DNA of 64,000 bases, taken from the NCBI GenBank assembly GCA_044892525.1, contig CM097888.1:46376001-46440000 (forward strand), given 5' to 3'. The notes below the pieces were generated by a model. That model was not told the DNA's origin. It searched no databases and saw nothing but the letters and a program-made list of their open reading frames with translations. Below, in pieces: positions 1-64,000 of this stretch; position 1 is the stretch's first letter, and the number at the start of each line of letters is the position of its first letter. Made by a program: the position numbers and the translations under genes. Source of the DNA: Schmidtea polychroa (Eukaryota).

Positions 1-720
1 AATAAATCGATTCCTTCAATTATCGACGGAGATACATTTTCAACTACTACAAAACAATATTTTCTTCTCTACTTCTTATATTTATTCTAAGCTTGATTCG
101 TCCCTGCAAAATACTATGCAACAAATACAACATCAAAAGGAACCGAACAACAGCTTACAACCCAAAATCAAACCGAAAAAATCTAACGGTTTCACAGAAC
201 ATTAAAAGAAAGCATCAGAACAAAAGCCAACGATCAAAACTGGTTAATCCAACTACTCACAATACTAATTGGACTGAGAAATAGCCAAAACTCAACAGAT
301 ATTAAAAGTCCAGCATAGAAGGTTTTCGGAAAAGAATAAATTTGCCATCACTTAAATCAGACACAACTAAAACCACTGATGAAAATATATCAAACAAATA
401 ACAAACAAAAACAGCAAAACCACTGAACAGAAACCAAAAGAAATTCTAAAAAGGAGACCAGACTCTGAATTGGACGGAAAAACAGTACTAACAACAGATT
501 CCATCCTAATAAAAAACCATTCACAAAAGGTTTCGAATCCAAATACGAGGGGGCATTCAAACTACTTGAAATCAACAAAAACGTAGCCATAATAATCAAA
601 GACAACAACAAAATGAAAATAAACATAAGGCGAATAAAGCCCTACCACCAGAACCAAAACCCGCAAAACAACCCACCAAAAGACAAAACACAGACTCAAA
701 CACAAATAAAAACACAACCA
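1..720 (+). pseudogene. Degenerate Ty3/Gypsy integrase (core and C-terminus), truncated by the window start
   Basis: Manual translation across frameshifts gives LCNKYNIKRNRTTAYNPKSN..RFHRTLKESI..W...L.ILIGLRNS...SPA*KVFGK and KGFESKYEGAFKLLE...KINIRRIKPYH. These match the rve core (TTAYHPQ.NG..ERFHR.LK) and the Gypsy integrase tail (YEGPF..V / RLKPY). Confidence 0.75.
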
Positions 721-1081
721 ATCCACAAAAATATCACATTCAACTACAAAAGCTCAATAAAACTATTTGACATAGACACAATAATCACACCCCTATACAA
801 AAAACAATACAGCGATTATTTCAAATAAAACAGAAACATACAAAAAACAAAACACAAGCACAAACATGGATAATTGTACAGCTTTTTATTTACTTGTAAA
901 TATGTAACAGATTTTTAAGGTTTTATCAAGGTTGTATTAAAAAAATAAAAAAATAATATAAAACAAAAACACACATAAATATATAACAAAGTAAAACATA
1001 AAACAACAAAAAGAGAGGTTATTGCAAAATTGTCATTTTTATTTCTTTTCGTTCATGTTAACCCCCGGTTTTAAAGAGAGA

Positions 1082-1660
1082 AGTTATGTATTAGAATGTT
1101 GCATTTTATTGTTTTTATGAGCGTAGTAGAATGTTATATTTTTATTGTTTTTATGATTTAAAACAAAACATCAATCACGTTTTTTTATTACTATCATTTT
1201 GTTCCCGTAGTGTTAGGGAAATGAAATGTTTAAAAAACTATTTAATAAATTTTCGCTATAGTAAAAACACAAATAGAAAAAATTTTAAAAATTCGAAAAA
1301 AAAATTACGGAGTAATTAACTACTGATTAAAATCCAGCCAAGGAACAATTAATTACAGGTTAAAATCCAGTCAAAGAACTATTAATTACAGATTAAAATC
1401 CAGTCAAAGAACTATTAATTACAGATCAAAACCCAGCCAAAGAACTATTAATTACAGATCCAAACCCAGTCAAAGAACTATTAATTACAGATCAAAATCC
1501 AGTCAAAGAACTATTAATTACAGATTAACTACAGATGAAAGTTACCCTTTCAGTGAAATACTAACTGAGGACAATTAATTAAGGTTTTTCTTTTTGTTTC
1601 TTAATAAAAGTTTAGTAACATTATTTGTTAGTTGCATTTCGTTGTTATTTTTATCATAAT
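1082..1660 (+). mobile_element. Probable 3' LTR of the degenerate Gypsy element
   Basis: A purine tract AAAGAGAGA (1073-1081) is followed by AGTTATGTA, the same start as the LTR at 56698/61009. AATAAA lies near 1603 and CATAAT near 1655 may be the end. The right boundary is uncertain. Confidence 0.4.
1315..1530. repeat. 33-bp minisatellite, about 6.5 copies
   Basis: ATTAATTACAG recurs at 1348, 1381, 1414, 1447, 1480 and 1513; unit approximately ATTAATTACAGATCAAAATCCAGTCAAAGAACT. Confidence 0.9.
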
Positions 1661-2027
1661 CTATGAAAACATTTTTACTCAAGTTGTAATACGCAATACA
1701 TACAGACTGTCCAGTCACATATTTTTACAGGAGACGCTGTCGGGCTCTACACATCTTCTAAACATAAATTAATAAGAAAACAATAATTAACTTATTATAG
1801 TAAACAACTATAACAGAAGTCTAAAGATATATTAAAATACAAATTGATTGCCTAAATCTGGTATTATTAAAACAGCCGATTTACATGGCGAATTAATTAA
1901 TTTAATAATAATGATAATTATGCGTGCCAACATTTATACTTATTATATTTTTACTATATAATACTATTTGATTCTTATTTAAATATCCCTAACAATAAGT
2001 ATTATAAAAATTTATATAATGTATTTA

Positions 2028-2112
2028 TTAAAAAGAGCTTGAAGACTATGAATCAGCAAATATATAAAAAACATCGATATATTTAATGATTCTTAGTCTT
2101 CAAGCTTTTTAA
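2028..2112. repeat. Short hairpin element; internally deleted member of the palindrome family at 50571
   Basis: TTAAAAAGAGCTTGAAGACTATGAATCA...TGATTCTTAGTCTTCAAGCTTTTTAA forms inverted arms, and both arms are similar to the arms of 50571-50758. Confidence 0.7.
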
Positions 2113-3592
2113 TTAATACAGTGGAAAAGAAATCAGTGATAAAATTCGAAAAAAAGTTCTTATAATTATATAATGTAAATAATTTTAAAAATGTTAATCT
2201 AAATAGTTTAGTAAAAAGAAATAATCCTAGTGTAAAAAATAATTTAATTAAAACTGATATATGAAAATCGGAGCTGCGTCAAGCTTTTAATCTGCTCATA
2301 GTTACAAGGTCATACATAACATTAAGAGCTTGTCAAGCTAGGTTCTAGTAGGCCGTGTGTGGCGAGCAGATTTTCATTTTCAACTTAATAGTTCACGCAG
2401 ATAACAAACCTAAACTTACATCTAAACTACACTATTTTGTTGTATTGGACACTGAAAGTTCGTTTCCTTAATGTTCAGTGGGCTATGGGTACTGAGCATC
2501 CCTACAAAAAAAAGTCAACCTTAATTATTAAGGTAAAAAAAGTAAATGGGATTAAAATAAGGGTCTATCCCTGTCCAAATTTTTAAAAGTTTTTAAGATC
2601 GAGATATAGAGACACAATCTTCAAACCAAAAAATAATGGCGGATCTCTGCCAAATTAATTATAACAGTCAACGTAGAATGCCATTTTTGCGATAGGAAAC
2701 ATGAGACTAACACCAGGAAAATGCGTGTGAATTCCTGTTCAAAGTTTGAAAGTGACCAGTAAATAAAACCACCGCTAGGTTTAAATCAAACTTGCGACGC
2801 TGCAAACCGGGTGGTAAAAATTCAAAAACACAATGCAAAATATCATTATCAAAAAATCATAAAACGAACTTCCGAAACTGAAAAATAATTGTCACGAATC
2901 TGTGCGTGTGCCTACACTTTTATTTGACAAATTTAATTTTGGAATGTCGGAACTACAAAAAACTAAGACTAATAAATTAGGGTCCTCGTCGGAGAATTTT
3001 AGAAAATGTAATTATTTTAATCATATCTATGACCGAATTCATTAAATTTTTTAAAACATTCATGAATGAAGAGCCACGTAAAAGGGGCAGAAGACTCCAG
3101 AGGGGAGTGGCGAAACAAGGAGACCAGTATGTATATGGGAAATCATGGGAAAGCTGTCTCTCCAAAGAATTTTAACAGTAAAAAACGATGGAATCATTGG
3201 ACTTAAACTTTCAACACATAAACTGCAACAGACGGATAACAATTTCGGAGTTGTTTTTGCATAAAAAATCAAAGATTTTTGACATAGATGAACAATGACA
3301 ATTATAAATTACAATATAATATACTTTTATGTGAAAGCGAAAGTGTAAACATAATACATAATTTATATTTAAAACAAGTCTAAATTCAAAAATGTTATTT
3401 TTTTATAATTTCATGCCTTTTGGGACCATTCAAGATTTGGAGCCCAAGGCATGGTGCACATGCGTAAACGCGTCACTGTACAAAACACTAATATATGGAC
3501 ATAACTTGTTTAGCACTTATGTTACATTCCTGGGAAAACAGTATTAATAGAAACAATGCTAATAGAAACCGGGGGCCATACCTATATCATAA

Positions 3593-4449
3593 TGTTGGGT
3601 TATTGGGTTGGTGACAATGTTTGTAAATTCAAACTTTTACTTTGACTCCAAAGCGTGTTTATTAATTCATAATTCAACACTCTCGAACATGATAAGCTTC
3701 ATTAATATCCACACGGGATCGTACAAATTTCAATTACAACCAATTTATCACACTGAGCTTATTTCGACACTACGTGAAGAATAGCCCTTTCTGTAACCAC
3801 AACAATAATCACTAGTCATCAACTACTCAATTACAGGGTACGTTGATCGATTATTCTATTTGCTTTGACCACCAATTTATTTACTCCACTTCCACTTTAT
3901 ATTCAATTTTACAAAAGATTCTCGTCACTTCTCGTTTCACTCTGTCCTGAACTCTGTTTAATTCTCCCTTTGATTCTCTTCTTTAACGCTCAAAATTTAA
4001 TTCTCCTTTTAACTCTCGTTTTCTTCTTTTATTGTCTCGGTTTTTGTGTCTAATTTGGTTTTACTTTTGTTCTGATTTCTCGGTCAACTGTTCCGTTTTA
4101 TATAGTCTGTTTCATTTATGGCACTGGCAACAGATTCTGTTTTCCATTTTCCTTTTCCTCTGCGTCAGCCTTATCTCTGACAGATATCAAGATTTGCCAT
4201 GTTTTTATTTTTCATGTTGTGTCGACTTTCGCCATCTTTGACAAACCACCTTCATTTGTACTTAATTAAAAATGACCTTTGTTTTAATTTCTCGTTTGTT
4301 TTCTTTTATTTTATTTCTGTTTCTCATTTTTTATTTCTTTTTACTTCCGTTTTCTTTTCTGAGTTCCCATAGATCGTCCCGTTTGTCATGACGATTTTCC
4401 CGCAGGTAATTTATTTATTTATTATGTTATTTATCATTTAGGTATCCTC

Positions 4450-4453
<4 letters not shown>
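3593..4453. mobile_element. Solo LTR (TGTTG...CAA[C>T]A) with 4-bp TSD ATAA
   Basis: Starts TGTTGGGTTATTG and ends GGTATCCTCAATA. ATAA flanks both sides (3589-3592, 4454-4457). Both ends are homologous to the solo LTR at 47167-48171. Confidence 0.8.
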
Positions 4454-4496
<43 letters not shown>

Positions 4497-4514
4497 TAAT
4501 AATAATAATAATAT
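4450..4514. repeat. (TAA)n microsatellite
   Basis: About 21 ATA/TAA units directly visible at the right LTR end. Confidence 0.95.
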
Positions 4515-5171
4515 ACCATTGCGACATATTGAGTGGGATCAGTACCATTGTGATCATTACCCAAAAGGGGACAAAGTATCTTGTCGGATAGACACCATAA
4601 AATTAATAAATAAAAAAATATTGTTTAATTTTTTTAAACATTTAATAATGCAATATTTTTTGGTAATTAGTTTACTCGTTAAATTTAGATTGCAGCCCAT
4701 TACTTTATTTTTAATTAACATTGCTTGTTACGATATAAAAGAAGTAATTAATTTACGATATTAGAAACCATCGTTGCTTATGATACACAATTTTTACGAT
4801 ATAATTTCCATATTACGATAAGTTTTTTTACGATACAGGTAGTGGCACTCATAGAAACCTTATTTACACTAACTGTGTGAGTTGAATTCCATTAATATTG
4901 TTGGAATTCTGAAGATTTCGAACGGATTGAGATTCTTATCTGGCGCCATGTGGTTTTTTAATTAATAACACAATACCCAAAAAAAGAACAAATAAATTAA
5001 AATTTTATTATACATTTGCTATTATTCTTTATTATACTTTTAGCTAAAATATTTTAATGGGAATAAAAACATGTATGCAAACCCCATAATAAAAATAAGT
5101 AAAATATACACAGCAAGTAACAATTTCCAATAATCTTTATTTTTTGAAATACATAAAATATCAATCAACAA

Positions 5172-5960
5172 TTAAAATATCACATCATTCAAGATATTGT
5201 TCAATCTATCTTTGAGATTGTTTGGATCCGGATCATGATACATGACATACATCTCAGCGTCATAATCATTGTTCTCATCAATAGCATCAACTCCTAAATA
5301 ATACCCAAATGCACAACTTGTATTTTTTCCTACCCAGGCACGCTTATCATAATTATTTAACAATGCTATTTTAGAATTTTTAAATGTGAAAAACTGGTGA
5401 TTCCGGATTCCTATTCTAGACTGCGGTACAGAAATAATATGATTGTTATTATAGCAATCTAGATATGATTGATGGTTAATCCATGCTCATGATAATTTTA
5501 CCACCTTCGCTCTCATTATCAATTTAGGTGCTAAAATCCACCATAACACTTTGAACATAAAAAAACTCATTTATCGTATCCTAATCCCTTGCTCTCATCA
5601 TTGAACTTTCCGATAACAGAGTCGTTCCTCGAATAAAATGGGTGAGAAAAATCGTAATTTGAGGTGTCTAATAAGTAATCTGTAGTAATACATCTCATTT
5701 TAAATTTTTTATTTAAAAAAAAACTGTCAATGTCACTGGCTATTATATTGATATTGCAATTATATTGTCGTTTGAATTTCTCCAATTCATTATACTGTAG
5801 CTGGTACATCTGCAATTTAGGCAGATCTAGCACTGATTGTCCGATGCACTTAGGTCTGTCTAAACATATAGTATTTATTCAGATGAGCAGCAATCATATC
5901 ACCATCAATTCTCATGAACATAGAAGCCCATATTACCATAATGTCAAATTTGGATAAATA
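5172..5960 (-). pseudogene. Polinton/Maverick protein-primed family-B DNA polymerase, C-terminal relic (copy A)
   Basis: Reads RIDGDMIAAHLNK / TICLDRPKCIGQSVLDLPKLQMYQLQYN...IIASDIDSFF...LDTSNYDFSHPFYS...VIGKFNDE...LNNYDKRAWV...AFGYY. This matches the recalled pPolB motifs LDKPIYIG..ILDLSK..MY, YTDTDS (here degraded to DIDS), FDTSNY..HP.YS..VIGKFKDE and DDKRY...L.YGHY. Stops and frameshifts are present. Confidence 0.8.
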
Positions 5961-6166
5961 ATGAGTTCTTTCGTGATAAGTGTGAGACTACTAACGGATC
6001 AAAATCTATTTCCATAACATTAATAAATAGATGCAACGACGTAACTTCACATTTTAGGCGCACAAGGAAAATATATTTTGAGCTCCCTTTTTCAGTCGAA
6101 TGAAATAAGTTCTGAAATTATTTTTCATACAAACATATTTCTCATATTCATTTAAACATGCACATA

Positions 6167-6603
6167 TAGGCTTACCACCCGTTCGGTTTTCGCACGAACA
6201 GTTCGGTAATCAAATGAATTGTTCGTTGTTCGTTTGGCACCCAGACCGAACGTTAAAATGTTCGGTTATTGTATCAATTAATTAAATTCCATGTAAAAAA
6301 ATAAAAAAAATTAATTTAGCTTAAAAATATTGTTTTACGTTAACTTAATTCCACTACCTGTTTGTTAATAAAGTTAATAAAGTGCTAATTCTTTCATAAT
6401 GACTGATATATTTATTTAATATATTATGAAATAAAAAGTGTTAATTTTAATTTTTTGTTTTTTCGTTTTATACATTTAATATTTATATTTAAATACATAT
6501 TATAGATACACTTATTATAAAATTGATGTTTTATTTAAATTATTATTTTTTTTTAATTGGTTTGAGTGTTCGTATATCGGTCGAGAAACATGTGGTAACC
6601 CTA
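6167..6603. mobile_element. hAT-type MITE (437 bp), copy A
   Basis: TIR TAGG(C/G)TTACCAC, perfect 8-bp TSD TGCACATA (6159-6166, 6604-6611), and subterminal GTTCG repeats. Confidence 0.85.
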
Positions 6604-7311
6604 TGCACATATAAAAAACAATTTAAAAGTAAATTCTTTTTAAATTAAAGAAATATTATATTTTATATTTATAATAAAATAAATTTAAAGCTTCAAAGCT
6701 TTGATTACTTTTGCTACTCTATAACCCCACTGAATGATTGGCTATGGCAATAGAAAGCACATTAGAAGATATTGACAGGCAAGATGCAATCTTGAGGGTC
6801 TCAATTTTGAACTCTCTGTATCAGAACATTGAAGGGTTAATTGCAATAAAAGATAATTTGAAGCTACATAGTTTCTTAAGTAAGGAAAATTATAATAGTG
6901 CCATAAAATATCCAGCATTTAAATGCCGCTTTCTGAAGAGGGCTCATACAAACCTATAAGACTTGTGAACTACAGTACTCAAGGCAGTCGACATTGGCAA
7001 ATCGAATGTTTATTCTATGTGTACAGATACATGGAGTTGTTGAAAAACCTCTTTTTAACATAATAATTAGTTAATCCAAGAGCCGCTTTCGTTAAAATTT
7101 CCAACTGAAATAAGTGAAAGGTTTCCCTTTATTTTTTACCAACTGTACTGAACATTTAAGTAAATATTTATATTATTATTATTATTATTTATAATATTTT
7201 TCAAAATTTAACCTAAATACATTTATCCCTTCAATTGCAACCCCAATTAATAACTTCTCCATTTTATTATCCTACTTCTGGAAATGCTTTTTAATGCTTT
7301 TTCCAATCTTA

Positions 7312-7671
7312 CTAATATATAATTGGTTTTAATTTCCCATCGTAAGGCTCCGAGTAGTCCTCATGTGACATAGGATTTTGATAAATGCTTGGAGGTGAGA
7401 CTGTCATATGGTATTTCTGATAAGGTATTCTTGCCCAAATATCATTAGGCATCGCATCTTTATAATGAACTTTCTCTAAATTCATCTTTATTTTTTCCGT
7501 GTGATAAATGAGATGAGGACACCATAAATATTTCGGAGTAAGTTTCAATTTAGATTCTGGAATTTTGAAAAAATCATCGGGAAGTTTAAACCTATCCAAA
7601 GGAGATTGGTCTTTGTCGACCGGCGGAATCTGGAGATTGGTTCCATATAATGATGGTAATTTTATTTTCAT
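7312..7671 (-). CDS. Possible 119-aa orphan protein (Pro/Lys/Tyr-rich)
   Basis: ATG-initiated ORF of normal amino-acid complexity with GC above the flanks. No family recognised. Confidence 0.3.
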   Translation of the reverse strand: MKIKLPSLYGTNLQIPPVDKDQSPLDRFKLPDDFFKIPESKLKLTPKYLWCPHLIYHTEKIKMNLEKVHYKDAMPNDIWARIPYQKYHMTVSPPSIYQNPMSHEDYSEPYDGKLKPIIY

Positions 7672-8739
7672 TCTTGAGATTAATTGTTTTTTCAGAATAT
7701 CGATTTTAATTAAAAATTAATTAGTATTATTGGCCGTCATTAGACAGAGAGAAATGTTGCAAAACTGATAATTCAAACCTTTGTTAGTGATTGCTACAGT
7801 TACATGAGAAAATTTCACAAGTTAACATTTTCTCAATATTCTAAAGTTGTCTTTGAAAACTACCTTATTTGACACAAACCTTTGACATAAAACTTTCTTT
7901 ATATGTATATTGGATATATAATTAATTTCGGTAGAATTTAACTTTGACTCTGACTCCGCGATTTATTTCAATTAAAACAACTCAGCAAATGAAAAAGTTT
8001 ATTTCTTTAGAACAAATCACAAAATATCAATAATAACTAATTCGATATATATTATTAGAATAAATTTGTCTTTCGTGACAGTTAGGATTGCATAAAATTT
8101 CACAAATCAATTTAAAAGTACAAAGATTGAAATGTAAAATTTTGTTGGAGTTGTTGGTAAAATATGAAATCAACTATTATTGATCTGATGTCAAAGCATG
8201 TCTTGGTTAACATCAATAAGGAATTTCAGACAACATAAACTTTTATTTACTATCAAAAATGGATATCAATTTACAGTGACACCAATAATTCAGCACTACA
8301 ACTGTTGAGGAATATTATTTTTGGTTTTTCTGTGAAACTTTCTTAAATATAGTTTTGTTTTAATAATAAAGTTTTTAAAAGATTTAACTTAGTAATTGTT
8401 AAATTGGATTAATTGAGAAAAAAATTTAAAATATTCAATTACCATTGCACGTTTTAACACCAAATAATATATTAAATAGTTTATTTGACGACGATCATAA
8501 ATAGTAAACAGTCGGTAAATATTAGCATAGATTTAACAATGATTGAAAACATTTTAATTTTATTATTTTTCACGGTTTTTACCACATTAATAATTATATA
8601 AATATGTAAATATTCTCATAATTATTATTATTTAAAACAATAAAGTGATAATTTAAGCCTTTTGTTGCGAATAATGTATTTAATGAAAACATTTTCGAGG
8701 ATAATCAAGGATTATCTTATAGTCCATATTCTTATAGTC

Positions 8740-9106
8740 AAAATCTCAACCCGTGTTCCGCGACCACGCTTCCAGTGTTCCGCGAAAAAAATGACATTTT
8801 ATCTTTAAATGTGCATTTAAGATACATATCATCAAAAACCTCAATTAATTTTTTTATAAGATGATTCAATAAGAAAGCCGTTACACAGATATATAAACAT
8901 ACAAATGTAAAAGTGTTTTTATTGCTTGTTATTGTTGCGCGTGGTATTTTCTTTGCTTATAAGAAGGCATTGTTTACGTTTACGACAGATTTATAGTAAT
9001 TTGTGATTGGTCACTCATTGTGCGCAAGTATGTTTTTATCAGTGTTCCGCGTAAAAAAAATCATGTGAATGGTGTTGCGTGCTTTTATATTAATTGAGAA
9101 CCACTG
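8740..9106. mobile_element. Charlie/Buster-like hAT MITE with degenerate left end
   Basis: Right end TTGAGAACCACTG, degenerate left end ..CTCAACC, and repeated subterminal GTGTTCCGCG. No clear TSD. Confidence 0.5.
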
Positions 9107-9851
9107 GCTTAAATTATCACTTTATTGTTTTAAATAATAAATGCTGCTACCANNNNNNNNNNNNNNNNNNNNNNNNNNNNNNNNNNNNNNNNNNNNNNNN
9201 NNNNNNNNNNNNNNNNNNNNNNNNNNNNNNNNNNNNNNNNNNNNNNNNNNNNNNNNNNNNNNNNNNNNNNNNNNNNNNNNNNNNNNNCAGCAAAAAGGCG
9301 AAGTGAGTCCATGTATATTTGTATAATTACATATCAATTCAGAACTTTGATTTTGTCTTTTTGAAAGGATAGCTCAACAATTACTGTTTGGATTCCTTGA
9401 AAATTTTTAAAAAAAATTATATATCATTAAAACATTTAATTACCTCAGATTAATTTTAGGAGCGTCTGGTAATTGGCGATATAAAATAATAAAGTTTGAA
9501 AATAATCCCGAAATACAGCATATTGCTATCATTATCATATTGAACACGAATACATAATTCATCTAAAATATTCATCTAAAATATTAATATTAAAATAATA
9601 AAGATTTTAAAAATACTGAAGAAAATTTAAATAATCGAAAAACAATTATCCAAGAAATAACAAAAATTATTTTATAAATAAAAAACCCAATAAATTTGTT
9701 TTTCTAAATGTAAAATATAATAAAAACGATTTAAAAAATTTAAAAACTAATTAAAAAGATTTTAAACCAATAAAAAAATTGCAACAAATTTATATTCAAA
9801 TCCAGTCACTATTTAAAATGAGAAAATCTTAGATAATTTAATGAACTTTTC

Positions 9852-11340
9852 ACAGGCGAGAATTTATTAAAATTTTGGATTCTTGGTTCATTTTCTCAGA
9901 TTTTGCACAGATTCTTCGGGTTTCAATGGTATTTGGGTTTGGATTCTTTCTCTGATTTTCAAACTTTCTGAAAAGATAATAATTCTTTTTATTAAATTTG
10001 TTTAAATTTAATAAAACTTTGGATTCTTGGTTTAATTTCTCAGATTTTGCACAGATTCTTCGGGTTTCAATGGTATTTGGGTTTGGATTCTTTCTCTGAA
10101 TTTCAAACTTCCTGAATGGATAAAATTTCTTTTTATTAAATTTGTTTAAATTTAATAAAACTTTGGATTCTTGGTTTAATTTCTCAGATTTTGCACAGAT
10201 TCTTCGGGTTTCAATGGTATTTGGGTTTGGATTCTTTCTCTGATTTCCAAACTTTCTGAAAAGATAATAATTCTTTTTATTAAATTTGTTTAAATTAAAA
10301 AAACTTTGGATTCTTGGTTTAATTTCTCAGATTTTGCACAGATTCTTCGGGTTTCAATGGTATTTGGGTTTGGATTCTTTCTCTGATTTCCAAACTTTCT
10401 GAAAAGATAATAATTCTTTTTATTAAATTTGTTTAAATTAAAAAAACTTTGGATTCTTGGTTTAATTTCTCAGATTTTGCACAGATTCTTCGGGTTTCAA
10501 TGGTATTTGGGTTTGGATTCTTTCTCTGATTTCCAATCTTTCTGAAAAGATAATAATTCTTTTTATTAAATTTGGATTCTTGGTTTAATTTCTCAGATTT
10601 TGCACAGATTCTTCGGGTTTCAATGGTATTTAGGTTTGGATTCTTTCTCTGATTTTCAAACTTTCTGAATGAATAATAATTCTTTTTATTAAATTTGTTT
10701 AAATTTAATAAAACTTTGGATTCTTGGTTTAATTTCTCAGATTTTGCACAGATTCTTCGGGTTTCAATGGTATTTGGGTTTGGATTCTTTCTCTGATTTT
10801 CAAACTTTCTGAAAAGATAATAATTCTTTTTATTAAATTTGTTTAAATTTAATAAAACTTTGGATTCTTGGTTTAATTTCTCAGATTTTGCACAGATTCT
10901 TCGAGTTTCAATGGTATTTGGGTTTGGATTCTTTCTCTGATTTTAAAACTTTCTGAAAAGATAATAATTCTTTTTATTAAATTTGTTTAAATTTAATGAA
11001 ACTTTGGATTCTTGGTTTAATTTCTCAGATTTTGCACAGATTCTTCGGGTTTCAATGGTATTTGGGTTTGGATTCTTTCTCTGATTTTAAAACTTTCTGA
11101 AAAGATAATAATTCTTTTTATTAAATTTGTTTAAATTTAATAAAACTTTGGATTCTTGGTTTAATTTCTCAGATTTTGCACAGATTCTTCGGGTTTCAAT
11201 GGTATTTGGGTTTGGATTCTTTCTCTGATTTTAAAACTTTCTGAAAAGATAATAATTCTTTTTATTAAATTTGTTTAAATTTAATAAAACTTTGGATTCT
11301 TGGTTTAATTTCTCAGATTTACCACAGATTCTTCGGGTTT
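9852..11340 (-). repeat. 144-bp tandem array (10 full units plus one partial), inverted relative to the array inside ORF 14546-15997
   Basis: GGATTCTTGG at 9877, 10021, 10165, 10308, 10451, 10574, 10718, 10862, 11006, 11150 and 11294. Two units are 143 bp and one has a 21-bp deletion. It is the reverse complement of the ORF repeat; three units carry GAA>TAA in the coding frame. Confidence 0.95.
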
Positions 11341-11815
11341 GTTTGTTCGGGTAATTTACCTAATTAAATTCAGTGATGACTTTATTTGAAAGATCTGAAC
11401 TTTAATTTACTTATTTGAGCCTGTAATTTACTTATATAACTTTAATTTAATTTTTACACTATTGATTACCTGATTAAAAATTTGTATCTTAATTTATTTT
11501 AATTTAACCATTTATTTACTGAATTTAACATTTGTTTACAAATATTATTTAATTTACTTTTTATCCTTAATTTACCTATTTATCCCTTGTATTACTTAAT
11601 TTAGCGTTTTACAACATAATTTACTTAACAACCGAATAACCCTTATTTACATATTTAACCAATAATTTCATGTAGTGAATTATTACTTAACAAAGATTTG
11701 CATCTAAAATTAACATTGAAAAATATTTCATAAAAACTTTCATCTTAAATTGAATTTGAGATTAATTTAATAAAAATTTCCATTTTAAATTGATTCTGAA
11801 AAATATTTCATAATA

Positions 11816-14132
11816 CAGGTAGTCCTCGACTTACCACCGAGATATGGACAGGAGCAACGGTCGTATGTTGAGTTGGTCGTAAGTCGAGTTCATATAAAAA
11901 AAAATAAATAAAAAAAGAACAAAAATATAAACGGATTATTAGAAGCAAAATACAAATTCATAGTTCAGTCTTTATTTAAAATTATAATAAAAAGCCATGA
12001 ATACATTTATATTAAATAAATTAAATTAAAATTACATGTTTACTTGTTCTCGTCATCCGAACTTATCACATTAATATAATCCATTGAGTTATCTTGAACA
12101 ACTGCACCTTCAGTGGCAGTTTTTAAAAAAAACCTGTCTAATGTTGTTTGCACACTTTGAACTTTCATTTCGCTATAAATTGCATAATAACATGCCATAT
12201 TTTCCTCAATAAGCTTATTTACTTTTGTAAATCTTTCCTCATTAGCATCCATTTCTTCCAATTTTTGCATTCCCTGATGAATTTGGTGAAAAGCTGCAGA
12301 CATTTCTTTTGCCGAAAAATTTTTTTGTGGCATTTCTTCCTCGTCTGATTCGCTTTCATACGCAACACATTGTGCTTCAAGATTCAATAAATCTTCAGTC
12401 GTTAGATTATCTACATGGTATTCAATAAGTTGGTTAATATCTGCATTGTCAACATCAAGATTAAGTTGCTTATCAAGCTCTACGATCTGAGCGGTAATTT
12501 GTTCAATGCCAATTTCGCTTTCAATTGTCGAACTGACATTCTCTTGAAGTCGCTTTGTTAGATTTTTCCATATTCCACTCATACAAGAAGGTCTGACCTC
12601 TTGCCATCCACCTGCTATGTTTTTAATTGCTTGAAGCATATTATATTTCGACCAAAATTCTTTTAGAGTGATCTCATCTTCAAGTGCTTTAATTGCTTGA
12701 CTAAATGTGATTTTCAAATAGTGAGCCTTAAATGTAGCAATAGCTCCCTGATCCATTGGCTGTAAAATACTGGTGGTATTTGGGGGTAAATACATAATTT
12801 TTATGTTCGGTGAAAGATCGCCAAGATATGTGGGTGTCCAGGTGCATTATCCAGTAATAAGAGGATTTTTAAAGCAATGCCCTGTCGATTACAATATTCT
12901 TTTACTTCAGGCGCAAATACCTTCATAAACCAGTTTTCAAAAAGTAATTGCGTCATCCAAGCATTTTTATTTGTGCGGTAATGTACTGGTAACATATTGA
13001 TATCCACTCCTTTAAATGCTCTTAGTTTTCTTGATCGATGTATTACAAGAGGTTTCAATTAATACCCAGCAATATTTCCGCCCAATAAAATTGTGATACG
13101 ATCTTTATGTGCCTTAAAACCTGGCATACGTTTTGCTTCCTTATGAATGTACGTACGATCAGGCATTTTCTTCCAATAAAGCGCGGTTTCATCAACATTA
13201 AAAATTTGTTCGTTGGTATAATTTTCTTCTTGAAGGAAATCATCGAATTTAGCTACAAAATCCTCAGCAGCTTTATTATCAGCACTGCCTGCCTCTCCAG
13301 AGATTTTTACATTTTGTAAATTCGCTCGTTTCCTAAATTTTTGAAACCAGCCGTTACTTGCAATGAATGTCTGATCATGGCCTTCCCCTCCCTTTAATTT
13401 CAACATTTCAAAAAGACTTAGAGCTTCAGTTTTGATAATTGCGAGGCTAAGAGGAATTTGTTTTATGATCAAATCCTCCATCCAAATCACCAACAACTTT
13501 TCCATTTCATGCATGGCCCCTTGCCTTTTTTTGGTTATAACTGTAGATTGCATACATGCTGATTCTCGAACTGCTTTTAAAATTCGATCTTTATCTTTTA
13601 AAATTGTTGAGATTGTTGAATGGGATAGTTTAAAGGCATGCGCTATGTCTTTCACCTTTTTACCACTATCATGCTCTTTAATTAACTTATGTTTCATTTC
13701 TAAATCTATAGCACTTCTCTTATTTTTTCTACTTCTATTATTCACAGACATTTTTGGGATAAAAAAATTATTCACTTTTAAAAAATTAAAATGGCTACTC
13801 AATTAGGCCTTTTTTAGCCTTTAAATTTTTGATATGACAGATAAATTTATGCTGTCGTTTTGTTTTTAAATTAGTTGTAGCTAAACAATTTAAAAGTGCT
13901 GAATATTTTTTACGGCTTGCTAATTTAATTTTTTACTAATTCTAAATTTGTTTTTGTTGTTAAAAACTAAAATAGTAGGTAACTTATAAAATTAATAGTG
14001 TTTAATTAAGGAAAATTAATTGGTTTAATTTTTTAGTTCGGTTCGAAACAAAAATCAGGCCCATTGGGAAAAATAATTTTAGGAAATAATTTTGGTCGTA
14101 AGTCCGAACCGTCGTAAGTCGAGGACTACCTG
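11816..14132 (-). mobile_element. Full-length Tigger/pogo-family DNA transposon (2317 bp)
   Basis: 19-bp TIR CAGGTAGTCCTCGACTTAC, TA TSD (11814-15, 14133-34), and an internal transposase. Confidence 0.95.
12040..13802 (-). pseudogene. Tigger/pogo (CENP-B-like) DDE transposase, disrupted
   Basis: HTH-psq/CENP-B HTH (HSTISTILK, ASNGWFQKFRKR), FNVDETALYWKKMP, LLLLDNAPGHP and YLPPNTTSILQPMDQG. There is one premature TAA at 13059-13061 (AGY*LKPLVI) and one frameshift near 12800-12830. Confidence 0.92.
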
Positions 14133-14545
14133 TAAATTTAAAAATCTTACTTTAATTTACTTATTTAACTTTTATTCAAATATTTTGACCATTGATCACT
14201 TAATTCAAAAATCTGAAATTTAATTTAATTTGATTCAAAAATTTGGACCATAATTTACTTTAATTTCAAATTTGAACCTTAAATTGACTTTGAAATTAAT
14301 TTAATAAAAATTTCCATTTTAAATTGTCTTCAAAAATTATTTCATAAAAATATTTATTTAAAAATTTCAATTCTCACCGACTATTATTCTAACTTTTAGT
14401 TATTAAATTTAAAAATATTATTTCAATTTAATTATTTAATAAATTTAATAAAAACAATTATTATCCAATCAGAAAATTAAAAAATCAAAACAATTCAAAC
14501 AAAATCACTATTTAAACTAAAAGAATATGTTATAAATCATATAAA

Positions 14546-15997
14546 ATGAACGAAAAAAACAAAGCTGTAAAAAATTTTAAATTCTTAAATAGATTTAATA
14601 AAAAGAATTTTTATCAGATTAGAACGAAATTAGAAAATCCAAAGATTTCAAATTTAAAAACTATTGAAACTAAAAGATTATGTGATAAACCACATAAAAT
14701 GAACCAAGACCCCAAAGTTGTAAAGAATTTTAAAGTCTTAAATAGATTTAATAAAAAGAATTTTTATGCGATCAGGACAAAATTAGAAAATCAGAAATCC
14801 GAAAAAGTATGTTCAAAGTCTATAAAATTGAACAAAGAATCGAAAAAAATGTTAAACATCGATATGAACGTTAGTCAACTGCAATCCAGTAATCCCTGTG
14901 GTAACAAGGGAGTGGCAAAAAGCATAGAAAAGGATGAAAAAATTCAAATTTCAAACAAAATCTATACCTTCTATGAGGAAAATACCAAAGATAAAATTTT
15001 GAACATCGTTACGAACGCCAGTTATTTCTGTAATAACAAAGGCGTGGCAGAAAGCATAGTAAATGTTAAAAAAATATCAAAATCAGAGAAAAGGAAGGAA
15101 ATTTTAAAAGATTTCAATATATTTAATAAAAAGAACTTTTATCCTGTCAGAAAGTTTGAAAATCACAATAATAATCCAAACCCAAATACCATTGAAACCC
15201 GAAAAATCTGTGCAAAATCTGAGAAATTAAACCAAGAATCCAAAGTTTTATTAAATTTAAACAAATTTAATAAAAAGAATTATTATCTTTTCAGAAAGTT
15301 TGAAAATCAGAGAAAGAATCCAAACCCAAATACCATTGAAACCCGAAGAATCTGTGCAAAATCTGAGAAATTAAACCAAGAATCCAAAGTTTTATTAAAT
15401 TTAAACAAATTTAATAAAAAGAATTATTATCCATTCAGAAAGTTTGAAAATCAGAGAAAGAATCCAAACCCAAATACCATTGAAACTCGAAGAATCTGTG
15501 CAAAATCTGAGAAATTAAACCAAGAATCCAAAGTTTTATTAAATTTAAACAAATTTAATAAAAAGAATTATTATCTTTTCAGAAAGTTTGAAAATCAGAG
15601 AAAGAATCCAAACCCAAATACCATTGAAACTCGAAGAATCTGTGCAAAATCTGAGAAATTAAAACAAGAATCCAAAATTTTATTAAATTTAAACAAATTT
15701 AATACAAAGAATTATTATCTTTTCAGAAAGTTTGAAAATCAGACAAAGAATCCAAACCCAAATACCATTGAAACCCGAAGAATCTGTGCAAAATCTGAGA
15801 AATTAAACCAAGAATCCAAAGTTTTATTAAATTTAAACAAATTTAATAAAAAGAATTATTATCTTTTCAGAAAGTTTGAAAATCAGAGAAAGAATCCAAA
15901 CCCAAATACCATTGAAACTCGAAGAATCTGTGCAAAATCTGAGAAATTAAACCAAGAATCCAAAGTTTTATTAAATTTAAAAATTTATTTACTTTGA
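14546..15997 (+). CDS. 483-aa basic Lys/Asn-rich orphan repeat protein (48-aa unit), 3'-truncated by inserted DNA
   Basis: 1452-bp ORF. It has about 5.5 homogeneous 48-aa units (FNKKNYYLFRKFENQRKNPNPNTIETRRICAKSEKLNQESKVLLNLNK), preceded by about 190 aa with older diverged in-frame units that show synonymous-biased changes. The stop lies in the LTR-derived duplicated block. Confidence 0.5.
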   Translation: MNEKNKAVKNFKFLNRFNKKNFYQIRTKLENPKISNLKTIETKRLCDKPHKMNQDPKVVKNFKVLNRFNKKNFYAIRTKLENQKSEKVCSKSIKLNKESKKMLNIDMNVSQLQSSNPCGNKGVAKSIEKDEKIQISNKIYTFYEENTKDKILNIVTNASYFCNNKGVAESIVNVKKISKSEKRKEILKDFNIFNKKNFYPVRKFENHNNNPNPNTIETRKICAKSEKLNQESKVLLNLNKFNKKNYYLFRKFENQRKNPNPNTIETRRICAKSEKLNQESKVLLNLNKFNKKNYYPFRKFENQRKNPNPNTIETRRICAKSEKLNQESKVLLNLNKFNKKNYYLFRKFENQRKNPNPNTIETRRICAKSEKLKQESKILLNLNKFNTKNYYLFRKFENQTKNPNPNTIETRRICAKSEKLNQESKVLLNLNKFNKKNYYLFRKFENQRKNPNPNTIETRRICAKSEKLNQESKVLLNLKIYLL

Positions 15998-16956
15998 ATT
16001 CAAAGCGTGTTTATTAATTATAATTCAACACTGTCGAACACAATAAGCTTTATTAATATCCACACGGGATCGTACAAATTTCAATTACAACTAATTTATC
16101 ACACTGAGCTTATTTCGACACTACGTGAAGAATAGCCCTTTCTGTAACCACAACAATAATCACTAGTCATCAACTACTCAATTACAGGGTACGTTGATCG
16201 ATTATTCTATTTGCTTTGACCACCAATTTATTTACTGCACTTCCACTTTATATTCAATTTTACAAAAGATTCTCATTTCACTCGGTCCTGATCTCTGTTT
16301 AATTCTCCCTTTGATTCTCTTTTTTATCGCTCAAAATTTAATTCTCCTTTTAACTCTCGTTTTCTTCTTTTATTGTCTCGGTTTTTGTGTCTAATTTGGT
16401 TTTACTTTTGTTCTGATTTCTCGGTCAACTGTTCCGTTTTATATAGTCTGTTTCATTTTTGGCACTGGCGACAGATTCTGTTTTCCATTTTCCTTTTCCT
16501 CTGCGTCAGCCTTATTTCTGACAGATATCAAGATTTGCCCTGATTTTCTTTTTCATCACTGCTTATGATACACAATTTTTACGATATAATTTCCATATTA
16601 CGATAAGTTTTTTTACGATACAGGTAGTGGCACTAATAGAAACCTTATTTACACTAACTGTGTGAGTTGAATTCCATTTAAATTGTTGGAATTCTGAAGA
16701 TTTCGAACGGATTGAGATTCTTATCTGGCGCCATGTGGTTTTTTAATTAATAACACAATACCCAAAAAAAGAACAAATAAATTAAAATTTTATTATACAT
16801 TTGCTATTATTCTTTATTATACTTTTAGCTAAAATATTTTAATGGGAATAAAAACATGTATGCAAACCCCATAATAAAATTAAGTAAAATATACACAGCA
16901 AGTAACAATTTCCAATAATCTTTATTTTTTGAAATACATAAAATATCAATCAACAA

Positions 16957-17818
16957 TTAAAATATCACATCATTCAAGATATTGTTCAATCTATCTTTGA
17001 GATTGCTTGGATCCGGATCATGATAGATGACATACATCTCAGCGTCATAATCATTGTTCTCATCAATAGCATCAACTCCTAAATAATACCCAAATGCACA
17101 ACTTGTATTTTTTCCTACCCAGGCACGCTTATCATAATTATTTAACAATGCTATTTTAGAATTTTTAAATGTGAAAAACTGGTGATTCCGGATTCCTATT
17201 CTAGACTGCGGTACAGAAATAATATGATTGTTATTATAGCAATCTAGATATGATTGATGGTTAATCCATGCTCATGGTAATTTTACCACCTTCGCTCTCA
17301 TTATCAATTTAGGTACTAAAATCCATAACACTTTGAACATAAAAAAACTCATTTATCGTATTGCTCTCATCATTGAACTTTCCGATAACAAAGTCGTTCC
17401 TCGAATAAAATGGGTGAGAAAAATCGTAATTTGAGGTGTCTAATAAGTAATCGGTAGTAATACATCTCATTTTAAATTTTTTATTTTAAAAAAAAACTGT
17501 CAATGCCGCTGGCTATTATATTGATATTGCAATTATATTGTCGTTTGTATTTCTCCAATTCATTATACTGTAGCTGGTACATCTGCAATTTAGGCAGATC
17601 TAGCACTGATTGTCCGATGATGGTAATGAATTTGTAATGGTTTAAAGCAGGGGTTTCAAACTCAAACTGGCCTGCGGGCCGCATTAGACTAGTATTATGA
17701 GCCGGCGGGCCGCAACATAAATAATTTTTTTTCAGAACATGTGGAGTCTGAAACTCCGACGTTAATATTTATTTAATTAAAAACTCAACAAAACTAAAAA
17801 ACATTTTTTTATTATTAA

Positions 17819-17856
<38 letters not shown>

Positions 17857-18125
17857 TGTATAACGTCATATGTATAAATAAAAATAATTAAAAAGATAAG
17901 TTTTAATTTATACAGCCAATTATGATTTTAATTGTTAAATAAGTTTGGTTAAATTACAAATCTATGTTTTTTCGTTGCGGGCCGCCAAATGTAACGCAAC
18001 GGGCCACGTGTTTGAGACCCCTGGTCTAAACATATAGTATTTATTCAGATGAGCAGCAATCATATCACCATCAATTCTCATGAACATAGAAGCCCATATT
18101 ACCATAATGTCAAATTTGGATAAAT
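16957..18125 (-). pseudogene. Polinton pPolB relic (copy B), interrupted by a MITE
   Basis: ORF 16957-17148 is nearly identical to 5172-5363, and IGQSVLDLPKLQMY lies in ORF 17481-17684. Confidence 0.75.
17648..18023. mobile_element. Charlie/Buster-like hAT MITE (376 bp) with internal (TAA)n
   Basis: TIR CAGGGGTTTCAAAC / GTTTGAGACCCCTG and subterminal GCGGGCCGC repeats. Flanks GTTTAAAG and GTCTAAAC match at 6 of 8 positions. Confidence 0.85.
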
Positions 18126-18332
18126 AATGAGTTCTTTCGTGATAAGTGTGAGACTACTAACGGATCAAAATCTATTTCCATAACATTAATAAATAGATGC
18201 AACGACGTAACTTCACATTTTAGGCGCACAAGGAAAATATATTTTGAACTCCCGTTTTCAGTCGAATGAAATAAGTTCTGAAATTATTTTTCATACAAAC
18301 ATATTTCTCATATTCATTTAAACATGCACATA

Positions 18333-18769
18333 TAGGCTTACCACCCGTTCGGTTTTCGCACGAACAGTTCGGTAATCAAATGAATTGTTCGTTGTTCGTT
18401 TGGCACCCAGACCGAACGTTAAAATGTTCGGTTATTGTATCAATTAATTAAATTCCATGTAAAAAAATAAAAAAAATTAATTTAGCTTAAAAATATTGTT
18501 TTACGTTAACTTAATTCCACTACCTGTTTGTTAATAAAGTTAATAAAGTGCTAATTCTTTCATAATGACTGATATATTTATTTAATATATTATGAAATAA
18601 AAAGTGTTAATTTTAATTTTTTGTTTTTTCGTTTTATACATTTAATATTTATATTTAAATACATATTATAGATACACTTATTATAAAATTGATGTTTTAT
18701 TTAAATTATTATTTTTTTTTAATTGGTTTGAGTGTTCGTATATCGGTCGAGAAACATGTGGTAACCCTA
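18333..18769. mobile_element. hAT-type MITE (437 bp), copy B
   Basis: Same element and same TGCACATA TSD as 6167-6603. Confidence 0.85.
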
Positions 18770-19546
18770 TGCACATATAAAAAACAATTTAAAAGTAAAT
18801 TCTTTTTAAATTAAAGAAATATTATATTTTATATTTATAATAAAATAAATTTAAAGCTTCAAGCAGAGGTTCAAAATTCAACCTACTTTTCTAGCTAAAA
18901 GATTTATAGATAATTTCGAATCGGTCAGATACTGTGGTGATCTATTAGACAGAGGTCCAACAAAAGGATTTTAATTATGAAAAAATTTTTTGTTGCAATT
19001 TTGTAAAATAGTTTTAAATAATATTGTATCATAAATTTTCTAAACAAAATCATTTCAAAAATTTGTCTGACTAAACACAAATTTAAGTTTTTTTAATTTA
19101 AATTTTTACTCTACATAATAATTATGAGAATAAATTAAATTTCATTTTATCATTTTTACAATTTACAAATAAACTTTTAATGTAAAACTTTGAAAATTTT
19201 AAATACAGTTTGTACTAAAAAACTCATTACAATGTAAATTTGTGCAATTAAATCAAAAGAAAAAGAAAATTTAAGTAAAAAGAAAACTTTTTAAATTAAG
19301 AAATCAACCTTGATATTGTTTTATGTATTAATAAAATTTCATATATCTTTGCGTTATGTATACTTAAAAATTTTACGAACTGATTTCTTTTGTTTTATAC
19401 GATAATGTATTAGGTTGAAAATTTAATTTTTACTTGTAATATTCTTATAACGAAATTTGTTTTAATAATAGGAGAAATCCTTTCAATTTTAATTAATAAT
19501 TTTTTTAATTTGTAATATCATTTTATATATTTATATATATTTTTAA

Positions 19547-22326
19547 ATGGTTAACTATCTCAACGATATCAGAAATTATGTTCACATGCACATGAAATCC
19601 GTATTAATTGTTAATTTTTAAATCTTATATAATAAAATCTTAGAAGCAATATGAAAGTGCAGTTTATTATTCCGAAATTTTAAATACAGGAAGCCAAAGT
19701 AATTAAAAGTTCATAAAATAGTTTTAATCTTATTATTCAGATCTTAGTGACATGTTATTACTTACAGAAGCCATGTTTAACAATAACGAATACAGAAGAG
19801 TTATTCATTTTATAAATAAGAATGCATCGATTAAGGTAATTATTAATTATCTACACAAATTTATTATGATAACGTTTCAGAAATATTTAACATTTCGTTA
19901 TATAGAAGCCAGCAGCCATTTTGCTCTCAATGATGGTATAACAGCCATTCAAGTGTTAGACCATAATTTAAATGTGACAAAGAACATAATGAACTCTTCC
20001 CTCTATGGATATGCCGAGGATTCGATCGGATTTCAAGGATACGATGAATTGGAAAGTTCTTTTTTCGGTAATACTTATAAGCAGGTAAATATTTTATCTA
20101 TTATTTTATAACGAAATATAATTAAATTATAACCAAAATTATTAAATAAATTTTAAACAGATTTTTCTTTTGGATTTATTATTAAAAATAATTATTTATC
20201 TAGCATTATTTAATAAATTTCTACCAATCAGAATTTATGTTCAATTGGGTTGATGAAATTTTATAATTATCATTTTAATAATTTTGACCTATTTTATGGT
20301 TGCCATGACAATAACTGGACTACATATTGGTCAATATAAGCTTGTTGATTATCCAAATCGTTTTCAAATTTAATTTACATTTTCATGTGGACACATTTTA
20401 CTGTTTCCTAGCAACAGTACCCTGCAAATTGTCATAAATATTATTCTATTACTTATGGGAAATCTACTCCTACTAATAAGTTGAAATAAACGAATATAAC
20501 GCGTCATCATTCAGCTGGAAAACAAGTGCTACATGTTACTGGCGGAAATATACAGTAAAATAGAGAATCGAGACATGGCCACTGAATATTATAAATTGGC
20601 CGTCAGGTCGGATGTTAGCTGTTATTCTGCCATGAAGAAATTGCAATTAGAAAATATGCTGTCACCATCTGAGGCTCAGCTGTTCATCTCGTCTCTGGAT
20701 TTCAGTGAGATTCCCAACGAGAAACTGTCACAAATAATCAAAGCCAGCTATGAAGATCTATTCAACACTGTAAATATTATTTGATAAATAACCATCGGGA
20801 ATTGATAAACAAAATGTATATCTATATCCCAGGAGTGCAATGTAGGCAATGAATTGAAATGCCTGCAGTCAGATTACACCCTTGTCAATCACCATTCAAG
20901 TCTGCTGAACTGCGCAACTCGATATTATAACAATTCCCGGTTCAAAAAGGCCTATGAATTAACAAAAAGAATCCTGAAAGAAGATCCCCACAATCCAAAT
21001 GTCATAACGCTACATGTCGCCATATTGGTGGAGCTGAAATTCAATAACGGTACCCCATTACTAACCAACTGTTACTGGTTTCATTTCCCGCCTTTTAGAG
21101 TTGTACAGCTTCTCCAGCAGTTTGATAGATAATTATCCCGACAAGAAGGTTTAATTGATTGATTTTCGCTCCCGATTTCATTGATTATTTACTTGAATTC
21201 ACTTCCAGGAGTCCTGGTACGCCATTGGATGCTATTCGTTGACCATCGATAATTATGACTTGGCTATCCAACAGCTCATGTAAGGATGTTTCCCATAGAA
21301 TAGTTTTTTTTGATGGCACTCATAATCAATCGATATATTATTTTATCACGGATATTTATGTTCAGGAAAGCAACAGAAATCGATAAATTCTTTGGATATG
21401 CATGGCTCGCCATCGGACATGCTTATAGCACACAGAAAAAAAGTGATCAAGCTCGTGCGGCATACTGTACCGCTAGCCAGTCCATTAAAGGGTACATCTT
21501 AGCTGTTCTTTGAGGTTAATTATCGATTTTACTAGATCCCATGTTCCCTTGGTGTACATTGCCCTTGAATACAGCCAAGATAATAATCTCAATCTCTCTC
21601 TCAAATACCTACAAGAAGCAATTAAAACCGGCTCCCACGACCCCTATTTTTGGAATGAAAAGGGCTATTTAGCTTTCAACTGTAAAAAGTTATTTATATA
21701 ATTTCATTATTAAATTTAATTCTTTCTTTCAGCTATTCTGACTCTTTGAAATTCTTTCTGAATGCCTACGAATTAAAGAGAAATGAAATTAATTCTTTAA
21801 CAGAATTTTGGGCACCTCTTTTCAGCAACATTGGGCATTGTTACATGAAACTTGGGTAAATCTTTCTGTCAGTCGATAAATACATATTACATTCCTTTAG
21901 TGACTTTGACAAGTCTTTGGAATACTTTGAAAAAGCTCTGGGGAAAAAACCTAACAATCCATCAATAATGAATTCTCTTGCATTAGTTTACGTTAGGAAA
22001 GGAAGTGCAAGTGAGGCTCAAAATTATCTAAGAAGAGTTCTTGGTATTGACCACAGCAATCTATTTGCCCAGTCACTCTTGATATCATTGAGAAAGTTGA
22101 ATGCAAAATATTCAATGAAAATAATTCCTGGTACTGATTTTATGTAGATTTTATCCATCTATTTGTTTTTTCATTTTTAGAAAATAATTTCGAATTGTCT
22201 GATACTTTTAAAATTTTCGACGTTCCATTGGAAAAAAAACAAAATTCGAATGATTTTGAAAGTCTAAGGAAAATTCTTAACAAAGATGCATGCAAAATAT
22301 TATCCAAAGTTAAGCCAAAAGAATGA
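19547..22326 (+). CDS. CDC16: Anaphase-promoting complex subunit 6 (Cdc16), TPR protein, about 592 aa
   Basis: 13 GT-AG exons join in frame: 19547-19600, 19644-19698, 19741-19835, 19881-20084, 20515-20769, 20833-21049, 21099-21148, 21209-21279, 21366-21491, 21536-21688, 21733-21855, 21901-22130, 22181-22326. Motifs match Cdc16: ENRDMATEYYKLAVRSDVSCY, ILKEDPH..LHVAILVEL, SWYAIGCY, YAWLAIGHAY...DQARAAYCTA, HVPLVYIALEY, DPYFWNEKG, WAPLFSNIGH. Confidence 0.93.
20299..20312. promoter_or_regulatory. RFX X-box-like motif in CDC16 intron 4
   Basis: GTTGCCATGACAAT, a 13/14 match to GTHNYYATRRNAAC. Confidence 0.45.
20403..20415. promoter_or_regulatory. Second X-box-like motif (13-bp form) in CDC16 intron 4
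   Basis: GTTTCCTAGCAAC, resembling the GTTNCC-TAGCAAC RFX site form. Confidence 0.4.
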
Positions 22327-22733
22327 ATATCAATTTTTTATTCTATTTAATAAATGTTCTGTATTAAAATTTCTGATTTTTTTAAAATAAATTTAAATCT
22401 AAAATTGTGATTATCAACTGACAAGTTATTATTTTAAAATTTTACTCTTAATATATTTTTGTAATAAAATATTATTTTAAAACAGGACTTTATAAAGTTA
22501 AGTCTTTAAAGAAATTAATAATAAAATGTGTAGTTTTTAAAATTAAAATTTATTTTAAAACTATTTATTTCCACAGAAGATTATTCGAAATTACATTTGT
22601 TTTAAATTTCTAGTTATTTTATCATTATTTCAAATATCTTAGTTACTGTAATATTTGGTGTAATTTTTATAGTTATTTTAAACTTACTATATAAACATAA
22701 ATTTATAAAAATTTTTAAATAAACAATTTTTTA

Positions 22734-24566
22734 ATGAGTAACAATCAAGGATACTATGTTAACCATATGATAGATCACATTTTCCCAATTTCAGATTCTG
22801 ATCTCGAAAAACAAAGGCTACAGAAAAATAAAACTGGTTTTTAAAATTTACTAATCAATCAATATCAACAGTTAGATTTTTCTTCTAGGATTTGAATATC
22901 ACTCTAATTTACCATTGCAAATATCATTGTATTTCAATGCTTATTATTTCCCATTTTGGTTTGTTGGAATGTGCTTGACACTAGAACAAGAAGTTTAGAT
23001 TAATAACTAAAGATTTATTTATAATCAGTTATTCAGTTTAATAAGATGAGTAATATATTCCGAGTTATAAATGTAGCTTTATTCATTTTATTCTCAATCC
23101 TGGAAATCACTAGATTAATTGCCGGCTATTCGGGAAATCTAGCGGAGAAAGTATCATAACATATCACCTGTAAATTTTTTTACACTTTTAAAAGATTCCA
23201 GAATTTGCCGGATTCTGGCTATTAACCATTTTGGTTCAGTTGCCAGCGATTTTCTTTTTCCTATTATCCACCGATATGATCATATCACCTTTCGAGCTGG
23301 CATTGCATATTATTGAGGTTTTTTTTATCGTATTCCAGGTATCATATATATATATATATTTCTATTTCTATTTAATTATTTAGTTCTTTGTCAACTATTT
23401 AATATAAATTCAATTCAAATTAATTATTTAAATTTAAAAATTCATGATATATTTTATTAATTGTTAATTTAGTCTAATGTTTATGCCACTTATTTTTTTC
23501 ATTATTTCATTAATTAATTAAGTTTGAATTATTTGTCAATTAATTAATTATAAACTGTTAATAAATTATTGATTAATTTAAAATTAATAATTGCTTCTAA
23601 ATTAATTAATATTTAAATTAATTTAAATTTTAGTGATAAATAATAAATTAATTGTGAATAAATTATTTTTGATTACTTTTAATTTTGTAATTTTTTTGAA
23701 TTAATTAACCATTTATTTATTTATTAACTTTACAAATATAAAATTATTATAGTTTTTGAAATAGATATTGTTTAATTATTAAACATTTTTTATTAATTTA
23801 TAATTATTTTTAATTATTTATTAATTTACTTTTGATTGTTTTGAATTAAATCAAAAATTTATATAATTATTTATGAATTCATTTTCCTTTAATTATCATT
23901 TTAATAATTAATAAGTTATTAATTAAATTTAGAAATTAAATATATTTATTATTATTGATTTTTTAATTAATTTTTTATTAACTTATAATTAATTTTTAAA
24001 TAATTGAAATAATAATTATTTTTGATTAATTAATAATTATTAATTTTAAAAATTAAATATAAATTATTATAATTGAGTTTGAATTTTTAAAAATTGACCT
24101 ATAATTATTTTTAATTTATGAAATCATTTCATTAAATTAATAATTAATTTTATTAATTGAGTTTGAATTTTTAATATTTAAATAATCATTATTTTTAATT
24201 ATTTTTGTTTATTAAATTTAAAAATTAAATATATTTATTATTATAGATTTCTGAATTAATTTTTATTAATTAAATTATTTTAGATTTTTGTATTAGATGA
24301 AAATTTATATTATTTTTGAAATCATTTTCTTTTAATTATTAATCATTTTTATTAATTAATACATTATTTATTAAATTTTAAATTAAATATATTTATTATT
24401 AATTAATGTAACGTCTCAGGCAATCATTGGGATATTTGTATTGAAAATGATGATAAGTTATCAGAAATTAAAATTCCTCGTTTCCCAGCCACCCAAAGCT
24501 CCATCTAGATATCAAGTTCCCAACAATTATTACGACGAAATGAATATCAATGGAAAGAGCAAATGA
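22734..24566 (+). CDS. TMEM17: Transmembrane protein 17, ciliary transition-zone (MKS module) component, about 203 aa
   Basis: Not in the ORF track. Five exons join in frame: 22734-22836, 22889-22992, 23037-23150, 23195-23338, 24420-24566. They give SNLPLQISLYFNAYYFPFW...LEITRLIAGYSGNLAEKIPEFAGFWLLTILVQLP...FELALHII, matching TMEM17 (SLALQMSLYFNTYYFPLW, RLYLGYVGNLQEKVPELAGFWLLSLLLQLP). Confidence 0.92.
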
Positions 24567-26569
24567 ATTCGCAAATTTTATTTGTTTTATATTTAAATTA
24601 TTATAATAATTTTACAGATGGAATATTTTATCTATTTCATCAATATTTATTATCAATTTTATTTATCTTCATTTGAAACTATAGATCAATATTTTCATAT
24701 TTTATCAATATATATATATATATATATTACGTTATTCGGCATTCAATGACGTAAAAAGATCCCTTGATATTTTTATTTATTTGTTTAAATGAAGTAATTT
24801 TTATTTAATTTTTTAAAATTTAATTTTCATTGAAAATTTAATTTTAGGCTTTTTTATCGTATAGAAAGTCATTAAATTTTTTTAAACAAAAATCGATTAT
24901 TTAAACAAATTATCAAAAAAACTTCATTTAAACAAATAAATAAAAAAAATTAGATTAATAATTGTTTTTCAGATTTTCCATGTGCCAGAAACGCCCTAAA
25001 GGGCTCATAATCTTAATTGAATAAAATAATCGTCTTATTGATGAGAATAACGAAGTGGATAATTGACCTACCGAAATCTGAGAATATTAATAATAGCTAT
25101 ACAGTAAAAAGTTCACGTTCAAATAAAATAATCGTGACTTTGCAAGTATATGTTATAGCTCAAACAATTAGGGCAGGTAGAGAATATTATTATTCCTGTC
25201 AATTTGCCATGCAAATTCAGTTGTTTCTAAATGAGAAATGTATTGGATGAGATGGACAGTTTTCTTGACCTCATTCACCAAATTTCTGTGTTTTTGGGTT
25301 GTAAAACTGAAATTATCTTAAAAGGCCATAATTTTTAGAAAAATTAAATATCTTAAAATCAGTCAATGAATAAATTAGAATTGCATGACAAAATGCAAAA
25401 TTACAGAATATCGAAAAACTATCAAATTTTAATTCGGAAAACGGGCCAGGTAATGATCAGGCAAGCGGAAGTTTATGGTGATAATGAATTTATCACAATA
25501 CGCTTAACCCTTTCCAGCCCAAATTTTTTCAAAACAAAAAAAAATATATGCAGTAAGTAGGTACCAAATCTACTTATTTTATCATAAAAATATTTTACTT
25601 CATTTTTTTTGTTGCCCCCTTAGAAAACTGTTAAAAACATATCTTACTATAGTTCTCACTAGTTACTGCCAACCGTTTTGGTAGTAGAGAGAAAAAAACT
25701 GAGTTTTTAACTAATGATTCCATTTGGAATCACTGGGCTGGAAAGGGTTAAAAAGGGTCGAAAACAAGGGAACGAAAAAGGAAATTAATTAATTAAAGGA
25801 AATTTGAGCTTGGTAACCAAAGAAAAATGAAAAACAATGTGGGTTTTTGGTTGTTACTATCGAGAAAGCATGAATTTTATAAGATGAGATCATGAAAGAA
25901 AGCCGCAGAAGGAAGATTGGTGTGATTTGGGTCGAAAACCATTATTAAATGGATTATTGTACTTCATAAGACAAGTCTAGATAGAAACCACTGGCATTTT
26001 CTTCAGGTAGGGACGAAAAACTTGAGAGTAGGATTTGAGAACATGTTTAATTTAGCGAAAGTAGTGTAAACGAAATACTAATAGATTAATTAGGATCGAA
26101 TCAGGATCAGATTCCTGAAAGTGATTATTGTATCAAAGTGCAAGGAATCAAAAAGCCGCAGTGGTAATCGTCGGGTAATTATAACGCATATTATTTCTTG
26201 CTGTGACAGTTCGGTTGTGTAATTTGTTATATATAACTGTAATTCCATATACACGTTGAAATTGTCGTGTTTTATTTTATAGAACATGAGGAATCAGAAC
26301 TAGGGACTAGTATTATTTATTTAATTAAAAGCAAACAAATGTTAGCGTGTGGTTATAGGCATGGATTTTATTTTATTTTATTACGATCTAGTGATCTAAT
26401 ATGAATTTTTCTTAGTTGACTAGAAATTCAGGTCTTTCCCCCAAACGTTGTCAGTTATAATTCAGAAACAAATACTTTTTATAAGCTTGAATCTTTAATT
26501 TTAATTTACTACAACCTTCGGAGTTGTTTTTATAAGCACTGCATTTAGTGGCTACCCTAAAAGTATGGA

Positions 26570-26830
26570 AATCACTGAAGGTTAGATAAATCTAAAATTC
26601 AGATTAAATTTAGTAATGTATTCACCTCGGAAGACCAAAAGTATCTGTTTCGAGAATTCGTGAACTCTTCATATGAAACCACATTTCATCAGTATCGAAT
26701 GTTATGTGAAAAATAGTTATTGTAATAGTTAAACGACTCAACATAATTTACCATCTGAAACTTTCAGTTCTCTTACAAATATGAAATTCAAAGGATGGAA
26801 AGTGAATTGGTTTTGAATTGAGCCTTAACT
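26570..26830 (-). pseudogene. Highly degenerate Tc1/mariner transposase fragment
   Basis: Across frameshifts it reads FHPLNFIFVRELKVSD / HNI..TDEMWFHM / NSRNRYFWSSE, resembling HPYK.Q..QEL..D, I.FSDE..FHL and N.QN.R.W..ENP. Confidence 0.4.
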
Positions 26831-27378
26831 TCGTTCATATTGTTGCAGAAAATTTTAATTGTGTCTTCTGAAATATTAATAACTAGCTAGAACTCGTCAA
26901 AAATGACGGAATCATGTTATCAATCCAAATATATAATACTCCATAGATTTGCATGTTCAAAAAATGATTCCATATGTGGGTTAATTCATATTTATTTTAA
27001 TTCAATAAGTCGCCGAGAATAGAGAATTATAATATAGTAGATAACAGTTAAAAGAATTTATGGTCCAAATTGGACAAATAATGCATCATACGATAGAGGA
27101 AAGTCGATTTTCAGATAACATTAAAATAAAAATTCTATTTCATCGATCAAAATTTTATAATAAAAAAGTTATAATAAAATTTTTCATTTGGTGATTTTAA
27201 TTAAGCGTCATTCCATAATCACCAATTCACCTACATACAAGGAGAGTTATCTATTTAGATTATTACGGAAGGTATCACATTGCTTGGAGAAACTTGAGTA
27301 AAACTGGTTTGCTAAAATTTTGTAATAAAATTTCTAATTGTATCTCAATCACATAATGCTGTCTTCATAAATCATATA

Positions 27379-27578
27379 CACCTAACTGCGAAAGTTAACA
27401 TTGTCTATAATATACGTTGGTGTGCACACCACCTGAGGTGAGTCACCAATTATATGACAATGTTAACTTAATTTCATTTTTTCAATTTTTCAAAAATCGT
27501 TTTAAGGTAAGTTTTTGAATTGAAGTAATTTTTAGGACTTGAATTTTGATTTTATATAATTATGAGATCATTATTCAG
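27379..27578. mobile_element. Terminal module of the Tc1-like family seen at 41353-43801
   Basis: TA|CACCTAACTGCGAAAG... start. Nearly identical to 42882-43047 (direct) and about 42496-42686 (inverted). Confidence 0.75.
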
Positions 27579-28933
27579 CATAATCAATCAGAATTTCGTT
27601 TCTAACAGATTTCGCGTGTTTATCACCAATATTACATACAAACTCAACTAAAGCGCTTTTTTCTTTAGTAACAACTTTAAATATCTTCAGAGGTCTAATC
27701 ATGTGACGAGCATAGTGATTTCGTTACTAAAAGGTAATAAAATGTATTAATACAGTTATGTTACCAGTTTCTTAATTGAAACTTAGTTTAAGCTTGTAGA
27801 GCTATGAGAAAACTCTCGTTGGACATTTTTTTGTAATTAAACCTTTTAAACTTTATAAAAGATGAAATTCACAGACGACAGAGATAGTTTTTTTAAATAG
27901 TAATAAAATGCAAAGGCCACATATACTATTAAACATTTTTTAAACTATTGTGACATCTTGTCAGAAAAATTCAATTTCGTTCTATAGACTTCATAAATAC
28001 TTAAAATTCCAAAACATAAATAATACACCTGCTTCCGCTTTGATTAATAAGTAATAAACGGAGGGAATATGGTATAATTTATTTAAATTCACTACAAAAT
28101 TTTATTATGTCTGTAACGAGCAGGTTATATTTGAAAAAAGGAAGGAGAAGCAGAAAACTTTGTTAGAAATTCAAATGAAGATTACAATGATAAAACGTAA
28201 AATTTGGAACAATAGAACAAAAAATAAATGCTGAAACTTAAAATAAATATTATTTTCATAATTGGAAATATAAGAAAAGATACTCAAAAAGTAGTGAGCT
28301 TAATTTAGAAGAGTGTATGCCAAATTTGAAATATTGTAAAGAAGGGATGAAAGAGAAGGACGCCAAACACCATGGATTTTACTACAAGATTAAGAAGTGG
28401 AAACAGTGAAAATTTTATAAGTAATTGGTACTCAAATAAAATTAATTTTCACAAATATTTTGACGTATTTATTAAAAAAGATCGATTTATTTCGTGATAT
28501 ATTTTTTTGAATGTCTTTACTGATTCATAGTCAAGCTTTATAATAAAGACGAGGTCAATTGAAAATATAGCAGAGGTGAAATTTGGAAAAAGTTCTTATT
28601 TTGAGAAAATAATTTTTAAAATTTTGAACGTCGTTATGGTAAATGATGTACAAATTTATATAAATATTCTTTGGGAATATTTTAATTATAATTACTGGGG
28701 CAAATTCTGTGATTCTCTTTCTTGCCCATTTACACATAGTTTATAAAATAATCGCCCATTGCATATTGCTGACACTTTTATTATTTTTATGTTTCAAGTA
28801 AGTATTTGTACGACTTATAAAGTTTAAAATCATTTGAAGCTCTTTAATTTTCATTGAGAATATATAGAATATTATACTATATAGCGCTACAAATCATCGA
28901 CTGGGAAGAAATTAGGTTGCAACATGATGTATT

Positions 28934-28969
<36 letters not shown>

Positions 28970-29142
28970 TCTAACCCGGCTATTTGAACTCCTAGAGAAA
29001 GTTTTATGTATCTACATAAAAATTAAAGCACTCATGATGATTTTTTCGGAATAGAGAATTTCTGATGCGCCTCAACTATTTGGTAGATATTTTTTCACAT
29101 TTATTCGTTTTATTAAGGGACATAAAATGACAATTGTGGTTT

Positions 29143-29390
29143 CTAGAGAGAAGATGAAAGCATTTTTCTTGTCAACAATTCAGTAGAAATTAATGAACGA
29201 TTGGCTGATGCTTTGTCGTGCAAAAGGAAATTTTGGCCTGGTTCTCTATATTCTAGTCCAATGCAATATTTGTGAGAAAGTATACGTACGAAGCAATAAC
29301 TGTCGCTTGGAATGACTTCTTTGTGAATGATTCCTTTGAAATCATGGAGACAAACGAGCATTGTCTTGATTTTGAATGACCTCGAAACCT
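29143..29390 (-). pseudogene. Mariner transposase fragment with internal deletions
   Basis: KIKTMLVCLHDFKGIIHKEVIP...LLHDKASANRSLISTELL matches the mariner pattern K.M...FFD.KGIIH.EF / LHHDNAPAH. Confidence 0.7.
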
Positions 29391-30070
29391 CTTAATTAAC
29401 TATAGGACTTATGTCTGATAAAAAATTTTTTTTAAACCTATTTTTTAACCTAACGCTTTAATAAGCCATTTCTGTGGCATATTTCTCATTTTTTACACAA
29501 AACTATGCTTTTCTTTTTTGACTGATTTTTTTACAAATTTTGTCACTTAATGTGCCACAACTCAGCCTCAAATTATAGAAATGTCATAGAAATGAACCAG
29601 AATCTCGATGAAAATATGTCACAGGTAGTTTCCATCATTTAAAATCATTCCGGTTATTTATGAACAGAAGATGAACATTGGAATTATTAATGTAAATTGC
29701 CAAGAAGTTATAAAGAAATCCTATATAAAAATAAATGTAAATAGAAAAGCCTCCGTACAGTTGACATCCCCCTATTCTATTTGTCAAAAGCTCTAAAATC
29801 GGAAAAACATAATGGCAGAATGCAACTATAAATCGCAACATATTTATCTATAACTATTAATGACATTAGAACTACATAAACATTTCCATTCCGTATTATA
29901 ACAATCGTCCGTCAAAGATCTGTTATTGGAGAATTGGTAAAGAATTGTTGAAATATTGAATCAGCATAACTAAAACCACAAGAATAACAAATCGGCTAAT
30001 TAAACTTATAAAAATCGGCTACAAGATCACTGGACTCATGTCATTCACTTTACATTTTAACTGTGTAACA

Positions 30071-30334
30071 TTACGATTCTTTATAACTTGGGTTTTTGGA
30101 ATTCTCTTTTGCTGCTACTTCACTGAACTTAGAAAGCAAACTCCTTTTGCTTTGGAAAAAAGAGTCCCCGATAGGAGTTGACATATTATCCGGCGAAGGC
30201 ATTTTCGCTTCCTTACTTCCACTGATTGCATTTGATTGTTCGTCCATTCTCATTATGCTGCTAATAAATACCTGCCTGTTCTCCTCATCTGCAGGTCCCC
30301 ATTCGGATTTTGGTTTTATTACCTCACGTAATAT
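30071..30334 (-). CDS. SLC6 terminal exon
   Basis: TTTAG acceptor, then [20 protein letters not shown]...KES*; the WGP motif is typical of SLC6 C-termini. Confidence 0.85.
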   Translation of the reverse strand: MLREVIKPKSEWGPADEENRQVFISSIMRMDEQSNAISGSKEAKMPSPDNMSTPIGDSFFQSKRSLLSKFSEVAAKENSKNPSYKES

Positions 30335-33300
30335 CTAAATTTTTTTTGTTTTAATAAAAGTTTACGAAAAATTTAAATATAAGCAAAAAATAATTTTGAT
30401 AATGATGGGAATATTTATGTATTTTTATACTGATTGTTATTGTCGTAATAATACGCCTATGAATTAATACGTAAGTTAATTAAAATAAATATAATATTGT
30501 AAAAATATAATTTTATTTATCTACATTTAGTTTCTAATCAATATTGTTATTTATTATAAATTTTCAATAATGCTTTTTATAGATTCGAAAAAATTGAGAG
30601 CTTGTTTAAATACGTCTGAAATACATAGCATGAAAACCGCACCAAGTCGAATAAAAATCTATGATTATACATCAAATATTTCAAAGTAAAGCACACAACA
30701 CAATGAGGATACAAAAAAGTATAATAAAAATGATAAACGCAAGAAGTTGCAATCACCAACATAGTTAAGGGAGAAATAACTCTCATCATTAATGAACATA
30801 AAATAAACAAAGTGAGCGATTAAAGTATTGAAACACGAAAAGTAGTTTATTATTTGATATAAAGAATTTTTTAATAAAACTGAACAAGATTTCCTGTTTA
30901 ACAATTGCACAAATTTTGTTTTATTTATTAACTCAGTGTGCAAAAGCAGAATATGCAAAGGGACCCTGCTTAACCATAATTTGTGCTATTTGAAGTAAAA
31001 ATTTATAGTTTTGCCCTTCGATATTAAACCGTTTTCAGTCAATGCTCACTACAAAAGCTCCTTTAAAAATTTTCTTACAGTGAATGCTTAGATGTCAGAG
31101 TATATCTCGTTATTAATATTTATCCAATAAATAAAATACTAATAGATATGTTGACCCTCTGAAACTAAGTAAAATATTTTTGAAAAGTATGCAAGTCACA
31201 AAGTAGGTCAATTTGGGTCCGTTTAAGGACAATGTAATAAAAGAATATACAAATAAAGAAATATAAATAAAATGCTAGTAGATGAAATGATTTACAGGTC
31301 CAAAAGAAGTGGACACATTTCTGGTTCATTGCGTTCAAGAAGTGCCACCTGTTAGTATTGAAAGTGCTGAATCGGACAATTATCCGTCCACATTAATATT
31401 GACAGAGTTCATGAAAAAGGTAAAGGAAATTTTATAACATTCAAGTATGAAATAAAAGTTGTCAAGTAAACTTTTGACCTTTTAAACTTCACAGCCATTA
31501 CCGTTTTGAACAACTTAGGAAAATCAATAGAAAAATGGGCAGATGACAAAAGTTTAAAATGTTACATTCAAAACACTCGAGACCTTTGAAGGATAAAATG
31601 GAAATGCTTATAAAATTTGTAAGTAAGATATATTTTCATGTTTAGGCTTTAAGGCTCGAGTCATCATTGAAAATCAAATTGGTAGGTATTATTGTCATTC
31701 ATGTGAAAAGATTGATAATAACATCAACCTTTGATGGCACTCGTTTATTATTTACGTGATCACCATGCTTACAGACGGTACCGGTTGAGCACTAAATCTC
31801 TTCAGTATTTATTATTTAACATTAAATTTTAATTAAAAATTGCTAAAATTATGCTTCATATTATCTTATACCCCCACGAAAATAGTCTGCCTAGTCGATA
31901 ACGAATTTAATTTATCATTTCAAATCTTTCTTCCATTACGCGGTCTTTCTCAACAGTTGTATTATTGCCGCCATCGCCTTTCTGTCCAATCCAATCTCCC
32001 TTTGCAATAATTGAAATAATTTATTAACCAAAAATATCTTTCAATAGATTTCTACACAATTTCAATCCAACAACCGAAAACATGGACAAATTTTTTGAAT
32101 TAATTAATTTAATGAATTTCTATTGAAATAAAATTTTGGAAATAAAGCTGGGATATCTCGAGAGAAATAATATCCCAACCAATTCTTCATCTGACATGCA
32201 TAAATTCAACCAATTATTTAACAGTTCTTGATGAATCGATTTTTATTCTCCTAGCTTCCATGATGCCGGTGTGCATGGCAATGATTCACAGAACGGCCGG
32301 CTGACACATATCTCCAGCCGCTCTGTAGAATTCTATGAAATATTTCTAGAGAAGGGCAAATTCATTGACTAATAGAAGCATACAAGCAAGGCAGTTCCAT
32401 TCATAGCTTGATGGGACACGTGATGCAGCATTTCATATATTCGACATTAGATAATTTCCATGCCCAATAAAAGTAAAAGCCGACTGTCTGCTTAGTAGAT
32501 TAATTCTTTAACAGCTTCTAAAGCGTTTTGCGCATTGTTTAACAATTCCGGACGCAAAGTTTAATTAAATAAAGTAACTTAGGGCTAATGAATAAATTTG
32601 TAATTTGCACCAATAAAATTAGACTATTTTACGTACTTTAGTATAAATTTTAATGAAAACAATACTTACGATCCATCCTCCTTCTTTGCAGTATCTATAA
32701 ATAAACACCGAGGGAACGAATACCAATGGAAATAGTGCAATAAAATGAGTTAATGTTACATATGATTGTGGATATGAATAATCACCATATTTCAGGGTAT
32801 CCCCCGCCACGAAATAAAATATAATCAACAATGAAATCACTCCAGGAGAAATATACATCCACATTATTCTCCAATACCAATTTGGTCTCTTTTTTGTCAT
32901 TAAAGCTATATCTTTTCTGAATCTATTTATGCCNNNNNNNNNNNNNNNNNNNNNNNNNNNNNNNNNNNNNNNNNNNNNNNNNNNNNNNNNNNNNNNNNNN
33001 NNNNNNNNNNNNNNNNNNNNNNNNNNNNNNNNNNNNNNNNNNNNNNNNNNNNNNNNNNNNNNNNNNNNNNNNNNNNNNNNNNNNNNNNNNNNNAATAACT
33101 ATAATTTCCAACAGCGCGAGCACTAATAAAACATATCCACTGATAACATAGTCTAGCATATTAAGTATATACATTCCTCCTCGACATGTCATTGGAATAC
33201 CCAACAGGAAGCATAACGTGCAAATACTGACCCTAAGAACATTAATTTAAATAATAATTATTTCGTAAATATATAAATTATATATTTGATAAATTTCAAA

Positions 33301-34539
33301 ATCAATAAAGTAATTAATGGAATAATTTTAATAGAAATTCAATAATCGAATATCAAAAAACAACAAATCCCAAAGTTAGTTGATATGGATTATTAAGCGG
33401 TATTAAATAATTAATGAACGGGAAAATGTTAATTAATTAATTAATTAAATAAAATAATTTTTAATTAGCTCTTATGTGTCAACAGAAATGCAGATTTAGA
33501 AAGGAATTTTAAAATAAAAGATTTCTCTCGCATAGTTCTCTTTAGTAATTATTAATGATGTAGTTTTTAAGCAACTTTTAACAGTAAAATAGCTCTGTTG
33601 GGGCAGTCAGATATCAGTATAATCACATTATAATGATAATTGTATGATCTTGACTGATGTCATTTTGGTAAGAAGCAAATAAAAATGATAATATGAAATC
33701 AAGAAAATAATTTCATTCAAAAAAGTATGTAAAAGTGCGATGAAATTACATTTACCACTGTGTTGAAATAAATTGAATTGAGAATCTGAAAATACCATTA
33801 ACTTGGTACTTGCAATAATACCATTGTGAGTATGAAATACAATTCAGAATTTAAATATTGTGTTGTTAAAATCAGTACTGATTTTGGGGATTTTTGCAGT
33901 CGTATGGCTTCGAGAGTCAACAATCACAGAAGGGCAACAGCAAGACTAATCATGTTCTTGAGTTCAACGTTTTAAGTTCAAATTTTGAATACTCTATTAT
34001 ATTACATAAGTGGAGTTTCCTTACATATGCGACATTCTTGACACTTAAAAGGTTAATAGAATCAGGGTTCTTTGATTATTCCATTTGATGCAATTTAGTA
34101 CCGCTTTACATTTCATTTAGAACTTATGAAAAACATAACTCGAATTTACTATCTTAACCTTTAATGATGAAAGCAGTGAATTAGCATAAACTAGTAAAGT
34201 GAATTGCATAAATTGCATAAACGTCTATATAAATAATTACCTTACTATGTAGATCTCTCCAAACATATTTTTAATTAATTTCCAATTAAGCTACTTACAG
34301 ATGTAAATAATATATTTTAATTAATTTTTTAAAATTTTTATGAAGCTTTGTCTAAATGTTTGTTTATTGGAAAATACAAACGAAGATTAATAATTTATTA
34401 ATGCAAATAACATTTCAAATTAAAAAAATTATTCAAATAATATAATATAATAAAACAATAAAGTGATAATTTAAGTCTTTTGCTGCTTATAATGTATTTA
34501 ATGAAATGATTTTCGACTATAAGATATAATATAAGATAC

Positions 34540-34609
<70 letters not shown>

Positions 34610-37600
34610 TTTAAACAATTAAATGATAATAAGTTTTTTGCTGTGAAGTATATATTTAATAAAATGAAAGAATTTTCAACTATAAAAATAAAAAATAAGT
34701 AAAAAAATTATTATTAAATTTGTGTCAGTATTTAAGGGTTCCAGATGAAGTGTCATAACTACGCTCTATATAAGAAACTAGGTAAATTTCTTCCAAGCGC
34801 GACGTATCACCTTAACATATCAATAATTCATGTAAAACCTTTCAAACTTGTCTGCAATATGCTTTCGGTATGAACGAAATAAAAGTCAACCCATGTGGCA
34901 GACATTAGGACAAATATCTTACATTTCAATTCAATTTCCTTATTTGTCAAAAACTTTGCTTGTTTCAAGTTTTAAAGATTTAGAATTTTCCTTGTAAAAC
35001 AAATATCATTATTTTATATTCATTGTTTAAGTCATCAATCGAGGACTATTTTTAGATAATATGTAATAAATTATGAAATATTACATTCAAAAAATAAAAA
35101 AAATAACAAAAAACAACGGAACATACCTAAATATTATGACATGTAATTGAGACTTTAACAATCTCAGTCTCCTGAGTTCATCTTGGATTCCAGCTAAGAC
35201 CGTTTCAACGATTGCAAATTGAGATCCGAATCCCAAAGTGATCATCATTAAAAAGAAACAAATAGACCATAACGGGGCCATAAACATGTGCGTCAAAGCT
35301 TCTGGATAAACTACAAAGGCTAATCCAGGACCTAGAACAAAAATTAATTTTTTAAAGATGGAATTTATGAATTCGGAGTTAGGAAATCACAGTTATTAAT
35401 AAAACTTAAACAAGGTACCCCCGATTAAATTGTTTGGTGATTAGTAAAAATCAACCTATTACTATCGAAAACGGTATTGAAACTTATTCGTATTTGTATT
35501 ATTAAAACATAAAAGTCTTGCGGCTAATAGTAATTTTTTATACGTATTAGGGTTACTAACGTTTCAGTAGCGTAAACCTAAGAGATGATCTCTCGTGCTA
35601 AACAATCAAATATAAAGACTGGAAGATATTGAAAGTTTATTTGCAATACACAATTTCAATTCTACTTTCACTTTCCCGAATGATAACACTTCTAAGGGTA
35701 TGGCGCTCTGGTTTGAATCAGGTTGATAAGTGATGCCCTCGTTTAATATCACTTCATATTTTTTGTAACTTCTCAGGAGGGAAAAACTGTGAAAAATTTG
35801 CCAATTAATATATTGATGATTATTTACATTCTGCAATTAATTTTATTTAATAACTACGGGATGGACTTTGACTGTTAGTTTTACTTCTAAATCGAGAATA
35901 GTTTAAAAAGAAATGAAGATAAAGGAAATTGTAAAAGATCAATAATGAAGAGGGCAAAATTCTTCACTGATATTAAAACTTCTTCCAAAGATTTAGAAAA
36001 ATTTTCTAGCAATTTGAGAGAACTACTGAACACATTAATCTAATGACAAATTTTGTTTGAATGTTCGTCGCCTTGCCAACAAATTTTGAAAATATAACTT
36101 TCTGATTTCAATTCTGAATTTCACTTTCATTTCTTTCTTTCAATATGATAAATAGATAAATGGCATTCGATTCCCTTGCAAATTTCAAACCAAATTTCAC
36201 CGACATTCTAGCACAATAAATAATCAATTACTTTTTCAATTTAGTAAAACAAATATTTTATTTTCAGTTTGTTTATATTTCAATGATTAATTATTTATTA
36301 CGTCGACAAAATTCTGAAATTCATTTGGCAAATGAAGTAGATGACTAAAAATAAAAACATTTCTTTATCGTAATATAAACTCATATTTCACTGAATGATT
36401 ATATTTCACTATATCTTTATTATTATAAACCATGTCTTATTTTTGGGTTTTTAATAACAATCATAATAACAATAATAATAATGTATTTATTAAAAACTTG
36501 AATATGAATCAGTAAAGATATCGATTTTTTAATAAATACAATGTCAATTGAAAATAAATCAGAGGTGAAAATTGAAAAAAGATCTTATAATAATAATAAT
36601 AATAATTAGCCATTTTAGAAATGGCTTTCAAGTAATTTTTTTTATTTTTTTTAAAGTAAACTTTAAGGCTTGAATATTGATCCATATAGATACAATCAGT
36701 GTTGCTGAATCGTGGTCTTGCTGCACCTGAATTGATACAAAGGACGCCGTTTTCAAACTCATAAAAGTGTTCGCGCACATTCAAACCTTCGTTTGTGTGC
36801 TTTTGTGATGTTGATTATATCACAAATACACATCTAGATTTTATAAATTTATGTATTTAAATATTTTACATTAAAATTTTACGACAACAAGATTTCGCTA
36901 AGTGACCCCATTTGGGGTTGCGACCCATAGTTTAAGAAGTCCTGATTTAGATGAAATGGTTAGTTGATGTTGGTTTTTATTCTTTATTAATTATACAAAT
37001 TTAATAAATATATAACAGATTACAATAATAAATAAATTATCCACGAACCTTTGTCGACAACATTATCAATTGTTGTATTCTTCAAGTAAGCCATAAAGCC
37101 GAGATTTGTGAAAATGACAAATCCAGCAAAAATGGAAGTGGCACAGTTTAGAATTGCTACAAACACCGCATCTCTGAAAAATGATAAAAATGATAATCAT
37201 TATATTCACTTAAATTTATGTATATATTTAACCCATCTAACGGCCCACAGGAGTTCCAAACGAAGAATTTTTTAACAGTCTACCTTACTTTCTTTCGTCA
37301 TTTAATTCTAATGGGATCAACGTTTCCTTCGCTAAATGATGCTGTAGAACTGAGTTACCTATGTTGTCAACTTTTATTAAAAACATTATATTCTTAAAAT
37401 TATAATATTTTACAGTTATAAGAAGTACCAATGTTTGAAAATACCAACTGATGTGGGAGCGTTTTCGACCGACAACCCTATACTATTTTGATTTAGCTAT
37501 TAATTAACACACGAGTATTTTTCTTTTTCATTTGGACTTCTTTTTCAAAAATAAATAAAAATATACTACCCTTTCGACATTCAATTCTCTATTTTGTCAG

Positions 37601-40600
37601 AAGCAATTCTTAATATGTGTTCTGTGCTACATATATCCTACAAATATCGCAAAGCATGGGTCGTGAAAAACTCCGGAAGGGTTGAAAAAAATGGGATTTT
37701 TGAAATATCTAATAAAAAATATTTTTAAAATTTTGTTTAACTACATTTGTTAAAAACTTTACTTGAAAGGAGTTTTTTTGATTTTTTCAATAAATTTTGC
37801 TGTGTGGTGTCGATTAATTTTTTTTATTTAAAGAAAGGAGTCACAGTCAACGTTCCCTCTAAGCTGCGCGCGTGCGCGCAGCACCTCCAACTCCCCAGCG
37901 CAATATATTTAATTCAACCGTTTCATGGCAGTTGTTCCTAGTAAAAAGCACACGGAAATTGTCGATGTAAATGGACCACCAGCAGCGAAGACCGGTTATC
38001 TACTTAGTTTTCAACATAGTCGCTACAGTTATAGTTATTGTATTTAAAGGCTGCTCAGCGCAGCTGACTTTGCGCGCACTGCTGCTTATGGCTTAGAGGG
38101 AACATTGGTCACAGTCCGATAAAGTTTGCGCATCACTGCTATAGGGTATTCATATCTTCAATATAAGGGTATAAATAATTAAAATTTTGTATTTTGACTT
38201 GCGTTTTGGATTTCTAAGATTCAAAGTGGCCTTTCAGTGGTTTAAAGTTTGACAGGCTTTTAAGATTAATATATTTCATCATTCATTATTATCATTGACA
38301 ATGTTTACCTGCAACAATTATTCTTAAAATTGTTATAGCTGGACATGGTAATCAAATTGCCATTACAACAGGAAAGAGAAAAGAATATCTGTGTAGCAGC
38401 GTCCGTCCATACTTTGGAATCTCTTATTCGATCGAATCTCGGTTTGATATAAAATATTATTCCCTGCAATGCTCCGGGTAGTAAACTTCCTCTTATCAGA
38501 AGAATGCATAGAATAATGTAAGGAAAAATAGCCGTAAAATATGCGACCTAAAGGTTAATAGTGATTTGCAACAATTAATAATAATATAATTAATAAACAT
38601 AAAATTAAAAATATATAAAATCACAAAAATGTTGCATGTTAAATATGAAAAAAATTCTAAACAGGTGGTGAATTTCAGGACCAACAATTTGGTTTTACTG
38701 TCGTAGATTCTCAACAATAATACATTAAAAATCCCAAAGGAAAGAATTAAGACAATTTCCACGTGTTGGAGTAAATTTTAGTACAGAAACTCTGAATAAT
38801 AATTGTTTAGGATATTTATCAAGAAATGCTCGAGCTTGATAAAGTCTCACATAAAATTGTATCGGAACAGTTCTGTATTTGTATGTAATGTTATGTATTT
38901 AATATTATATATACACTAGCCGTATTCCCGTGCTTCGCTACAGTTATTTTTCACATTATTTTTAATTATGATTTTATACGTCAGTGACAGTGAATTATAT
39001 GTTTTCAAAAACAATCGTACATGAAAAAAATTGACAATGGACAGGTAAAAAAAACCGCGGCATTTGTAACGTCAAATTGCACCATCTACGATAAAATAAA
39101 TATTGTATTTAATATCGATATATCAAAAAAATCTCTTTTTAGTTTGCAGCTTCAACATCAAATGTAAGACCTTATAAATTTTCAACTATCTAGTTGCAGC
39201 GGTTTAGGCTATGCGAACAGAAAGCGGTGGCAAACAAACACACCCACAAACATATTTAGAGTTTTATATATTAGAAGATAAAGTAATAATGTTTATTTAA
39301 AAAGAAACGATTTAATTAACCAGTTTTACCCAAAATAATACTCAAAATCGCCCGTTGGAAATTATTTATCCGCAAATACCGTATAAACCACTTGATGACA
39401 TTTTCTAAATCAAATTTAGCTCTTTTCTATTTATTTTATTTTAAAAAAAATGATTATCAAAAACGAATTTATAATTGTTTAAATAAAGTAAAAGTAAAAC
39501 AATAAAGCAATAAAACGATAAAAAATTCTTAATAATATTGAAGTCAAATTTTTTGTTTAAATATTTTATGTAGTTGATCTTGTATTTTAAAAAATTATTT
39601 TGGTTATGATTTATTTTACTGGACAAATTCTCATCTGAACGAATTTAACCCTTTTATACGTAGTGTACAATATATTGTACACAGTTTTGTGTGCTGAATA
39701 TCTGTTGTACCTTTTCGAAAATATAATGTGAGAAGTACTTTTTAAGAAAATTGAAATTTGTTCTAGTACATTTTAATAATTAAATTATTTTTTTTATTTT
39801 TTTGCATAATTTGAGTCCCCTTACTAGGTTTGATGGTCTAGATAATTAATTTACCCACAGAATTAATTCCCGAATGAAAGGGTTAACATAAATAATTTGA
39901 TATTTAGAATGAAGTCAGTTACATTTCCAAGACATCTAGAAAATCGCAATTAATTTATGATCAACTTAATAGTTTAAAATATGAGCGATAAAAGAAACAA
40001 AAGATGGGCGTAACATTAAAATAAATAAAAAACATTATTATCAAGGCAACAACTTAGATCGCTATTTACTGAAGAGCGGTAGAATTCATGTAAAAAGCTT
40101 TAATACAATAATATCCTTCATGTACGGGAAAAAACAATTAGATGAAGTTATGATTTGCTAGTCAAGGGCTAAATCTGCGTTGAGGATATACTTACATCTA
40201 TTTGTAGAATCTAGGATATTTTTCCCTTGGATATTTCCCCCATACCTTTTCCCCCTTGTCATACCCCTCTGGACATTTCCCCCAGCCTTTTTCTTATTGT
40301 GAATTAAACATGGAAATGAAGCTTTTATAAAATTAATGCTGGAACGTGATAATTAAAACTACTATAAAATATAAAAATAGTAATATTTAAACCCATATGA
40401 AATAGAGAAATAAATAAAGGAAGTGAAATTCGGAAAATGGAGTGAATAATTTATTTTTATTGTTTGTTGATGTCTGAACTGTATCTAAATTGTTTGTGTA
40501 TTGTTATTTATTGTTTGTGGATGTATTTTCTGATTGTTTGAGTCCTGTTTATATATTTTGATTGTTTGTATTTTCTGAATGTTTAATAAATAATTTTTAT

Positions 40601-43600
40601 TTAGAAGATATATTTATGAGGTCAGAGAGTATGTTAAAATATCTAAAATTAAAAAACTAATTTAAATGAATTATTATAATAAATGCAAATTCGGACGAAG
40701 CAGGGTACAACAGCTTGTTGAATGTATTTTTGAAATTCATATCACATTTATTAAATGTTCATTTACATTTTAAACTGTCTCATAATTTTCAAGTCATCGC
40801 TCTTTTATGACCAACTGAACTGAGGATATTGCCCTTGAAATATATTTCAATTTGAATTAAATGGCGTTTTTGTATGTAACTTGTCTATTAATACAACGTT
40901 TTCATAATTATTTGCAATAGTGAATTAAAATATGTTTTAAATAATGAAATGTTAGATTCTTTTATTTTTATTAATGATATGAAAAGATGTCATTTAGAAA
41001 CTGAGAAAGAAAAACATTTTAAATGAGTTTGTTTATATCTAATTTGAAACATCAAAAAGAAACTATTGTTGTTGTTGTTATTATTATTTTTGTTGACATC
41101 AATAATTCATGCCAAGGTTAAACGAAAGCATTTTATTATTTGTTCGAAAGCTGGTTCTGCTTAAAATATACAATAAAAATTTATTGTTTTTTAAATATAA
41201 TCAAACATCACATCTTTGTCGGTATTTATTGAAGTAATAAAAGTGCAATTAATACTGATTGAAATGATTGATAATTGCAACCTTTTGCATTAGATATATA
41301 AAAGTTAGTATATACAAAGCCCATCGAATGACAGTCATAGTTGTTGTATTTACACCTAACCGCGAAATATAACATTATCTATAATCTTAAAAAAAATCAA
41401 TAAATATATATTATAGGAACACACAAACTTACCTGTGTGTAGAAATTTAATGCCGCGAAATTTAACATATTTATTATAGGAATCTAAAAAGTGAGAGAAA
41501 ATAATTAAGCATACAAGCACAGCACACATAATGAAAAATACATACAAAATTAAGTAAAGTGTTTTTCATGCGAAATTCAGATTGATTAACATATAATTAA
41601 CATATCAATATTTTTAAATTATTTAAAAAATTATGTACAAAAAACTTTTGAATCAGATTCCGACTGCTCTACGTTGAGCTTTAGGGAAAAAAAAGAAGAT
41701 ACATCGTAAGATTTAATTATAAAATAATTTGGAATATAAAATTTCTTTAGATTTACAGATATTTCACAGGACACAGTGGCTTTTTGCGAAGTTGAAGATC
41801 TGACAATGTAAGATTTATTCATTAAAATATTAAATATTAAAATATTTTACAGTATAACAGATATTTTTTTGCGTGAAGGTACCATTTCAAATATTGAAGA
41901 AGATCCTTCGACAACTTCGAATTTGTAGAAAAAAAATCGCAAATCGTAAATTTTAATAAATTATTTTAACAAATTAATATTTTCAAAGAATTACAGAAAT
42001 AGACAAAATTCGGCTTATTAATGCATTTGAAAATGGAGACAATTATAAAGAATTTGGAAGATTGCTCGGAATCCCCAAAAATTCAATTATTTCAATAATT
42101 TACAAATATAAGAAATATGCCGAAATTACAAAAAGGAAAAAGAAGTGGCAGAAAACAAATTATTTCAGAAGAACAGGGAAATAATTTGTTGGATTTTGTC
42201 GAAGCCAATTTTTATGCAACGTTAGAAGAAATGCGAATTTTCCTTTTACAACAAAATTGCTCGGCATCCACAACTGCTATTTCAAGATTTCTAAAAAATC
42301 ACTTAATAACGGTTAAAAAGGTAAGACCATGTGTGGAAGCAAGAAATAAAATAAATATAAAAATATTTAACTTACATTTTAGCGAAATAATTCCATATTA
42401 ATGCATAAAATATCATAAATTTCCTAAAAATACACCTGAAATTTAATTATTAATATATTTATAAATGATAATTATAAATGATAATTATAAATAATGATCT
42501 CATAATTATATAAAATCAAAATTCAAGTCCTAAAAATTACTTCAATTCAAAAACTTACCTTAAAATGATTTTTGAAAAATAGAATAAATGAAATTAAGTT
42601 AACATTGTCATATAATTGGTGACTCACCTCAGGTGGTGTGCACACCAACGTATATTATAGACACTGTTAACTTTCGCGGTTAGGTGTAATAAAACTTTTA
42701 ACATTCGGAACATTAAATTTTTGCACACAGGTAAGTTTGTGTGTTGCTATAATATAATTTTATCGAATTTTTTTTTAGATTATAGAAACTCTTATATTGT
42801 GTATATAATATCTTATATAATATCTTATATAATATCTTATATAATAACTTATATATAAAATCTTATATAACTCATATAATATACGTTGGTGTGCACACCA
42901 GCTGAGGTGAGTCACCAATTATATGACAATGTTAACTTAATTTCATTTATTCTATTTTTCAAAAATCGTTTTAAGGTAAGTTTTTGAATTGAAGTAATTT
43001 TTAGGACTTGAATTTTGATTTTATATAATTATGAGATCATTATTCAGTTCTTAAATATTACTATTAGTCAGCATTTATAATATTGATAATATATAACATT
43101 GATAATTAAATTTCAAGTGTTTTTTAGGAATTTTATGGTATTTTATTTGGATTTATTTCGTAAAAATGTAAGTTAGATATTTTTATAATTATAAATAAGT
43201 AAAGTAATCACCAAACATTTATTTTTTAAAGACATTTAGTAAAGAATGGATAAAATATTTTTTAAGTTTTTGTAATCTTCTTTCGAATTTTATCTATTTC
43301 TGTAATTCTATGAAAATATTAATTTGTTAAAATAATTTATTAAGATTTACGATTTGCGATTTTTTCCTGCAAATTCAAAGATGTCGAAGAACCTTCTTCA
43401 ATATCTGTAAATCTAAAGAAATTTTATATTCTAAATAATTTTATAATTAAATCTTACGATGTATTTTCTTTTTTTCCCTAAAGCTCAAGGTAGAGCAGTC
43501 AGAATCTGATTCAAAAGTTTCTTTGTACATAACTTTTTAAATAATTTGAAATCATTGATATGTTAATTATATGTTAATCAATCTGAATTTCGCATGAAAA

Positions 43601-46600
43601 ACACTTTACTTAATTTTGTATGTATTTTTCATTATGTGTACTGTGCTTGTATGCTTAATTATTTTCTCTCACTTTTTAGATTCCTATGTTAAATTTCGCA
43701 GCATTAAATTTCTACACACAGGTAAGTTTGTGTGTTCCTATAATATATATTTATTGATTTTTTTTTAGATTATAGATAATGTTATATTTCGCAGTTAGGT
43801 GTATATTTTTATATACAGTAAAACCCCGCTATAAAGTACATTAACAAAAAACTAGGAAAAAATGAAAATGAGCCGCTTCATTTATTGCAGTTTAATGAGA
43901 AAGTAAGAAAAGTGCAAGAGCACAATAATAAGTTCTTTTTTAGATTGTCGATCAATATTATGTTTTATACGTAACATAAATTTTCGGAACTGTCTTTTAA
44001 ACACTTGCAAAAGCCAATGCTGAAAGTTTAACATAAAGGCAGAACATATAAATATTATTAAAATACATTAATAATATATTAACAAGTTGACGCACTTTTC
44101 TATGTAAATAATATATTATAGTTTCTATATTAGTTTACTGATTCTATTGAATTTTTTTCGGTTTAGATGAAGTACCAAGTTGTTATCTTTGTGTGTGGTT
44201 TTTCTTTATGTGATACGTAACATACACCCTCACTTGACTTGCAACTCTTGATTGTAATAAACACACATACAGTTAAGCGTATGAAAATACTGGGTTTCCA
44301 AATTGATGCCAAAGTAATCAAATGATCAAATTGATCACAATAAACAAAATGAAATTTTTAAAAAAAATGTTTTAAATTTAAAAAATATTCCTATATATAT
44401 ATTATAATAGCGGTATCCATTTAATCTACGAAAATTCTAATCTTTCTTTTTTAATCTTTTGCTTGTCTTTATGTAGCGTATGTAGCCACACAACTAAAAT
44501 ATACCTTTATGTGAAATATAAACATCAATTTAATGCTGAATTTAATTTGCTATTTAAATAATATTAGTAAAAATTTGTTGAAAAATTTCAAAATGGAATT
44601 AATGAAAAAAATGTTACTTTCTTTTAATAAAACCCGGTTTGCGTTACTGGGGCCAAATATAATGACTTATTCACATTGTTGCAGTTTTAAGTGAAAGGAG
44701 TTCAGTTAATGAATAATTGGAAATTTTACCAACTAATTTTTTGTTTTATTCATATCACAATATAGAGACAATGAAAAAATGATGAAATGATATTACTCAC
44801 TAAATGAGACAACTTAATTTAAAATTCAACGAGTAAAACATATTAAATTAGGAATTCTATGAAGACGGTGAAAATTCAGATAGTGAGATTTATTGGCCAC
44901 ATTTCTTACATTTTAAGTTGAATATTAAATTACTTAAATTTACTAGCAAGGCTAAATGAAGAAAAACGTTTCATTGGAAATATAATAAATAATTCTAATT
45001 GTCTATTATCTCTATTTTTAATTAGAGACTTTTGGCAGCATTTTCTCAGTTATATTATGATGCCATTTTGGATATATAAATAATTAGTATATACATCATT
45101 ACATCAAGCCGTAAATTGGGGAAATATAAACAAAACATATTTCTAAATCTAATTTAAACAAGAAAGGATTAGCAACGTTTTATTGAAATCGCAATTGTTA
45201 CATGTAAGAAATTTTTATTATGCATTTACAAAATGATATATTCAATGAAAATATTTGCGTATATTATTTATTTATTATGAAAAATATTAGACTAAAGGAA
45301 AATCTAATAAAAAAACCAATGAAAATTTGGACAATTTAGTCATAAATTTAGACAAATTTATTGCAAAGTGTTATATTAGATAAAAACACGTTTATTTTTA
45401 AGGGAAATTTTCAGGGAATTTTCAATCTGTGACCGAAATTTTGGTTTACCGGTATCCATGGCAACGGCGTTGAAGGAAAATAATAGAAAAATTTAACAAA
45501 TCAGAAACGTTTTATCAATTTTCTTAGAAAATTTCCACGTGATGGCAAAAATGTTATATGAGAAGTATTAAATTGTTAATTTACCTTTCCTAGAGAATTT
45601 ATTCCCTTCAACAACACAGCTAATACGACTATCCAAGCTAAGAGCAAACACAGGCAAAGTTTCCACTGAGGAGCTCCAAGGTCCAAAATTCCTCCGGATA
45701 TATTTAAAACATTTTTNNNNNNNNNNNNNNNNNNNNNNNNNNNNNNNNNNNNNNNNNNNNNNNNNNNNNNNNNNNNNNNNNNNNNNNNNNNNNNNNNNNN
45801 NNNNNNNNNNNNNNNNNNNNNNNNNNNNNNNNNNNNNNNNNNNNNNNNNNNNNNNNNNNNNNNNNNNNNNNNNNNNNNNNNNNNNNNNNNNNNNNNNNNN
45901 NNNNNNNNNNNNNNNNNNNNNNNNNNNNNNNNNNNNNNNNNNNNNNNNNNNNNNNNNNNNNNNNNNNNNNNNNNNNNNNNNNNNNNNNTGAATAAATCTA
46001 TTATGCGAATAAAACAATTAAAGAATTATAATGGATTCCTGCTCTAAATTTGTCCGCAACAATGCCCTCAGAAACGGCAGTAACAATTATTGAATTGATA
46101 TAATATGCTTTATTAAAATCTAGCAATTTGTACTTTTATAAATGCACTTTATTGAATATTTATAATTTTAAATTTACAGTTGAATGACTGGTAGGACTTC
46201 TTAGATAATCTCTTTGTTTCTTTCTTTTTTATGAAATTCATTTTACATTTTATTGAAACATTTGATAAAAGTGAAACTAATAAATGGCTGCCAGCTACTT
46301 TAACAGTCCCAACCATTCATGTTAATGCAGATATTCCCTACCAAAATCAAAGTTTCTGATACATCATTCAGAGAAAAAAAGAATTGATTGGCAAACGTAA
46401 ATACACAATTACGAGCACTTCCATAGGATTTCCATAAGATTAGGACAAATACAAAATATGTAAAATAGCAACATGATAATTTCGAGTTGTCTTCTAAAAA
46501 TGTAAAATTTCGATTATATAATAAAAATGTGAATATATTATATTTTAAATAAATATTCAAACCGGCAGTCTCTAATGTTATTTTAAATTTTTACAAACTT

Positions 46601-49600
46601 TGTTAAAAAATATTACAGTAAAAAAAACCTAATATTATATGATTAATGAGAGATTATCACATTTCGCTAAATATTTAAAATGAAGACTATATTGTCAAAT
46701 AAATTTAATTGTAAATTAAAAAATAAATTCATTTAAACAAATAATTAAAAACTTAAATAAAAATCTAATAACTCAAACAAATAAATTTAAAATTAATTAA
46801 AATTAAAAATATTTTTTTTTATTTATTTGTTTAAATAAATTCATTTTTATTTAATCTTGTTTAAAAAAGCCTACAAATAAATTATTCGATAATAGAGCCT
46901 AAAATTAATTTTTTCAATCAAAAAACCCTTTCGTCACACTATAGTACCAGGCATTTTGTACAAAGAATTGTAGTCTAAAGATGTTTATTAATGTACAATT
47001 ACTCCCACCTCCAGATATGTTTTTGCACAGAGTAAACGTTTCTATGGGCAATGTTACTAAACAGATTTTCCAGTTTAGAATTCCATCCGTTGGTAATATT
47101 ACAGACACTCTCCACTAATTAACGACTTTGATTATTAAAAGATCAAAAATTTAACTTTGTATATTGTGTTGGGTTATTGAGTTGGTGATAAAATTTAATG
47201 TTACTCTGACTCCAAGCGTGTCTTTATATAATTCACAAATAACACTTGACAATAGAAATCTTTATTGATAATCACAAATAAACTTTCACTTGACACTGAC
47301 AATAAATTCAACACTCTGTTGGGTGACTATACAGTGCTTATTGCAACACTCGGTGAGGAATAGCACTTGTGTATAACACCGGATTAAAGGATCACAAATT
47401 ACTGATTGGTTTCTAAACTGGGATTTTGAGCTGGTTGTTTTCTTTGACTTTCTTTCAAACTTTATTCAAGTAATCAATAACTTCTTTTCGTTTTATTATT
47501 CAACTAATTTTGCTCTTCAACTTTTCTCCAATTATTTTCCACAATTATTTCCTTTACAATTATCTTGACAATCGTTTGTCCAACAACGTTTCGTCCAACG
47601 TCTGATTTTCTCCAATAATTATTTTCTCAAATCGTATCTCAATTCGTCTTCCAAATCGTCTCTAATTTTCCCTCTAAATTTGTCGTCTCTTTTGTTCCCC
47701 TTTTTGTTCTAATTTCATGTTCACCAGTTTTCCCTTATATAGTTTGCTTCTCTTGTGGCACTCCAGATAATCGAGTGTTTTTCCACTTTCCATCTCCTGC
47801 TTTTCCTGACTGTCCCATTTTTATCTCTGACAGCTGTCAAGTTGTTTTTCCCTTTTTCCTTTCTTGTTTGGCCGCCTTCTCCCATCAATTCTATTATCAC
47901 TCGCAAGCTGTCGAGATAAGGATATTGTTGTTTTCCTTTTTCCCTGATTTCAAAATTCCTTTTTCCTTTTTGTACTAATTAATTAGTACTGACCTTGATT
48001 TTTATTTTCCTGTTTGATAACTTTTATTTCCTTTCCCTTTCTCATTTTTGATTTCTTTTCACTTCCCTTTTCTTTTCTAAGTCTCTATAGATCGTCCCGT
48101 TTGTCATGGCGACCTTCCCCCAGGTAATTTTATTTATTTCTTCATGAATTATTATTTGGGTATCCTCAACAATTGTATTGTTTTCTCAATGTATTTTTTA
48201 TACTTACAATAAAAATTGCATTTTCACATTCTCATTTTCAAAGAGAAATCTCCAAAAAATTCCTCCCAAAGGCTCATAAGAGATAAAAGCCGCAATGAAG
48301 GTCTATTGTATGGTCATTCTAATACATAATTTTTCTTTATATTTTTATATTCTTTATTTGGTAATAAATTAAACATATAAAAATAATTAATTACTATTTG
48401 AAAAAGTTCAAGCTTGTTGAAACTTTAAAGTGTTGTCTCCCAGTTTAATTGTCTGAATAGATTTATGCGCGTTGTTTGATTTTTATTTTCAAGGATCTTC
48501 ATAACTGTAAGTAATAAATCAGAACAATTTTAAAAGTATTCTCATTGAGTAAATTTAGAGGCCTTCTATCAAAAGAAGTTGAATAAAAACAAATTTAAAG
48601 AAAAGTTAAAAATAAATTGTTTGTTGTTTTGTTTTAATAAATTCACTCAAAAAGCTTTTTTTTCATTTAAATGTTGGTTTTTAATAGAAAATCACCAACT
48701 AAGTGTATTAAAATAAAGCATTACTATATATTTCGACCGTTTACCAGTCTTCTTCAGGCTAGGAATCCTATTAATAACAACTAAATGAAAATAAGAATAT
48801 TCAAACAAATTAATCAATAATAATCGTAATCAAATTGTATCAAACTAAAAAATATTTTAATAAAATTTTTCTTCTTATTGAAAATAAAAAACATTGTTTT
48901 AATCATATAAAAATTATTATTTTAATTTTTAAAAAAACGCACAAAATTGTTAACATTCTCTTACAAAAAATCTTTTAAATTAATATAAAAAATTAAGTTC
49001 AATTTAAATTTAAAAATTAGTTTCATACAAAAAAATTTAACAAACAACAATATCATCCAACAATATCATATACAATGTTAAATTATTTAAATACATTCAA
49101 AATCCCAGTAGACTGGACACTTTGAATATTAATTATAGGATTTAAAGATCGAATTAGCAACACCTCAAACTTTACTTGTTCTCATAAAAGAAAAGAAAAA
49201 AGATGGCAAAAAATATAAGTCATCATAAAGAAAAATGTGGTTGAATTATCATATGAAGAATCAAAATTAGTATTATGTAAATAATTATGACTTTAATTTA
49301 CATACGAGATAGACATAATCAAATCAACCGAATTGAATTGTATATTTCAAAATAATTGGATAAAATATTACGGAAATATCATGATTAAAAATATGTGTTA
49401 AAAATATTAGTTTTTTTTTAATTAATGAACTTTTTGGATTTTTTCGAAAATTATTTTGTGATTCTGTTTGTTTAAATTTGTGATTTCAGATTTATGAAAA
49501 GTTGTGTAAAATTTAAAAATAAATGATTTTGCAAATTTATAAGTTAATTTATAAGTTAAATTTATTTAAATATCTTCAATTCCATATTAATTACTCTTAT

Positions 49601-52600
49601 TTTTCTAAAATGGATGGTTATGCTTATATTCAAGATAACATTAATTTAAATAATGAATTTCAAGATTACTGGACAGAGATTATGAATCTCCATTCTAAAA
49701 AATTATGGCATCAGATTACTGTTGACTTGAAAACCCTTTATGATGAACTTATTTCATCATTCAAAAATAAAATGAATTCGTTGGCTCTGGCAAGGATTTC
49801 TATATTTTTTATTATAAAGATTTTGTGGACCGTGCTTGTGTGCAGGTATTTATTTTTCTTCCAACAGATAATTTTTTTATCCGTCTATAGTGTAAGCCAT
49901 TATTAAATGACTCACACACACATTTATTATAGGTAGAATTTATTTATATTATTTATTTTTAAATCAATGTCCATTTAGCCATCTTCAGTTGCCCTCTGGT
50001 GTCTAAATTGACGCAAAACATTAATCAGTTCAGCGTTCATCTGTAACCTAAAATTTGCAGTTTTTTTTTATTATATAGAGCTATTGCAATTTTTGCATTA
50101 GTATAAAATATTCCAATCATAATAAATATTTTGAATTTAGGATTGTATTGCTTTATTTCCCTTTCTTCTAAGTTAACTTATGTTCGCTTACAGCAATGAA
50201 GACAATCAGCACTACCAAAAATTACATTGAAATTTTATAAAAAAGTTTTTAGGTCAAAACTGTTAGTTCAACTGTCCCATTTGTGTAACTTTTTAATGTT
50301 TAAAGTTCCGAGATGCCTACCCATTGGCCTTAATTCAAACTGTGGTTGTGAAACCTTTCGTTATACCTGAAATATCCAATATAGGAAGTGGTGATGTCTA
50401 GTTATTTTAAGTAAGTTAAAATCTAATTGATTTCTTCCGAGGAATGAAATGTGGTTAAGAAATCGTGAGGTGAGAATAAAGCATAAGATAGTTCATTGAA
50501 ATAAAATTTTCAAATTCCATTAATGAATGCTTAAAACAAGGGACTTATTTTTCTCATGTAAAAAAATGATTTTATTAAAAAGAGAGTTTGAAGACTATAA
50601 ATCAGTAATATATCGATGTTTGTTGATACTCACGAATTTTCAGCACTGCCTTTTTCAAGTGAATTTTCACTTGAAAATATCAGTGCCGATAATTCGTGAG
50701 TATCAACAAACATCGAGATCTTACTGATTTATAGTCTTCAAACTCTCTTTTTAATAAATTCAATGGAAAAAATAATCAGTGGTGAAATTGGAAGAAATAA
50801 AAGTTCTTATAATAAAAAAATGATGTCAAGCTGATGGACTATGAAAAAGACGAATAAATTCAAGATATGAAAGTTTCAGTTGCGACGGCCTTAGGCTCCT
50901 AAACAATCGTATAACTAGTATACCCTTTTTCATGGGCGGATGTATAAAAATGTTTTGACTTTGTTTTAATAAAAAAATCAAATGCATTTAATAAACAAAT
51001 ATAAGATGCTTCATACTCAAAATATTGTTCTGATGGACTAACTTTTGTGCTGTTCGGGTGTGCTAAGGACCAGTTATATGTATCCATAGTTGAATCAAAA
51101 CATGAACTATTTTTTATAGTGGTATCACAATACATCCAAGGCAAAACCGTATTAAAACTAGCGAATAAATAATACAAACTTTGAGCTATTATGACATTGT
51201 AATATGTTGACAAGATGAAAGATGCGATTACCATTCCGTATCCAATACCTTAAATAATAAAAATTAAACAAATGAATTTATAAAAGTAAAATTTATTTAG
51301 GAAATTAAATGAAAAAAGTATTTATTTTATTTGTGTAGAATCTATCGTATCTTGGTTAATCCGGGAAAAATCAAAAAAATAATAAATTAAGTAAATAATA
51401 AAAATAATATTTTATCCAATCAAATTTAACGCGTTCATCCCGGTGCCGATTTTCACGCTGCGCATAATCTGGTAGCGCAGTTTATGTTATTGAACAAAAG
51501 TTAAGTTTATAATACGTTATAAATTATAATTGTAATTAAAAATAAATGTTTTTGATGAATATACGTTAAATTTTCTAATGTACGTCTGATAACACAATCA
51601 AATATGTCCCACCGGTGAAACGCGCCGTCCAATGGGACAGGGTGGTACGGGCCACCTGTGTGAAACTGTTAAACCAAAAATATTTTTTTAATATTAGTTT
51701 CAGAGATTTTGAAAATAAGATTTAAAGAAAACATTAAGTTTAGGCATCAGTAAAATCTTTAATTTGATCAATATATTTATTCAATAATTTTCATATTAAT
51801 GTTTGTAAGTCTATAGAATAAAAAATATATAAAGTACACGATATTTCATCACAGGTATTACCAAGTGTGTATTTACACACTTTATAAATACACATTTGAT
51901 AAAGGCTGTGCCGAAATATTGTGCACCTTATGTGTTGTTTTGATCGTGAGTCTTACAAATATTAATATGAAAATTATTTTATTCATATATATTAATAAAT
52001 TGTAAGTGTAAATTTTTTATATTAAATTTTAATCTTTGTTAATCCATGTCTGAATTGATGCTAATGATTGTCGGTAGGGGGGAATATTGAATGGTTCGAC
52101 TAGATGAATTATGAGAACCGATATTATTCTCATTGAAATGTAGATTATTCCTGATATATAAGGAAAAAATAATCTTGAGAAATTGATCTAACACAATTTT
52201 TCCTGTTATTTATTGAATTCTAGAAAATAATTATCATCTTTATGTCGGAAATTTTTATATATTTCAAGCCAAATGCACGATAATTTAATCATATCAATTT
52301 AGTTGCAAGTAAATAAATTATAGAGATAAAATTTAATTATTTCCGAAAATATTATTTCAATCTCAAATTATATAAATTCGGTTGAAATGGTATAGAAAGC
52401 AGTTTTCAATCATTTTTTATTTGTGAACTGACAAACGACGCAACAATGTTTTCAAGGCCGATAAGAAGAGTATAATAAAACATTTCACATATAAATTGCA
52501 CTTGAAAAAGGCAGTGCCGAAAATTTGTGTTACACCTGTTTGCTAGGAATTATAACATCAATAATATTTTGAAAAAGAATCAATAAATGTACATTATAGA

Positions 52601-55600
52601 ATCATACAAATTTACTTGTGAGTTAAATTTTCGTGGTGGGGATAAAACGTTCTGAAACTCATATATAAATATAATTGAGACTGCAATGAAATTTTGTTTA
52701 TACAACCAGTGAACTATATGGGTAAACGTATAGATTCATTTTTCTATGTAACCACCTGTTTTAAAGTAATTTGCCCAGAGATTTCCTCTACCTTTGCAAA
52801 TGTTTCTTCAAGGGATTAAACAAGAAAAATTATTAGTTGTCAAATCATAGTTATACGGTGAGTGTAAAACCAGCATGAAGTCCTTTTTGGTGATTGTATT
52901 TGGTGATCTGTGTGAACTGATGCACTAGATTGCAAGAGATAGAAGTCTTAATTCCTGGAGTTCCGTCACCACTTTTTAACACATTACTAACCAGTGCACA
53001 GTAGTAGAGAGGAAATGATTACCAGAATAAAGTCGGTCTTGATCACATTTTCTATATTTTAAAATAGACTGATTATGAGACATTGTCGGTGAAATGCCCA
53101 TGAACAAAACATTTGGTTGCTTTTACCCTGGAAAGACCCATTCGCAAGACACACGCTTATTGTGTGGAACATAAAGATTCAATGGCATATCATTCTCAGT
53201 TAAAATATTCTTCAAAACATTTTGTCCATTAAAGGGAGTCAAATTTTCAAGAAACATGGGAAAATTTAACTACATAATTTTCCGGTTACAATGCTCTCAA
53301 ACATGTTCTGCAGTTTCCCTTCCTATATTAAATTTAGTTGACATTTCCTTGCAATGTCTCTCTTCTTTCACAACAATCTTTATCTTTTCGAATTTCTCCT
53401 TGCCAATTTTTGGGGATCGTCAACTTTTTGCTTCAACAAACGCATTGTTCCTATCAGAGGAAAAATTAAATAATGGTCTTACATGATGAATCATTTCCAT
53501 ATGCTTCATGCAACTGATAAATTATGTCCTTATGTTCTGTCTTCCTCAAAAAGAAAAAACGTATATCGGTGCTAAATTCGACTTGCTGGTACATATTTTA
53601 AAGTCACGGCGTAAACAAGACGTGCACAAGGTAAAACAAATTTAATAATATTTTTTTTGATATTCATTGTTTTGTTTTTTAAATTTTAAGGATTTGTTAA
53701 CTTCATTTCTGTACAAATCTAAGGACTTTTTAACAACACTTAGTAATATGGAAATTGAGAAAGTATAGAAAAAATAACTTTAACACACAAACGCAAAATA
53801 GAATAAAAAATGTATGTAAACTTTCGATATGTGAAAATGTTGCATGGAATAATAGCATAGTAAAATTTTATTTTTAAAACAAACAATGACAGTTAAAAAT
53901 TTAGAATGTAATGCCTAAAATTCTATTAAATTCAATCATACTACTTTAGAGTTGTCGAGAAAACTAAGAAATAAAATATTAGATGATGAAGATGAATTTT
54001 TAAGTGGTTATTATTAATTTGAATATTGAAAATAAATATCAAATTTTGTAATTTAAAATCCTTTTATAAATGAATTCTTTTATAAAAATCAATAAATATA
54101 TATATAATCAATATATATAGTGTTAATTTCAAAAATGTGTCTTCCTTTTAGTAATGTGTCGTGTATATTTATTCACAATTTTGTGACTATTGTTACATTT
54201 CCACATCTTCTATGCAAAATTTGCCCTCTTAGAATGAATGTAAAAGAGCACTCGTTAACTGTAGTCGTGTTTAAAATAGTCCTTTTAGTTTAAATAGACA
54301 GTTTATTGACAAAATGAACGAAAATTTGAAGAATTTTGTAACAAAATTATTATTATTTATTTGATTAAGTTAATTAATCATCGAATGAAAATTAGATTTT
54401 CTTGTTTATCTGCACCAGATTTTTGATATCAACTAAACAAAATTAATAGATTTTTAATTCTTTTTATTTTTATAGCGTGAGATCAATTCATAATTCATCG
54501 GGCGATTATCAATACAGGCGTTCTAAATTTTCATTTTAATCTGAACTGAAATTTTCTATTTTCCATTTAATTAACAACTGGATCAATTTAGTGTAAAGGA
54601 AATGATCTATTTCGTGATTCGTTTCAATTTCACTGTTTACAAATGAAACGAAATTAATGATAAGTTTTATCTTTATAAATATTTTTACTTCATAGCACAG
54701 ACCTTACACATTGTAATCATTTTATTTTCATTTCTTTTGTCTTTCAATCAACATTTTGTCGTATATTGATTAAAGTGTAAAAAAGAAATGAAAATAAAGA
54801 AAATATAAAATATATCAGTTTATATATTTTTTAAAAAAAATTTATTTCTTTTACAATATATTTTAAATTTATCATTAATAATTATATTGTCACAATTCTA
54901 TATTTATTTAGAATTTACGAATATTTATAATTAAATTAAATTAAATTAGTCTTGTTTAAATAATATATTTTACATTCTATGCACTATATGGACATTCTAT
55001 GAACATTTACAATTAAAACATTTCTAATCCAAACATTTGCAATGCAATCATTTTTAATTCAAGCTATACTAATTTAAGTCTAACGAAGCCACTGAAGTCG
55101 TTACTAAGGTGGAACAAACCGAACAAATTCACATAGTTGAAGATACTTTTGATATATAACTTAACTAACTAATACTTTTTAATATAACTTTGTCGTTATT
55201 ACCGTACATTTACCGTAGTGAATATATTATGAGTACGTTATTTTTAGCGGCAGTAAATTCGAATTTTCAATTCCCCCCTCCAGTTCCACGTCATACATTA
55301 CTTTTGTCACGGCACGATGAATTGCTTGAACCATGCACAACCGTCCATTAAAATGGCAACAATGTCATTCCAAGTCAATCTGAATTCCATACGGATTTTC
55401 TCGATATAAATTTTAAGTTTGTCAGCTTTCAGGGAACCTTTTATTAAGGTTGAACTCGTCATCACCATTTGATAATGTCAAGTTCATGTATCGATCTTGA
55501 GTGATTGATGACCACTCGTCCAAGGCAAATGTGACCTTTTCTCCGGATTTCTTCATTTCTGCAAGCTTTCAACACTCGAACTGAAATACGTGTCTTTAGA

Positions 55601-58600
55601 CTAAACACGTTAAACACTCATATGAGTGTTCAGAAAGAGAACTAGGCTAGAGCGAAAAACTCAAATATTTTATGGTTATTAACGTTAAATATATGTTAAC
55701 TTCCTCTCAGAATTATTATAAATTGATTAAGATCCGAAGAATCCGATCCACTGGATCTTGCCGGATCGGGTACCCGCATTTACATCCTTAATTTTAATCA
55801 AATTTAAAGTGAGATAATTTTTCGAAGGTCCTTATATTCGAATATATTCAAAAAAATAATTGAAGAATGTGATTAACTTTAGTGATGACAAATTTAATTT
55901 TACACTTTTAGGGATGAAAATATTTTTCTACAACCAATTGAGTGAAGTTAAATTTATGTTTAAAAATTGTTGAGATTTCCTGTAGTGGGATAGCTGCCTA
56001 CAGTGGCCCTGTATTTGCCTATGATTTTTGGTTTGTTAAGTATAATTTATTTTCCCACCAAAGATTAATATTATTTTACTATTTTGTTTATTAGATGTGA
56101 AATATTCTTAATTGCGACTTCTCTTAATAATAAAATTAATTTCCAAATTTTAATTTTTGATCTATAGTAATAATGAAAATAAATGACATTAAAAGAAAAC
56201 ATCAAAAGTGACCAAAAAAAATAAAAGATTTTACAAAGTTCCAATATCTTTCTTTTTAAAAAATCTTTTTTTAATTTTAAAACAAATAGATTTTATATAG
56301 AAAGTTTAATGGAAATAATCGAACACTGTAATTAGGAACCTCCTATTAAGTGAAAATTTAAGCAACAACTTGTCATATAATAAATTATATAATAATCATA
56401 ATAAAATTCCATATTCGGTCATTTTAAAGATAGAAGAATAAAAAATTCAGTTGAAAAAATTCCTAAACAAATTAAAAAATCTGAAAGGTAAAATTAAAAT
56501 TACAGAAAGCAATTTTAAAGAAATTTAAATGTCAAAAGAATTCTTAATTAAAAAAAATTAAAAAGAACAAAATTTTAATTGAAAAAAATTGATTTTAATA
56601 AAAAATTAGAACTAGAGTTTTTCATTTGCTAGTGTGACCTTGACATTTAATATTGTTAATTTCTAATTTAATCGTGATTTTATGATTTTATTATATCAGT
56701 TATGTAAAGTTTTGTTTGAATAATATTCGTATTAGTGTGTTTTTGAAAAATATATTTTATTGAATTATTATTGATTTATTTTATGAATTTAGAAGTTGAG
56801 GACATCATAACTGGCGACCACGCCAAGGAAATCAATGCGATAGGAAAAAAGAAAGGAACTAAGAATATGTTAGATTCCTTGTCAAAACAAGCACGTGAGA
56901 TGCTAAATTTTAATGTCAGAAAGTTTGACGGAAAAGTTGGATCTGAAGCTGAACTTTGACTAAAGGATATTATGGAATGGCTGAGAATAGAAGATCAAAG
57001 TCTAGTAGACGCATTGGATCTTTTGTTGACAGATGCGGCATCGATGTTATGGGAAGCGGCGAAAATAGCGAAGATGACCGATGAAATGGCAAAAGAGTGG
57101 TTTATAGAAACTTTTACAGTAAGGTAAACCATTACTAACAAGATTGTGGAACTAGCTCAAATTCAGCAAGAGAGAGATGAAAGATTCCAAGTCTTCGAAA
57201 TACGAGTAAGAAGTTTAGTTAAAAGTGTATTTAGCTCTGGAATGTCTGATGAACAGATTGTTCGAGACATTATCTCAAACAGAGCGAAAGACGATAGAGT
57301 AAAAGAAATATTCTTATCAGGGAAAGTGACAAGTTTTGAAGATGCCAGGGATATGGCAAAAATTCAGGAGAAGATCGAGATGACGAATGACAATAAATTC
57401 AATATTGATGCCATAAGAAGAGACTCCTACGCATCAGTGATGAAAAATGGTAAATTCGAGGGTAGACGAGACCAAAGAACAATTGTGAAGACAACTGCAC
57501 ATCAACGCGACGAACACCGAGAGATTAATCATGAGAGGAATAGACCTGGTAATGGTCGATTTGTACCAATTGTAAATGAAGACAAGATTGAAAATGAGCG
57601 GTATAGAGGACGATATGAGACAGGAGAACCAGAGAGAAGAATACCTACAGTATCGCTTAAAGATATTGCAAGAAGGTTATTTAATGACAGCAAAGGAAGA
57701 AATTCGCCTCATCCAGTGAAACTGACACCAGGTCAGTGTTTTTGTTGTGGAGAAAAAGGGCACCGGCGTTTTGAATGTCCTATGAAAGACAAATGTCTAA
57801 TCTGTGGAAAAGAAGGTCATGGATTCAGAGATTGTTTTTTGCTTAAAAATAGAAATGGATATCAGAAGAGAGTGGCATGTATTTACGAAGAAGATCACGA
57901 AAGAAATAATGGTGATTTAACAGAAGATTTATACAGTAATTACGAAGAAACGATAAAAAAATCAATGGATAAACCAAAAAACAAGGACGATCCCATTGCT
58001 TTCATTTCGTCAGTGGGGTCGACACAATAATCAGTAGAAAGAAGTGAAATGAAGACATGATGCAGAAGATGTATGAGACGACAGACAGAAGAAAGTGGAG
58101 TAAGATTGTAATAAACATGACGGCGGAGCAATGACGATAGAAGCTGATTGGAATGGGAAAAAAAGAATTATTAATGTTATAGTTGTCAAAGATATACGTC
58201 CAGATTTCATTGGGGGTGTAGATACAATGGAGAGATTTGGTATTCAACTGGTAGAGGTAGACAATATTGAAGCGTCACAAGTAGGGAGGACATATGTGGA
58301 CTCACAACGAGAAGAGAAAGCATTATTAATGCTTGGAGACAGGAAGAATGAACAGTTAGACATATTGCTACGGAAGTTCAAAGGTATTTTTATGGCTTCA
58401 ACTTTTGATCTCGGGTTTACGAAAGTTGTTCAGCATGAAATGAATATAGTAGGTGGGCCTGTAATGTTACAGCCAAGAAGACAACCAATGCATTTAGAAC
58501 AAAAGCTTGACGAACTTGTCACAAACTTATTAGAAGCGAGAGTTATTAGGAAATGCAAAAGGGCATGGAACGCGCCACTAGTGATTGTGGCTAAGAAAGA

Positions 58601-61600
58601 TGGATCAATAAGGATGTGTGTCGACTATAGAGGATTGAATGCGATCACTGAAAAGATATCTTTTCCAATGCCAGATACACGATTTCTACTGGATTGTCTG
58701 GCAGATTCAAAATATTTCACATCCATCGATCTAGGTCAAGCATATTATCAAGTTGGAATGGCGAAGGAAATTCAAGAGGTCACGGCTTTCAGTACAAGGC
58801 AAGGACAGTTTTGTTTTAACCGACTTCCTTTTGGACTAGCAACAGCCCCTGCGACGTTTCAAAGAATGATGCACTCAATGTTGGATGGAATATTATTTAA
58901 GGGTGTTGTTGTCTACCTCGACGACATTCTTGTCTATGGAAAAGACATAGAGGAACACAATAACCGATTAGAGGAAGTATTCAGAAGAATTCAACTAGCG
59001 GGGTTGAGAATTAACCCAGAAAAATGTAATCTGTATAAAGAAGAATTGACATTTCTAGGGCACACTGTAAGTGCAAGTGGGATAAAAACGAACGACAAGA
59101 AGATTAAAGAGATTCAAGATGCAGAAATACCAGTATGCGCCAAACAATTAAGATCCTTTTTAGGTATGACCAATTACTATAGGAAGTTTATAAAAGACTA
59201 TGCGAAAATTGCGGAACCTCTACATGAAGCTACGTCTGGCTGTGAGAAAAAGATTAATTGGTCAGAAGATTGCAACAATAGTTTTGAATTACTTAAAACA
59301 AAGTTGTGTGAAGCTCCAATTCTAGATTACCCAAGAATGGATAGAAACTTTATTCTGGATACAGACGCTAGTTTTGGGGCCATCGGAGCAGTTTTATGTC
59401 AAGCTAAAGAAGATGGTACTGAAGTAGTAATTGCATATGGGTCGAGACACTTGACCGCACATGAAAAAGGTTATTGTGTGACTAGGAAGGAGTTACTTGC
59501 TATACACGAATATGTAATGTATTTTAAACAATATTTATACGGAAAGTCATTTGTAGTACGAACGGATCACAAGGCGTTGGTTTTCATGAGATACACAAAA
59601 AAACCGATAAGCCCGCAATTTCAAACCTGGCTAGCCAACCTTTCCGGATATGATTTCGATCTTCAATATAAGAAAGGAGAGGAACATGGAAATGCGGACG
59701 GAATATCAAGGATTAAAGGGATGCTATGTGCACAATGCCAGACTAGACATGAAGACGCAAAAGAAGAAAAAGCCAGAGTAAGACATATCAGCTCATTACA
59801 GAAGACTGAGTCGATGACAAAACTCTTAGAAAAGCAACAAGATGATGTAGATTTCATTCACATGACAAGAGTGTTACAGGGAGAAGAGAAAAAAGATGAC
59901 TTGAATAAAAAGAAATTTCCTTTCAATTTGCATAACAACATAAAATTAGAAGATGGGTTTTTATTATTAGAGAAGAATGGTAAAGATGTCATCCTGGTGC
60001 CGATAGACTACTCAAATACGTTAGTTAAAGGTATACATACTGAAATGTGTCACATTGGAGTAAAGAAATTAATTAGCTATATGAGCAACATATTTTTTTG
60101 GCCAAACATGCAAGAAACTATACAAAACTGTTTGAGAGTATGTGAGATATGCTGCAGAAGGAAAATAGTGCAGGAGAAGACAAAGGAACGATTGTTGCCG
60201 ATAATAAGTTCAGAATTTTTAGAACAGTTGGTCATTGATATAGCACACATGAAGAATGGTGGAGTGTACAAGTATATGCTAGTTATCATTGATCGTTTTA
60301 GCAAAATGGTCAGTCTGACCGCACTGGAGAGACAAGACGAGAGATCGATTTTCAAAGCCATATTGGAGAAGTGGATATACCGTTTCGGAAAACCGCGAAA
60401 TTGTCTGTCAGACAGAGGGAAGAACTTCGATAGTGGTTTTATGAAAACAAATCTAGGAAGACTGGGTATTACGCAACAGTTCAGTTCACCATATCAGCAT
60501 CAATCTAACGGTTTAGTTGAGAGAACAATACGGACAGTCAGAGACTTGTTGGCGACATCATTAGCAGGTGGACTAGGAGAGCGAAATTGGGCGGAGTTAC
60601 TTCCTCGAGTAGAATTTTGTATCAACGTGACACAACAGAGCGCGACGGGATTTTCTCCATTTGAAATTGTTTTTGGGAGGAAGATTAACCTTCATTCAAC
60701 ATTGCCTCAGACGACATTGGATACAGTTGAGATACATAGATTGGTAAGAGAGAACAGTGAGAAAGCAGCTAAACGAATGAAAGAGATGGAAACAGAGAAG
60801 AGAACGAATCGATGTTTCACGGTGGGGGAGAAAGTATTAGTTCGGAAAGAACCACAAAATCGCGACAAAGATGGACTACAGTATGAAGGTCCGTTTGTCA
60901 TATCAAAGTTTTTGTCAGAACACCAGGTGGAATTGAGTGACGGGACGACAAAGAAACTCAGACGAATTGAATGGCTTAAGAGATGGGCAGTTCCTTAAAG
61001 AAGGAGAGAGTTATGTAAAGTTTTGTTTGAATAATATTCGTATTAGTGTGTTTTTGAAAAATATATTTTATTGAATTATTATTGATTTATTTTATGAATT
61101 TAGAAGTTGAGAACATCATAACTATATCAACTTTTTTAATTATCAATAATTTTCTCTGAAAAAATCATATAACTAAACTTTAATCAAAAGTTTTATTAAA
61201 TATTTAATAATAATTATAAAATAATTATCCAATTATAATAAACACTATTTAATCTCAAGGTCACGCGAATACATGAAAACTCTATTATTTTAGTTTTAAT
61301 GAAATGTAATTTTTCCAAAAATAAAATTAATTTACCTTTAAATAATGGACTGATCGACCATACAGTAATTGGACCGAGACTGGCAAATTGACCAAATGCT
61401 AACTCCATAAAAAATAATGGTAATCCGACTAGAAATAACATGGAAAAATAGGGAACGAGAAAAGCTCCTAAATTATCAGCAAATAATGTTTGTTTAGAAT
61501 AGTGAAACTTTTCAACTCACCACCCCCATTTTTATAACACAAATATGGAAATCTCCAGACATTTCCCAACCCAACTGCCATGGCAACACATGAGCAAAGA

Positions 61601-61704
61601 AATTCAATCTTTCCGCCCCATGTTTGACGGTCTGGACCGGTGCTCTGTTTGGAATATGTAATGTGAATTTCTTCTCCACTTGAATCTTTAACTATTTCTG
61701 GAAA
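30071..61704 (-). CDS. SLC6 / NSS family Na+/Cl- dependent transporter, amino-acid (NAT/GlyT-like) type; at least 10 exons, about 640 aa; start codon exon not resolved
   Basis: Exons in order: 61704-61521, 61467-61336, 51248-51017, about 45717-45585, 38547-38309, 37173-37049, 35331-35127, 33232-gap, gap-32670, 30334-30071. Splice phases are compatible. SNF motifs: [98 protein letters not shown]. Confidence 0.93.
31632..31805 (+). pseudogene. Possible RPA1-like OB-fold / C4 zinc-ribbon relic in the last SLC6 intron
   Basis: [26 protein letters not shown]...[17 protein letters not shown] resembles C-x2-C..KV..Y.C..C...V.D.TG..V.LF. Two in-frame TGA codons. Confidence 0.4.
32670..32933 (-). CDS. 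SLC6 exon (TM11-TM12)
   Basis: [30 protein letters not shown]...YPQ...; GTAAGT donor. Confidence 0.9.
33094..33232 (-). CDS. SLC6 exon (TM9-TM10); runs into the N gap
   Basis: [46 protein letters not shown]. Confidence 0.9.
34541..34608. repeat. (TAA)n microsatellite
   Basis: Directly visible. Confidence 0.95.
35127..35331 (-). CDS. SLC6 exon (EL4-TM8)
   Basis: [45 protein letters not shown]. Confidence 0.92.
37049..37173 (-). CDS. SLC6 exon (TM7)
   Basis: [41 protein letters not shown]. Confidence 0.9.
37848..38107. mobile_element. hAT-type MITE (260 bp) inserted next to another hAT right end
   Basis: TIR CAA(C/T)GTTCCCTCTAAGC and perfect 8-bp TSD GTCACAGT (37840-47, 38108-15). It is followed by AAAGTTTGCGCATCACTG (to 38138), a hAT-like terminus. 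Confidence 0.85.
38309..38547 (-). CDS. SLC6 exon (TM5-TM6)
   Basis: [26 protein letters not shown]...[33 protein letters not shown]. Confidence 0.92.
38916..39278 (-). mobile_element. Non-autonomous Helitron (363 bp)
   Basis: On the minus strand: A|TCTTCTAATATATAAAA...GTTTGTGGGTGTGTTTGTTTG...CTGTAGCGAAGCACGG(hairpin)GAATACGGCTAG|T. It shows 5' TC, 3' CTAG, an A/T target and no TSD. Confidence 0.8.
39649..39882. mobile_element. piggyBac-like MITE (234 bp)
   Basis: TTAA|CCCTTTTATACG ... CGAATGAAAGGG|TTAA: TTAA TSD and CCC/GGG ends. Confidence 0.7.
41353..43801. mobile_element. Tc1/IS630-like non-autonomous element with very long inverted arms
   Basis: TA|CACCTAAC...GTTAGGTG|TA. Arms 41353-42012 and 43284-43801 are inverted copies. 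Inside are a transposase N-terminal relic and further terminal modules. Confidence 0.8.
41990..42401 (+). pseudogene. Tc1/IS630-type transposase N-terminal HTH fragment
   Basis: [31 protein letters not shown] / [10 protein letters not shown]...FVEAN..ATLEEMR...[19 protein letters not shown]...EARN, a winged-HTH pattern. The DDE domain is absent. Confidence 0.65.
45452..45465. promoter_or_regulatory. Perfect-consensus RFX X-box
   Basis: GTATCCATGGCAAC matches GTHNYYATRRNAAC at 14/14. It lies in an SLC6 intron, about 120 bp beyond an exon donor. Confidence 0.35.
45585..45716 (-). CDS. SLC6 exon (TM4); acceptor lies in the N gap
   Basis: [43 protein letters not shown] followed by a GTAAAT donor. 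Confidence 0.9.
47167..48171. mobile_element. Solo LTR (1005 bp) with 4-bp TSD ATTG
   Basis: TGTTGGG...CCTCAACA with TGTTG/CAACA inverted termini. ATTG at 47163-66 and 48172-75. Same family as 3593-4453. Confidence 0.88.
48718..48762 (-). ncRNA. Hammerhead-ribozyme-like core of the Penelope pLTR type
   Basis: Minus strand CTGAAGA-A-GACTG-GTAAA-CGGTC-GAAA-TATATA: CUGANGA and GAAA boxes separated by a 5-bp stem II. Stem I is weak. Confidence 0.5.
49610..49845 (+). pseudogene. PSMD13: 26S proteasome lid subunit Rpn9/PSMD13 5' fragment, antisense inside an SLC6 intron
   Basis: MDGYAYIQ...[44 protein letters not shown] aligns to PSMD13 W..LEELYTKKLWHQLT and [24 protein letters not shown], with about 15 aa missing between them. 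The frame is lost afterwards. Confidence 0.7.
50571..50758. repeat. Near-perfect 188-bp palindrome (about 92-bp arms, about 7 mismatches, 4-nt loop)
   Basis: Arms compared by eye; centre TTCAAGTGA-ATTT-TCACTTGAA. Confidence 0.95.
51017..51248 (-). CDS. SLC6 exon (TM3 and EL2)
   Basis: [37 protein letters not shown]...SCF...SPSEQYFE; EL2 Cys pair and N-glycosylation sequons. Confidence 0.92.
51785..51980. repeat. Second foldback repeat with a central hammerhead-like motif
   Basis: TAATTTTCATATTAATGTTTGTAAG is inverted with CTTACAAATATTAATATGAAAATTA. TTTGATAAAGGCTGTGCCGAAA lies at 51895-51916. Homologous to the palindrome around 62320-62810. Confidence 0.6.
52660..53640 (-). pseudogene. Degenerate mariner transposase
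   Basis: [11 protein letters not shown] (HTH) and [22 protein letters not shown], matching HPPYSPDLAPSDF.LF..LK..L. Many stops and frameshifts. Confidence 0.65.
55290..55570 (-). pseudogene. hAT transposase fragment
   Basis: [26 protein letters not shown]...[17 protein letters not shown] resembles the hAT patterns FSLT.DEWTS..NRRY.N and C..H..QLAV..VLY. Confidence 0.65.
56864..58030 (+). pseudogene. Gypsy gag with two CCHC zinc knuckles and two premature stops
   Basis: One frame from MLDSLSKQ through stops at 56957-59 (TGA) and about 57125 (TAA) into ORF 57146-58030. Knuckles [14 protein letters not shown] and [14 protein letters not shown]. Confidence 0.88.
58131..60998 (+). CDS. Gypsy pol (protease C-half, RT, RNase H, integrase), 955 aa
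   Basis: [11 protein letters not shown] (PR C-terminus), [55 protein letters not shown] zinc finger, VIDI / SDRG.NF / SNGLVER, and YEGPF. Confidence 0.95.
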   Translation: MTIEADWNGKKRIINVIVVKDIRPDFIGGVDTMERFGIQLVEVDNIEASQVGRTYVDSQREEKALLMLGDRKNEQLDILLRKFKGIFMASTFDLGFTKVVQHEMNIVGGPVMLQPRRQPMHLEQKLDELVTNLLEARVIRKCKRAWNAPLVIVAKKDGSIRMCVDYRGLNAITEKISFPMPDTRFLLDCLADSKYFTSIDLGQAYYQVGMAKEIQEVTAFSTRQGQFCFNRLPFGLATAPATFQRMMHSMLDGILFKGVVVYLDDILVYGKDIEEHNNRLEEVFRRIQLAGLRINPEKCNLYKEELTFLGHTVSASGIKTNDKKIKEIQDAEIPVCAKQLRSFLGMTNYYRKFIKDYAKIAEPLHEATSGCEKKINWSEDCNNSFELLKTKLCEAPILDYPRMDRNFILDTDASFGAIGAVLCQAKEDGTEVVIAYGSRHLTAHEKGYCVTRKELLAIHEYVMYFKQYLYGKSFVVRTDHKALVFMRYTKKPISPQFQTWLANLSGYDFDLQYKKGEEHGNADGISRIKGMLCAQCQTRHEDAKEEKARVRHISSLQKTESMTKLLEKQQDDVDFIHMTRVLQGEEKKDDLNKKKFPFNLHNNIKLEDGFLLLEKNGKDVILVPIDYSNTLVKGIHTEMCHIGVKKLISYMSNIFFWPNMQETIQNCLRVCEICCRRKIVQEKTKERLLPIISSEFLEQLVIDIAHMKNGGVYKYMLVIIDRFSKMVSLTALERQDERSIFKAILEKWIYRFGKPRNCLSDRGKNFDSGFMKTNLGRLGITQQFSSPYQHQSNGLVERTIRTVRDLLATSLAGGLGERNWAELLPRVEFCINVTQQSATGFSPFEIVFGRKINLHSTLPQTTLDTVEIHRLVRENSEKAAKRMKEMETEKRTNRCFTVGEKVLVRKEPQNRDKDGLQYEGPFVISKFLSEHQVELSDGTTKKLRRIEWLKRWAVP
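61336..61467 (-). CDS. SLC6 exon (TM2)
   Basis: [45 protein letters not shown]; AG and GT boundaries. Confidence 0.92.
61521..61704 (-). CDS. SLC6 exon (TM1)
   Basis: [37 protein letters not shown]; GTGAG donor. Confidence 0.9.
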
Positions 61705-62361
61705 CTGTATATTATATACAATTAATATTCAAAATTTTCATTTTTACAGTCTACAATTAATTTTAGTGAACAAAGAGGTAGAAAATGATACCTTTTGACA
61801 AATATTTTAGCTATTTGAGTATTAACTCAAATGTAACGGAGCGGCATTATTACAATGTTCTAATTGTGCAGGTACAAGAGGTATACAGCACAAGATTTTG
61901 AATGAACAAGGACCTTGAAATGGAATTGATAACAAACATTCAAATATAACTCCAAAAGATGTTTAACAGGCTCTTATGACTTGGAAATAATCGAGTCTTT
62001 TTCAAATTCAAATTAATCAAGAATTATTTAAGACCGATTACCTAATGTTGCAATAATTTTTATAAAATGTAATGAATTTTTTGTAATAATACAAATAGAG
62101 AACCCAACAAATAAAATCTTGCGTAGGGCGCATGCAAAGATAGCTACGGCAGTACATACGGATGTGAACACGGGAAAAGTTATATTTAATTAATTTAATT
62201 AATTATATTTAATTAATTTTAAATTATAAAAAATAGGAAACCTGATTTAATGGCAAATACAAGTCTTTTATAAAAAGTATCATATTTATCATTTGGTGTC
62301 ACCTTTGATCTTGTTTTAATTCAATAATTTTCATTAATGTTCATAAGACTATAGATCAAAA

Positions 62362-62736
62362 GGTACTTCCGTGTTATCTTACCCCCAAAAATTAAATTAT
62401 AAAATACAATTAAAATAACAATATAAAAAATGAGAGAATTCATTATTGATGACGTTATTGAACATTATTGAACATGAATTTATTAAGGCTATCTGTGATT
62501 TATGTGATTATGTGATTATGTGAGTTTATGTGGCGCAAACGTCTTCTAAGCAACAGTGCCGATGTGTTCGACACTATTCTCAACGACATTGTGGTTTTCT
62601 GGCCACCTGGATGACCATTCACAAACTCTTTACAAACATTTGCTGAGTTTGTAACTGTTATTTAGAAAATTATTATAATAAATATATGTGTTCTTTTTTA
62701 ATTTAATTTTTGGGGGTAAGATAACACGGAAGTACC
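62362..62736. mobile_element. MITE with 38-bp perfect TIR and 8-bp TSD (Merlin-like or hAT)
   Basis: TIR GGTACTTCCGTGTTATCTTACCCCCAAAAATTAAATTA and TSD GATCAAAA (62354-61, 62737-44). GG-initiated TIRs with an 8-bp TSD fit Merlin; the superfamily call is inference. Confidence 0.85.
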
Positions 62737-64000
62737 GATCAAAACAATATCGTATACCTTATGTGTTGTTTTGATCTATAATATTGCAAACATGAATATT
62801 TTATAAAAAGGATTTCAATACCAAATTTTTAATGGGGAAATTTTGTTGGAGGTAATTATTGAAACAATTTAACATTTATAAAGCTTAACCGATGAAATGA
62901 AATATACATTTCTAAATGTTGAATGTCTTTTACACATAATTTTAACCTATCTCAGGCGCATTAGATAAATGATCGTTTTAAAGAGAGTGAAATTTTTAGG
63001 AAAATTAAAATAATTGCAGAAACTTTAGCAAGAATTAACAAATTATTTTTCAAAGTCAAAGGTTTATAGACAATGGAAGCCAACATGTAATGGTTGAGTG
63101 ATCTTCTTTCAGTAGGTTGCTGCTAAACTAGTCAATTTTTTAGGGACATAATTGATACATTTTTATATATTTTATTTAAGCGTGGAATCTGCAATTAACA
63201 AATTTTTGTCTAAAACTTTTATTGCAAAATAAAATTTTAACAATCATGTAACAATGCAGATAGTTTAGTGTTTTGAAATAAATTATGCACTTCCTTTGTG
63301 GATGGTGTGCGTCCTATAAGGGGCTTTCTTGCTTTGGAGTTGTGTAATGGATGTGTGTATTTTATTTTTGATTTTTTTGCTGCACTTAATTGTGTGTGTG
63401 TGAGTGTGGTAGAATTTACTGTTAAAATTTTGATCAGTATATGAGATTTGAAGGTTTTTTAGAAAATGAATACGTTTGTTTAAAATTATGAATCAATTTA
63501 AAAATTTTAATAAACTGTTCTTTTTTGAAACAATCTTTGAATATATTAAGAGCTTTGCATGTAAATATCAGAAAAAAGTCCTTAGTGTAATTCAAACTGA
63601 TGGTGTTATTTTGAAATCATATCATAAAGAATGACTGAAAACCCCGAATCTATCAATATTTCAAATGATGATGAAATAAAAGTTTCTTCAAATAAATTAA
63701 ACCAGGAACCTATGGGTTTTTTCAAAAATGAATTTTATGACAAAACTGGAACTAAAATTGAAAACTAATAAAAGATAGTCCTTGGAGATAAAAGGATCCC
63801 TAAAAAATAGACTTAGAAAGAGACATGGTTACATATATAATCGTATGTTTCAAGACATGAATTAATCCGTTGAAGAAAGGTAAAATTTTTGGTAGTTAAC
63901 AAGAAACTATAAGTATGCAAAACGGTACAAAAGATATTGTTTAAATTATTATTAAATAAAAGGATTTTAAATTATCAGTAAGTGGTTAATTAAAAATTGA

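What the first reader, a model, noticed from the sequence alone, without database searches (positions are those of the whole stretch)
14546..15997. Orphan 48-aa-repeat protein with a signature of protein-level selection in its oldest repeats
Seen: a 483-aa ORF whose 3' half is a homogenised 144-bp array and whose 5' 190 aa hold older diverged units (FNKKNFY..R.K.EN...TIET.R.C.K..K.NQ) that stay in frame. Comparing the two oldest units (about 14560-14640 vs 14713-14793) shows synonymous changes ATT/ATC, AGA/AGG, ACG/ACA and AAA/AAG against three replacements over about 26 codons, more synonymous than expected for neutral satellite DNA. A second internal duplication (CGNKGVAKSI / CNNKGVAESI) is also present. 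Degenerate copies of the unit occur upstream of the ATG and at 9600-9850. Inference: a lineage-specific, strongly basic, repeat-expanding protein gene family (a DNA/chromatin- or microtubule-binding scaffold is one guess), or a satellite that originated from, or gave birth to, a coding gene. No known domain was recognised.
Basis: partly seen in the sequence, partly recalled or inferred. Interest (0 to 1): 0.7.

Follow-up and report, generated by a model that had tools for sequence, protein, structure and literature searches.

The report
Abundant satellite DNA with an open frame
The 483-codon "gene" is the one stop-free reading frame of a very abundant 144-base satellite repeat in a planarian genome, and its many copies change without regard to that frame, so it is most likely ordinary non-coding satellite DNA and not a new protein family.

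Summary
The ORF (14546-15997, +) is real, and so is its layout: decayed repeat units at the 5' end and a homogeneous 144-bp array at the 3' end. It is not a lone gene. The genome, probably Schmidtea polychroa schPol2, holds at least 24,500 copies of the 144-bp unit (at least 3.5 Mb) and about 190 copies of the 5' "head". These form kb-scale macro-units: spacer modules, head, array, inverted array.

In this window an inverted array (9861-11340) carries TAA stops and frameshifts. A decayed Tigger/pogo element (11816-14132) sits in the spacer. The ORF's stop codon lies in an unrelated 565-bp interspersed repeat.

- **Heads:** 126 copies give omega about 0.94, with changes spread evenly over codon positions.
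- **Array units:** about 390 units carry stops, frameshifts and synonymous changes at the rates mutation alone predicts.
- **Relatives and fold:** none among 1.8 billion representative proteins, no confident predicted fold, no mRNA-like coverage.

Verdict: a neutrally evolving satellite whose consensus happens to be, or once was, open. One thing stays unexplained: the head consensus is more open than shuffled sequence (P<2e-4), so a coding origin is possible. The scan noted this stretch before as a "foldback-like composite"; that reading is rejected.

The parts
9861..11340 (-). Inverted copy of the 144-bp satellite array, about 10 units. It cannot code: three units carry TAA in the ORF-equivalent frame (10862-11293), two units are 143 bp and one is 123 bp.
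11341..11815 (+). Spacer module of the satellite macro-unit. It is repeated in tandem, about 860 bp apart, in other copies of the family.
   Evidence: 89-96% matches in L033-L035, directly abutting the 'pre' spacer there
11816..14132 (-). Secondary insertion of a Tigger/pogo DNA transposon (2,317 bp). It has TIRs starting CAGGTAGTCCTCGACTTAC and TA duplications at 11814-11815 and 14133-14134. The transposase is broken by one in-frame stop and one frameshift. It is not part of the repeat family.
   Evidence: empty site in L033; extra G after 12829 in other copies
14135..14411 (+). Proximal spacer ('pre') made of short AT-rich sub-repeats. In the DNA run it is as abundant as the array itself.
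14412..15098 (+). The 'head': decayed satellite units U0 (14444-14593, with an in-frame TAA), U1 (14594-14746) and a partial U2 (from 14747), then about 78 codons barely recognisable as units that hold a 123-bp internal duplication. About 190 copies in the genome at 91-94% identity.
14546..15997 (+). The 483-codon open frame. It starts at the first ATG after the TAA in U0 and ends at a TGA inside the neighbouring interspersed repeat.
15099..15981 (+). Homogeneous 144-bp (48-codon) satellite array, 6 units, all open in frame.
15990..16555 (+). Unrelated interspersed repeat of about 565 bp (1,518 first-look candidates genome-wide). It abuts the array and supplies the last codons and the stop of the ORF. 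It is also the start of a 3-kb segment duplicated from 3636-6696.

Best explanation
This is a copy of an abundant satellite DNA family, probably of Schmidtea polychroa. The basic unit is 144 bp, which equals 48 codons. In one of its six frames the consensus has no stop codon, so any homogeneous array reads as a long ORF. The family is built from kb-scale macro-units: tandem spacer modules, a 'head' of old decayed units at the inner edge of the array, a direct array, and an inverted array. I infer that these macro-units spread by unequal exchange and segmental amplification. The window holds one isolated, older macro-unit (93% identical to the rest). A Tigger element later landed in its spacer, and the outer end of its array is joined to an unrelated repeat that supplies the stop codon. 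The copies diverge without regard to the reading frame, so the ORF is a by-product of repeat structure and youth, not a protein kept by selection. Shown: the anatomy, the copy numbers, and the neutral pattern of variation. Inferred: the mode of amplification and the absence of function.
For: - **Copy number:** the unit 26-mer has 24,567 hits and the head 26-mer has 191. Arrays occur on many contigs.
- **Macro-unit layout and empty Tigger site:**
- **Left arm in this window:** it carries TAA in 3 units, has two 143-bp units and one 123-bp unit.
- **Array variants, first sample:** 134 events, syn 17 / non 109 / stop 8, against neutral 23.6 / 100.5 / 9.9. Codon positions 48/43/43.
- **Array variants, second sample next to 20 other heads:** 12 / 64 / 5 against 14.7 / 60.5 / 5.8. 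13 of 120 units have frameshifted lengths.
- **ORF ends in those 20 arrays:** 12 stop at a nonsense or frameshift change while the array runs on.
- **Heads:** 126 copies, 277 parsimony events, syn 61 / non 203 / stop 13 against 57.2 / 201.9 / 17.9. Omega about 0.94, codon positions 100/81/96, control frames 0.96 and 1.04.
- **The window's own 31 changes from the family consensus:** 7 syn / 24 non against 6.4 / 22.6 expected.
- **Chance of an open unit:** 21.5% of dinucleotide shuffles of the unit have at least one of six frames open.
- **No relatives:**. Pfam gives only summed weak repeat hits.
- **Not protein-like:** Atlas recognition 760; AF2 mean pLDDT 36.5.
- **Runs guessed to be RNA (not on record as such):** contigs cover the array and the non-coding spacer roughly in line with their abundance in the DNA run, and hardly touch the head. 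The Tigger has 1.1-1.2-kb contigs.
Against: - The head consensus is open over 184 codons. Dinucleotide shuffles average 14 stops (P<2e-4). For the 78 codons that barely resemble units, P=0.003. Descent from open units explains only part of this.
- On internal tree branches of the heads there is 1 stop-type change against 5.1 expected (P=0.027).
- Three of four indel length classes in the heads are multiples of 3 (21, 15 and 12 bp, against one of 2 bp).
- Smaller, consensus-based counts gave a frame-specific excess of synonymous changes (P=0.004-0.016).
- One cluster-rich sample of head-side arrays had no stop variants (P=0.004).
- 145 of 150 scored heads have no stop, and open frames reach 4,876 codons.
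- The RNA evidence comes from contigs of runs whose RNA status is only guessed. It cannot exclude tissue-specific expression.
Confidence: 0.75

Rival explanations
1. Relic of a coding sequence. The satellite grew from the internal 48-residue repeats and an adjoining part of a lineage-specific gene, or of an exon fragment. The open frame is inherited from that gene, and the copies now drift neutrally. This agrees with the best explanation about the present and differs only about the origin.
For: The head consensus is far more open than shuffles (P<2e-4 overall; P=0.003 for the non-unit-like 78 codons). The unit lengths 144, 150 and 153 bp and the 123-bp internal duplication are all multiples of 3. 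There is a faint lack of stops on internal branches. Earlier notes of this scan (AI notes, not checked here) describe other satellites in this genome built from gene fragments.
Against: No parent gene or relative turned up in the word-based search or in the HMMER search of 1.84 billion representatives. The composition is what AT-rich DNA translates to (FYMINK 51%). The finding was picked because it is a long ORF, so some surprise at its openness is expected.
Confidence: 0.3
2. A working multi-copy gene family. At least some macro-units encode a basic protein with an N-terminal head and a variable number of 48-residue repeats. The repeat part tolerates truncation, and the big arrays elsewhere are dead offshoots.
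For: 145 of 150 scored heads are intact and open frames reach 4,876 codons. 119 of 126 sampled heads are intact. Internal branches show 1 stop against 5.1 expected, with omega about 0.76. Young clusters on C4 and C12 have no stop variants on the head side.
Against: Overall omega is about 0.94 with a flat codon-position spread. Arrays next to heads evolve neutrally and are often cut by nonsense or frameshift changes. Differences between array subfamily consensus sequences are nearly all replacements. The head is almost absent from the runs guessed to be RNA, while the spacer is covered. There are no relatives, the protein-language-model recognition is low, and the predicted fold has pLDDT 36.5.
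Confidence: 0.1
3. A foldback-like or transposon composite. The two inverted arrays would be long terminal repeats of a mobile element that carries the Tigger transposase. This was the earlier first-stage note on this stretch.
For: Inverted arms 10568-11340 and 15195-15967 are 97% complementary and flank a transposase gene.
Against: The Tigger has its own TIRs and TA target duplications at 11814/14133, inside the spacer. Other macro-units show the same spacer uninterrupted. The inverted-array layout recurs across the family without any Tigger.
Confidence: 0.02

Closest known systems
Classical satellite DNA with higher-order or nested organisation and decayed monomers at array edges (for example primate alpha satellite, by general knowledge; nested tandem repeats over 1 Mb were reported for the S. 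mediterranea assembly in PMC11410931)
   Same: Tens of thousands of near-identical monomers. Megabase-scale clusters. Local homogenisation that also spreads stop-bearing and frameshifted variants. Older diverged monomers at the array border. Clusters near the middle of C4.
   Different: The monomer length is a multiple of 3 and the consensus is stop-free in one frame, so arrays read as ORFs of up to thousands of codons. The macro-unit also holds a fixed head and an inverted array. No centromere association was tested.
Macrosatellites that carry an ORF in each kb-scale unit (human D4Z4/DUX4, RS447/USP17; from general knowledge)
   Same: A tandem kb-scale unit (here 4.6-13 kb) with an open frame in most copies and a variable repeat number.
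   Different: Those ORFs belong to known protein families and are expressed. Here there is no recognised domain, no relative, omega about 1, and no mRNA-like coverage.
Satellites built from gene fragments in this same genome (earlier scan notes s1-220125 and s1-204269, kinase-derived arrays)
   Same: Same genome, and the same idea of a tandem array that may descend from coding sequence and is now non-coding.
   Different: No parent gene or founder copy was found for the 144-bp family, so its coding origin is only a possibility.
Tandemly amplified coding genes such as Drosophila Stellate/Su(Ste) (general knowledge)
   Same: Hundreds of tandem copies carrying an ORF. Lineage-specific.
   Different: Stellate derives from a known gene (CK2 beta) and is transcribed. 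Here nothing shows expression or constraint.

Membership tests
Satellite DNA | Head-to-tail tandem arrays of one monomer, in very high copy number | tested here: met
   TRF finds period 144 with 96-98% matches. The unit 26-mer gives 24,567 hits spaced 144 bp apart. Arrays occur on C2, C3, C4 and many unplaced contigs.
Satellite DNA | Local homogenisation: variants, including disabling ones, spread to neighbouring units | tested here: met
   The same TAA variant sits in 3 adjacent units of the left array. The same stop variants recur through the C2:39.77 Mb array. One shared frameshift variant appears in five sampled arrays and a closely similar one in two more.
Satellite DNA | No sequence constraint tied to a reading frame | tested here: met
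   Array variants match neutral expectation in two samples. Heads give omega about 0.94 with codon positions 100/81/96.
Protein-coding gene family | Purifying selection on the frame (omega below 1; fewer stops and frameshifts than mutation predicts) | tested here: not met
   overall. The only faint hint is on internal branches: 1 stop against 5.1 expected, P=0.027. Smaller consensus-based tests with P=0.004-0.016 did not hold up in the tree-based count.
Protein-coding gene family | Relatives or a recognisable domain or fold | tested here: not met
   No hits in the word-based search or in phmmer against 1.84 billion representatives. The head has no Pfam family and the array gives only summed weak repeat scores. 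AF2 pLDDT 36.5. Atlas recognition 760.
Protein-coding gene family | Transcription as an mRNA that covers the ORF | tested here: inconclusive
   In the runs guessed to be RNA, only short contigs lie on the array and spacer, and one 251-nt contig at depth 3 lies on the head. The data are contigs only, the RNA status is a guess, and the tissues are unknown.
Foldback-like or TIR transposon composite | The inverted arrays are the element's termini, with target-site duplication outside them | tested here: not met
   The Tigger has its own TIRs and TA duplications inside the spacer. Empty sites exist in other macro-units.
Tigger/pogo DNA transposon (the inserted element only) | CENP-B/HTH_Tnp_Tc5 DNA-binding domains plus a DDE_1 catalytic domain, TIRs and a TA duplication | tested here: met
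   Pfam: HTH_Tnp_Tc5 2e-11, CENP-B_N 2e-5, DDE_1 2e-18 and 1e-14. TIRs and TA read directly from the sequence.

The most novel reading that the evidence does not exclude
About 190 macro-units of this satellite still encode, or did until very recently, a lineage-specific, strongly basic protein: a roughly 190-residue head followed by a variable number of 48-residue repeats. The 3.5-Mb 144-bp satellite would then be the runaway expansion of that gene's own internal repeats. That would be a gene and a satellite evolving as one entity, possibly a chromatin protein that binds the repeat encoding it.
Probability: 0.1. Interest if true: 0.75.

Novelty: new member of a known kind. Interest (0 to 1): 0.27.

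Why it matters
As it stands this is a caution. In AT-rich genomes, a satellite whose period is a multiple of three and whose consensus lacks stops can mimic very long "orphan repeat-protein" genes. Such ORFs should be tested against the variation among their genomic copies before being called genes.

It also describes a major satellite family (at least 3.5 Mb, unit plus macro-unit structure) that is probably from Schmidtea polychroa. I found no description of it in the searchable literature. It lies near the middle of chromosome-scale contig C4, so it may be useful for work on planarian centromeres and genome structure.

If the minority reading were right, it would be a rare case of a satellite born from, and still carrying, a coding gene.

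Tried and rejected
Checked on the named segment and on the whole period. Not significant.
- **Pairwise NG86 dN/dS.** Values of 0.3-1.1 in the ORF frame, but the same range in the two control frames, so uninformative.
- **Consensus-based event counts on 28-66 heads.** These gave a frame-specific synonymous excess (P=0.004-0.016). With 126 heads and parsimony on a tree the excess vanished (omega 0.94), so I do not rely on it.
- **'No stops on the head side'** in the first array sample (P=0.004). Not replicated in 20 further loci.
- **L023's second head copy (79% identical, still open).** It turned out to be partly converted to array-type units, so its openness is inherited. It was left out of the counts.
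- **Pfam hits** to Xin, DUF2252 and DUF2673. These are sums of weak repeat matches and no single stretch passes.
- **Other searches with nothing usable.** Atlas feature hits all below 0.9. AF2 without an alignment gave no usable model, so no fold search was run. Rfam found nothing in 9000-19000. Exact-sequence look-ups for the ORF found no record. Literature searches found no description of this satellite.
- **Assembly gap.** The N stretch near 9150-9290 was left alone.

Full report
**What is at the coordinates**

The ORF 14546..15997 (+) is 483 aa. Its 3' part is a 144-bp tandem array at 15121-15981, with 6.0 copies and 96% matches. Cut at the FNKKN motif, the frame shows the following:
- six 48-codon units;
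- before them, U1 (14594-14746, 51 codons) and a partial U2 (from 14747);
- then about 78 codons barely recognisable as units, holding the CGNKGVAKSI/CNNKGVAESI duplication 123 bp apart;
- upstream of the ATG, a further unit U0 (14444-14593) in the same frame with an in-frame TAA.

The start is therefore simply the first ATG after a stop in a decayed unit. That Met is a consensus residue of the genome-wide unit (…SEKMNQES…). The translated sequence has pI 10.1, K 18%, N 17% and FYMINK 51%, which is what A-rich DNA of 24% GC translates to.

**Surroundings in the window**

- A second array of the same unit lies inverted at 9861-11340. The arms are up to 773 nt long and 97% complementary.
- Read in the ORF-equivalent frame, three units of that array carry TAA (KF*NQ). 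Two units are 143 bp and one is 123 bp. The same satellite 4 kb away is therefore not coding-competent.
- Between the arrays sits a Tigger/pogo element at 11816-14132. It has HTH_Tnp_Tc5, CENP-B_N and DDE_1 domains, TIRs starting CAGGTAGTCCTCGACTTAC, and TA duplications at 11814-11815 and 14133-14134.
- Its transposase is broken by one in-frame stop and one frameshift. Other copies carry an extra G after 12829.
- In other copies of the family the two spacer halves (11341-11815 and 14135-14411) abut directly. The Tigger is therefore a later insertion. The earlier "foldback-like composite" note on this stretch does not hold.
- At the 3' end the array stops at about 15987 against an unrelated interspersed repeat of about 565 bp. 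That repeat has 1,518 first-look candidates, all starting at the same base.
- The repeat opens a 3-kb segment duplicated from 3636-6696. The ORF's last codons and its TGA come from this junction, not from a conserved gene end.

**Genome-wide picture**

The assembly has 781,270,316 bp in 1,012 contigs. That is one contig and about 20 kb short of schPol2, the Schmidtea polychroa assembly in Table 1 of PMC11410931. An earlier scan note calls the genome a planarian. The species name is an inference from these figures.

- A 26-mer of the unit has 24,567 hits at up to 1 mismatch, which means at least 3.5 Mb. A 26-mer of the head has 191 hits.
- Heads are 91-94% identical to the window copy and much closer to one another.
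- The family is built from macro-units: tandem spacer modules about 860 bp apart, the proximal spacer, the head, 4-10 or more units, a short inverted spacer, and an inverted array. These repeat every 4.6-13 kb in clusters on C2, C3, C4 and many unplaced contigs.
- The window copy is an isolated, older macro-unit at the midpoint of C4 (46.4 of 93.1 Mb).

**Is there protein-level selection?**

It has 4 synonymous and 3 replacement codon differences, made of 8 nucleotide differences split 2/2/4 by codon position. The whole 153-nt period splits 17/16/21, with 5 synonymous and 24 replacement differences. The two control frames look alike. This is not significant.

Arrays.
- In 238 ungapped units, 134 distinct variants split syn 17 / non 109 / stop 8. 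The expectation from the observed mutation spectrum is 23.6 / 100.5 / 9.9. Codon positions are 48/43/43.
- 23 of those units carry stops, and 18 of 266 have lengths that are not a multiple of 3.
- One subset, the head-side arrays of young clusters, had no stop variants (P=0.004).
- A second sample next to 20 other heads did not repeat this. It gave 12 / 64 / 5 against 14.7 / 60.5 / 5.8, and 13 of 120 units were frameshifted.
- Of those 20 ORFs, 5 end at nonsense codons and 7 at frameshifts while the array continues. Three are broken at the head and 5 run to the locus edge.
- Differences between subfamily consensus units are nearly all replacements.

Heads.
- Small consensus-based samples suggested a frame-specific synonymous excess (P=0.004-0.016).
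- I then fetched every head in the contig-ordered first 100 lines of the 191 pattern hits. That list is not chosen by frame.
- With 126 copies (67 unique), I counted changes by parsimony on a FastTree tree. The 277 events split syn 61 / non 203 / stop 13 against 57.2 / 201.9 / 17.9. Omega is about 0.94, P(syn) is 0.30, and codon positions are 100/81/96. The control frames give 0.96 and 1.04.
- Terminal branches are exactly neutral, with 12 stops against 12.8 expected.
- Internal branches show 1 stop against 5.1 (P=0.027) and omega 0.76 (P=0.09). A control frame gives a similar omega, so this is a hint at most.
- Seven of the 126 heads are broken.
- The window copy's own 31 changes split 7 syn / 24 non, against 6.4 / 22.6 expected.

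Most copies are open because the family is young: 183 copy-specific changes across 67 unique 583-nt heads.

**Other evidence on coding**

- No relatives: the word-indexed search scored 8,000 candidates with none significant. phmmer against 1.84 billion representatives gave no hit at E up to 0.001. The exact sequence is on no record.
- Pfam: the head matches nothing, and the array gives only summed weak repeat scores.
- Atlas recognition is 760, in the range of shuffled sequences. AF2 on a single sequence gives mean pLDDT 36.5 and pTM 0.16.
- Sequencing runs: four runs of unrecorded type hold 22-34% of the sampled words. The one that was laid (X1) covers every bin and behaves like a DNA run. 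The runs guessed to be RNA hold almost none.
- Laid on 12000-15400, those RNA-guess runs cover the array and the non-coding spacer only with short contigs, roughly in line with their abundance in the DNA run. The head gets one 251-nt contig at depth 3, or nothing. The Tigger is covered by 1.1-1.2-kb contigs.
- This does not look like an mRNA of head plus array. But these are contigs, the RNA status is guessed and the tissues are unknown.

**How it most likely works**

The 144-bp unit is 48 codons long, and one of its six frames is stop-free. Among dinucleotide shuffles of the unit, 21.5% have at least one open frame. Any homogeneous array is therefore automatically a long ORF, and open frames up to 4,876 codons occur in the genome. 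Arrays expand, contract and homogenise by unequal exchange and conversion; this is inferred from the shared stop and frameshift variants. Units at the array's inner edge escape homogenisation and decay, giving the head. The whole macro-unit was then amplified to about 190 copies.

**What remains unexplained**

The head consensus has no stop in 184 codons. Shuffles average 14.2 stops, and none of 5,000 was open. For the 78 non-unit-like codons, P=0.003. All unit-length differences and three of four head indel length classes are multiples of 3. Descent from open units and the fact that the finding was picked for its long ORF explain part of this. A coding origin remains a fair possibility (about 0.3), while present function seems unlikely (about 0.1).

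**Comparison and novelty**

This is a new member of a known kind: a satellite with nested, macro-unit organisation. In layout it resembles ORF-bearing macrosatellites such as D4Z4, but it fails the tests for a protein-coding family (constraint, relatives, fold). The expression test was inconclusive. I found no published description of this family.

**Verdict**

The "signature of protein-level selection" is not supported. Interest is low to moderate.

Noticed in passing
window 11816-14132 (-): A Tigger/pogo transposon with TA target duplication and TIRs of about 20 bp. Its transposase is broken by one in-frame stop (at 13059-13061) and one frameshift near 12829. Contigs of 1.1-1.2 kb from a run guessed to be RNA cover it, so the family may be transcribed.
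   Followed up: partly
window 15990-16555 and 3636-4215: An interspersed repeat of about 565 bp with 1,518 first-look candidates genome-wide at 78-89% identity. All copies start at the same base, like a short non-autonomous mobile element or a solo LTR. It was not classified.
   Followed up: partly
window 3636-6696 vs 15988-18862: A direct segmental duplication of about 3 kb at 95-99.8% identity, with a roughly 550-bp extra piece in the first copy. An assembly gap (N) lies between the copies near 9150-9290, so a local assembly artefact cannot be excluded.
   Followed up: no
window 57146-60998 (+): An LTR-retrotransposon Gag-like ORF (zinc knuckle) and an intact 955-aa Pol with RVT_1, RNase H and integrase domains.
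   Followed up: partly
L002:509-1345 (-) = G000 C4 about 61.804 Mb: A 279-aa ORF with a parvovirus-type phospholipase A2-like domain (PF08398, 3e-8), followed by sequence that looks integrase-like by eye. It is inserted into a 144-bp array and cuts that copy's ORF at 291 aa. The element type was not determined.
   Followed up: partly
window 14166-14279 and spacer modules in L033-L035: The AT-rich spacer sub-repeats of the macro-unit are as abundant as the 144-bp unit in the DNA run. In one run guessed to be RNA they are the best-covered part, at depth 560. They form a second satellite-like component, with modules about 860 bp apart.
   Followed up: no
window 1315-1528: An unrelated 33-bp tandem repeat, 6.5 copies, 91% matches.
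   Followed up: no
G000 C4:9882427 (+), C4:48662492 (-), C25:273160 (+): Open frames of 4,876, 3,348 and 2,977 codons start at heads of this family, implying very homogeneous arrays of 60-100 units with no stop or frameshift.
   Followed up: no
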